A DNA stretch of 64,000 nt from Massalongia carnosa. Lineage: Eukaryota. Below the pieces are notes generated by a model. That model made no database searches. It saw only the letters and a list, made by a program, of their open reading frames with translations, and had not been told where the DNA came from. The first letter of the stretch is position 1. Each line of letters opens with the position of its first letter. This document shows, piece after piece, positions 1 through 64,000 of the stretch. A program made the position numbers and the translations under genes. Where the stretch lies: positions 1,240,001 to 1,304,000 of the forward strand of contig OZ287072.1 of the NCBI GenBank assembly GCA_965645245.1. Reading direction: 5' to 3'.

Positions 1-488
1 GCCAAGGACGAAATTCGTCGCCGCGTCCGTAACGTTCTCACTAACCGTACCGTCGTCCTGCCCGCCTCGCAATTCCTACCCGAGGAAATGGAATTCCGCT
101 ACGTGCGCACCATCGCGATGGTGTGCGCAGCGTACGCGGCCAACGTGCTTGAGAATGCGTTGGCGACGCTGGGACATGAGGCGCGGGAGAGGGCGTTCGC
201 GCAGGTGGATGAGTTGTTGGCCGAGTATTCCCAGTGGCCGTTTGGGAAGCGGGTGGGGGGCGGGCAGGGGATTGGAGCGAATCTAGGGCAAGTAATTACG
301 AATGAGGTGAATGGATCCAAGCATAAGGAGTTGCAGCTAGAGGTATGTTTTTTCTTTCGCCTTCCCCTGACGAGTCGTCTGTTTCAAGGGCTATCGCAAC
401 AAAGCAATACTAACTCGGGCCCGACCAAAACCACCAGGTCGTAGCAGCGTGCTTAAGCGTCTTCACTAGACTCGACTCCCTCTTATAA
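1..488 (+). CDS. 3' end of a fungal hypothetical protein (5' part lies outside the window)
   Basis: Frame is open from base 1 (AKDEIRRRVRNVLTNRTVVLP...KELQLE). Intron 343-437 has GTATGT, TACTAAC and CAG signals. The last exon reads VVAACLSVFTRLDSLL* and ends at TAA 488. Confidence 0.75.
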
Positions 489-1801
489 ACCCGACTTCTC
501 TTGCATCCTATATCCCGTATTTATCTTGCCAGCTGCCAGGAAGTAGTTTTGTTTCTCGACCCTTTATTTAGCCTCTATCTGTTTCTGCAAACCTTTGTCC
601 TATTTTCAGTAGTGAAGCCCAAAAGGGCCAGGGAATGGTAGAGCCGTGGAGGGGGTTTACGACTACAATGTTTCCAAAAAAAAAAAAACTCCAAAACTCC
701 CAAACCTTCCTTCTATCCTCCTTTTCCAACCAAACGAACATAGTACCTAGAGCCATGCAGAGCGGGGATGTACTGTCATCTTCATTTACCTACCTACCCA
801 CCTATAAACCTCGTTCTCCGCAACATTCCCCTGCCCTTTTATCAAGAGCTTTGGATTCTAAACCCAGGTATTGCAATCTCAGTTCTCCGGATCCTACTCG
901 TCGCAAACAGAACCGAACTTGCGTTTATCCGTCTGCTTTTGTTTTTTTTTTAGCTTTACCGCTCCCAAAGGGGCATGGATGGGGGGAGGGAGTGGGGAGG
1001 GAATTGGGGGGGGGGGGGTTCTATTCGGTGGTTGTGGTGAGGAGGAGGGTGTTAGTTTTTCGTCTTCTCCTTCATTTCAACTCTTCGCCTCTACTCATAT
1101 ATTTCCCCCCCTCCTTCTCGACTTCCCAAGCACTTTCGCCGCCGCGTCATGCTATTCTCACGCAATGTATCGAACCCGCCAACCCCCCCGACCCAAAAAA
1201 AAAAAACCACCTTACTCATTTATGTACATACATCAAAAATCAAAACTCCCCGACCAAAAACCAATTTATACGAGAACACACCAGAGGGTAACAGACAGCT
1301 CCCTTTCCAAATCTTTCCCCCCTCCCCCCCCCCCTTTTTGTTTTAGGGGAACGGAATCCTGACTCGTGGAACCACAAACGAATTTGTTGGTTGATATGAT
1401 GCATCAGCCAACCACCAGTTTCGTTCCGGATCTTCCTTTTGCGCGCGCGCGCGCTCGCGAGCTCTCTCACTCTCCTCCTGTCTGTGAAAGGAACAGGGCA
1501 GAGCACAAGCCAGAAACGGAGGAAGACGAGAAAAGGAAGGGAAAAAAGACGATGATGCGTGGAAGAAGGATGTCCGATGATGAGCTTTGGCTTGGCTTGA
1601 CTGGACCGGTTTGAGTATCGCTTTTTCTTTGCTCTACTTTGTTTTTCGTCCTTTCTTTCTCTCTTTTCTTCTCCTTCTCTCCGTCCGTCCGATAGCATCC
1701 GTCCGTAAATAGCCTCTACCCACCTAAATAACCTCGGGATTTGGGGGAGGGGGGATAAGGGGAGGAAGGTAGGTGGTGGGTTATTAGTGAGCTTTGCGGG
1801 T

Positions 1802-1829
1802 GGGGACGGGGACGGGGACGGGGACGGGA
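1802..1829 (+). repeat. (GGGGAC)n hexanucleotide repeat
   Basis: ggggacggggacggggacggggacggga. Confidence 0.9.
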
Positions 1830-2623
1830 ATTGGTTCTTGGAACGTTGGGAGCAAGAGGATTAAGCATGTGCTGAGTTGGGGGGAAAAACTACGTTGTTA
1901 AAAATTTGAACTCCAAACTTTTGGTTGGGATTAGGGTTTGAATTGCATGAACTCGTCTCTCTCGCTCCTGAATCACCGACATCACCGACCACGTTCGCGC
2001 AGGAAACGCTTTCCCACCTCGCTGCTGAGGGAGGTGGGGAAAGAAAACCGGGAGTTTCAACCGGAAAGAACACCAAAGCGAGATGTAGGTGAAAGACGAA
2101 GATAAGTAACCCCGCTGTTTTCAGCCAATGTTACAAAGAATTGGAAAATTTGAAAGGAAAAGGACAGAACAAGCCAAAGCGCTGTCCTATCCCGGGCCAT
2201 TGGTCTAACAACTCCTTCTCGCCCTTTCTCCACGCCAACACCCTAGGTACAATAGCTAACGACTCCTTTTGCCGCCAAGAGTAGAGTTTGATAGATGGGA
2301 ACCGAGAATGTGGTTTGATGAAAAGTCATCAAGGCGATGCCGTTTTCAACAACGTCGACCGAAAGAATATCACATGCATAGGCTAACAGCATAAACACAA
2401 TCATCTAACATACGTTACATCGCCCTCAAGGGTGAGGCCCGAAAGGCGGTGTTTCCCCAAAGGGAAAGCCTAGGAGCAAAGGACGCCAAGGTACGCAACG
2501 TGTTAACGCCACGCTAGACACAAACGCCGGCGCTACAAGCTGTGCACTGAGGAACAAGAATCCGAAGACGAAGAGCAACAGCAGCTCGGGAAAAGGCACG
2601 GTAGCATTGGTGCGACGACAGCT

Positions 2624-4020
2624 TCAAGTGGCATTTTCAGCCCACTGAGTGTCGTTGATAAAGGTCTCCCAGCTCCCGTCAATGACTGGGGTACCAGTGC
2701 CGCTACCGTGGGAACTGTTGCTCCGGGTGAACATCTGGCCTTTGGTGTAATCGGGGAGGCCACCGTCAAAGCCAAGCTGGAACGGTGGCGAGGCGAACGC
2801 GGCCGAGGTTGACGGCGGTGAACTCGTCACGTTCTGTGGTGATATGTCCAAGGCGCTTGGAGCAAGCGTTGCGCTCATACCGTCATATGAGGAATGAAAA
2901 TTTTGTTGCTTCGAGACTGACGCTGGGGTGGAGTTGTAGTACGGCTGCATGAAGCTCTCGCTCCCAGCCATAAACATGGTTGTCAACGGATCAGGTGAAC
3001 CCCACAGCCCGCCTAGCATGAACTGCGTCTCTGTGGGCAAGGATGTGGTCAGTGGACCAAGATCATAACCAGGCAGGTTCGCCCACGGTCGCTGCTGAGG
3101 TTGAGGCTGAACTTGAGCCTGAGGTTGGGACGGAGGCTGTGGAGGTGCCTGCATCTGCCCCGGTGACTTGGCGTCCGGATTAGCGGCATAAGTCGGTGAG
3201 ACTGGATTCTGACCGGTGTACGAGGGGGACGGCTGTTGCACCTTAGGCCTGGACTGTTGAATCTGTGGGGTCTGGGCTGCTCCTGGCGGCGATGACGATT
3301 TGGCTGGCATGGACATCCTACGCTGCTCGACCTGGATAGGAGCTTGGACCGGACTGGGCGTTGCAGCTGGCTGGGTATACGCAGGCGTATCATGGGGTCC
3401 TGGGATTGACGCAGAACGGAAATGTTGCACGGAACGATAGCTGGGCGTCCCTGTAGCCATGTTGTATGGCGACTGGACATATTGTTGAGGTGATTGCTGT
3501 TGGGGCATGTCGTGAGTCATGAACGGCGACGGGTACATACTCTGATGATTGTGGGCGAACTGCGGGGCATTCGGGTACTGTTGGGCGTAAGAACTCGTAA
3601 TGGCTTGATCGAGAGCGCTTCGCATGGCCACATGATTCGTAAGGTAGGCCGAGAGGCGTCGATTGAAATCGGCCGAACCGGTTTGCAGGTGAGCAGTCAG
3701 TCGCCTGTACTGAATGGGCAACTCGTCATCTTCCTCTTCGTACATCTCCTCGTTAATCACATCTTGCTCTGTTACGCGCAACGAGCGACCGGTGCGACGC
3801 TTGTGAATTTCGGACGCACGGCGTGCAGACTCGACGCGGGCCTCCAAGCTTCGATCGCTTCTTCGAGAAGCGGCGATGTAGGCACTAGAATGTCTCAGCA
3901 GAGCTCCCAGGACAGCAAGTTAAGCAAGCCGAGGATTCACACATACCGCTCTTGATTCTCTTCGTGAGTTCTTTCGGTCTTGATCGCCTTGGACGGCGGC
4001 ACCGTACGCTGAGGCGGCAT
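2624..4020 (-). CDS. Fungal protein of unknown function with a basic N-terminal domain and Q/P/S-rich tail (regulator-like)
   Basis: ATG at 4020 in CACC context; intron 3885-3946 (GTATGT...CTAG). Spliced N-terminus MPPQRTVPPSKAIKTERTHEENQERAYIAASRRSDRSLEARVESARRASEIHKRRTGRSLRVTEQDVINEEMYEEEDD joins the 407-aa ORF. The low-complexity tail ends in an acidic/aromatic WETFIND motif. Confidence 0.8.
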
Positions 4021-7000
4021 GGTGGTTTAAGGTGGCAAGGATTAGGGCGGAGGATGGTCGGTTACGGTGCAGAGTGTCTATAGGCAGCAAATTGATAAAA
4101 AAAAAATTTCAGTGGGTGGCGAATGGACGATTGATGTATGCGATCGAATGCCGACGTTAGATGTTAGGGAGGCGATCAATCAACCTTTGGGATTCGAGTG
4201 TGAAATGTGTTGATTGTTATTCGGATGGTTGCCTGGAACGGGAGGAGGTTAACCGTCCCTCGCTATAGTACTGGGTGACTATTTGGGGGGTTCCGAGGTA
4301 GGCGTTCGGACGCGGGAAGTAGGAGCGTTAGTGAGGCGGACTTGGCCAACGTCTTTTTCGAAACACCGAGATAAGGCGAACGAATAGCACTTGAGGCTGC
4401 GACGAGATGTCCGAAGGGGTTTGTTTTCTATCTTTCTTCTCTTTCGATATGGCGTTGATGAAGTATATGCGAAATGGAAAGACAATAAGGAACAAGAAAG
4501 GAAAAGGGTGGTTCGTTTAGGTTGCCAGTGGCGTGTTGGGGAGGGAAAGTTTGTTTCGATGTTCGGAGTCGCGATGGCGAGGGATTCCTTAGGCTAAAGA
4601 TCGATCTTGGAACTTTTGGGGATTGCGGAGGTCAAAGGCTTTTTCGCACATACGCTGCCACTCCCAAGCACTTCGGTTCACGCAGTGCGCAAGGAGTTGT
4701 TCGTTCGGCCCGGAGGCGTGAGAGTCGATTCCAACGGATTGTGAGGATGGAGAAAATTGGAAAGAGGAGAAAGAAAAGTTGCGAAGGAACAGGAGGGAAC
4801 CGGGGGATGATAATTGAAGGGACAAGAAACCGACAACTTTCCGTTCATGAGCCTAACGTCACCACCGAGTGACTTCCCACGTCCATCATGGGGGCTTGGA
4901 AGTGAAAGTTTGAGTTGCGCCATCACCGTAAAAGTCTATTTGTTTCCATTTCCCCCATCATCGCTATCAACGGAGGATCAACGGAGGGGGGATTAGGGGA
5001 AATTCAGGGAAAGCCAGGGAAAGCGGGGGGATTCGCTCAACGAGCAGCCACAACTCGACCGAATAGGAGATAGCACCGTTCCCTGTCGGTTTATCCCCCC
5101 CTCCATGTCCTCCGGAAAAGAGGGAATCCGAACCTCTTCTGCATCTTCCGCATCTTCCGCATCTTCCGCGTCCTCCGCACTGTCCTTCGGCCAATCAGCA
5201 GGAACGCTCTAGCCTGATGGGTGTGAGCTAATCAAGGATCGATCTCATGGGCTAGTCCCACTCGGACTAGCCGGAGATGATCACGATACATCGAGACAAG
5301 CGACAAATTAGGGTTATGCATCTGAGATCTGACTCTCCTCGCTTATCGTGTTTTCTATTTGGGTCCACCCGACTAACCTGTTGCTGGACACTTTGTACCC
5401 GCTTTTTCCACTTTCTTTGGAGTTCTTTCGGTTCTCGCATCATCGCCAGCCAACCGCCACAACGCCCCCCCCCCCCTGCCTTGATCCCTTGGAACGATCA
5501 GGTCAGAGGTCCCAATCAGTCCCCATCAGGCCCAGCCAGGCCTACCCAGGCCCCCACACCTTTCCCGTCTTCCGATCTCTTCAAACCCCCCCCACTCCCA
5601 ACCCAATCTCACCAGCAGGCGCCTCGTCTGCTTGAACGAAGAAAGTATACTCTGTACAGACCACAGACCACAGACCATAAATAATCATCGGAAGAGTACT
5701 CGGGAAACACGGACTGGTAATATGGTTTTCCAGCGACGAGAGTTGGGGAGGAGCCAGCTCGTCTGTGTTCGTGATTAGTAGTTCGACCATCAGGGATCTC
5801 CTTGCGTCCCGGAGTCAGCTCTGACAAATCCCGTTACAGTACTCTACACGCCTGACGGAGTACGGAGCTAGGACCCACGGATATGGCTCCGCAGACGATG
5901 GTCTAGGCCCTCATGCTGTCATACATGACGGATCTTGCATAAGAGATTCCCGAGATTCGATGCAAGTGTGAGAGGAACAAGCAATTCTACAGATGGCTTC
6001 GACAAGACCTGCCTGTCTTTGCAGAAAACGGACGGGCGTATGCTGTACCTACCTATGAAAGTGAATGCCATTCGCAGCGGTGCAACTGCAGATCGTCGAG
6101 TCGATTAGGTCCGCGTCACTCTGGCCTGAGTGGCTGCTCCAACAGTCCACATGTGTACCTATATCTTCTACTTCCCATCTCCCCCCAAAGCCTCGCTTGT
6201 ACGATGTTACCAACTCCCATCAAAATCGGTTGACAGTACCCATGATAATGTATCCCGTCAATCCATCGAAAATCCAAGCTTTCTGGTGCTACGTACCAAG
6301 AATAGATAGATAAACTCGTGAGGTACAATGTAGAGAGTATTCAATCCATCCCTCCCTGGGGCTCTGTTCTTCGTTGCTTAGTCTCCAATAAAATCCGATC
6401 ACACCAAGTACTAGCGACCCAAGCAAATCCCTTGCCTACGAGCGTGGCTTTAGGTGCTTCTCCATCTGCAATGCAGGACGCTCGAGCAAAAAGCCAATCG
6501 TCAAAATCACAACAACACACGCGCACATAACCGGCGTCGTTTCGATCCATGGGTCCGAGGCTGGGCGCACACGTATCGTGCGATGCCCAAAACAGTTCAG
6601 TTGGTCCTTCGGCAAGAGGGGAGCTGCCGGCGGGTATCGATACCAAACAGTGCCGTGCATGATCGGATGGAAATTTGCTTTTGGTTTGGGGTTTCATTCG
6701 TTCAGCTAAGGCAAGCACCAATGGAGAGAGTGCACTTGTGCCCAGGTGGCAAAGTCTCGTAATCAACCTTCTTTCCCCCTCTCTGTCTATCCCCTATATT
6801 TCCTTCTGTCTATCCTTCTATGTTTTCACTACATATCATATCATAGGCGAACGCAGAAAAAAGAAAAGAAAAGAAAAAACTCTACGAATCAACGAGTCGG
6901 TAGCGCTGAGAAACGGGTTCACCGCCCCAAGCCATGCATTCGCCAATCACTCCAGCAGAACCAGCAACTATTAGTTAGACATTCACGGATACCTACCTAT

Positions 7001-8750
7001 CTCCCGTCCGAACTACCTTTCAATTGTTTTCCAATCAGTCTTCCTGCAACCAAAAACTAAAATACACACCTGCGCAAAACCCTCTCGATCCGAAGCCTCG
7101 AGGATGGACCCGATTATGCCAGTATTTTGGGAAGCTCCTTTACTTCCATCTATATCTTGTAGATACAAGGTCAGATACTCCAATATCAGAGAAGAACCAC
7201 CGATGCAGTGTTCTGATGTAACCATACCCAACCCCTTGCAGTTTGGGTGATAAGTTGCAGAGTGCATGAGAAGGGAAGTATCTCTCCCTTGACCACTCTG
7301 TAAGGCAAGCATTACACGGTCCATGCCCCCCCGTAAGCGAAAACCTCCTCAAAAGCGTTATGTACAATACCGTTTGCCAAAAACCCATACACGTTTCGCT
7401 ATCGCATATGTATTCTCTTCTGTGCAACAAGTTCCTTCTCGATGTAGAGTACCACCGCCATGATGCAATATCCGAGTATCTCCTTGTGCTGCTCCTATCT
7501 TCACTCAACCTGTTCGACTCTCTCTTTCATTTTTCATGCAAAGGCCTTGGAAATTGGTTTGGGGTGGACACAATCGCTTTATTACTACATACATACATTC
7601 ATTCTGCCTTTCCGTGCGTCTTCGCCTCTTCCGGCATTCCTTTACTGCCGTTCCCCATAACACCTTCTGCCGTTGCAACTCACTCTTGCAAATCTACCTT
7701 TGTCTCTTTCGGTCCGTGATTCAATCCCCCCCCCCCCCCTCTCTCTCTCTCTCTCCAGCTCTTCCCCATCACATACTAAGCCACCCAACATCAAAGAATA
7801 GATATACGATTGGGGTTAAGCGTACATATGTGATCATCCAAAGCCCGGTGGAGGATCTATCCAGGCTCCATATGTATAATCCTAGCCTATAGGTATCCGA
7901 TCTATCCATGCCGGAGCATCCTCCGGGCATGCGGTAGAAAGTCCTACAGGAGGATCTACCTATCTATTAGCAATCACACAACAGGGGCGAAGATCCGCCC
8001 ATTCACCAACTCAATAAACCATCCAGCCTACCACACCCCCATGAACCCATATGTATCTCAACCCCCTTATCATTCTCATTCCCGTCCCCATTCTCAATCA
8101 CCCCCACGCATGAACCAAAAATTTCACATCACGACCAACTGGCCTTACCAGCCAGCCGATTGCTGTTCCTGTTCTTAGTTTGGGTTTACATAGGTAGGTG
8201 GGACGCGGCAGCTTCGGAAGGACAGAAGCGCCTAATCAAATCTCTTATGGGGTCTGTTCGTTGCCTACTTGCTTAGTTACTTGGTTAGTTAAGGAATAGT
8301 AGGTGTGTACTGCTAGATAGGTAGTTAGGTAAATGGTGATGTTGATGGTGAGGAGATGCAAGTGGCCCGGTGCTGCTAAGAGAGAGCGTGGGGAGGCGGA
8401 AAGAGGGCAATCGTGATAAGATACCTATCGGTGCGGTCAGGTCTCGTCTGTGTGTACCTTAGGAGATATGTAGATACATTACTCCATGCCTATCCCGACT
8501 GCCCTCGTCTATTTGGAGGTTGAAAGGGCAGCAAGGAGGAGGTATCGTCTAGGTAATTATCCAGCAATAAGGGAAGGTAAGGATTGTGAATCAGAAAGAA
8601 AATCTCGCAGGAGCATTGAGCGGCGAAACGAATATTTTTTCTTTCCAGCTCGCATTTTCGCTAGACGACTTCAACAGCTGTAAGTTACGCAAAACGTCTG
8701 CGTGATGAAGAGTTGCAGTCATAACTGCCCAGACTTCGCTTTCCAAACAC

Positions 8751-10507
8751 TCACTTGCCCTTCCCTCCAGCCACAGCCTTTGCCCTAAAACTTCCCTCGA
8801 ACCCCGGTCTCCCCTTCCTCTTCTTCTTCTTCTGGGAATCCCCTCCTCCACTTTTCTTTCTTCCCTTTTCCTCTCTCCTTTTGCGAATGTTATCCTCCCT
8901 CCGCTTCGCCCTAACAGCTTTCCCCTTCTCCACACCTTCGACCCGCTCCCCCCACTCGCGCTCGCTCTTTCGCTTGGTGAGCTCCTTGCGCTTAAGCGTA
9001 CGCTTCAGCAGTCCCGCGTCGTCGCGCACTCGCTCCCCCTGCGCGCGTTTCTTTGCATTGAGCCATAAATCCTTCTCGGCAATGTCATCGCGTTTCGCGG
9101 CGTCGAGCGCTGAAAGCCGAGTTTGCTTATTCTGCACCGCCTGCAGAGCTGTAAGGGGGTCTTGGGGCCCTTTTTGACGGGGAGCGGGGAGCACGGTGGA
9201 GAGTTCGGCGGAAGCTTTTTGGCCATTGGTAAAGGCGATACGGCCAAAGGAGAAACTGCAGGCGGGCGAGGAGGGGCGGGGGGGGAGGGTTTGCCTTGTC
9301 TTGGTGGAGCCTGAACTGGAGCCGAGGAGGAGGGGCGAGCCGCGAGCTAGGAGCTCCTTTTGCTTCTGCAGCTCTTCGTCTCTTGCTTTTTGGCGAAGCT
9401 CTTTCTTATGGGCTTTGCGCTCCTCTTCTTTGCGCCGGCGCGCTTCCATAAGCTCCTGGCGATTTCGCGCTGGGTTGCCATTTAGTCCGTCGGCTTTTCT
9501 AGCTGCACGGAGGAACTCAATCCGTTGTTGTAGTCGCGTTTTGAGCTCTTCCGGATCGGGCTTAGGGGACCTTATCTCGGCCAGAGGCTTATCGGACTTT
9601 GAAATTTCAGCATTTATAGGCGGGGCGATCGACGAGATTGACGAGGAACCGGATTGGAATGTTGATGTGTCGAATCCGGGTGATTGAGGGGCGGGAGAAG
9701 GTGTTGCGGTTGATGCGGAGGAAGCACCATTAGGGGATTTATCGAGTATATTCTCAGCATCAATTTGGTTCATATCCTCAGTTCGAGGGTCTTCGTCAAG
9801 ATCATTCACGCCATTGGCCATAACATCGATTTTCATTGAAGCCTCCTGCTCCTTCTGCTGCTTCTTGGCTTCCCGCTTGGCCGCCTTCGCTTCCTCCTTT
9901 TCTTTCCGAAGCCGTTTCTTTTCCCTTCTCGCCGCTGCCCTGATTGTCTTGGTTACTTCAATATCTGCTTCAGTACCCTTCACGCCATTAGCGTCACCTT
10001 GCCTAGGTCTCTCAGTCTTAGTTGTTTCTCCTACCTTTGTCTCTCGTTTCTGCTTCTTTACCAGCTTACCCGCCCTTTTTGCCTCATGCATGGAAACTTC
10101 TGACACGACGCCTTCTATCTCGGATACTTCATCTTCGTCACGCTTTCGTTTTCGAGCATTCTCATCCATCACGTCCTTGGCACTTTTCGCATTATCCGGG
10201 TCCAGCTTTGCCTTTTTAGCATTCTTCTTTTCTTCCTTCGTTTGCTTCTTCCTATGCCATTGATCCTACAATAGTATCGTCTATTAGCAAAGGCTCCAAG
10301 AAGCTACGATGGTGGCGATAGAGTTTGATTTTAGATTACTCTGTACCTACACTTGTATCTTCTCCATAATAGAGTTTTGCAGGGATCAACTGTAGAAGCC
10401 CATCAAACGCCTTCGCATGACTTCTCAGCCGGTCCTGTTCATGATAAGTACAGAATTACAATTTGTATCGTTTTGGCTTTCCGACGAACCTCGAGACTTT
10501 CTGACAT
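8751..10507 (-). CDS. RRP14: Ribosome biogenesis protein Rrp14 / Surfeit locus protein 6 family
   Basis: Exons MSESLE / DRLRSHAKAFDGLLQLIPAKLYYGEDTS / DQWHRKKQTKEE... match the RRP14 N-domain. The SURF6 C-domain (GERVRDDAGLLKRTLKRKE...KSEREWGER...RPGFEG) is present. Confidence 0.9.
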
Positions 10508-10647
10508 GAAGGTTCAAGATTGCGGATTCTCTCACAACTACCGGATGAGAGTGTATAAGTCTAAATTGAGAATAATCTCCAGCTTGATCCGATAGTAATT
10601 TTTTAAGCAGACGTCAAGTCGTTGAATGCACCATAAGTTATGTTGAT

Positions 10648-10673
10648 GATGAGGCAAAAATTCCGGGTGAAAA
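10648..10673. promoter_or_regulatory. PAC-like (GATGAG) and RRPE-like (AAAAATT / TGAAAA) motifs upstream of RRP14
   Basis: GATGAG 10648-10653, AAAAATT 10656-10662 and TGAAAA 10668-10673 lie about 150 bp upstream of a ribosome-biogenesis gene. The motifs are short and could be chance. Confidence 0.3.
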
Positions 10674-11351
10674 TGTGTGGCTTTGAAATCTTGGCCTTCT
10701 CGCTTAGTTAGACGTAACTTAATAGTTATAGGAAACCCCACCATCTGTACTCTGTACTCAGTATGGAGTATTTTCATAATTTTACAAAGCGACAATAGCA
10801 TCTACAAAAGACATTCACAGCTTGCGACTCAATAGCTAAGATGAGCAGAAGTGTCAAGGTACCATTTGAACCAACAATTAATAGTTACCGTAGAGATTTT
10901 AGTGTGATGGGGCCTTAAATATTAAGTCCTGCTATTGCTACGCACTTTTGTTATGCCTCCGGAATTACAAATCTCGAACCTTTGGCTTCACAGAAATCTT
11001 TTTTCAAATTTTCATTCGGGAGACTTGACCTTCAAATTTCTCCTTTTCTTTTTTGATTCTTTACTTACTGCGCTCAACAAACACGCCGTGGAAGATTATC
11101 CCGTTACAACGAAAAGTTTTTAGAAAAGCAATGAAAACCTTTGGAGAAAGGTCTGACTACGTTAGGACAAGAATGGAAAGTATGAACAGCACGAAGCACG
11201 GGGTCGACAGGCTATAGATGATAGAGGCGGAGATGAGCGAAAGGACGAGGAGGGCAAGAAGGATGGGAAGAGGGTATAGGAGGTGAAGGAGGTGCAGGGG
11301 GGTCATTATGGGAGGCTCTGATGAAAGGTGGAAGTACCTTAGGACATGATT

Positions 11352-11602
11352 TAAACAATAAACTTTGAACGTTCAAATGATGTTTTATGAATGAATGTGT
11401 GACAAACTTTCAGAAATGGCGGTCGATCGTCCTAGAAGACATTTCATAAAACGTCGATTTTGCGCTATAAAGTTTAGAAAAACCACTTGCTTTCGTGGGT
11501 TCTCGACTCCCTTCGAGTGGTAGCAGCATCAACTAAGGGGTGTAGCGTCTACAAATTATGGTTGGACGGCTACATCGTTGTCACTCGATGGAAAGCTCAA
11601 TA
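11352..11602 (+). ncRNA. Candidate structured ncRNA (two long hairpins with a box-H-like hinge; possible H/ACA snoRNA)
   Basis: Helices 11379-11391/11443-11455 (13 bp), 11513-11524/11577-11588 (12 bp, 3 G-U), 11539-11546/11569-11576 and 11489-11494/11591-11596. AGAAAA hinge at 11476-11481; no long ORF. Confidence 0.35.
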
Positions 11603-12017
11603 TTTTTTTAGCAAACTCACAGCGCCACCGCTTGTCTATCCTTGATAATCAAACGCTATACGGAGTAGGACATCCATGACCGAGTAGTGAGAGTTGATTA
11701 GATATTTCGAAAGCCTCACGATCCAATACAATACATATAACAAGCAATCATAAGGCTAGGCGGGCGACAATACGAAATTGTCAGTTATCTAGGCTATACT
11801 CTAAGCTAATTGCCACGGAGGAAGTGAAACATCTCATATTTCTATATTTCATACGAGTGTTTTGTGTGACACGAGACATCCAGATGGCATATTTTGTCTC
11901 ATGCGGAAACTGTACTTGATTTATTAGATTTCGATTCAAACTAGTAGAGCAGAGTATCTATCCTAGGAATGTCCTTGACTGTTAACTTACCTAGAGCATA
12001 GATAGAACTAACGCTCG

Positions 12018-13640
12018 CTACTCTCCCGGGAATCCGTTTCGCAGATTATCATACTTTGAATTGGGGTAGGACAGCGTATTGTGACTCCGATCAATACCCT
12101 TTAGGCATTTTACAACCTATCCACACTTAGAATCAAGGACTTGCATAAGGGCAGAATGGCTTACCGTCCCTATGAGACTTTCTTCTCCCTGTTTATCTGC
12201 ACTACTTTCCCACCACATTGCACCCCCTAAATATTCTTTCTTGATGAAGTTCGCTTTCCGCTCCGCCATTTCCTTGGTGTCGTAACTGATCATCAATCGC
12301 TTGGCGGGATCATAGCTCCAAGTTGTAGCGGCTTCATCACATATGTACTCCTGCGCCCCCTTTTGGGGTAAAACTTTGAGATCCCACACACCTCCTTCCC
12401 AACTACCTTCGCCAGTACCAGAAAATGGGGCACCCGGTCCAGCTGTAGAGACGAATGCGCGCCCGTAAAGTGGCATGCCTAGGACGATCTTCGATCCAAC
12501 AATACCCTGCGATTTGTAATATTCAACTGCCTGCAGGGCAGAGAAAGGTGTGCATGCAGGATTGGACGTGGAAAAATAGAGGTTAGATTGATGCCCGGCA
12601 GTTGCATCCCATGAACCAGCAAAGTCGTAGGCCATCAAGTTCCAAAAGTCAAGATATTGATCCATAGCTCTCAAGTGCATTTTTTCGTAATTTTGGGAAC
12701 CTTGTCTCGTCAGTAGAGCACATAGATTTAATGATAGGGATACTACCTGCAGGGCAGGCTACGGTAAGTAACATTTTACCTCCATGATGAGGCATGCACG
12801 AGTCAAGCGCCTAATAAATATGAGCCCGAAGCGGGCTTTAGTGGCCCTCGAAAGAGTTTCACTCACATTCCGAGTCTCCTTAAGCAGATAAACGAAATTG
12901 GTTGCTTCTGTGTCGTTCTTTGGATACTCCCAATCAACATCTAGCCCTATAAAATATTCAGCTAGGACGACTTAGTATGAGGGGATCATGACTACCATCA
13001 AGGCCTAGGTCTTCGACCAGCTTAACAGCTGATCTAGCAAACACTTGGCGTCCCTCATGTGTCAAAGAAGGCTGTACAAAGTTTGATGAGTATGTCCAAC
13101 CACCGATAGAAAGAAGCAGTTTTAAATGGCGGTGCCTTTTCTTCAGTAAGAAAAGTTGCTTGATGCATCCATAAACGTTTGTACCTAGATCCATAACCAA
13201 TCAGCATTTAAGTTGAGCACGAAAGAGTTGGTACGAAGTGAGGGAGAAAATTACCTGCGTCGTTCCATGAATCGGATGGATAATGTTTATCCTATAGATG
13301 ATTGATTAAACCAATGTATCAATTCAATCCAGCCGTATGTACCGTATCGCTCCATGTATCTGTCAAATAGCTGTCCCATCTCTTCCAGTTAGGAGTTTTT
13401 TTTAAAGAGCCCTTCATAAACCGAGAGCTTACACTTCTCCATTTTCCGGTCTAACATTTGCAAAAGCATATAGTATATGTGTTAAGTGATGAGCAGGTAA
13501 GTCTTGAGGTTGGTGGTTCCTTCCATAAATAGCCCTGAGAACTAGACTGAGTATTGGGGACTCGGTGAGCAGACAGCAGAGTTGTAAACACACCAGTTGA
13601 CAAAATATGCAACAGCTTTATAGTCTCCTGTGCTCTCCAT
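12018..13640 (-). CDS. Glycoside hydrolase family 18 chitinase (multi-exon, no obvious signal peptide)
   Basis: [16 protein letters not shown] start; [11 protein letters not shown]; catalytic [10 protein letters not shown] split by an intron; [32 protein letters not shown]; ends [13 protein letters not shown]. Confidence 0.92.
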
Positions 13641-14548
13641 GATAACTTGCGATACAGATACAATTTTTAGTAGAGCCTGGCTTTCAGGTCTACTGGACAG
13701 AGAAGAGACAGTGGATATGCTGCTGGTAAGATGAGGGAGAGAACAGCAAGAAAGGCCTTGTAAGAAGATTGCAAGTCAACACATGTAATGAAGATTCAAT
13801 GCTGAAGACAACACACAAGTAGTAGAAATGTTAGAGGTATAAAGCACGGCTCACTTAAGATAGCATCAAACAGGATTAACCAACAAATAAGACTATGAAG
13901 AGTCTTGGAAAAGCGGGCAGCAAGGTCAAGTAGGTACTCGTAGCTACCTGGGTATCTTAAGCAAGGATTTACCACACAAGTGAATGGGAAATTCTGTACC
14001 AACAACAACAACAACAACAGCAGTGAGAGTTAATTGTGTGAAATATATATCCTACAAAGGTACTATGTACCTGAGGTAAATACACCCACAACTCCTATTG
14101 CAACTTCTGCTGTACAGTGTGACAGCATCTGCATTTTAGCCTCAATGAGTTAGGCTACTAACTAATCTCATAGTATAGCCCTATGTAATGTACTTACCTA
14201 CCTAGGTACTCACCGAAACCTGTGACACGTTCGGTGAATCACTCTGGCTGCCTGGGTTGTGCCTCGAATGCGAGGACTAGAATTCTAGCGATACCGTTAC
14301 TCAGAGTCGTAGCCAATCACTCTGCTTCAAAGTTTAGTACGTTGCTTCGAAGCTCGTGTTCGATCTCGTTTCAACGAGATCAGGCACAGAGTTTCGCCTC
14401 ATCTCTCACCACGCCTTCTCAGACTCGGAAGAGGAAAGCCACTGATACACTTGAAACTGCTCCTCGAAATAATAAACAAAACAAAGCTGTAGACTCTGGC
14501 AAAGTATCAGCTGCTTCAGGACAGCCAAATACTCCGCCTCTTACCACC

Positions 14549-16281
14549 ATGGATTCCGATGATGAATTTATGAGTGGCTTGTCTAGCCAAGATGGAGACT
14601 TTGGTGGAACACAGGAGAGTGATGATGGCAGTCTTGGTGAAGGTTAGTGAATTAGTAGTTGGCTCATTATACTGTCAAGCCTCCCCGAGACTGACTCGCC
14701 ACGCTTAACATGCTAGATTTCGACGACGATGATCCAGATGTCGGTTTCTCCCAAGACAAAGATCCTATCAAGCCGGGAAGAAAACCTTACGAGGTAGAGT
14801 TCAAGGTCCTCGGGCCTACGGATATACAAGCACACCAAGACAAGCAGATAGACGAGGTATCTGCTATATTAGGGCAACCTTCAGAAGCCGCTGCCATCCT
14901 TCTGAGACACCTTCGATGGAACAAAGAGAGACTCATAGAGGCCTATATGGAGAAACCAGACGCAACGCTTGAAAACGCTGGGCTAGGCCCAGATGCAGCC
15001 CAAACCCCAAGAACTAAGGTGATCAAAGGTTTTACATGCGGTATCTGCTGTGAAGATGAGCCCGGGATGGAGTCGTATGCATTAAAGTGTAACCATCGAT
15101 ACTGCGTCGATTGCTACAGGCTATACCTTGCGCAGAAAATAAGGGATGAAGGGGAAGCGGCAAGAATCCAGTGCCCGACTGCTGGGTGTAATAGAGTTGT
15201 AGACTCAAAGTCATTAGAGCTACTCGTTGCAGATGAGCTCAAAGCGAGGTACGAAAAATAACCTAAGGCTGTGATGGGCGACTGATAACTCGTTACTGAT
15301 AACTCGTTTAGGTACCACACTCTCTTAACGCGTACGTACGTCGATGACAAAGAAAACCTAAAGTGGTGTCCAGCGCCAGAATGCGAGTATGCTGTTGATT
15401 GTAGTATTAAGAAGCGAGAGTTTGCTCGAATAGTACCTACCGTCGCTTGTTATTGTCAGCATCGCTTTTGCTTTGGTTGTACGCTTAATGATCACCAACC
15501 GACGCCGTGCTCCTTAGTGAAGCAGTGGATCAAGAAATGCGAAGACGACTCTGAGACGGCCAACTGGATATCGGCGAACACTAAGGAATGCCCGAAATGT
15601 TCATCCACCATCGAGAAGAATGGGGGTTGCAACCACATGACCTGTAGAAAATGCAAGCACGAGTTCTGCTGGATGTGTATGGGATTATGGTCGGAACATG
15701 GCACAAGCTGGTATAACTGTAACCGGTTTGAAGAGAAGTCTGGTCTTGACGGACGTGATACTCAAGCCAAATCACGACAATCGCTTGAGCGTTATTTGCA
15801 TTATTATAACCGGTATGCAAACCACGAGCAGTCGGCGAAACTCGATAAGGATTTGTACTTGAAGACTGAGAAGAAGATGATCAACCTCCAAACGGCATCC
15901 GGCATGTCTTGGATCGAGGTTCAATTTTTAGAGACCGCTTCACAGGCACTCCAGCAATGCCGACAGACACTGAAATGGACATATGCTTTTGCATATTACC
16001 TACAAAGGAATAATTTGACGGAGATCTTTGAGGATAACCAGAAAGATCTCGAGATGGCGGTGGAGAGTTTGAGTGAGATGTTTGAAAAGCAAACTACAGA
16101 GCTTTCTGCGCTCAAGGGAGTCATGATGGATAAAACCTCTTATTGCAACAAGAGGAGAATTGTTCTCTTAACAGATACGGCCGAAAATCTCAAATCTGGT
16201 GAGTGAGGCTTGGGATCACTTCTTCGTCGCCACTCTAATAAGGTACTAGGTGAATGGCAATTTAATGTCGAAGTTACCTGA
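14549..16281 (+). CDS. ARI1: RBR-type E3 ubiquitin ligase, Ariadne family (ARI1/Hel1/Dbl4)
   Basis: Acidic N-terminus MDSDDEFMS; RING1 (CGICCE...CNHRYCVDC); IBR (KWCPAPEC); RING2 (TKECPKC...GGCNHMTC...CKHEFCWMC); Ariadne domain (LERYLHYYNRYANHEQS); three GT-AG introns. Confidence 0.93.
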
Positions 16282-16930
16282 TATGGATCAGCCTTAGATC
16301 AGGGGTGGATATTGTGTCTTATTATCCGGGAGTATTGTGTTCATATAGCATTAACAAGGAGCGTAGTATAGGGTCGTTTGCTAATGGCATGACTATGAGA
16401 TTGCTGCGGTTTCTGTGTATTATTTGCGTTCATCTAGAGCAGATGGAGAACCGGCGTCTCTCCCGTCGCAAATACTTGTACCCACACAAGTTTTTAAAGT
16501 CAAGCCTAGAATAGGATTATCTGCTTTATGGCTTTCGCCACGATTATATCATGACAAAAATCGCACGAAGACTGGGTGGCGCCGTGAGCCAGAAGTAAGT
16601 AATCGGTAGATAGACGTCAATGAAAACACAATGGACTATAACAGGTCTTATAGGGCGGTGAACGGAAGGAAAGCATAGCTACTTACCTCGACGTAATAAA
16701 TGGATAACGAACAAAAAAGTACTAGGTACATATTTAAGGGTTATTCCTTTTCAATATCACAAGCGCAGCGCACTAACACGGCTTAGTTATCGGGCCGGCT
16801 TGTGCAGACCCTTTCTAGTAGTACTAGTTTCTGGAGTTCGTGAACAATACCTCGATGCTTCTTCAAATGTTAATTCAACTGCCTGTTTCACTGATACTCA
16901 AAGATAATGCGCCGAATTTGGGATTGATTC

Positions 16931-17319
16931 ATGCACCCTTTCTCCATATTGACCCTAGGTATCTTCGTCGCAGGCTATATTACTGCGCGTTGGGATCTAG
17001 TAACACGACTTTACGAACTTGCCATCTTTGCCATTGATCACGGTGTCGTAGTAAGTCACTATTTTAGGTTGACTATATATGGAGAAATCACTGACAGCGT
17101 CGGTCTAGACCCGTGCTGCCAAGGGATTTGCAATTCTATCCATATTCTTCTTCCTCTTCATCTTGCCAATTGAGCGCATTGCAGCACGCGAGGTCGCCCG
17201 AGTGAACAAACTCCTCCGGATACTTTGTTGATTGATGCTAATTTAAATCCTAGCATCCTCGATCCGCTGTTGATGGTATATCGGCTCGAGAACAGCTGAG
17301 GCGACGAGGTTCGTTCTGA
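16931..17319 (+). CDS. Small (about 92 aa) three-exon hydrophobic protein immediately upstream of GPI1
   Basis: Exons 16931-17050, 17109-17201 and 17254-17319. Introns GTAAGT...CTGAC...TAG and GTGAAC...GCTAAT...TAG. Translation: MHPFSILTLGIFVAGYITARWDLVTRLYELAIFAIDHGVVTRAAKGFAILSIFFFLFILPIERIAAREVARHPRSAVDGISAREQLRRRGSF*. Confidence 0.75.
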
Positions 17320-17337
17320 GCCTATGATAATGATATT

Positions 17338-19653
17338 ATGGTTGCTGCCAACAGATTATTGAGAGTATTTTGGCCGTCTGATGTCCCAAGGAGTGACAAA
17401 GAAGGTGTCTTGGTAGGATGGAGGAATTCAGATCTAGATATCTTCGTGGTATCTATACTTCAAGACGTGGAGGTAGAGCTTGTGAAGTCCTAGGTATTTA
17501 TGAAGTTGCTGAGCAGGCCGAGTTAGTCACAATGCGTCGAGCAAGCGCTTCAGGTTGGAGAATTGTTTCGAAACAGTCCACACCCAATTGGCCGGTTAAA
17601 TCAGCTATGTGGGAACTCTACAATGTGTGTACTTGGTGCGGTCAACCTAACGACCTATGGAGAATCCTTCGACGCCAACTATCTTCTCACTTATACAGAC
17701 GGCTCGTCTGTATTTCCACGGATTTTATGTTCCACTGAAACCCGAATATCTGTACAGATTATTATTTTTGACAGGCCATCGCCAACTCGTATGCAGTACA
17801 TGTCTCAAAGTCCTATATCTCTTGCTTTAGGAGACAATGCTTTAGGGAAAAGCGGTTTAGTTGACTCTCCTAGTGCCGATGAGATTGAGGACGCAGGTGA
17901 GGAAGCTCGAAAAGCAGAGTTAGTAAAAAAGCTACAGCTACATACCGTGGTTAGGCACTTGCCGTCTCAAAAGGAGCAATCACTTCCGACTATTTTAAAT
18001 CAAATCAATTGCTCTGCGGAATTGGCACAGCTTCTAGCAAAGAATATTCACCTTCTCGGGGCTCGTCCGAAGAGAAGCCAGAGTGTTGGTGAAATGGTGG
18101 TAGAGTCCGCAACAACATTTTTGGACTATATCATTGGTGTGGGATGGCACCTCCTGGTCGCTTGGATCTATCCTGTCTTGACTAGGGCCTTTGTGATAGG
18201 TTTGGTCGGCCATCGTATCGTGGCCGAAGTAGTGCTTCGAGTACTCGAATGGCGCCCTCACCCTGAATCTGCGGCTTTGAAGGATATCTCAGCTACAGCA
18301 CAGCAGGTGGATATACGTCTACAGCAATTCTGCTACTGGCCAATCCAATACCTGACTTTACGCAAGCGAAAGGATGATTGGGAGAGCGTCACGGATAGGC
18401 ATCCAGACTATATTCGATTTTATAACAGCCTGTGGCTGGTAGCAAACGATGTTATAATTGGTATTGCTTTAGGATCCTACATCATCGACAATGCCGGCTG
18501 GGTTGCATACCAGATAAACAAAGTGCTGAGCGGGTGGACTGTGGAAGGCTTGCGTGACATGATTTCCTGGCTCATGGACTGGCCTGCTGGTCTTAAGCTT
18601 AATAACGAACTTGCAGCTTTCCTTGGCGATTTGTTTTTATGGGTTATCGATCACTGGAGAGGTAAGTCTTAATTCTCAATGATCGTGGATAACTACTCAC
18701 ATTAGTAGGATGTGTCGGAAGCCTTCGACCTTATCTACCTCATGTCATATACTTCATCGGGTTTTCAAGCTTCGCTGGAGCTACTATGCCAATCGCCTTG
18801 TTCTCAGACCTCCTCTCGCTGTTGACTATTCACATATACTGTTTCTATACCGCGTCAGCCCGTATCTTCCATTGGCAATTAACCATCATTGTGTCCTTGT
18901 TTCATTTATTTAGAGGTAAGAAGCACAATGTTTTGCGTAATCGAATAGATTCATGCGACTACGACCTCGACCAGTTGCTATTAGGCACAATCCTCTTCAC
19001 GCTACTTTTCTTCTTGCTACCAACTGTCATTGTCTTCTACCTTACTTTTACATCGGCTCGGATGGCTATCATATCTCTTAAAGCATCATTAGATACTTTG
19101 CTGGCCTGTTTAAACCATTTCCCTCTATTTGCATTGATGTTGCGAGTAAAAGACTCGCGGCGTCTTCCAGGTCAGTAATCCACCCCCTTGGGTTGTAGCA
19201 ACATGCTCATGCATTTTAGGTGGCATATGTTTCGATCTCCAAGATACCCCTTTAGATTCTCCGCAGTTCATTGGCTCTGGCAATTCATCCTCAACCTCAT
19301 ACATACTTCTCAAAGTAAGTGCTTCTGTTTGAAATTAGTCTTAGGTGTGCTAATGCAAACCTAAGTCAGTCCCGTTATCATTACGAGCCATGTTCAATCA
19401 ATACTTTCAATTGGGCCATCGTATTCGCAAGCACTATCTATCACCAAGCGTCATTTTGTGTTTGATTACCGGCCGCTTTGTCCCACCAATCCATCGCAAA
19501 AGCCTATACAGCTTACAATACAGTATGCTTCCAGCTCAGCGTGCTAGCATCTTCGAGGTGTGGCAGCGATTAACAGAAAAACCCTCATCTAAGACCGATA
19601 GCGAGATCAAGAAGCCTGATTATTTGATAGTGCCTTGGCATCATAGGCAATAA
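17338..19653 (+). CDS. GPI1: GPI-GlcNAc transferase subunit Gpi1 / PIG-Q
   Basis: N-terminal LLRVFWPSD...GVLVGWRNS; core YIRFYNSLWLVANDVIIG, WPAGLKLNNELAAFLGDLFLW, LFRGKKHNVLRNRIDSCDYDLDQLLLGTILF; several GT-AG introns. Confidence 0.93.
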
Positions 19654-19996
19654 CGATGGATACAATCCGTTAACATAGCAATTCTATGTCTTGTATTTTC
19701 AGAGCAGCAATAAACGGTTGTTGACGATTCATTCAATTCTCATTAACATTAAGCCTGTTTATCAGCCATCTGCCAGGTTTTCCCTTGGAAATAAATATAC
19801 GAATCATATATTTGCAGTACTCCCTTACTATTACTAAACAGCAGAAGGGCAGACCCTTCGATCTCATACTTGAGAAGGGAATGCTAATCATTCTCCAATA
19901 GCATATCTCCTGAGGTCTAAAAGCTTCCAGATTCATTCGATCGCTCAATCCCTTACGACATGATCTATCTCCACCAAGCTAATACAAAAACCTTGC

Positions 19997-20632
19997 CTAT
20001 CTAACGGGCCTCGCAGAAAGCCATGATGTGTCCGGGGTTATCGGTTTCGTAATCAACCCTTCGCATCCAGCACACATGTATACCCTCGCTTCTCTCTCAA
20101 TGACGCCACCGCACCGGCACTTCAGCCCTATATACGTATTCAAAGATCCCAGCGCATACGGCCCCCCAATCATTTCCCTTCTCCAGTCCATCTCCCCGTC
20201 CCTTTTCGCGTTCGCAATCTCATATGATTCGGTCTTGCAGCTCCAGCACAACCAACCCTCTGCACAGCGGCACCCCGACTTCCCCTGGATCACTAGCCCG
20301 CGAACTACAGCTATGTGCATAGCCTTCCTTCCGCAATCAATGCACAAAGGTAGCATCTTTCCCTTCATCAGGTGTGGTGTTGTGGCAACAATATGATGAG
20401 TTGCCTGGTTGCGACAAGTTAAACACACATTGTAGGGTTTAGGGTGGCGAGATTTTCGTTCGCATGGGCGGACCATTGTATCATGGGCTGCTTCTGGGGC
20501 TTCCACGAGGGAGAGGAGTGAGATTACGAGTTCTTTGCTGGAGAAGAGATGTGGTGTTTCCGAGCAGGTGAGTGTTACTTTTGTACTTTTGTTTGCCCGG
20601 GAAGGACAGGTATTCTTTCGGGATGAAGACAT
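19997..20632 (-). CDS. Cysteine-rich hypothetical protein (about 211 aa, putative Zn-binding)
   Basis: Intronless ORF from CACC-ATG at 20632. Motifs CLTC, CIDC, CRC, CWSC, CRC and CAGC. Confidence 0.55.
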   Translation of the reverse strand: MSSSRKNTCPSRANKSTKVTLTCSETPHLFSSKELVISLLSLVEAPEAAHDTMVRPCERKSRHPKPYNVCLTCRNQATHHIVATTPHLMKGKMLPLCIDCGRKAMHIAVVRGLVIQGKSGCRCAEGWLCWSCKTESYEIANAKRDGEMDWRREMIGGPYALGSLNTYIGLKCRCGGVIEREARVYMCAGCEGLITKPITPDTSWLSARPVR

Positions 20633-22925
20633 GGTGCTTTGCTGGTTGATTATTGAAACAAACGAGAGCTTGGAAGCTCGAATTAGGTTGAGTCTTGACG
20701 TTGAAAAGATGACCGGAAAAATCAAGGAGTATTGATAATCGACGTGGTGTTGTGACTCCGAAGCCACGGATTCACCCAATTGTGTCAGGCTCTGAGCCAA
20801 GACCTTGTTTCGAGAAGCTTTGTGGGGAAAAATCCTTGGAAGCAAACCCTCCGGAAGCTCCTATGCGGGCGTGACAATCCTGGGGTGCGGGATGTAACTT
20901 ACAAGTTTCTTGAAAATGGACTTTCTGAAGAGATTCTAGTTTGTATGCAGGATAATCCTTTCACTGATATCAGGTTGCCGGGGGTGATTGGATCTATGAT
21001 TGTAGCAACGCTTTGTGTATGTTTTGGTGTATTTTGTGACGACTCATAATTCCACAGGCAATGTGAAGGGTTTGCTTTGTACGTGCCATCCCTATCAGGC
21101 CGAGCGCTATGTCCATAGCCTTGTGACGACTGTGTTCGAACAATCGTTTTCTCCTGTGCGTCTTGATGGGAGTGGTCAGGTTGTGAGGATGAATGTAGCA
21201 GAATAGGTGTGTGTCGTGTTTCTTCACCACCATATCTGGCAACTTTATGTTTGTCGATTTTCGGAATAGGCATCAAAGCCTTACGTCGACTGCGATACCG
21301 TTCGGTGATCCTATCCGTCCTACCAAGCTTAGTTTCGAGAAGAAGAGGATCCACCATGATGGCCGAAAGAATGCTCAAGAAGATAGAACATAGGCGCGCG
21401 CTATTTCCTCCATGCGGGTTCTCTTATAGGAATGACAACGTCTCCTATTGGTTTCTTACTTGCATACTCCTGACAAGAGCACAAGCTTGCAACAAGCTTG
21501 TATCTGGAGACCTCCCTAGCATGCTGATTCTCTTGTATAGCAACTATGGTCTTCAAAATCAAGCATTTCCTCATACAAGTGTCCAGTCTCCATCATAAAA
21601 AGGCATTTCTAAATCACCTGAACAAGCAGAGGTGCATTAGCCCCCCGTTTTTGCTCAAGAGATCCTGACAAGCCTCCAGGCCACAGATACTGACCCTCAC
21701 ATTTTACTCGTGTATTCTACCTCCAATGACACATACCGTCAATTTCACTCCAATAAGTTCCCCATTCTTCAGCTTCAACTCCTGCTCCAGCACCACTCTC
21801 CCCAACCTACCAATTGGCCCTATTCTCAAAACCCCTGGCCGTCATCATCCACCTATCGAGCCGTGTTGAACCTCTTACCTATCAGCTTATTCACCCAATA
21901 TGGCTTACAGCCCATCAATCTCCCAGGGCAAACCGTTCACCTTCGGGGCAGAATTCATGGAGTATTCAGGCGGGTTGAACATCGCGTTAGGACCATGAAG
22001 GAAGGAGATGAATTTAGTTGGGTTTTTTGCTTGGCTAGGCCAGATAGTGGGGTGGTGGGAAAGGGGGGGGGGGAAGGTGGCATGGAGAATAGCCGGTCGG
22101 TTTTCTTGATGCATGCAAGGATGATGTCACGAGATGCCAGACAACTTCCTGGCCTAGGAATGGCTGCCTAGCTCAGGACACGAGGAGCAGAAGAAAAGGC
22201 AATGAACAGACGAAGTATGCATATTAGAATTTCTGTCGGTAAGGTGAAGGGATGGATGGTGATGAATATGTAGAGAGGTAGGAACGCGCAAACACGCGTG
22301 GCTCGAGAGCAAGGCATGCGGTTAGGTGAACCAAGAGACATTCGTTCAATGGAATTCCAGGTTCCTGCCTTGAATATACTTTTTGCCAACCCCATAACAT
22401 CCCAATTACGAATTTCTTGACCCATGCCTCTCTCTATTCGGTATAGACCGTGGAAATCCAAAGCAGAACAAGAGATAGGGAGAAAGGGAGGCAACAACAA
22501 AAGACAAAGCTTCAATGAGAGACGAGGCAGTTGCTAAAGGCAAAAGTCAAGGAAACCGGGGCTGAAGGTTTCAGAAAAATATAGTTAGACAGATTGGTTT
22601 GGAAGAGAGGTCAAAATATAGGAGAATTTTGATGCAGATTCCTTAGTGGTCGACCCATGGTGACCCCCCCCCCCCCCCAAAAATAAACATGAATTCTCCA
22701 ACCTTCCCAAAAGAAGAGGCGTTTAGAAGAGCAATGTATCCGTAACTCCCCTTGTAGAGTCCTGGTTGCTCACTCACTCCAATGTATAACCAAAAATAAG
22801 GATATGAACAGTACTCTCTCCGGCCAAGCGCCTTTTGAGACTCTTTGATGTCAACTCAGCTCCGTACAGGTAACTTTGGCCTGTAAACGCCCTAAAGTTC
22901 CCTAGTTCGAAGATGCAAACACCAC

Positions 22926-25785
22926 TCAGAGAGCCTTCACAGATTGAAAAAAGGGATTGTCCAGCAGTTTCTGGTTCCCTAGTACCAACTCCTTCATCTT
23001 CCCCACCAAATCCTCCCTGCTCATTCCTTTCCCCTCCGTCTCCGCTTTCCACTGCACCAGCATCTCCTTCAACAGCGCGCTGCCCTCGTCAACCTCTTTC
23101 TTCGAGTGCCGCACAGCCGCGGCGTCGTGCTTGGCGGAGAAGTCCTCCAGCTCGTCAGCTTTGCGCTTTGCCATGTTGACCACTTTGGGCGGGAAGCGGA
23201 CTAGCTCTGCTACATGGATGCCGAAGCTCTGGTCACAAACGCCGTCCTCGACTTTGTATAGGAGCGTGACTTCTTTCCCGTCTTTAGGAGTCTTCTTATT
23301 GGTACCATCGCCGATGTGTGCGACGACATGCAGGTTCTGCACCTGGGGGAAGTCATTGACCAGCGCCGTGAGCTCGTGAAAGTGAGTGGCGAACATGGCA
23401 AAGCAGCCGATTTCTTTAATGATGTGCTCGGAGATGGCCCACGCAAGCCCGAAGCCGTCGTAGGTACTGGTACCGCGGCCTAGTTCGTCGATAATAATAA
23501 GGGACTCGGACGTGGCCGATTTGAGAATGTTGGCTGTCTCCAGCATTTCCGCCATGAAGGTCGAGACTCCCTTGAGCTGCGAATCGCTGGCACCGACACG
23601 CGCGAGGATGCTGTCAAAGAGGCTGAGCTCCGCTTCCGAGCAAGGGACGAAGCAGCCGATTTGCGCCAGCAGTGCGATAACTCCAATTTGCCGAATGTAG
23701 GTCGATTTGCCGCCCATGTTGGGCCCGGTGATGATGAGAAACTCGGAGCTGCCGCGAATGAGAGAAACGTTGTTGGTAATGAACTGGATATCGTCTTGCA
23801 TCTCCATGCATGGATGACGGGCTTCTTTTAGGATGGTATTTCCCTGGCCTCGAGGGTGCATTTTAGGGCGAACATAAGCACTGGGGGCATGGACTGAGAC
23901 GTGGGCGAAGCTGACGATTACATCAAGATGAGCAAGCACGCCAGCTAGCTTCTCGATGACGGGGCAATAAGATGCTGCGACATTGACGACCTCCGTGACA
24001 AGACCGCTTTGCGTCCGGTTGTAATTGGCGGAAAGCTGATCGTGTTCTCGTCGCATGTTTTGCATGGTTGTAGTGGTGAAGTAAACGCCATTTTTCTGTG
24101 TGGAGCATTCCTGATACTCTCTCTGGTTACGGATGCAGCTTGCTTCGGCCCGTGTGAGTCTGAAGCACCATCCGTGAACCCGGTGGTTTTCAAGGAAGAG
24201 CTTCTTTTCGGTGTCTTGGTTCAAATCATTACCAACCCTCCGGTGCTCGGCTTCCATATCGCGCTTTAGCTTATCCAGTTTCTTCTTTATCACTCTTAAA
24301 CTTTCATCAAACTCGGGTTTGATGATGAATTCGTGACGATCAAGGGCTTCCAAATCCACAGTTGTTTCTACCATCTCTTGCAACTTGGCTAGGCTGTTGG
24401 AGTACTCCACGAATTTTGAGGTATATTCTGCATCAAGCGGATCTTTGTACTGCTCGTCCATAACACCCTCCAAGGTACCAATGAAGCCCGGTATCCGAAT
24501 GACAACCTGATACGCCCTAACGACGTCTTCTAAATTTGCTAGTTTTCTTTGAAATCTTTTCGCCAGCCGATAGAGATCCGGAATTGACCGAAGGTGCTCT
24601 TCTTGTAAACTTTGTCTCAGTTCGGTGTCCATTACGAACGCTTCGACTAGCTGCTGGCGTGTCTCAATGTCTTCTAGGCTCATCAATGGTTGTTTTAGCC
24701 ACTGAGCCAAAAGCCGACTTCCAACAGGAGTTTTGCAGCGATTCAAAAGTCCATATAAACTCATGTTCTTAGACCCATCTCGAGGTCCAGGCATGAGATT
24801 CAGTGCTTTTAGTGCAGACGCGTCTAACTTCATATATTGTGATAGGTCATGCTGGTAAAGCTGGTATTGCCCGAAATTTGATGGATCAGAAAGAACCCCT
24901 AAATATTTGATAAGTGCAGCCGCGGAGCCCATGGCCAGTTTTAAATCGGTTTGAGGCAGCGTTCCTGCGGCGCGTTCATCTCGTAGTATGCGAGTTAGGT
25001 CTTGTTCGATATCTTTGGTTCCAAAGTCACCAAGAGTACGTTCGGCAATCGCTATACCGCAACTGTCTGCAATGCTCCTCAATTTGGCCAATTCGACATC
25101 TTTCTTCTGGCCATCGGCTTGAATCAAACACTCCTTAACCCCAAGCTGTATTAATAGGGACTCAAAATTTGAGTAAAGATCGTTGTCTAGAAATTCGCTG
25201 ACCCCAAGCTCCCGCACACTTGCATCCGCAAAACACACTCCAACATTTCGTGCTTCCGATGCTTTCGCTGAAACCTTCACGGCAAGTATAATGGGAGCTG
25301 AATCTACCTGTCCACCAAGCTCGTCTTCCACATCCTGTAAGTTTCCTGGGGAAGCCTGCTTTTTGATCTTCCACTGCATCCGACCAGTGGTATCCCAGAT
25401 CTCAACACGTTTGCTTAGTCTAAAAAGCGCTTCCCGTAAGAAATTTCGATATACAGTAATGGTCATCGTCACAGAAGGAAGACCTGTATCTGCCTTTCCC
25501 AGCTGTCGAAGAACCGACGTAGTCTTGTAAACCTAAGAAGTCGGTTAATGGAGTGATGTGGTGCAGTGAAGAATAGCTTACGGTGCGTGCGATAAAATCT
25601 GCATCTTCTCCATGTGCGGTGTACCAGTCTCCGCGTTCGAAGACTCGGATAGTTTCATCATCCTTTGCTGGAAGACCTCGAAAGAATCGTATAAAGCCGA
25701 TTTCATCATCTACCTATATCTAGTAAGCTAAATGCAGCAGATATGCAATTGCCGTGTCCACCTTCAACTCTGGTCGTGATGACAT
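22926..25785 (-). CDS. MSH2: DNA mismatch repair protein MutS homolog 2
   Basis: MSSRPELK / [11 protein letters not shown] start with two 5' introns; WYTAHGEDA; ATPase motifs [49 protein letters not shown]. Confidence 0.97.
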
Positions 25786-25867
25786 GGCTTTAGGTATATA
25801 GGCCTTTTACTATGTTTTTGATATGCTTGTCGATTAAAAGCCGTTTTCAGATTTATCACTCAAGTCA

Positions 25868-25925
25868 ACGCGTCTAGTAACGCGACAGAAAATCTCGTAG
25901 ACCTGATTCAGCAATATGTCACGTG
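25868..25925. promoter_or_regulatory. MCB (MluI) boxes and an E-box in the divergent MSH2-CHL1 promoter
   Basis: ACGCGT 25868-25873, ACGCGA 25880-25885 and TCACGTG 25919-25925 lie in a 340-bp spacer between two S-phase genes. Confidence 0.55.
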
Positions 25926-26125
25926 CTATGAAGTCTAACACCTCGCCCCATTATCACTTCGTGTTTAGTGTTTGGTAAGAAATATGTTTGATCTTCCCTT
26001 CAAATCAGAAGACAGTGTCGCCTCATTATGCCAAACGCTTGAGAACAATATGCGAACTTGCGGTTGAATTGGCTGGCAACGTGATCCGCATAATACATTG
26101 CGGTTGTTATTAGGGAGGCCTCATC

Positions 26126-29100
26126 ATGGCTAGTGTAGGCCGGGACTTTCATCACCCATACACACCCTATGAAATCCAAGATCAGCTTATGAACGCGATT
26201 TATGACTGCATTGCAGAGCGTAAAGTTGGAATATTTGAATCTCCAACAGGTATCTTATATATGTCTTATTTGATCTAGAGATTGGCACCTCCTAATGCGG
26301 TGCATTAGGCACTGTAAGTACTTTTATTTACTCTCATACTTCATCTACCAAGTAAATGAGGTTTTAGACTGCTTTATTGGTGTGGATTTCCCCTATGTTT
26401 TTGTCAGAAAGAGACGGTGGCTTGATCCAAGATAAGTACCGATAAAGAGTTTTCTAGGGCAAATCTTTGAGCCTAATTTGCAGCTCGTTAACATGGCTTC
26501 GGGACTTTCAAGACGGGAAACTCGAAGAGCAGATATTTTTGGATCCAGGTGAAAGAGTTACCTTCCCCCTGGGATAGATAATGCTTATAAGAGTTAGATG
26601 ATGAAGAACCGAGCTGGGTCATGGAACATGCCAAAATCCAGAGGAGGAATGCTATCATCGAGCAAAAGCTAGAACTAGAAGAGCGACTCACGAAGATTCG
26701 AAACCAAGAGTTGCATCAGAAGCAACGGTATGAATCCGGCCAACCCCAATTAAAGCGACATGTAGGTTTCACTAGTGCGTTTGAACAACCAGTTCTAACA
26801 GGAATTAGAAACTAAGCGAAAGAGAAAACCAAGCGGACGGGGCTGCTGAAGCAAGCTTCGTGCTAGACGATTATACCAGCGATGATGAGGGCAGTTCACA
26901 GGCAAACCCAATAAAGGGTATGCTCAACCAAGACGGCTTCTCTATCACAAGTATAAATCTAATGCAAAAGTCAGTACATAATGTTATGCCATTAAGGGCT
27001 AAAATTAATACTCGTTTCCAGATTAGGCATGTTCGCTGGGCCATCTTTGGAAAATGAGGATGTGAAACCTGTCGATGAAACTAAGATATTTTACTGCTCA
27101 AGGACTCACTCACAGTTGACTCAGTTCGTGCATGAAATACGCAGAGTAAAACTTCGACCAGCATTTTGGGTTGCAGCCCCGGATCAATCTCTCACAAGAG
27201 AAAACCCTGAACTACCGCCTGTCAAACATCTCCCCCTCGGAGCCAGGAACAATCTATGCATTAACTCGAAGGTTTCCAAACTTGGCAACGCTGTGGCTAT
27301 CAATGAACGTTGTCTTGAACTCCAAAAGCCAAGCACGCCTCAAGACCACAAGTGCATTTTCCTTCCAACCAAGGAAAACGAGTCACTAGTCCATCAGTTC
27401 AGGGATAACACCCTTGCTAAAATCCGGGACATTGAGGACCTTGGATCCATAGGTAGAAAAATCGGAATTTGTCCGTACTATGCAACCAGAGCAACTGTCA
27501 AGCCCAGCGAGGTAACTTTTATAGGTAGCAACTCCATTTATGATGCGCTAGCTTATAGATTCTAGATTATCACACTCCCATATCCACTTTTGTTACAAAA
27601 ATCGGCTAGAGAAGCTCTGGACATTTCTCTCAAAGACCACGTGATCATTATCGATGAGGCACATAACCTCATGGATGCAATATCTAATATTCACTCAATC
27701 ACTATAAATCAGTCCCAGCTGAAATGCTGCAGAACACAGCTAGGCATATACTTACAGAAATTCAGAAGTAGGTTAAAAGGCAAGAATAGGATCTATGTCA
27801 CGCAGGTGGTTCGGTTATTAGACTCTCTTTCTGCTTGTCTAGATAACATCGCTAAGAATAGCAAATCTTCGGATGGAATCCTGAATATCAGTGAGTTTTT
27901 AACTGGGAAAGGCGTCGATCAAATAAATCTCTACAAGCTTATGCGGTACCTTGAGGAAAGTAAGCTCGCACGAAAGGTTGAGGGCTATATTAAATTTACT
28001 AAAGAACATGAGTCAAACCCCATCTCAAGGCCTCACCCCTCGTCTTTACCTGTTCTCATACACATTCATTCGTTTCTCCGAACCTTAACAAATCCTGCTT
28101 CAGAAGGGCGCTATTTCTACGAAAAGCAAGAAGGCAATGAATGTTCCATTAAGTACATGCTCCTCGATCCAACCTACCACTTTAGGGAAATTGTTGAGGA
28201 GGCAAGGGCAGTGATCTTAGTGGGCGGCACCATGTCACCTGTAAGATTAAGAGCCCCTACTTTGTTTTTGCTGGGCTGAACATTGGGTAGATGGATGACT
28301 ACGTCCGTCATCTTTTCCCGTACGTCAATTCTGATCGTCTCAAACTATGGAGCTGTGGTCACATCATACCTAAAGATAATTTGATTGTTTTGTCAGTTGC
28401 GAAAAGGGCAAAGAGCTTAGACTTTGATTTTACTTTCAGCAACCGCAACTCGCCAACCACCGTTGATGCGCTAGGAAATTCTCTTCTCGAAATATCCGCT
28501 GCAATCCCTGACGGGGTGGTCGTCTTTTTTCCCAGCTACGCATATCTTGATCAAGTGATCATACGGTGGCGGAACGGAGCAGCTCAGGCCTCTACAAGTC
28601 TCTGGGACCGCCTTTCAGAACAAAAACCCGTCTTTCAAGAATCTAAAGATGCCAATGTTACCGATGACCTACTTCACAAGTACACCAAAGCCGTTGATAG
28701 TGGCAAGGGAGGTCTACTGTTATCAGTCATTGGCGGGAAAATGTCCGAAGGCATAAACTTCTCAGACAAGCTTGGCCGAGGCGTCGTGGTGGTCGGCCTC
28801 CCCTTCCCAAACGTTCAAAGCGCGCAATGGAAAGCGAAGCTTGAATATATCGAAAAGAGCACCATACGCGGAGGCGGAAGTCGAGACGAAGGTAAAATTG
28901 CGGGTCGGGAGTTTGTTGAGAACGCTTGCATGCGAGCTGTGAATCAGAGTATTGGGCGGGCGATTCGTCATCAAAAAGATTTTGCAAGTATCATTTTGTT
29001 GGACCGGAGGTATAGAACAGAGCGCATCGAGAGCAAGCTTCCGGGATGGATTAAGCAGAGTGTAGTGCATGGAAAAGGGGATGAATCTTTTAAAGATGTC

Positions 29101-29157
29101 ATCAGTAGCCTTGAAGTTTTCTTCAAGGCCAAGTGCAATGGTACGAATACGAGTTAG
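26126..29157 (+). CDS. CHL1: ATP-dependent Fe-S DNA helicase Chl1 / DDX11
   Basis: FHHPYTPYEIQ; Walker A FESPTGTGKSLSLIC assembled across a microexon; SRTHSQL; CPYY; IIDEAHNL; GGTMSP; MSEGINFSD; AVNQSIGRAIRH. Confidence 0.95.
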
Positions 29158-29370
29158 AAACAAATGTGAAAGTGGATTAGCTCCAAAGCTTTGACTCTAG
29201 TTAATGATACTCATATCTTTCGACTATGCGAAAGAAACCCTGGAGCTCCAAATCTCTCAATGTCTGGCTTTTGCTATCAAGCGAGATATTAACGTATCTT
29301 ATCACCGGATGAACTTTATCACCGGATGAACACCATCAAAATCAACCCACAATATTCCAATTGGTCTAAA

Positions 29371-31325
29371 ATGGTCAACGAAGCAGCTATTCAGGAAGCG
29401 ATTATTGATTTAAAATCCCAGAAAGCTCCTAATTTTGCTGCTACTGCTAAAAAGCATAGCGTACCTCGTTTGACCTTAACGCGTCGCTTCAAAGGCGAAA
29501 CCGTCTCGAGCGCCGAAGCTCACTCTAGACATCATAAGCTACTGACCAATGCTCAAGAATCGGTCCTCATTGAGCATATTCGAAAGCTTTCGGACCGGGG
29601 TATTCATCCCACTCCTCAAATACTCGAAAATCTGGTTGTGGAGTTCGTGAGAAAGCACGTCGGGAAGTGCTGGGTCTATCGATTTCTAGAGCGCTACGAA
29701 AATGAGCTTACAAGCGTATATCTACGCAATATCGACCAATCTAGGCATATTGCGGATAATTCTAAGTATTTTGAACATTACTTTGCAGTCGTACTAGCCC
29801 ATTTCCCCTCATTTCCCTATAATCTATGCTTATGCCGCTGAACTTGCTTATGCCGCTGAACTTGCTTATGCCGCTGAACTGACCCTAGACCCCCTAGCTC
29901 CAGGAGAAGATCGAAAAATACCACATCAAGCCCTCGAACACATACAACTTCGATGAAAAAGGCTTCCTAATGGGTATATGTCGTACTATGAAGCGTATCG
30001 TACCGATTGATCACCTTCGAAGCAAAAAGACGCTCGGTTCGAGTCAGGACGGATCTCGCGAGTTCATCTCCCTTTTGGCTACGATTTGCGCCGACGGTAG
30101 CGCTCTAACACCAGATTTGATCTATCAGGGGGATTCGTACGATCTACAAGATACCTGGCTCGAAGATTATGACTGCTCATCAGATGAAGCTTACTTTGCT
30201 GTATCCAAAAAGGGCTGGACCAATGAAGAACTGGGGCTTTCCTGGCTTTCAAAGCTTTTCGAACCGATTACGCGCAAAAAGGCAGGTAACGCTAGGCGCC
30301 TATTGATTATGGATGGTCATTCGAGCCATGTAAACATGAAGTTTATCGAGTTATGCGATAATCATGGGATTATTCTAGCTATTTTGCCCCCGCATTCTAC
30401 ACATCGGTTACAGCCCCTGGATGTTGGAATCTTCTCACCGCTCTCTACCGCCTATTCGAACCAAATTGACCATTTGATCCTGTCGAGCCAGGGCTTCTCT
30501 CGAGTTACTAAGCGTAGCTTTTGGTCTATGTTCCGTACGGCATGGAAAACAGCACTAAGCTTCGAAAATATACGCTCAGCTTTCGCTGCCACTGCGGTTT
30601 ACCCACTATGCCCCGAAAAAGTTGTAAACCAGCTCAAAAGGAAGACTCCATCACCAATTCAAAGCGATAGCGAATCTAAGAAAAAGACTCCGGGCTCCGT
30701 ACGAGGTGTACGAAGAGCAGTCAAAGCGATTCGATCCGAAACGACCGACACAGCTGCAGGACTGGATTTGATGATTCGAGCAAGCGAGAAACTAGCAATT
30801 AAAAATGATATACTGGAATACGAGATTATTGGGCTTCGTACAGCACTAGTAGACGAAAAAAAACGCCGGAGAAGGGGGAAACCGATGGGTCTATTTGTCA
30901 AAGATGAGCCCGGGCAGGCTATGTTCTTTTCTCCGGCTAAAATTGCTGCGGTTCGGACCCGTCAAGAGGAGCTCGAGGCTCAGAAAGAACAGGAGAAGCT
31001 TGAAAATGAAGTAGAGCGTTAAAATCGGGCTGCTGAGAGGGAGCGTAAAGCTCAGGAAGCTCAGGAACGGCGCGAAACTAGGCAGAAGACTCGGGCTGAA
31101 AAGCTGGAGCAGAAGCAGCGTGAAAAAGAAGCTCGTACAAACCAGAAGGAACTTAACAAGCAGCTTAGGCTTGAAGAGCAGTCAGAAAAGGATCAAAAGA
31201 AGCAAGCTCCTATAGCTAGAAAGCGAAAACTGGAGGATCCACCTCCTATAGAGCCGAAACTGCCCGAAACGAGAGTAGCTCGTAGCGGGCGCACTGTAGT
31301 GATTCCTTCTAAGTTTAAGGAGTAG
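29371..31325 (+). pseudogene. Fot1-type transposase (HTH/CENP-B-like N-terminus, DD35D) with a premature stop at 31020-31022
   Basis: Exon 1 29371-29790, intron 29791-29897, exon 2 from 29898. Catalytic YNFDEKG, LIMDGHSSH and LQPLDVG, with 35 residues between the last two D. The frame stays open for 100 codons after the TAA, to ...RSGRTVVIPSKFKE*. Confidence 0.88.
29827..29880 (+). repeat. Perfect 18-bp tandem repeat x3 inside the transposase intron
   Basis: TGCTTATGCCGCTGAACT at 29827, 29845 and 29863. Confidence 0.95.
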
Positions 31326-31619
31326 AAAATAACTGTATCGTGTTCGTACAATGCTATTTACCCTTTCATATGATTTTTATAGCTTTATATTCATTGATCA
31401 TCGAGATATTCTAGTTTTAGGTCGTAATTACCATTTCTGGAGGGGTGCACGGGTGTTCATCCGGTGATAAAGTTCATCCGGTGATAAAATACGTTAAAGG
31501 GCTGAGCCACTCCTCTTCTAGTTAGCTTTATCCTCCGCACACAAACTAGCCGAAAAGCCTTTCGATATCAATCACCTCCCAGTTCAAACCATCCAAATTC
31601 ACCAACCCGCTTGACAAAA

Positions 31620-32456
31620 ATGCCTACACGCTTATCAAAAACCCGCAAACAGTTCGTCATCACTCCTTCTCCCCTCCCCATCCTCTGCTCTTACAGAGCT
31701 TGAATTCAGCAAAAGTGCACTCCCTAGCTAATACGCAACTCCCCGATTACTAGTCGTGGCCACGTCTCCGCTGGACATGGCCGCGTGGGAAAACATCGAA
31801 AGCATCCCGGTGGTCGCGGTATGGCGGGTGGCCAGCATCATCACCGCACAAATCTTGACAAATACCATCCCGGCTACTTTGGGAAAGTGGGCATGCGATA
31901 TTTCCACAAGCTGCAGAATCAGTTTTGGAAACCGGTGATCAATCTGGATAAGGTGCGTTTGGATTTTTCTCCGTCGCGCGAGTTTGTGTGGATTGAGAGG
32001 GAGTAGGGGAGGGGATGGAAGTGGTGATGAGTTTTGAAGGAGAAATGAGAAGGGGAGACAGATGCGCAGGGCGTGATGAGGTTGGTTTGGAGGAGAAGAT
32101 GGCATGGAATGTATATTGCGGTTTTTTAATGGCTTGGGCGGTGCTTGTCATGAGCTACCTTCCTCCACAGCAGTTTCCTCGCCTTGTGCAAATGTTTTCA
32201 ACCAGAATATTCCAGCTAATTCTCCTCCTCCCCATAGCTGTGGTCTCTCATCCCCATCGAGAAGCGCGACCAATACCTCGCAGACAAGGATGGGGACACA
32301 GCGCCTGTATTAGACCTGCTACCATTGGGCTACTCAAAGGTGCTGGGAAAGGGTCGGTTGCCAGAGATCCCGATCGTGGTACGGGCAAGATATTTCAGTC
32401 GGGAGGCAGAGCGGAAGATCAAGGAGGCTGGGGGGGTGGTAGAGCTGGTTGCGTAG
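31620..32456 (+). CDS. RPL28: 60S ribosomal protein uL15 (yeast L28 / L27a)
   Basis: [11 protein letters not shown] / [52 protein letters not shown]... / LWSLIP...[12 protein letters not shown]...[13 protein letters not shown]; two introns. Confidence 0.97.
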
Positions 32457-32688
32457 TTGTGGTGGTGATATCTGTGGGAAGAAAGGAGGTTGTTGTTAGA
32501 AGGGAACGCGAGGGGGTGGATTTAGATATCCCGAAATGCAGCATCATGAATTCACAGCTCGGGTGGACGGTTTGCTCTGTCAAACGACGTGGTTGAGAAG
32601 TACTTTTTACTCACACATGTCAAATGAAATGATTGTGCTAATTACAGATTACTCCATGTTTTGCATACGATTAATCCCGCATTAACAA

Positions 32689-34301
<1,613 letters not shown>

Positions 34302-34482
34302 TTAGGCTTGTTAGCTTGGGTGATTTTTATTACAGATTGCTATGAAGCATATGCCCAAAACTCCAAGCATCTCATGATTTCTTCCACTCGCAATGAGTTG
34401 ACCAACAAAAAATCGAACGCTAAAGCATTGGAAAGATAATGACCAGAGTACAACCAGCACCCGAACTTTAGCCGAGGGGTGG

Positions 34483-34518
34483 ACGCGATTGTTTACGCGC
34501 TACATTCATTTGTAAACA
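34483..34518. promoter_or_regulatory. MCB-like and forkhead-type sites in the divergent CDC7-YCS4 promoter
   Basis: ACGCGA at 34483; TGTTTAC 34490-34496 overlapping ACGCG; GTAAACA 34512-34518. Confidence 0.5.
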
Positions 34519-34578
34519 TTGCTTCAATACACCTTGATGTATGAATGTACTAAGTTCTCATAACTTCTACTAATTACG

Positions 34579-37500
34579 ATGGATGACCGTGTCAATTTTG
34601 ACGTTAATGATGCTCTTAAGCACTACCTTAGCGACCCCGTCGCAATTTCTACTCCCGAAGCCAATGGCGCTCTGATAGACTGTGAAAACGATCCGGAATC
34701 GCTCAGCAGCGGTCTCATCAATGGTGTTTTGAACCCAATTGTTGATTCAATTGCGGAGAACCCGGAAGCTCTTACTAGAAGTTCTACATTTGATTCCTTG
34801 CAATTTCTACTGAAGTGTGCCCCTACTTTCCTTGAGTCCCAACGACATTTCCAAAGTGAACCTGATTCTGAACTATTCAAACTTTCCAGATCAGCCTCGT
34901 TGCTGCCCATCCAGTCTCTAAGTAAGATATTCGATCTGATCGTCTCAGGGCTGTCGTCCGAGGCCGACACTTTAAACAATAAGCTTGAAACGGACGAGCA
35001 AGATGCAGTTTTACAGCACAAGCAGCTTCTGGAAATGTATGGTTTCCTGCTGCAGTGGTCAATTTCCGTTGTCGAAGTCAAATCTGCGGAAAAGCCCGCC
35101 AGCGGGCCCCCGGCAAAGGGTCGAGGAGTTGGAAAAAATGTAAAACCAAAGGCCAACGCAAAATACGGTAGCTGGGACTCTACGATTCAGCTTCAATTTG
35201 CATTGGAGACAATGTGTAAAGTTTTGAAGCTGAAGCTGGGTAAATTATTCACGACGACTTCAGAAAGAGATACTTTTGTTGGGCTCTTCACCCGTTCAGT
35301 ATATCTAATATTGGAGAATGAACAGAGAACAAAGACCACCGCTTTACGAATGCATGCATTTAAGGTCCTGTGTATAGCGGTGAAACATCATGGACACTCT
35401 TTTGGTATAAGTCACTCTTTGTTAAATGGTAGAAAGCAAGCTGAAGGTTTGACAGGGGCACAAACATCCATAATTCAAAATCTTTCTTACTTCGAGCACC
35501 TTGCTGAGCCTATGGCTGAATTCCTTCATATACTCTCGGAGCAATACGATTATCCACAGCTTGTAGATGAAATCTTGAGGTTTGTGTAGTATTATCAGCA
35601 GCTTAAAATTCAAAGCTGACTTTTTTTTAAAAAGAGACTTAAGCAATAAAGAGTTTAACAGTAACGACACAAGGGGTCCAAAGTCGGTCTCTGCATTTGT
35701 CATCAAGTTATCTGAACTTGCTCCACGTCTTGTCATTAAGCAGATGACATTGCTCGTAAAACAGCTGGATAGTGAAGTTGGCTTTCGTACCTTCCGTTAG
35801 CACACAAAATGCTGATAAATTCAGGCCTATACCCTTCGATGCGCTGTAATAGAAGTATGCGGAAATCTGATAGCGGATCTGAGTAAACAAGAGGAACGAA
35901 GCGAAAACTACAATACTCAGATCAACGGATTCTTCGATATATTAGAAGAACGGTTTCTAGATACTAATAACTACTGCCGTTGCAGAGATATTCAGGTATA
36001 CATGAAAATTTGTGACTTGGAGCAAAAATTTCCCAAACGCCGCCAAGCAGCAGCAGAGCTTGCAGCCCGTAGTCTTGAGGATAAGAGCAGCAATGTCCGC
36101 AGGAACGCAATCAAACTGCTTGGAAAGTTGGTATCGACTCACCCATTCAGCATCATGCACGGCGGACAACTGTCATATAGCGAATGGAATCAACGATTAC
36201 AAGCAGTGGAGATGGAACTAAATTCTCTGAAGCCTCCGGTTGGATCTCCTGGTCTCGTAGAAAAAGATGGTCATCCTGACGCTAGCGTTGACGATGCCCT
36301 GTTAGATGAAGCTACTATCTTAGAGAATGAACCGAAGGAGATTCCTGCTCCAAACGCAGAAGAGCAGGCTGCAATCTTGAAGAAAGCAGCAGAGGATGCC
36401 GCGACGTCAGAGCTCATGACAAGACTGCAGTTAACTCGTAAATACTATGTCGAAGCAATACGATTCATAGAAGTCCTCCATGGCGCAACACCAATCGTTT
36501 GCCAACTTCTTTCGTCGAAAAACAAAAGCGAGGTGATTGAAGCCATGGATTTCTTTGTAGTCATTGATGCATATAAAATTGAGGCGGCGAGGACAGGCAT
36601 CCGGCGCATGCTCCGTCTGATCTGGACAAAAGGCAACAGTGATGAAGGCAAGGGTGTCCAGACGCACCTCATAGACTGTTATCGAGGGCTTTTCTTTGGA
36701 GCACCCGACTCTTTCAGCGAGAACGATGCTGCTAATTATGTTGCACGCAACATGATTAGTCTTACGTTTGGGGCAACTCCGGCAGAACTAACGTCTTTGG
36801 AACAGCTTTTGAGCACGATGGTTAAAGCTGAGCATGTATCGGATCTTGTCATCACCAAGCTCTGGCAGGTGTATGGGGTACAGAAGCAAGAAATCTCGAA
36901 AAATCAGAGACGCGGAGCAATCATCGTACTTGGAATGTTAGCTATAGCTAAGCCTGAAATAGTAGTCAAGGAGATGGGAACATTGCTTCGAATAGGGCTT
37001 GGTAGCCTAGGCCGCTCTGATTTGGGCCTTGCAAAATATACCTGTGTTGCGTTACGCCGTATCAACCCAACAAAACGTCAAGCAAAGAACTCAGATATCC
37101 CAGCATCAAAGCTGAACAATGATCATGCTGTCCTCACAAAGCTAGCAGGCATCATTGAGATTGTTTCTGATAGCAAAGAGTGGTATGGATAGGCAGTAAC
37201 TGAATCCTCGATAAATGTATGCTAACGGCAACCTAGGTTTGGTGTTGCAGAACAGGCCATCGGGGCAATCTATACCATTTCCAAGCATCCAGATACTCTA
37301 TGCTCAGAAATCATTCGGCGCAAAACTAAACATGTGTTTCAAAAACAAGATCCTCCATTGCCATCTGAGTCAATGGAAGGGGTAGAAGGCCATAGCGTAT
37401 TGCCAACTCCACCCCCAGAGGATCCTAATGTAAGACAAAAACCATCTCTGGCGCTCTCTCAGCTTCTCTTCATTGTTGGGCACATAGCAATCAAACAGAT

Positions 37501-38491
37501 CGTTCATTTAGAGCTTTGTGAGATTGACTTTAAGAGAAGGAAAGCCGAGAAAGAGAAAACCAAGCCTTCAACTACGTCTCCAAGCAAGACGGCAGCTATT
37601 GATCAGGATGAACTCGACCTGATTGGTGGAACCACAGAAGATGACTTTACCGAGGCAATGACCCACATAAGGGAGCGAGAGTTGCTCTTTGGCGAAAACT
37701 CCCTTCTGTCAAATTTCGCACCTCTTGTCACGGAAATATGTTCCAACAACACCGCCTATAAGGACGACGACCTTCAGGCCGCTGCTACCTTATGCATGGG
37801 AAAGCTCATGTGTGTATCGTCTGAGTTTTGTGAAAAAAACCTCCCGCTTCTTATTACAATCATGGAAAAATCCCAAAATGCTGTCACACGGAGCAATGTT
37901 GTGATTGCCCTGGGAGACATGGCTGTTTGCTTCAATCACCTGATCGATGAGAACACCGACTTTCTGTATAGAAGACTCAATGATAACGATGCCTCGGTTA
38001 AGCGAACTTGTCTTATGACTTTAACTTTCCTCATTCTTGCTGGACAGGTCAAGGTCAAGGGTCAACTGGGGGAGATGGCAAAGTGTTTGGAAGATTCAGA
38101 TAAGCGAATTGCCGATCTATCGCGAATGTTTTTTACCGAGCTTGCGACTAAGGACAATGCGGTCTACAATCATTTCATAGACATGTTTTCTTTGCTCAGC
38201 GCGGAAAAAGATCTTGAAGAGGATGCACTGAAGAGAATCATTAAGTTTTTGTCCTCTTTCATTGAGAAGGTGAGTTGTGAGAAATGGTAGAAATGACTAC
38301 TGCGGCTGATCATGTCATAGGACAAACACGCCAAACAGCTTGCGGATAAACTTTCTGCTCGGCTCGCACGCTGTGAAAGTGAGAGGCAGTGGAACGATGT
38401 AGCGTACGCGCTCTCCCTCCTGCAGCACAAGAACGAGGAGATTCAGAAAACAGTCAGCGCAGGATTTCGCGTTGTCCAAGCTACTGCTTGA
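34579..38491 (+). CDS. YCS4: Condensin complex subunit 1 (Cnd1/Ycs4/CAP-D2)
   Basis: HAFKVLCIAVKHHG; LEDKSSNVRRNAIKLL; ELDLIGGTTEDDF; RSNVVIALGDMAVCFNHLIDENTDFLYRRL; LILAGQVKVKGQLGEMAKCL; multiple introns. Confidence 0.95.
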
Positions 38492-38588
38492 CGAACAACA
38501 GAACTTTGACGACGTTCAAAACTGTGGTAGTCTTTGTTGAAGGAGTATCGGCGTTGTTGGCGGAGACCTGATTTTGAGATACCCGGGC

Positions 38589-39283
38589 TCAGCCTGAAGG
38601 CGGCGATTGGGGTTCATCTTCGTACTCATTGCCATAGCTCATCCTAGCGGTTGCCGCGCCTTCCTTAACAAAAAGCACGAACCTGAATGCCGAATTACCA
38701 TTGAGGTAATAACGATGAAGGCGTTTACTCCTTAAGAAGCCAAGCCTTTCGTATAGCTTCATTGCAGCAGTATTAGTGACTTCTGTCTCAAGCGCAATCT
38801 AAGGAATTCAGCTATGAGCAAATAACGAAATGTCATTGGTGCACGCGATGCACATTTACCTCGTCAGCATTGCGCTCGATCATAACATCGATGGCCATCC
38901 GAACAAGCTTCGTGGCAATACCTTTGCCACGGTGCTCCTCCTTGACCGCTAGCATGGCTATGTAACCCCTCAGCGGACCACCCCTATGCGACTCCAGCTT
39001 CGAAATCACCACGCCAAGCAAATTTTCTTCTGTGTCTAGCGCCTGTGGGAGTTTAGCGATGATTGACTTCAAATACTGATGTGGTTATCTCGACCATGAA
39101 GCAGAGATCCCCCCATTGGTAAAGAAAATACCTGTACACGTAAATGCTGTATGGTTCGGAAAGATCTGTCGATATCAAGTGTCGGATGGCGGAGAGGTAG
39201 GTGGATTCCTTGCTACTGTGATATTGGATGTACTGTAGCTCAGAGGACGGCCTGGAAACGTTAGATGATTGATTCTCGCTCAT
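38589..39283 (-). CDS. MAK3: N-alpha-acetyltransferase 30 (NatC catalytic subunit)
   Basis: DLSEPYSIYVYRYFLYQW; RGYIAMLAV...RGKGIATKLV; IALETEVTNTAAMKLYERLGFLRSKRLHRYYLNGNSAFR; two introns. Confidence 0.95.
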
Positions 39284-39597
39284 CGCGAGTGTAGCCAGTA
39301 GGACAAAATAGTATGAGGCTGTGATTGAGATGGCACGCGGGTGAAAAACTGTCGCTGTGTGCCACTATAATTTGGTGCCTAAGGTAAAGGTCGCCCCACC
39401 AAGTTATAGTGGTACACAGTGACAGTTATTTTTTCACCCTCGTGGATGGTCAAGAACCGGTGGATTCAGCCCGATAAGGCGAAAGCGGGATCTTCAGCCT
39501 TATGGCAGCATGGCATGTGATGACGTCCTGATGTTTTGCGTCAAGATTTACATATGTATCCGCGCGTTCTAGAACGGAGATCTCCATTATCTTCACC

Positions 39598-41769
39598 ATG
39601 TCTTCTCTCAGGCGTCGACTGCTTGGGGAATCTTTAGCTGATCCTTCGCGAGATTCCTCGCCGTCTAAGGGAGAATCGCTCACACTAGTCTCAACCTCCA
39701 AGCTCAAGTCCTTGACGAAGAAGAGAAGTAAGCGACGGAACGGATTGATATTTGGCTTAGGTGGCTTGTTTGGTATCTTTCTTGCGGCCTTCTTTGCAAG
39801 TCGGCATGATGTAATAAACTTCGAGGGGCTGATGGATCTGAATCTGGAATCACTCATCGATGTGATCCCCGCAGGAATTGTGAAGGACGCAAAAGATATC
39901 ACGGTACGCTCTTCTGTAGCAATTCCGACTTTAGAGAGATACCCAAGCTGAAAGCTGATATAGCTGGTGGCATTAGCGCGGCGAACGGGAAGCTGTCAAT
40001 TATGATTCATTCTCCGTTGGATTACATCTTCAAGCGCAAGGGGTGAGGGCGTTGCATCCTGTCATTATGATCCCAGGGGTCATCTCCACAGGCCTGGAAA
40101 GCTGGGGAACGGCAGAAACATCACGGCAGTACTTCCGAAAACGATTGTGGGGCAGTTGGAGTATGATGAGAGCGCTGGTTTTAGACAAAGCAAGCTGGAA
40201 GAAACATATTATGTTGGACAAGCTTACCGGGTTGGACCCTTCTGGCATCAAACTACGAGCCGCCCAAGGTTTCGATGCCGCAGACTTGTGAGAATTTGCA
40301 AGTTAGAGGCATCACCACAGACGTGGAACTGACAAGTATGGTAGCTTCATCACCGGCTATTGGATCTGGAACAAAATCTTAGAGAACCTTGCTACCATTG
40401 GTTATGATCCGTATGGTTCTCTTCCTTGCTGCATTACCTAGAAGATCTAGCTTACGACTTGAAGGACAAATGCATTCACAGCTGCCTACGATTGGCGCTT
40501 ATCGTGCGCGAACCTCGAGAAGCGCGATCAATATTTTTCTCGGCTCAAGTCCCATATTGAAGTCGCACTCCTCACATCGAACGAAAAAGTTGTCCTCGTT
40601 TCGCATAGCATGGGCTCCCAGGTTCTCTTTTACTTCTTCCATTGGGTTCAAGCTAAAGGCCACGGCAATGGCGGACCAAGTTGGATCAACAAAAACGTAG
40701 ACTCGTGGATAAACATCAGCGGATCCATGCTTGGGGCGCTGAAAGGTTTTCCGGCCGTGCTTTCGGGCGAGATGAAAGACACCGCTCAGCTCAACGCCTT
40801 CGCCGTTTACGGCCTCGAAAAGTTTCTTGCCAAGGTGGAACGCGCCGAGATCTTCCGCGCCATGCCCGGCGTATCCAGCATGCTTCCCAAAGGCGGTAAC
40901 GCGGTCTGGGGCAACAAGACATTCGCGCCCGACGACCAACCAGGCCAAAAGGTCAGTTACGGCACCTTCATCAACTTCAAGGAAAGCAACTCAACGCAGT
41001 CCCCCGCCAACCTGACCGTCGAAGAGAGCATCCACTACCTGCTAGAGCACAGCGACACATGGTACAAGGCCCAAGTGCTGGAAAACTACTCGCACGGCGT
41101 GGCGCACACCACCGCCGAAGTCGAGGACAACGAGCGCGACCCGCGCAAGTGGATCAATCCGCTCGAAACCCGCCTCCCGTTCGCACCGCACCTGAAGATC
41201 TACTGCTTCTACGGCATCGGTAAGTCGACGGAGCGCAGCTACTTTTACCGCGAGGATCAGGACCCCGCCTCCAGCCTCAACGTTACCATCGACACCTCTC
41301 TCACAATGGGCGAGGTTGATCATGGCGTTATCCCCGGTGAGGGCGACGGCACTGTACCTTTGCTCAGCAATGGGTATATGTGCGCGAAGGGGTGGCGCAT
41401 TAGACGTTATAATCCCGCCGGCGTGCAAGTAAAGGTATACGAAATGCCGCATGAGCCAGATCGGTTTTCGCCCAGGGGAGGCCCCAACACAGGTGCGTTT
41501 TATCTGAACCTCAAAACTTAAGTTGTCTTCACCCAAAGAGGAGGTATTTAAAGATTCTTCTTTTGCCTTCCAAAGCTTCCTGTTGGAAATAGCACTTACG
41601 CTTTCTGGGGTTCCGGGTGTTAGGTGACCACGTCGACATCCTCGGTCGCTCCTCGCTTAACGATCTCATCCTTCGTGTCGCGGGCGGGAAGGGCGACCAT
41701 ATTGAGGAAAACTATGTTTCCCGTATCCGCGAATACTCGGAGAAAGTAAAGATTTATGAAGAAGAGTGA
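39598..41769 (+). CDS. LRO1: Phospholipid:diacylglycerol acyltransferase (LCAT family)
   Basis: N-terminal TM segment; HPVIMIPGVISTGLESW; AAYDWRL; lipase motif SHSMG; GEGDGTVPL; RGGPNT / GDHVDILG. Confidence 0.95.
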
Positions 41770-44673
41770 AACACACATCTCGAGTTTTTGGAGAGGGGGT
41801 GCCGGGAAATGATCGTAGGGGAGGGGGAGGGTTGGTTTGTATTTTTTTGTACATTAGATAAAACTCGAGCTAAAATTGGCATTGGGTTTAGGTTTGGATT
41901 CGTGGCCGACAACAGGGAGGAAATGGTGCATTTAACCTGTCACGGCATTCATAAGAGGGGAAGGGAAGCAGTGCTGGGTGTTTTTTTCTTCAAAGGTCGC
42001 GGTGTGATTTAACCTATACATAGAACATAGCCTACCTTTATATATCATGCATTAGTTGGGTCTAACAGACTGGCAGGTCCACCGGTAGGTAGTTTTACGT
42101 GGCTAGCGGCTCGGTATTTGCTATATGCATCATTCTACTTTAGGTACTTATCTACTTGCTCATACCCTACGACTCTTCCTTCCATTCCTCCCTCACAACC
42201 CCTATCAACCCCCCTTCTTTTCCCCCTTTATTCCTCCCTTCATTCCCCCCTTCTTTCCCCCCTCCTCCAACAATTCCCGCTCAGACCCGTCCATCTATCC
42301 ATCCATCGGTTCCCTCATCGAACCCTAACCCCCCAAAGCCTATTACTCGAGCAAGTAATAAATAAGCCCCCCCTTCTCCTCGGTCGTAAGTCTGAGGGAA
42401 TATATAGATCCCTTCTCCAACAGCGTTTGCGGCGTTGCGTTGCGTTGTTTGGATTGTGCGGGGGAGGTCGAGGGGAAATATATCGATTGGAAAGGGGAGG
42501 GGGGATGGAAAGGATGGACGAGAAGGAAATGGGAGGGAAACAAACGGGGAGAGGCAAAGTTATACTTGGTAGGAAAAAACAGGGTGGGAGGAGAAAGGAG
42601 AGGCGGATGGACGTTTGACTACACTTTGAGCTTTGCTAAAAAATACTTCCCTCCAGCTACCCGAAGCATTTACCCAGCGCCGCTAATCAAGCTCCCACGA
42701 AGCTCCCGCGCGGTTGATATACGAAGACCGCCAAAAGAGCGAGGGCAACTAATCGCCATATGGAGTATATTTTGTTTATATATCTTCTAGATATAGGGAT
42801 TTTCTAATAACTTTATCACAAATTCTTCGTCCGCCCTGGTTTCGTAGTTCCCGCTCGGTGGTGCCTAAATCGATGCCGACAGAGAGCACTGGGTATTTTC
42901 CCAAGCGAGAACGCTGGAGGAATAAACAGGTCTATCAATTCAAGTAGCATCATCGAGTAATAAGGGTAGAAAAAATAATTCAAATGATTTTACAGAAGAG
43001 TAGAGACAGGATGAAGCTTAGCCAAGGGGAATCAATGGATAGCAGAAGGGAGTGATTGGCACAGTTGACCTTCTGAAGCACATTCGAGTCTAAGTGAATA
43101 AGTCATCTGGAGGAGATAGAATGATGGATGGACAACAAAACTGCAACAGTCGCACAAAAATATGATGGGCTGCATCAGCCCGGTTTTTCAAAATGCTCGA
43201 TCTCGCTTCGAGGAAGACGGTATGCCACTATACCCGTACACTGTAAACTCGGTGCCCTGTACCAACCCTAAAACATGCGAGGGACAACAGGCACAGAGCA
43301 GGGTGCCCTGCATTCAAGTCATATTCAATAGCACATTGGTCTCCCATAACAAAAGCGTCACATGCACAACGATTCTAATAACGTTAAGATCTTTTACACG
43401 CTATTACAAACGTACCTGGGGCTTGAATCTTGGAAGGATTTCCGAAGCTCTGGTCAGTCCACAATAGATTAGGCTTTGAGGCATGTCCTTAAGGCGTACT
43501 AGGCATTTCGAGTTCTGTTCAGCGAGAATAAGGAAAGATTCAATGATTAAGAACAAGGTCAGAAATATCATGCCCAGAAAGCACTAGCTGACTAACTTTA
43601 GTTTTCTAAGCCTTTAAAGCTCTATGCAACTGACTCTTCTTCTTCGAATGTGTATTTACCAAGATCTCTAAAACGATCCAAAGTTCTCCTCACGGCTTCT
43701 CGAGAATGTGTCCAGAGACGTATACGATGACCTGAGTGAGAACGCGGGCGTCATCAAGGCCGCAGAGGATGGGAGAAATACAAACGTGGGTACGATAGCG
43801 TTGAATCCAAACAGTTTCGCTGAAGGCTGAGCGGTTATGTTGAGAGCGAGCGGAACATATTAGAAGGGAGAAGAGCGGCTAATATACATTCAGCTGACTA
43901 AGCATAGAAACTTCCAGAACGAGGGCAGAACAAGTAAGCAAACGCACTTGCCCAGGAAAATCAAGCTACTTGGTCGGGGTGGCTCTCCCTGATCCAAATC
44001 AAGATTCTCGACTGGAAAGGTTCCTCTTCGGATCTTTAGACTGCTCGAAATCTCCCATGTGTATTCTCCGTCTCGAGATAGATGCCGAAAGTTACAAATA
44101 TACCGTAATTCTCGGTAGCCACATCTTCAGTACGTTCTCATCCTGGAAGCCAGATGAACCAGTATCCCTTCGAGTGCGGATTGAAGTAAAACTAGTCCTG
44201 TGACTACCACATCCTAGAGCCATAAGGCGACCTTCCTAATCTAACTACGCTGGGGTCGAAATAGTAGATTACTAACCGTTAAGCGTCAAGCGCCGGCGTC
44301 AAAATTGGTCTAAAATTAAATGAGAATCGCCGGAAATAGATGCGATCCGAGTGTACATACATAGGTACAAAGTACTTGATAGATATTAAAGAGGTAAGCT
44401 GTCATGCTTAGACCGTTTTGATATTAAGCCTTGAGCCCGCCTCTGATCTAAAGACTCTGTATAGGTGGTGACCGTAACTGCGATTTCCGGTAAAAGAATT
44501 CGCCTTATCTATGGTGGCTTGATTTTCAATTGACTCACACTGTTGTTGTAGCTTTATGTAACTTTTCTGTCAAGACTTTCGCGTATCTTCAAATAGTTTC
44601 GACCAACCCATGTTATTGCAATTCATTTTCCACAAAAGCTTCATGAAACTTCGTCCACATAGTGTTCCTCAGC

Positions 44674-47600
44674 ATGAATGGTGTTGGGGACCCCGACAGT
44701 CGTCATGACCATAACGACTCGGCAGACGTGGACACTCAGATCTCACGTGCCTTACAAGTAGTACACAACCCGAGATCATCCAACGTCTTACGCCAGGAAG
44801 CATCTCAATACCTTGAAGATGTAAGGTCCGACAAGGAGGCCCCGTATCATGGATTTGGGTTGGCGTCAAATCGAACACAGCCAGCAATCGTACGTCATTT
44901 TGGCCTCTCGTTGTTGGATCAGGCCATACGTCATCGATGGGGTGAATATATGCTCGAACAACGGACGGCGCTGCGTGATTGGGTCCTGCAGCTTTCGGAG
45001 GGAGTGACTGGAGATGATCCGTTGTACATTCGCAACAAGATTGCTGAGACATGGGTGGAAGTTGCAAAGAGAAGCTGGGTGGTGGAATGGATGAACATGG
45101 ACGAGCTGCTGGTTCGGATGTGGGATGGCTCGGTCGCTCAGAAAATGCTTGTATTGACCGTCTTAGAGACACTATCGGAAGATATATTTGGACATGAGGA
45201 TGCGACAGCAGGTTTACGAGGTACCGATCTTAACCGAGCTTGTGTGGACATCTTCACCCCAGCCACAGTCCTTATCGAGCAGTTTCCATCTAGAGATACG
45301 AGCATCAATGTCAGATATGGCAAAGAAGGCTGGCTTTCCCGAATAGGGGACCTAATCGACTGGTGCACCAATGACAGCCATATCGACAAAATCCAACAAG
45401 TATGTGCCATAAAGTGCCTCACCACTCTCAAATCAGCCATAGGTTGGATCATACCCAAGGCATTGGTTAACACTAGTTCATTGCGGAGAATATGTAGATG
45501 TTTAGCCGCTGCAAACATGGGTATTCAGTTGGTAAGTACGTGTTGTGGAGCTCCCGAGCAATTTAGCCACTAACTATGCAATCATTTAGGCCGCTGTCGA
45601 TGCACTATATACTCTATACAACCGTTCACGATTTTCGGAAGACGACTTCAGGGAATTAGTATGTCCTTTGTATGGACAGGAAATTATCGAATTACTCCAG
45701 AAACTGTATGAGTGGTCCATCGTGGATGCCTCAAACATAGACGAGGAAAAATATCTTCTGTCAAAAAAATTTTCTGAAGTAAGCTAGCTCGACCATATTT
45801 TACAACCTTCCTATGCTGATCAGTAACCGAAAAGATGATTTTCAACATCGGTAGGTTACTTGAAGAGAGACCTGCTACAATATCACGAGAGAACGACTTA
45901 GGAAGTTTCTTCGATCTCTTGTTGAGTATCGTTAAAAACAAGAGTCTGCACGTTTCGATTCCTGCGCTCCATCTATGGGTTAAGCTGTTAAGCTCTGAGA
46001 AAATTGGAGGTTCGCCTGCAGTTACGGCTCGCATTGGGGAGTTACTTGAAACCTGCAGTCATCGGATGATACGATACGAGGCTTTACCTGAGGATTCGCC
46101 GAATCCCAGCATAGTTTTTCTTAACCAGGATGTTGATACGATGCCTGAGCGGCACGCGTTTCTTGGGAATTATAGTAGATTTTGTAATCAAATTGTGGAG
46201 AGTATCGTACAAAAGCAGCCTGTTGATGCTCTCTATCATATTCTTTCACAAGCAGACCATGTCCTAGATCATCTGTATGATGGAGAGCCATCTTTTCAAC
46301 GTGGGGCAAACAGTTCCTATACTAAATTGAAGCTGACAGCGTGCAGCTCAAACGTATTCGAAAATGTCTATTCCGCTGCTACGAATCGATGCACAATTCT
46401 CCGTGATCGAAGCTGCCCTAAAAGGATGTGCAAAGTGGCTGTCGAACCGTAGCAATTCCACCGATGTGAGTTAAGTGTCCTAAAAAATACTTCAGGAAGC
46501 TGATCCTAAACTAGGAACGCGAGTACGATGTAATGACCTCAAATTTACAAGTGTGGTGTGATCGATTACTGGGTCTCACCTTTGAAGTAATTTTCTTGCA
46601 AGAAACCGTAGAGCTGATATTGACATATCACAGGATCCATTGATAAAGGAACGAGTGATCCAACTCGCAGTCGGGTTTGCAACGGGACCCCTGAAACGGA
46701 ATGCACCGTTTGCTTTTAGAGTCTTCGAATATACTCTGAATACCCGATTCCCTGATGACCTGACCTCGACAGCTTATAGCGATGCAGTGAAGGATCTTCA
46801 TGGGTTTTGTCTTCTTCAACTACAACGGCTTGCAATGCGCTTCCCAGATTATCTTATCGTAAGTGCGGTGAAGTTCTTCTAAATTGACATTCCTACTAAC
46901 GTGTGTAGACCATCTTCGATGAAGTGGAGAAGAGAATAGATGGACTGCGTCAATCGGCTGTAGACGAGCAAACCCGTATTCGGTATACCGCGGTACTGTT
47001 CATAATAACGTAAGGATTTGTTTCTGAAATCTAGAGTTTTTTGGGTAGCTAAAAATATTGTAGGCATCGTGCTACAAGTCTCGACCAACAACCACGTGAG
47101 GCAAGACTTGAGCAATCCCTACAACCAGCAGTTGCTCAGTGGCAGAGTGATGTGCTTAGCCGCTCACTCTCCTCGTTCGATGGGTTTTGCGAGCTTCTCG
47201 GTTTGGGTAGTATACAGCAGTATATTTCAGTCCGAAGGCTGCATCAAGTACCAGAATGGTCGTTACACACACTCGATGAAGAAGGAAAGCTGCTTCAGTT
47301 ACATATGCAAACTGCGTTGGAGGTCTGCGCCTATTAACACCAACTAAAAGAGCAAAACTTACTAGAGATAGCATCTGCCACTTCGAGCAACAAAAACTTT
47401 GTTGAGTGTCAGCGTCGAGAAACTTGAACCAGGTTCTCGACCTTACAACATGGCATGCGGTCTATGGCAAAACAAGATACCTCTCATTTTACCGAGTCTT
47501 CTCCGCTTCATAAGGTACGTTATGCGTATAATTTCCCCTGCGCTTTGATCTGCTGACTTTTCAGTTGGGCGCATGCATTTCATGAACCCGCAAACTGGGC

Positions 47601-48893
47601 GCATCTTCCCCTTGAATTGAGGCATATCGTGCATCGGATCTTGACCGACCGATTCTGGCAAGTGGGTATTTCCACAGGAAGTCGAGATGAGTTTTACGCC
47701 AAAGTTGGTGGCACTAAGAAGACTGTGGAAGGGTTTGCTTCGTCGATTCGTGCTACTATGAGGGCAGTTCGTGAAACGGGGTATCGGATTCTTTACTACA
47801 TGAGTCTCCTTGGAGAGCAATTCTATGGCTATGAGGAGTTACCGGGACCTCTGGCTCGTGCTCTTTTCACGGACGCATGCGCTTTATCGACACACCAAAT
47901 GGCAATCATGGTGGAGATGATTCGTCCAATCATAGATAACTGCCCAGCGGCGCTACGAAGTCACTTTCTTCCCCCGATACTTGCGGCTCTGTTCCAACAG
48001 CTTGATCGTAAAGCAAGCATCGAATGGGATCAGTCAGAACAAAGGAACGAAGCTGCTTCTGAGAGCGACAACCTTGCTGATGAAATGAGAGACGAGAGTA
48101 TCCTTAGGCAATTAACATTTACTTCGGTGATGGTGGTTGTTGGGCTTTTGGATCCACAAAAAGCCAGTAAGTTCTTCTCAACAAAGAACCGACTCCGGTT
48201 CATCGTTAATTGACGACAGATCCTTCAGGGCTAGAAGCAACACTAGACGAAGCCTCCATGGACTCGTTGAAAACCGTCCCTAATTCCATAAGATCATTTG
48301 TGCTAAACACACCCGAGATCCTGAAGCCTGTCATCCTTTTCTGCACCCACGCCCTCCGCATGCGCGACACCCGCTCCTGCTCTTTCATCACGCGCGTCCT
48401 CCGCTCACTCGTACCCGAATTCGATAGTTCCAGCCCTGTTGCCGTCGATGTGCGCGAGTTCATCTCGCTTGAGGTGCTGAAGGCGTGTATCACATCGCTG
48501 CACGACTCTTACTTTGTTGATCTACAGAAGGATCTCGCACAACTAATCGCCAGCATAGTCACGACGTATGGCACCAAGACCGACACCCCACGCAACATCC
48601 TACTTTCGCTGCCCTCCATGACTGCCAGTCGGGTTGACATAGCTCTGGAAAACTTATTCAAGGCACCACAGAATAGCCGCCAGCAGCGCTCCGTCGTGCT
48701 GGCTTTGTTAGAGGGGCTACGCGGTGTAAGTATTAGCGAACAAGGAAAGATTGCCAAGCCGGATACCAAAAAGCTACGGTCGGCGATGCAGGAGAGATAT
48801 ATGGCCGTGGATGTGCAGCCGGAGGGGCATAAGGAGGCGAGTCCAGAGCTTGGGGGGATCGCTAACATGTTCGGCCAGCCGGATATGAAATAA
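44674..48893 (+). CDS. MSN5: Exportin-5 / Msn5 karyopherin (multi-exon)
   Basis: Importin-beta-like N-terminus (ALQVVHNPRSSN..RQEASQYLE; VRHFGLSLL); RYEALPEDS; DTMPERHAFLGNY; RILTDRFWQVGIS; EMRDESILRQLT; about nine introns. Confidence 0.88.
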
Positions 48894-49103
48894 TTAGGGC
48901 CTTTTTTATGCCAGCAAAGGTGTTGAGGGAAAAGAGCCTGGCTTTTCGAAGCCCGGTCAAGGTTTAGTATCATTTTGCGTCATTGGTCTACAGTTTTTAG
49001 ATGGTTTCAGAGCATGCGTTTCGACAGCTGTAGCATAGAATCCGGGTTCATAAAATGCGCACGCCAGATGTGGTTATACTTGGATTGGCAACGTATTTAC
49101 AAA

Positions 49104-49872
49104 TCACTCCGTGACATGCTGCGGCGTCACTGCATAGGTAGGGCGCACGAATCTAGCAACAAGTCGAGAAATCAGCCGACACCTTTGCTTCCAACATTGC
49201 GCATAAAATCTTTTCTCTCAGTTGCCCGAACTGGAGTCTCCATATTCATAAAGCAATCTCGCTTCACCAGCCCCAAACCTCTTTCCCCCGACGAAGAATC
49301 GATCGGAATGAAAAAGCAAGACATACCTATCACTGTGGTAAACCTTCATTTCCCCACCCATCAGCTCCTTCTCCCTCGCCTTATCAGCCCAGTGCCGCCG
49401 TACAAGATCCCGGTCCTCTTCCGCCTGCAGCAGCGGTATCAGGTGGATGCGCGACCACATCTTCTCACGGGCTAGTTCACTATGTTTCGCCAGCATCTGG
49501 TATTAGCATAGCCTTAGCATATGTGTCGAGTGAATTGAGTCGTTTGTGAGATAGATGATAGCGATATTCTAGATCAAAGCACTGAGTTGAAAGGGATGTT
49601 GAAAGGAATTGGGCGAGGGGGGATTTGGGGGAACGCGTACTTCGCCTCGCGGATGCCCTGTCCCACTCTGTAGAAGCCGTATGTCATTATCAGGCCCATG
49701 CCTAATAAGTAATATGAGGGGCGGAAGCCTCGGGCGGGTATGTTGCGCTGTTATTTCGTAGAGGGAGGTAATTAGCTTTTATGGCAATTGTAGCGGGGGG
49801 ATGAAGCGAGAAGACGGTTACTTTGTATTGTATGGGGTCATAACCGCCGACGGGGGGAAGATCTTGCGCCAT
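49104..49872 (-). CDS. NDUFA13: NADH:ubiquinone oxidoreductase subunit A13 (GRIM-19/B16.6)
   Basis: MAQDLPPVGGYDPIQYK / RNIPARGFRP... / ELAREKMWSRIHLIPLLQAEEDRDLVRR...VYHSDR / FVRPTYAVTP; three introns. Confidence 0.93.
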
Positions 49873-50318
49873 GGGGATGTTAGTTGTGAGACGGTGGGTG
49901 AAATGGGGGATGGAGGAAGGGGGAGGTTGTGGTGAATTAGAGGTTGGTTTATCGATATATAGGTAGGTATAATATTCATCTTTTGGTGTAAAGGCACATG
50001 TGAGGGTGTCGTACTCAGTTCTACGCACCGGCAGTTCCAACCTCAACATTAAGAACCTTCAAATAGTTTAGCTTCCTTAGCCGGCGGTCCTACTGGCTGA
50101 GTGATTTAGGAACGACATGATTTTTTAAATATATGGATAAGAACGATACGTTGTAGAAGAATTTCCAAGCTCTCGATCAGCAATACTGTATATTTAAACA
50201 CCGCTTTGTTATGTCACAGACTCGGTTCTTCATGACCATAGGTTGATGATGAACGGGGCGTCAAACTCTTGAGATTCCAAGGAGCATTTCAATACACCAG
50301 AACCACACGCTTAGCAGT

Positions 50319-51458
50319 ATGGAGGATTCTCCAGCGGCCAAGGATCCACCTTTGTCCAAAAATAGACTTAAAAAACTAATGCGAGACCAGAAATGGGAGG
50401 CAGAGCGTGCAATGCGGAAAGTCAAGCGCAAGGAGAAGCTCAGGGAAAAGAAACAACAAAATAGAGCTGCGCATGAAGGAACGTCAGCGAATGATCCTGA
50501 CCTAAATACAACAGCGAATGGCAAAATCGACAAGAAAGGTGGCCGCAATGCACAAAGGCTACGCTTCTCGGACTCAATCCAGTTGCCGGTCTCTATTATT
50601 TTGGATTGTGGGTTTGACAATCTTATGACGGAAAAAGAACATAAATCGCTGGCTGCGCAAATCACACGATCCTACTCGGACAACCATAAAGCACCATTTT
50701 GCGTGCACCTGGCTATTAGCTCGTTTGGAGGCTATCTCAAAGGTAGATTTGATAGTATATTATCTGGCCACTACTCCAATTGGAAGAATGTTAGATTCTT
50801 GGACGGAGATTTCGTTGAGGTTGCAGTTCAGTCCAAAGATTGGATGAAGGGAGAGCAGGGCGGGAAAGTAGCTGGTGCATTGTCATCGAAGGAAGAATCA
50901 CAACAAGTACCCATCAGCGAGCAATCCAATATGGGAGAAGTGGTATACTTGACTAGTGACAGCCCGGATACGTTGACTGAGTTGAAACCCTATAGTACTT
51001 ACATTGTTGGAGGGCTCGTTGATAGGAATAGACATAAGGGCATCTGCTACAAACGGGCAATGGACCGAGGCATGAAGACGGCAAAATTACCGATTGGAGA
51101 TTACATAGAAATGGCTAGTAGGTTTGTCTTGGCTACCAATCATGTTTCCGAGATTATGGTTCGATGGCTTGAGTTGGGAGACTGGGGCGAAGCATTTCTG
51201 CGGGTGATGCCCAAAAGAAAAGGGGGTGTGTTGAAAAGCCGAGTTGACGGAGCTTCCAAGGATCATGGAGCTAACGCTATGTTTAACGGCGATGATGAAA
51301 CAGAATTGGAAGACAGAGACAAAGAGGAGGATGGCAACGAAGAGCAAGAAGAAGTGAGAGAGATGGAGGCTCCTGCTTCCAGGGGTGGTGATGGTTGCTT
51401 AGAAGCAAATACCGGCGGTGCAGAGTTGGACATCAAATCCTCTGAAGAAGAGGCCTGA
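50319..51458 (+). CDS. TRM10: tRNA (guanine-9-N1)-methyltransferase
   Basis: IILDCGFDNLM; VYLTSDSPDTL; YIVGGLVDRNRHKG; TAKLPIGDYI; VLATNHV; AFLRVMPKRK. Confidence 0.95.
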   Translation: MEDSPAAKDPPLSKNRLKKLMRDQKWEAERAMRKVKRKEKLREKKQQNRAAHEGTSANDPDLNTTANGKIDKKGGRNAQRLRFSDSIQLPVSIILDCGFDNLMTEKEHKSLAAQITRSYSDNHKAPFCVHLAISSFGGYLKGRFDSILSGHYSNWKNVRFLDGDFVEVAVQSKDWMKGEQGGKVAGALSSKEESQQVPISEQSNMGEVVYLTSDSPDTLTELKPYSTYIVGGLVDRNRHKGICYKRAMDRGMKTAKLPIGDYIEMASRFVLATNHVSEIMVRWLELGDWGEAFLRVMPKRKGGVLKSRVDGASKDHGANAMFNGDDETELEDRDKEEDGNEEQEEVREMEAPASRGGDGCLEANTGGAELDIKSSEEEA

Positions 51459-52167
51459 CTAGCCGCGACTGTACGGTATGCAGCAGTGATTTGTGGGTAG
51501 GAGAAGCTGGCTTCAAAATTGCACCTAGCGAACCTACTCCGCCTGCCCTATTTGAAGACACTCATAGGAACTAAATAGAGTTCCTCCCACATGATTACAC
51601 AGTAATGGCACTCGTCCAACAAGGACTAGCTACTTCGCTCGGTTTGGAGAGAATCGCAGAAAGGACAACCTGCTATGACTCTTAAGCCGAAGCCGAAGCC
51701 CAAGCCAAGGCCCTCCCCGGCGGTGAGTTAGAGTTCTACTGCTGAATCTATAGGATGTTAATCTCGGAGCAGGCATCAACCAAGGTCGCAGGTGATTCGG
51801 TCGTCACCCTGGGTTTCAATGGCTAAAAGTCCAGAGAATGCCAGCTTGGTAAAAGACAGACGGTGAAGTCCTGGCTACTGACTAGATTGAATAGCCTACG
51901 GTAGATAGTCTGTTCGTTCTCCATGCTCTACGGGACAGTCCAAATCCAACAAGTAACAACCTCATGCATTCAAGACTGAGTAATCCCAACCTTGAAGCCA
52001 TGAAAAGCCCCTTAACGTGCTTCCCCGGCACTAGCAGCCGTAAAGGAGAAGTAAAGCGGAGGAGGCGCCGATAAGAAACGCCGCATTCCCCCCCACATTT
52101 CGGCTCTTCCATCTTTCCTACAAACATCTTAACAACGTTCTTGATATGCTTCATGAATCACCAAACC

Positions 52168-53286
52168 ATGACTCCCTCACCTCACAGCAGCGGGAACTCT
52201 ACTCCTGCGGATTCCCAACCCCACGGCCCATCCTCATATCTCTCCTACCCCGTCTCCCACGTTGTTTCCGGCCTTTACCGCCGCCTCACCGAATCCTCCC
52301 CCACCCCTCCATCCCAATTCCAGCAACATCAAAAGCCTGCTCCTCCACCGGCAGCGCTCCACGCCTCAAACGGCGTCTACACCCCTCCTCATCGCACCGC
52401 ATCACCGTTTCAACCCCCACCCCTCACACCCCTTGCCCTTGTCGGCTTTGACCCTTCTACCGCGCCCTCGGCGCAAGTCCTCTCCCGTGCGCTCGCGGAG
52501 GAAATCCGACTGCTCATTCCGCCTCGGCTGCAGCTTGCGGACACATGGACTTTGACCTATAGCCTTGAGCAGGACGGCGTGAGCCTAGCGACTCTATACA
52601 ACAAATGTGCGTCGCCCGATCTGCACAAAAGCAGCTCCTTTGTTCTTGTGGTCCGCGATGCCGCTGGCGGTGTAAGTTAGCAGTTCTTCTTCAAACCTAT
52701 ACAATGCCATTTCACCCCGACCTCAGCAACAGAACTAATACCCTATCCTCTTTCCTGTAAACAGATCTTCGGCGCCTACCTAACCGACCCTCCCCGCCCC
52801 TCCCCCTCTTTCTACGGCACAGGCGAATGCTTTCTCTGGCGCGCCTCCCTCCTCCCCTCGACCTCCCTCCTCTCAATTTCCCTTCCCCCTCCCCCTTCAG
52901 CACCCACCACCGCCTCCCTACCGCGCAGTACCACAATCGCTAGCCCACCTAATTACTCAGACCAACCCTCACCGAACCAACCCCACGTCAGCCATCCAAA
53001 CCACCATCCCTACCAACCCCCAAACCTGCAACTCCCCCTGCCTCCTCCTCCTTCTCTCCTCCGATTCAAAGCCTTCCCTTACAGCGGCATAAACGACTAC
53101 CTGATCTTCTGCCAGCAAAGCTACTTCAGCATCGGCGGCGGCGACGGACACTACGGGCTTTGGCTCGATGGGGTGCTGGAGCGGGGGGTTAGCAGCGCAT
53201 GCTTGACGTTCGGTAACGAGGGGCTTAGCGAAGAGGGGGAGAAATTCGAGGTCGTGGGAGTGGAGGTTTGGTGTGTGGGAGGATGA
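52168..53286 (+). CDS. OXR1: Oxidation resistance protein 1 (TLDc domain); the start may be 52153
   Basis: LAEEIRLLIPPRLQL..W.L.YSLEQDGVSLATLY; after the intron IFGAYL, FYGTGECFLW, FKAFPYSGINDY, SIGGGDGHYGLWLD, CLTFGNEGLS, FEVVGVEVW. Confidence 0.92.
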
Positions 53287-53696
53287 TATATATTTAGGGG
53301 GAGGGGGAGGGGGGGGGGCGTCGCAGATGAAGGAAGATGAGGTTTAAGGAGGTTTCGGCAGCGGCGCATGTGTGCAAAATCACCCTAGAGGAAGGGTTCC
53401 CGCCAAAGGGAACGCGGCGAAAGGAGTCATCCGCAGAATCTTACTATAGGGGGATTTCGGCAATCCATCCCCCCACGTGCCCCCCAAAAAAAAGGGGGGA
53501 GGGGGTCCGAGCACCAGTCTCCCTTCTCCTCTCTCAAATCGCCCCTCCTCTTCTTTCCCTTCCCCTTCCCTAAAACACACACAAGGCCCCTGAATCGAAA
53601 TTTCGCGGGAAGGTTCCTGTCCACAAATTCACACGCACAGAAACACTTGAGCCCCTAGACAATCCAGTTTCCCTTGCAGAGCACATATTTCAGTAT

Positions 53697-53735
53697 GGGT
53701 AGGTGGGTAGGTAGGTAGGTAGGTAGGTAGGTAGG
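53697..53735 (+). repeat. (GTAG)n tetranucleotide microsatellite
   Basis: Run of ggta/gtag units in the convergent OXR1-VID27 spacer. Confidence 0.9.
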
Positions 53736-54094
53736 CTAATCGGAAATAGCAACTACTCATAATTATATACATATTAATTCCCCTCCCCCCCGGGACTACT
53801 ATGCGTTCAAAAAAGGTGTATGGGATGCCATGGAGTGGGAAGGGGGGGGGGAAAGGAGTGAAACCCGGACAAGGCTTGGCGAAAGTCTTGATGCCCTTCC
53901 TTGAACGGCCTTCTCATTAAAACCATGTCATAGCCTGAAGTTCCATCATCATATCATTACCCGCAATCATCATCGTCACCATCATCCCCCCCTCCCCCCT
54001 TTGCTTAAGGCTATTCCATCCTAACTCCTATCCGCGATCATCCCCGCTTCCGCCGTGCGTCTCTGCTAACCCCCCCCAATCCACAGCATGATGC

Positions 54095-56664
54095 TCAATA
54101 AGGCGAATAAACAACTTCCTCCCTACCTAGCCTGCCACTCCCGCTGGCTCTTGTACTCCCAACCCTCGCAGGCGTCGCGATACTCTCCCTTGTGGCCTTT
54201 TTGAAGCTTTGCTTGGCAACCATGTCCACCTGGTTCGGCAGCGCCACGATGACGTTCTTATCCGTACCGAACTTGAAGTCGTCGGCTTTGACTTCTTCTT
54301 CGTAGCGCTTGATGATGTAGGGGTCCTTGTGGTACTCCCGCACGCACTTGAGACTCCATGTAATGATAAAGGGTCCTGTCGCTGTGATGATCGAGGTCTC
54401 TTTGTTATCAAGGCCCGTATTGAAGCGCGCCGGCGTGAACGCGAGTGGGGCCTTGGTCTCGTACTGAAATTGAGCAACGTGTGACGGCTGCAGCCCTAGG
54501 CGCCGCGGCTGTGGTTTCGAATCCTTGGCAAATGACCGCTCGAAGCCAAGTTTACCTTCGTTCTTGCCTTCCTTTTGAAGTGCGTCGATGAGAAGGAGGT
54601 AGGTTCGGCAGGTGGCCAGAACCCAGCGACCGTCCGCGGAGACGTCAAGGCCGATGATGGGTTCGCCGAGCGCGGGAATGGCGGTTTTGGCGCGCAAGCC
54701 GAGCTTGTCAAACATGCGGATGTCACCCTTGTCCGAAGCCACGGCGATGTAACCTTTCTCTGTAGTGGCAGCAACGGAAAATGCATTCTTTGAAGTGTAC
54801 TGTTTGAGATCCGAGTCCACGAGTTTATTGCCGGAGAGGCGAGGGTCGATACGGTAGAGGGCATTGTCCGAGATACCCAGGAATGTTTGTTCGGCGGTCA
54901 TTTGGGCAAATTTCTAGGAGGCATGTTAGATTTGCGGCAAATTAGTTTGCCTATGGGTTGGATGACATACTTTATCGGGAACAAATGTTTTCACAGCAAT
55001 ATCATCATGGATCTTCCATTCGTCAACGACTTTACCGTATTCAAGATCCATACGATATAAAGAATGAGGGTCGTTTTCGTTCTGAAGAATCATGTTTGAG
55101 TCTTCAGCATGAAGCATCACTTTCTTCGGACTAAAGAGCTTTCCCCCAGGCGTCTCCACTTTGGAGATATTGGTCGAAAATTCCAAGTTATTATTCGGAG
55201 TATGTTTGAAAACGCCAATCATGGGTCCTCGAACGACAAAGGATCGATCGTGTTTGTAGCCAACAGCTAACTGCGAGTTGACATTTCCATCATTAGGCCG
55301 AACATCGACATCGTCCTCGGACTCATCAGTGTCGTAATGCTCGCTTTGTTGGCCATCATCTTCAACTTCTTCAACATCCTCTTCCTCCTCCCCTGTTTCA
55401 TCTTCCCGTTCTTCCATTGTGAGATCCTGAAAAGCATCTAGAACATACTGTCTGTCGTCATCAGTAGTCTTCTTCCATTTTGTCTCATTTAATTGCTCCC
55501 AAAGGGCCTGCATCAGACCCTCCTGAAACCGCTCCTCTGTTTCTTGACTCTTGAATCGGAGCAGCCAAGAGTAGGCCGAGCCGTCATCCGTATAATGGTT
55601 GAAGATGAACGACAAATATTCGAAATTGAAGACCGGGTTAATGTCAGCAACGACCGGCTGTCCAAGCCAGTCTTTCTGGCTACTAGCTATATGTAGCCAA
55701 TACTCCCATCGACCAATCTCAGAAACGGTAGCCACAATAGATGGATCTTGTAGGATGAAGGATCCTGTTTGCAAATCAAACAAATGGAGCTCAGCTTGTT
55801 CCTTGGTAAGGATCTCCAATTCCTTGGGAGTTGCAGTCGGGGGTGGTGCTACCGTAGGTAAATTCTCCCGTACTGGAGCCTTTATATTCCTAGACCTCTT
55901 TGATGTGGTGTCTTCTCTTGATTTCGGCATTTTTGCTTCTGGTAAGGGATTCGGGAGTCTTAGACTTGGGGATGGAAAGGCTTTTACAAGAGGACTTGCT
56001 ATCGGACTGGCGCTCGGTATTGGCTGCTCAGTGAAATTGAATTGCTGCAAATCTGCTTCCGTTGCAGTCTCGTTTGACTTTCGTGTCTTTCTTTCGTACT
56101 GACACTTCACAGCCACCAGCTCGAAGGTGCCTACTTCTCCAGGTGTGATCGAAGGATCACACACAAATTCGTAGAGATCACCCGGATCGCCGCTTAGATC
56201 TCGCCATGCGAGGACCTTCTCCCCGCCTTCTCTTATTTCCGATCGGAAATGTAACCCTTGATCGAGCAAAAAGATCTTCTCGTCCTTTTCAGCGCCCAAA
56301 TTCTCCGTATCACCATCTTCGCCAGCTTCGTCTGCAAGCAATTCCTCTTCGCCCTCTTCGTAGGCACGCTGAATAACTAATTGGTATTGAAACTCTTGCC
56401 CCGTACGCCTGATGCTGGCTGCAGCGTCTTTAAAGATAAGCTCTGAATAGCCTTTGGGTGACAAAGGTCGAACTAGGTAGAGCTGGCCTTGAGGAATCTC
56501 AATGATAGACTCTTTTGAGGCATCACCGAAGAGGTATTTGGTTACTGAATCGAAAGCGCCATCGTTAGTCAGTAAGTGAAGGTTATGTGAGCGAATGCGG
56601 GGACGAAAGCGCTCCGCAGGAAACATCGGGACTTTTGCGACCTACCGTTCCTGAGCATGAACAT
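54095..56664 (-). CDS. VID27: Vacuolar import and degradation protein 27
   Basis: MFMLRN exon; IEIPQGQLYLVRPLSPKGYSELIFKDA; NSQLAVGYKHDRSFVVRG; LYRMDLEYGKVVDEW; NALYRIDPRL; two introns. Confidence 0.93.
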
Positions 56665-56993
56665 TTTGCTCTGATTCCTTATACTCTTGCAATGTAATCA
56701 GTTAAAACGGTGCGGACGAGAGTGTAGACCATTGAGACTTCTTTTACATAGCTAGTCACAACGTTTGTTTTCTGTTTGTCAAAAAAAAGATTCCGGTGAA
56801 ACTGTCCCGCAGAAAACAATCTATTGTGGCGTGCAAAGCGAGCACAGCCACATACGCCACATTTGGCATATCGTCGGATTTTAGATGCCCGACCCGTACA
56901 TTCACCTGTGATCCAATCGGCTGAGCCGATCAACTATTCCCAGCTGACTCGGCTTTTATAAAGCCTAATCCGCTCTTTTCAACCCTTCCTAAC

Positions 56994-57527
56994 ATGTCTC
57001 GACCGCCCGCCAATCTCTGCGGCGTCGTCGTCTCCGCCGGCAAAATGATGAAGGCGGTAAAAGTCCGTTCCGCAAAACAAGTCTACAACTCGTTCCTGAA
57101 GAAGGTAACCGTACTCTCAATTCATTTCTCCTCCTTGAGCTATCTTCCCCCTTCCTATAGATAGATTTCTTTTTCCCTTAAGCTTACTCAAGTCCCTCTG
57201 GATCAGCATTTCTTAACCTACCAATCCCACCTCGTCTCCGACCCTAACTCCTCCCTCCGCCAAGGCGATGTAGTACGGTATACACACTGCCCGCGTGTAA
57301 GCCGGCATATCCGACACATAGTAATGGAGATTTTGACGCCATGGGGTCCGCCGGTGGAGGAGAGGCCACGAATTTTGACGGAGGTGGAGAGATTGCAGAA
57401 GCATGTAGAGAAGCGGGAGATGAAGCTAGAAAGGAGGAAGAAAAGGCTAGAGGGTGGGGAGGATATGGAAGAGGTGAGAAACCAGGCGATGAGTAAGAGC
57501 TTGCGAGATCATGAGTTTAAACACTAG
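56994..57527 (+). CDS. MRPS17: Mitochondrial ribosomal protein uS17m
   Basis: GVVVSAGKMMKAVKVR...FLKK / HF....HLVSDPNSSLRQGDVV...RVSRHIRHIV.EILTPWGPPVEERP; one intron (GTAACC...CAG). Confidence 0.85.
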
Positions 57528-57690
57528 CTCTGGGAGGAGGCATGTACCTATTTCAAACTCGGTGTCGGGTGTTTGAGGGAAGGGCGCTAAAGTGACGCAA
57601 CTGGGATAGATGTTGATCCGGCACGATTTCACAAGCATTTTTGTAGATATTTGCAGAGCACTGTTTATTTTTCATTCATTTCTTATCTCT

Positions 57691-60009
57691 CTAATCGACT
57701 TCGCTGTCTTCCTCGCTTTCTTCTTCTTCGGCTTCATTCAGGAACCTGATGAAGGGTCCTGTCAGAGCCCTGACGCTTGCCAAGTCAGCCGCCTGACTTC
57801 GGTTATCCTCCCACCACTGCAGGACACCATCTTCCTCCACAACCTCGAGCTCATAGGATTCCTTAGCTACGAACAACATGATGCTTTCCCCCTCGGCTCG
57901 GCCTACAAGTTCCTTTTGCACCAAGAGCAAGAAATCGACTTGATCTAGCTTTTTGTCCTCATCTTTGTCGAAGATGTTCCGTTCGATCAGAGACTTGTAT
58001 GTCTTGAATAGCTCTGTTACAGATTCTTCCGGACTCAATGCATTGCGGTCGGATAAGGCACCACCTCCCACGAGACTCGATATCCTCTTTATGAGCGCAT
58101 CCACAACCGCATGACGCACCTCATGCGGATTCGCATCTACCGCCATACGATAGCTATTCAGTTCCAGAAGTATATTTTCTGGCAGGTCCCGTTTTTGTAA
58201 CCCATCCAAAACGCTAGCAGTTGCTTCCAGGTGGAAATCACGGTTTTTCGCGGTATCTTCAGAATGATCGGAGGGAACGCTGCTGCGTCGGGAGCTAGTG
58301 GGGAGTAATTCGTATGCATCTGAATCGGATTTCAGCGTCGATATGGAAGAATCAGAAAGACTTGCTGCTGGAATGTGATAAATAAGGTCTGAAGAAGTTG
58401 TACTGGAGGTGTCGGAATCTTCATCTTCGAAAGGGGTGGAATATGAGTAACCCTCTCCATCTTTTCCAACAATATTGAGATCTGCTGGCGTACCATTTTC
58501 GACGTCCTTTCGTTTCGCTCGAGTTATTTTGCTGGTCCCCAGAATAGTTGTACCATTCGCAATGCGTACTCCAAAAGAAACGAGCGCTCCTGGCTCTATC
58601 TTACAATTCTTCCCTATTACAACATCATTTGCAATGATGGCCTGATGTACCGAAGACCCCTCACCAACAGTCACATCATCCCATAAGTATGATTTGTCAA
58701 TGGTGACGTCTTTTCCAATTCGGCATCTCCGGCCCAAGACGCTATCGCCCACGACACTCCCATCCGCAAGGCTTGTTTCTTGGCCTAGTACACTCCTGCT
58801 CTTCACTACACTTGTTCTTGCTAATGTCACTCCCTCCTCTTCATATATTTTCCCTCTTCCAAAGCGATAGCTCTGACCTCTCACAAGATTACTATCCGGA
58901 CAAAGTGGATATGTCCAACGGTTTATAATATCTTTAGTGACTGCGTCATAGGCTCTTAAACTTTTCACCCTTGCTGCATACTGATCCGCCACTACGTAGG
59001 TGTGTATGGTTTTCCCAGTCAACTCGTAATCCTTCAATACTTCGGACAAAAAGCTTTGACGCACCGACTGGTAGTCAAAATTATCACTCCATAAGCCCAG
59101 GACGTCTGGAGTACAAATATCGATATAGCAATCGATTAAATCTTCTCGGACCTCCAGTTGGCTATGTATTTTGAATATCTCTGGATCAAGCTTGATATAT
59201 CTGTCGTGCTTCCCCCGGCGGCCTAACTCCTCGTAGTGCACACATCTTTCGCAGTCAGGATCTATCACAAAGACTGGTCTTCGCCCTGTGCTCTTAGTAC
59301 GATGCTCCGGCCCTGCTTCCCGAAGGACCATGGTCATTATGGCATCCCTGCTTTTCTCGCGTCGAGCTCGATGCTTGGCGAGAGCAGGTTCAAGTGAGAT
59401 ATTTGACAACACATCACCTGAAACAAGGAGAAAGTCACCGGTCATAAGGCCACGCTTGTCGAGATCGCGCATAACATCGCCGACTGAGCTTGCATATATC
59501 TTGAGGAGCGTGAGGCTTCGAAAAGGAGAGGAAGACAGCCTCCACTTGGAGGTACTGAACGATAAATGAGTAAATGAGTAAAGAGCACAATAGCAGCGTA
59601 TAAATCAAGATTTCAGCAGATGGAGAATTACCCGATATAATCCTCGACTTGTTCTGTATGAAGACTGCAATAAAGAAAGATATCTTGGACCCCTGCGTTG
59701 GCGAGAAACTCGAGTGTGTATTCAATCAAAGGGGTGTTTGCAAGCGGAAGGAGGCACTTTGCCACAATAGACGAGTTAGATCAGACTTGAGAACTCTATT
59801 AAAAACCTACTCTCGGACGTTCAAGGGTGAATGGTGAGAAGCGTGTCTCGAAGGAATCAGCCAAAACCTGCATGCGGTAGTATCAGATTACGGCAACGAC
59901 TTTGACAGGCGAGGCGGAATGAACTCACAACGGCCTGCAACGATTCTTCTCGTTGGTCTTCTTGGGCCTTTGGCTTGAGTTTTCCTGTTTTGGAGGCTTT
60001 GGGCGCCAT
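57691..60009 (-). CDS. GCD6: Translation initiation factor eIF2B subunit epsilon
   Basis: LQAV / VLADSFETRFSPFTLERPR / CLLPLANTPLIEYTLEFL; GDFLLVSGDV; DCYIDIC; left-handed beta-helix repeats; C-terminal W2 domain (LELNSYRM, LQWW, FLNEAEEEESEED). Confidence 0.95.
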
Positions 60010-60739
60010 AATTGAAGTAACGCTCTTAAGTAGACACAGCGATCTAGATGGGTCGTTTTGGACTTGGCCACCTATTGTTGTCTCGCAATCAAAAATCCGA
60101 GTTTAACTAATATACGTCTGAGCACGAATAGCACGCTATATGTAAGGCTAGAGCCGAGAACTTCACAAGGCTGGACTTGAGATCGTGGAGAAAGTCTAGG
60201 TGCACCGTTGTAAGAGTCTAGATTAGAATCCTATTGTATCCACCACCAGAATTGAAGTTCTTAAATCAACCTCCTCTCATTAGTTTTTGAACGGCACACT
60301 CCGTAAATAAGTTTTAATGTCCTATAAACACCCAAAGGATCCGAAATTGCAGCCAGCTTGCCATCCATTTTGCATCAACTCGTCGACCTACAGCTAAAAC
60401 CATCAAATATGAGACTTCCCAGACGTATTCTCCTGAACCTCTGCTTAAGCCCTCAATACCATACTCTAACCTTCATGCGGTCGCTAATCTAACCACCGCG
60501 CATTGACCTCGAGAGCTCGTAATAGAACGCGCAGTCCTACGATACTTGTTCAAGGCATTTGCAGACGAGGTCCTTCAAACCTAGCACATCTCTCAAAAAG
60601 CTTGGCCTTGTCTCCTCCCTTGTGACCATCATGTCGACTCCAAAATCGCCTGCGATAGGTCGAACCACGATAAGAATAAAAACAGTGATAACTCAACATT
60701 GAGTATAGATTAGAGAAAGTTTTACTACAAAGCGAACAT

Positions 60740-62950
60740 TTAAACCGGCCTGCCTCGCTGTATCTGGTTTAAAGGCAAAGGATTTTGTTGGGTATACATC
60801 CGTTGACGTTTTGAATCATTCGTAATGTCATCACTACCCGTCAGTTCGGATATCTGTCTTCGATGTTGCGTCTGTCTTGGCGCACCGATGGGGGTTTGGG
60901 GGGGTTGATATTGTAATGAATTATGATCAATGCCATAAGGAGGTTGAGCCGGTACCGGTTGCATAAAATGGCTCGGTGGGGCCGCGTGAGTCGGGGTGAT
61001 ACCCGGAAACTGTCCAGGCGAATGCCAGGTTGAAATTGTGGACGGCGACTGGGTGGGAGAGTTTTCATCCTTGAGCGATTGGGTCGCAGAGCTTTGTGGC
61101 ATAGACGAAGATGTCTGCGGCACCAAAGCGTCCATCCCATCGGGGATCTTTTTGAGGTGGCCCAGATGCTTTTCCAGCATGTGCAAAAGGCCTTCCTTCG
61201 TAAAGGGTTTGGGAAGCACATCATTCATTCCTTTCTTGATCAGATCAGATCACAGCGTATGAATTGTCAGGGCCTTACCATGATGGAAATACATCGAAAT
61301 ATCATCGCTACGAATATTCGAAGTCATGGCAATGATGGGTGTATGGTCGAATTGCCGTATCAGATGGCAGGCTGAAACGCCGTCCAGATTTGGCATGATA
61401 ATATCCATTAGCACAAGATCGTACTTTGAACCAGCATTCATTTTGTTGACAGCCTCCAGACCATCAAACTAGTTTAATTAGTACCTATCGTATGATTAGC
61501 TCCATGGGAATAGCTTACAGCGCTATCTATAGCACAACGAAACGAGTACAGAAACTTTCCTCCGATCCTTCGACAGGTCGGGTCGTCCTCGACAAGTAAA
61601 ATCTGAGGCGCCCTGATCCAGCCAGGATCCACTTGGGTGCTTTTCTTCCGTCCGTCGATGACGGGTCTTCGAGCATCCAGAACTTCGTGATCTTTCGAGG
61701 GCATAGGATATGGAATATTGTGGACATGCTCACTATACATGGGATCAATACCATTGCTCTGCCCAACGGGATAGACGACAGCTTCTTGTTCTACGTGCAG
61801 TTTGGCATAGGCCATCGAAGAGCTTGAAGCAGCCGAGGTTGGCGCTCGCGGTTGATCATTCCGCAGCGTAGTATCCGGAGGGGGAGTCGACATTGAACCA
61901 TTAGCCCGATTGTGCAGGTCAGACATGTACTCGAGGTTCTTATAGTTTAGCTGAACATCAGCGTTAAGATCACTCAGCAGTTTCGACGCATTTTGCAACG
62001 GTGAAGCAGGTTCGTCTTCTAAAGGCGTGATCTGTTGATGTGTTGAATCTATTTGGCCTGAGGTTGTGTTAGTATGCTCCCCGTTCGCAAATGATCCCCC
62101 AACTCTGCTATCACGCCGATGTCTCGCATCCACCGAGTGCAAGAAGCTCATGACGTTTTGCATTACATGTTCGTGATTGACGACTTGTTTTTGGACGACT
62201 ATTAGCTCCTGCATAAGTACCGTATGGCGGACGCTTATCTCCTGGTATTTATCTTGTAACTGTTGCAGTTGTTGTTGCGTGGCTACCAGCTGTGTGTTTA
62301 CCAAGTCCATCTGCTGTGTGGGCATTGCATCGTCCACGATTTGGGTAGGTTTTCGAGGCGCTGGAGCTTTGCGACGGATATTATCCAGTGAGTCTTTGTT
62401 GTTTGCCTTGAACTCTGGATGTTTGAATTCCCATGCCTAAAGCAATTAGTGTCTGATCCGTCATTCTCGTGGTGACCAAGTCATCAACCTACCCCCGATC
62501 CATACGGTGATTGACCGCTCTCTTCATTATTGTGTCGGACTTTGTGGAAATCGTATTTGTTAAGCTGCCGCACGAAACTCGCGAAATTGCTATGCTTGAA
62601 ATGTTTAGGAAGAATGGCTTTGGTAAACCGTTCGTTCTGCGCAATGTATCAGGCTTCCGCGGGTTGGTCATGCCACGGCCCGTTGTTTCCTACCTCCAGG
62701 ACCACGAAACTATCCCCCTCATCACCCCACCTCACAACCGACGAGTATGTCGGGTCCTCGAGCATTCTAGAACTGCCATCAGCATGACATTCGCCCACGT
62801 ATCAAACAGTTACATGGGGGGTCTACTTGTAGAGTTTCCGAACCTGTCCTGCAATGAGTTTTTTAAACCTGGGACGTAACAGAGTTGGCAACTCACAAAA
62901 TCACTGGAACTATTCGCGCCCACGGCGCCAACACCCTGGCTACCATCCAT
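60740..62950 (-). CDS. SKN7: Response regulator transcription factor Skn7/Prr1 (HSF DNA-binding and receiver domains); alternative in-frame ATG at 62968
   Basis: NSSDF / VRKLY / RMLEDP...[74 protein letters not shown]. Confidence 0.95.
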
Positions 62951-64000
62951 CTTATCGTCAAAGTGCATTGGGATGACGGACTATGAGAGGTTGAGAATTG
63001 AAGAGGGTAGCGCACAGAAAGGCAGTCATGGCAGTGTCCTGGCCAAGGGCCAAAGGAGCATTGAATTCCTTACCAGACTCGAAGAGGCAAGATGCGCGGG
63101 GACTGCAACCTCGAAGCCTTGTTCCGTTTTTTCTCTTTTCACAAAGACTTTACCAACTGGACTACTCTGTAGAAAGCTACGGATTACAGAGTACCATCTC
63201 GTTTCAAAGATGTTTATATTTCCACGTCTATGATGCCTTTCGCACGCCTGCTCCGCCGTGCTCAAGAAGTCCCGCTTCCGATACCCGTTCGCAAAGTGGA
63301 CTTGAATGAGCGTGTCACCGCTGATTTGGGTCTATGTTCCCCCCAGTAATCCTGGAGACTAAAGGTTTCGAGGGTTTGGTTCGTAAATCGTAGCTCGTAA
63401 AAGCCGCATACTCTCCATGCCAGATATCCGACCTAACTCAGATGAGAAACATCATTGGCGGAGAATCTAAAGAACAAGCTTGGATCTTGTCCCTGCCCGC
63501 GCCACTCAGGATGATTCCCGAAGCAGCTAACGTTAAGGTATGTAGGAACCTAGGACCAAGTACGGGAGACCAGAAGCTGCCGACGAACTGAACGTGTTTA
63601 ACTTTTTAACCTCCCATGACGAGTAACTTTATCGAAACTGTCAATTGAAAATCAAAACCAAACTGTCACCAAGCAATGATTACTCCTCATGGCCCAGTTG
63701 GCTTCTGTTGCTGCAGCGTTAGTGGGGTCCACTGAGGAAGCATTGCGCATATTGAACAAATGTCCAGAGAAGCGTGCTCCAAGAGATGTGGTCCTTTTTG
63801 GTCGATGGAATGCATGACACTTCTGCGGGTTGCCAGCCTATCGCGTTGTGGAACAAGATCCAGTATCGGTCTAGCTGAGTCCCAAAGAGCACAGCAGCGG
63901 TCGATCAGCGCCTCATCAAGCGCTAACAGCATTGCACATGCGTTAACGTTTGCGCATGCTCCCTGCTCACCACTCACCTCTCGTGCTATGTGTTTCTTCT

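Follow-up and report, generated by a model that had tools for sequence, protein, structure and literature searches.

A probable dicistronic unit comprising a conserved microprotein gene and GPI1 in Pezizomycotina

The synthesis of GPI anchors is under investigation as a target for antifungals, and the small subunits of the GPI-GlcNAc transferase are known to be regulatory. Eri1/PIG-Y is a subunit of ∼70 residues, and yeast Eri1 ties Ras signalling to GPI synthesis. In the GCN4 and ATF4 systems, reinitiation is delayed after translation of a short upstream ORF. The excerpted text of PMC13303939 cites human PYURF-PIGY as a bicistronic transcript that has been characterised. According to the excerpt of PMC11291117, green-algal bicistrons decoded by leaky scanning are marked by an ORF1 start codon in weak context and by a scarcity of AUGs ahead of ORF2, and the corresponding extract of PMC7049704 describes leaky scanning in fungi, including Neurospora, as programmed by start context. 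An Iso-Seq study of the ascomycete Zymoseptoria concluded that its polycistronic transcripts are rare and arise by read-through. Literature searches returned no account of the gene pair considered here, and no obligate bicistrons of this kind were found described for this fungal lineage.

The locus described below is probably a compact dicistronic unit in which ribosomes would scan past a weak start codon on a microprotein ORF to reach GPI1. The tight adjacency of the two genes in moulds, truffles and lichen fungi suggests that both proteins are made from one mRNA and work together. The single transcript, its mode of translation and the function of the microprotein are deduced here, and co-transcription in particular is read from the spacing and the start-codon signals alone.

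The gene pair in Massalongia carnosa

The DNA analysed is a stretch of 64,000 nucleotides from M. carnosa (contig OZ287072.1), hereafter the window, and the features of the locus are collected in Table 1. The downstream gene is Gpi1, with PF05024 detected in two exons (E = 2e-39 and 1.5e-60; 136 and 205 bits against a curated cut-off of 22.2); a search of the PDB by sequence gave no match for this protein. An earlier note on this DNA had described a three-exon, 92-codon ORF at 16931-17319 immediately upstream, and all of its coordinates hold on re-reading of the window. Equally, the TGA of the small gene is in frame with the GPI1 ATG at 17338 with no other stop between them, and the two out-of-frame ATGs in the spacer, at 17324 and 17330, open ORFs of 12 and 10 codons, respectively, that both end at 17362.

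Table 1. Features of the microprotein-GPI1 locus (positions in the window)
Feature	Position	Strand	Details
Tiny upstream ORF	16907..16927	+	6 sense codons and TGA; A at -3; ends 3 nt before microprotein ATG
Microprotein exon 1	16931..17050	+	codons 1-40 (40 codons); start context T (-3), C (+4)
Intron 1	17051..17108	+	phase 0, GTAAGT...TAG; site after codon 40 kept in homologues
Microprotein exon 2	17109..17201	+	codons 41-71 (31 codons); second hydrophobic helix
Intron 2	17202..17253	+	phase 0, GTGAAC...TAG
Microprotein exon 3	17254..17319	+	codons 72-92 (21 codons); basic tail ending RRRGSF; TGA 17317-17319
Spacer, microprotein stop to GPI1 ATG	17320..17337	+	18 nt, GCCTATGATAATGATATT
Short out-of-frame ORF overlapping GPI1 start	17324..17362	+	opened by spacer ATGs 17324 and 17330
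GPI1 (PIG-Q homologue), intron-containing coding region	17338..19653	+	PF05024, ORFs, alignment to annotated Gpi1 proteins
GPI1 exon 1	17338-17472	+	ATG context A at -3, G at +4
GPI1 last exon	stop 19651-19653	+	

In support of the two hydrophobic segments previously ascribed to the small protein, the AlphaFold2 model obtained for a homologue comprises two helices (residues 3-36 and 39-71; mean pLDDT of 80.7), and hydropathy maxima were observed at residues 1-19 and 41-60. On this model the microprotein is a predicted two-helix membrane protein.

Conservation of the small gene and its linkage to GPI1

The 53 distinct homologous coding sequences are 91-93 codons long and share two intron positions, one following codon 40 and the other codon 71. 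Mean column entropies of 0.55, 0.26 and 1.45 bits were obtained for the first, second and third codon positions, respectively, such that third positions are ∼5-fold as variable as second positions, and mean identity among homologues is higher for protein (78%) than for DNA (70%). Across the best 120 database matches, the 40 residues of exon 1 are 88-100% identical. Three independent NCBI annotations give a protein of 92 amino acids, and, besides the window, 71 metagenomic loci yielded the exon model. Elsewhere the introns measure 47-123 nt (both introns pooled), and in some lineages an intron is missing. Judged by comparison of sequences, the ORF of 92 codons encodes a genuine protein, far beyond chance, and the gene is ancestral to Pezizomycotina.

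Pfam-A returned no family at E ≤ 1 for the window exons and none at E ≤ 10 for five full-length homologues of 92 residues. No PDB chain was matched by sequence below E = 0.1, and Foldseek gave no matches for the microprotein model against the PDB. A profile search of 1.84 billion representative proteins gave 257 matches, the best 150 of which all belong to the close microprotein family, and the ESM Atlas yielded the family's own clusters only, automatically named ‘pig-Q’.

Of 80 metagenomic loci retrieved, 73 encode the Gpi1 N-terminus after the microprotein stop. In the other seven the contig ends early, with the Gpi1 start still visible by eye in four, and none of the 80 contains the microprotein gene without GPI1. 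The pair is present in eight classes of Pezizomycotina (Lecanoro-, Lichino-, Coniocybo-, Leotio-, Dothideo-, Sordario-, Eurotio- and Pezizomycetes, truffles included), which bears out the prediction of conserved linkage made from the window. By these comparisons the adjacency is universal in the lineages examined. The spacer measures 6-32 nt in 52 distinct junctions. By contrast, the flanking gene depends on the lineage, being Ariadne in the window and a PF05254 gene in Podospora and Fusarium models. The loci designated L003, L005, L021 and L025 are without introns, yet their two-ORF layout is unchanged, and in such lineages the entire 279 nt 5′ of GPI1 is coding. The earlier proposal that the two genes are coupled thus stands in part: a real gene lies beside GPI1 with too little space for a terminator and a promoter (73 of 80 loci; spacer of 6-32 nt).

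The part of that proposal that did not survive is a fusion protein made by stop-codon readthrough, UGA recoding or RNA editing. In the window the TGA and the GPI1 ATG share a frame with no further stop, and 17 of the 52 junctions are in frame. However, 27 junctions are in the +1 frame and eight in the +2 frame, so that the frame is broken in 35 of 52, and each of the three stop codons occurs (TAG in 25, TGA in 20 and TAA in seven). The spacer of the window's nearest relatives is 19 nt rather than 18 nt. Given the variable frame and the use of all three stops, readthrough or editing is refuted, with a residual probability close to nil, and the in-frame stop of the window is attributed to chance.

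Alternative splicing from the first or second exon of the microprotein gene to GPI1 exon 2 would instead produce a Gpi1 isoform with two extra helices. The phases in the window are compatible (all phase 0), and among the matches listed, 72 of 120 longer database proteins that contain microprotein exon 1 are Gpi1 models with PF05024; annotated Gpi1 models that include the first 40 residues of the microprotein are known from eight Pezizomycotina classes. The site of the junction varies from model to model, and therefore these are annotation fusions of neighbouring genes. Such an isoform is very unlikely, given that the junctions differ from species to species, that the intron-less lineages have the same two-ORF layout and that the isoform would lose either the conserved Gpi1 N-terminus or the conserved tail of the microprotein. 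It follows that most of the listed filamentous-ascomycete Gpi1 proteins with microprotein sequence (72 of 120 long matches listed) are wrong fusions with arbitrary junctions, and that the 92-residue microprotein is mislabelled ‘PIG-Q’ in databases.

Three contigs with the appearance of cDNA were considered as transcripts and rejected, as they are not distinguishable from intron-poor genomic DNA. L025 (2868 nt) has a leader of 293 nt, both ORFs uninterrupted and a trailer of ∼100 nt; L021 is intron-free; and L016 is without any of the three introns seen in L032, a relative of 83-86% identity. Given that no near-identical genomic partner of any of the three was present among the loci and that intron-less small genes also occur on genomic contigs of 65-250 kb, L016, L021 and L025 cannot be called transcripts. 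Contigs from four sequencing runs were DNA-like and without joints, and three were identical to the window.

Translation signals across the two ORFs

In all 53 distinct homologues the microprotein AUG has a pyrimidine at -3 (T in 46, C in seven) and C at +4. The Gpi1 AUG has a purine at -3 in 41 of 46 cases (G in 27, A in 14), and the start context is thus weaker at ORF1 than at ORF2, as expected for leaky scanning. There are no Met codons inside the microprotein in any of the 53 sequences. Before ORF2, the microprotein coding sequence contains on average 1.06 ATGs, compared with 3.5 expected from base composition but with 1.23-1.30 under synonymous nulls, so that the overall depletion is not significant given the protein sequence. 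The out-of-frame AUGs that do occur, including one at +82 in 38 of 53 homologues, have a pyrimidine at -3 in every case, and all but one of the ORFs they open end before the Gpi1 AUG. A T at the third position of codon 37 (NAY, before Gly and after GAN or AAN) would make an out-of-frame AUG in strong context, and this codon is T-ending in 0 of 53 sequences; for comparison, CAT encodes His72 in 32 of 48 and TAT encodes Tyr28 in 36 of 53. The homologues share descent, and the counts given here, together with the Fisher P values for codon 37, therefore overstate independence. In about half of the distinct loci, the spacer contains an ATG ∼8 nt 5′ of that of Gpi1; the base at -3 is often a purine, and such codons would compete with the Gpi1 start.

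A further start codon lies upstream of the microprotein. Within 60 nt of the microprotein ATG, an upstream ATG is present in 44 of 51 distinct loci and absent from seven. It is located at exactly -25 in 18 of these 44 and has a purine at -3 in 41. In 31 of the 44, the upstream ORF is tiny and closes before the microprotein ATG (23 of the 31 have four codons), and the other 13 run over the microprotein AUG rather than closing ahead of it. The position of the upstream ORF is conserved but its peptide is not.

These signals can be accommodated in the following model. One mRNA would carry, in order, a tiny upstream ORF in strong context, the microprotein ORF in a deliberately weak context and, 6-32 nt further on, the GPI1 ORF in strong context. 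The ribosomes that translate Gpi1 would be those that had bypassed the microprotein AUG through leaky scanning or through delayed reinitiation, in which ribosomes fresh from the tiny upstream ORF are not yet competent to restart. The ratio of microprotein to Gpi1 would in this way be fixed or regulated.

Two other arrangements could account for the same spacing. In the first, there would be two overlapping monocistronic mRNAs, with the GPI1 start site within the microprotein gene and the microprotein mRNA ending in GPI1, and the spacing would reflect genome compaction or a shared promoter region rather than coupled translation. The Zymoseptoria study attributes apparent polycistronic reads mainly to overlapping transcripts of same-strand neighbours, and the overall synonymous-site depletion of ATGs is, as noted, not significant. 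Nonetheless, the spacer is held at 6-32 nt in 52 junctions from eight classes while introns and flanks change freely, the full 279 nt 5′ of GPI1 is coding where introns are absent, and neither the weak and strong contexts nor the avoided AUG at codon 37 would be expected without scanning through the small ORF. Overlapping mRNAs are therefore considered rather unlikely. In the second arrangement, the mRNA would be dicistronic but ribosomes would finish the 92-codon ORF and then restart at the GPI1 AUG. The invariably short stop-to-start distance is consistent with such termination-reinitiation, and the frequent AUG ∼8 nt before that of GPI1 could belong to a restart zone. Restart after a long ORF is, however, generally inefficient. 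Moreover, the last 12 microprotein codons vary freely at third positions (entropy of 0.87-1.94 bits), and a search of their synonymous sites for a conserved RNA motif 5′ of the stop-start site, beyond coding needs, gave none, which argues against a tethering motif of the kind found at viral restart sites. This route, which would not explain why the first AUG is conserved in a weak context or why an AUG at codon 37 is avoided, is judged unlikely.

Possible function and comparison with known systems

The pair was unseparated in every lineage examined. From this linkage only, the most likely role of the microprotein is one alongside Gpi1 in the GPI-GlcNAc transferase of the ER, where it may serve as a small subunit, an assembly factor or a regulator. 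A complex prediction for Gpi1 (P0170, residues 44-760) with the microprotein (P0098), run without controls or alignments, gave a score of 0.00 and is evidence neither way. The C-terminal RRRGSF of the microprotein is invariant and is presumably, by consensus, a site of the basophilic-kinase type. A bolder and rather doubtful extension is that all Pezizomycotina have an unrecognised, near-invariant 92-residue component or regulator of the first GPI enzyme, encoded with Gpi1 on an operon-like mRNA in which the mini-uORF and the start contexts set the ratio of the two proteins, and that RRRGSF could provide a link from cAMP-PKA signalling to GPI synthesis, a counterpart of the Ras connection of yeast Eri1. 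Were the dicistronic reading correct, few mRNAs for two proteins in fungi would be as old or as strictly preserved as this one, which has readable translation signals, and the microprotein would be a component so far overlooked in the first, essential step by which GPI anchors are made.

Kinship with Eri1/PIG-Y had been raised from the window, and the microprotein could be the Pezizomycotina orthologue diverged past recognition. The two share a similar build, both being small proteins of ER type in which two segments or helices are hydrophobic, and both have a genetic tie to the first GPI step, although the likeness in build discriminates weakly. In the excerpted sources, Eri1/PIG-Y is the least conserved GPI-GnT subunit, with identities of 14-22% between yeast, Candida and human, and human PIGY is expressed from a bicistronic transcript. 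Against this, the microprotein has 92 residues and is extremely conserved, as opposed to the fast-evolving Eri1/PIG-Y, and the two have no detectable sequence similarity. No Pfam family at E ≤ 10 (exons and five full-length homologues), PDB sequence match or Foldseek match supports the kinship, and the best 150 of the 257 profile matches contain the close microprotein family only. In addition, a published table for Colletotrichum graminicola lists a separate ERI1 candidate (GLRG_01976) not adjoining GPI1 (GLRG_02030), and thus a missing Eri1 is not needed to explain the microprotein gene. Orthology is accordingly regarded as improbable.

With respect to human PYURF-PIGY, the likeness is that one mRNA, putative in the present case, encodes a small protein together with a component of the pathway of the GPI-GlcNAc transferase. 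In the human transcript the downstream ORF is the small one and encodes the transferase subunit PIG-Y, whereas in Pezizomycotina the large Gpi1/PIG-Q is downstream, and the human pair has no sequence relation to the microprotein-GPI1 pair. The parallel remains an analogy.

The arrangement also resembles GCN4/ATF4, in that an upstream ORF of 3-6 codons in good context lies ∼10 nt before the next AUG, such that resuming ribosomes would tend to skip that AUG and start further downstream. The ORF skipped here is not an inhibitory uORF but codes for a conserved protein, and any dependence of a microprotein/GPI1 switch on eIF2 phosphorylation is pure conjecture.

Finally, compared with the green-algal bicistrons, as described in the excerpt of PMC11291117, AUG depletion at the present locus is only partial and an extra conserved mini-uORF precedes ORF1. 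The two systems nevertheless have in common a weak ORF1 context followed by a stronger ORF2 context, a short distance between the ORFs and, within the limits of that partial depletion, few intervening start codons.

The small gene and its linkage to GPI1

In the window, a 92-codon ORF with two canonical phase 0 introns is followed, after an 18-nt spacer (GCCTATGATAATGATATT), by the GPI1 ATG at 17338, which lies in frame with the TGA of the small ORF with no stop between the two. Re-reading of the sequence confirmed the coordinates in the earlier note for the three-exon ORF, the in-frame spacer and the GPI1 start, as well as its two spacer ATGs opening an out-of-frame ORF across that start. The downstream gene was assigned to Gpi1 by Pfam (PF05024, E 2e-39 and 1.5e-60); the 211-residue Cys-rich ORF beyond it matched zero Pfam families at E ≤ 1.

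Features of the locus (window positions)
Feature	Positions	Strand	Remark
Ariadne/IBR RBR-type E3 ligase gene, last exon	15637-16206	+	PF19422, PF22191; gene end 16206
Mini-uORF	16907-16927	+	directly 5' of microprotein ATG
Small ORF, exon 1	16931-17050	+	ATG at 16931
Small ORF, exon 2	17109-17201	+	
Small ORF, exon 3	17254-17319	+	TGA 17317-17319
Spacer ATGs	17324, 17330	+	short out-of-frame ORFs, both ending 17362
Cys-rich ORF, 211 aa	19997-20632	-	just 3' of GPI1

Comparison with homologues shows that the small ORF is a genuine gene of great age. A query with exon 1 (40 residues) matched 1002 database proteins, with 88-100% identity among the 120 listed. A length of exactly 92 residues and the same three parts are shared by three NCBI-annotated proteins (from Penicillium malachiteum, Aspergillus puulaauensis and A. 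desertorum) and by several that derive from assemblies. Scripted analysis of 80 metagenomic loci gave an intact model in 71, which together with the window yielded 53 distinct coding sequences, all of 91-93 codons; introns, where kept, follow codons 40 and 71 and span 47-123 nt, and one or both are missing in some lineages. Column entropies of 0.55, 0.26 and 1.45 bits were obtained for codon positions 1, 2 and 3 of these sequences, and pairs of sequences were on average 78% identical as protein and 70% identical as DNA. The C-terminal tail, SAREQL(R/K)RRGSF, is nearly invariant among homologues.

The small gene and GPI1 were never separated in the loci examined. The Gpi1 N terminus (L-R-V/I-F-W-P motif) was found 3' of the small-ORF stop in 73 of the 80 loci, and the other seven contigs terminate before this stop or ≤86 nt past it, with the beginning of Gpi1 still visible in four (L013, L037, L065 and L080). 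No locus among the 80 carried the small gene without GPI1, and the abutment first noticed in the window is thus a conserved linkage. In L080, matching ceases after the Gpi1 start; the last ∼35 nt, presumably sequencing adapter from their translation, are probably an assembly artefact.

A search for proteins of >140 residues carrying exon 1 returned 309 candidates (278 significant); of the 120 listed, 72 are models annotated as Gpi1, with lengths of 374-898 residues. The linked pair occurs in named species of Lecanoromycetes, Lichinomycetes, Coniocybomycetes, Leotiomycetes, Dothideomycetes, Sordariomycetes and Eurotiomycetes (in which we place Aspergillus and Penicillium), and a divergent database member, P0272, led to Gpi1 models in the Pezizomycetes Tuber melanosporum, T. 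aestivum and Ascodesmis nigricans. The upstream neighbour varies: in the window and the Seirophora model it is Ariadne, whereas the Podospora, Fusarium and Diplocarpon models have a PF05254 protein. The Ariadne neighbour shared with Seirophora is a hint of lecanoromycete origin for the window.

Independent intron loss was observed in both genes in several lineages (L003, L005, L012, L014, L021 and L025 versus the window), with intron 1 alone kept in L001 and intron 2 alone in L066; the two-ORF layout and spacer are unchanged in intron-loss lineages. The intron-free L025 and L016 look like full bicistronic mRNAs, yet are indistinguishable from intron-poor genomic DNA.

Spacer, reading frame and fused models

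Across 52 distinct junctions, the first Gpi1 ATG lies 6-32 nt from the small-ORF stop, in frame 0 in 17, +1 in 27 and +2 in 8, and the stop is TAG in 25, TGA in 20 and TAA in 7. Neither spacer length modulo 3 nor stop identity is therefore conserved, which refutes the readthrough or UGA-editing fusion proposed earlier. Given this variation, and an almost identical spacer of 19 nt in the nearest relatives of the window, the in-frame stop is an accident. By contrast, the claim that there is no room for a terminator plus promoter holds throughout, and the frame data leave close coupling of the two genes standing.

A natural microprotein-Gpi1 fusion was dismissed. In eleven full-length models the fusion point lies at the end of exon 1 or of exon 2, or within exon 3, and since junctions differ between models, these represent gene-prediction fusions of neighbours. 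Such mis-annotation at arbitrary junctions is widespread (e.g. database proteins P0170, P0222, P0238, P0143 and P0161), and some models also extend into the gene 5' of the pair, which encodes an Ariadne E3 in Seirophora lacunosa (Teloschistales) and the PF05254 protein in Podospora and Fusarium. Elsewhere the microprotein is labelled "hypothetical" or mislabelled "PIG-Q".

Start-codon signals and translation of the pair

We infer that a single mRNA carries the microprotein and GPI1, on which ribosomes would scan past the weak microprotein AUG on to the Gpi1 AUG (leaky scanning). In all 53 distinct sequences, position -3 of the microprotein AUG is a pyrimidine (T in 46, C in 7) and position +4 is C; a purine occupies -3 of the Gpi1 AUG in 41 of 46. 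Internal methionine is absent from all 53 microproteins. Each out-of-frame ATG within the coding sequence (+59, +82, +101 and +232) follows a pyrimidine at -3, and the ORFs of these ATGs end 5' of the Gpi1 AUG, except in L013 (contig end). Codon 37 (His, Tyr or Asn), which serves as an internal control, is preceded by a GAN or AAN codon and followed in most sequences by Gly; ending in T, it would yield an ATG with a purine at -3, plus G at +4 where Gly is next, and it ends in T in none of the 53. By comparison, His72 is CAT in 32 of 48, and Tyr28 is TAT in 36 of 53, where it gives a weak-context ATG; P values of this comparison ignore shared ancestry. These features match hallmarks reported for leaky-scanning bicistrons in green algae (PMC11291117) and are compatible with context-programmed scanning in fungi (PMC7049704).

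Several observations count against scanning-through. The +82 ATG is frequent, a spacer ATG ∼8 nt 5' of the Gpi1 start is present in about half of the loci, often in good context, and the mini-uORF is missing, or overlaps the next AUG, in some lineages. With protein sequence fixed, 1.06 ATGs were observed versus 1.23-1.30 expected, an overall depletion that is not significant. An alternative, termination after the microprotein ORF followed by reinitiation at the GPI1 AUG, is compatible with the synonymous-site variation, although free variation near the stop speaks against a conserved tethering motif. In a Zymoseptoria Iso-Seq study, polycistronic reads are regarded as rare read-through.

The out-of-frame ATG at about -8 recurs (window 17330; L001, L003, L005, L010, L020, L045, L068 and others), often with a purine at -3; its short ORF spans the Gpi1 start and could be an extra brake on Gpi1 translation.

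Leaky scanning may be supplemented by delayed reinitiation past the microprotein AUG after a mini-uORF. Of 51 loci, 44 carry a conserved ATG ahead of the small ORF; this ATG sits at -25 exactly in 18 of the 44 and has a purine at its -3 position in 41. In 31 loci it opens an ORF of 3-9 codons (four in 23 of the 31) that ends ∼10 nt 5' of the microprotein AUG. Most lineages retain the location of the mini-uORF and its favourable start context, but the peptides differ between loci. In L001 and L045, the mini-uORF stop and the microprotein ATG share one base.

Possible function and comparison with known systems

In the AlphaFold2 model from nine homologues (mean pLDDT 80.7), helices 3-36 and 39-71 form a hairpin, and an additional short helix spans residues 82-88. 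No known family was matched in Pfam, the PDB gave zero matches by sequence or fold, the ESM Atlas returned only the microprotein's own clusters, and a profile search gave only close relatives among the matches listed. No description of the gene pair was found in the literature searched, which included few subscription journals.

Obligate linkage to GPI1 throughout the subphylum, together with the membrane-hairpin build, suggests that the microprotein may work with Gpi1 in the GPI-GlcNAc transferase. The RRRGSF tail resembles the basophilic kinase site consensus. Speculatively, it could be a kinase site fitting the cross-talk of this transferase with Ras/cAMP-PKA signalling that is known for yeasts.

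Eri1/PIG-Y are known as poorly conserved two-segment proteins, and the highly conserved microprotein is their opposite in this respect. In a published Colletotrichum graminicola table, a different gene (GLRG_01976), which does not adjoin GPI1 (GLRG_02030), is listed as ERI1. The predicted single transcript of the microprotein and GPI1 would be a eukaryotic mRNA that encodes two proteins, one of them a microprotein, and its nearest parallel in spirit is human PYURF-PIGY.
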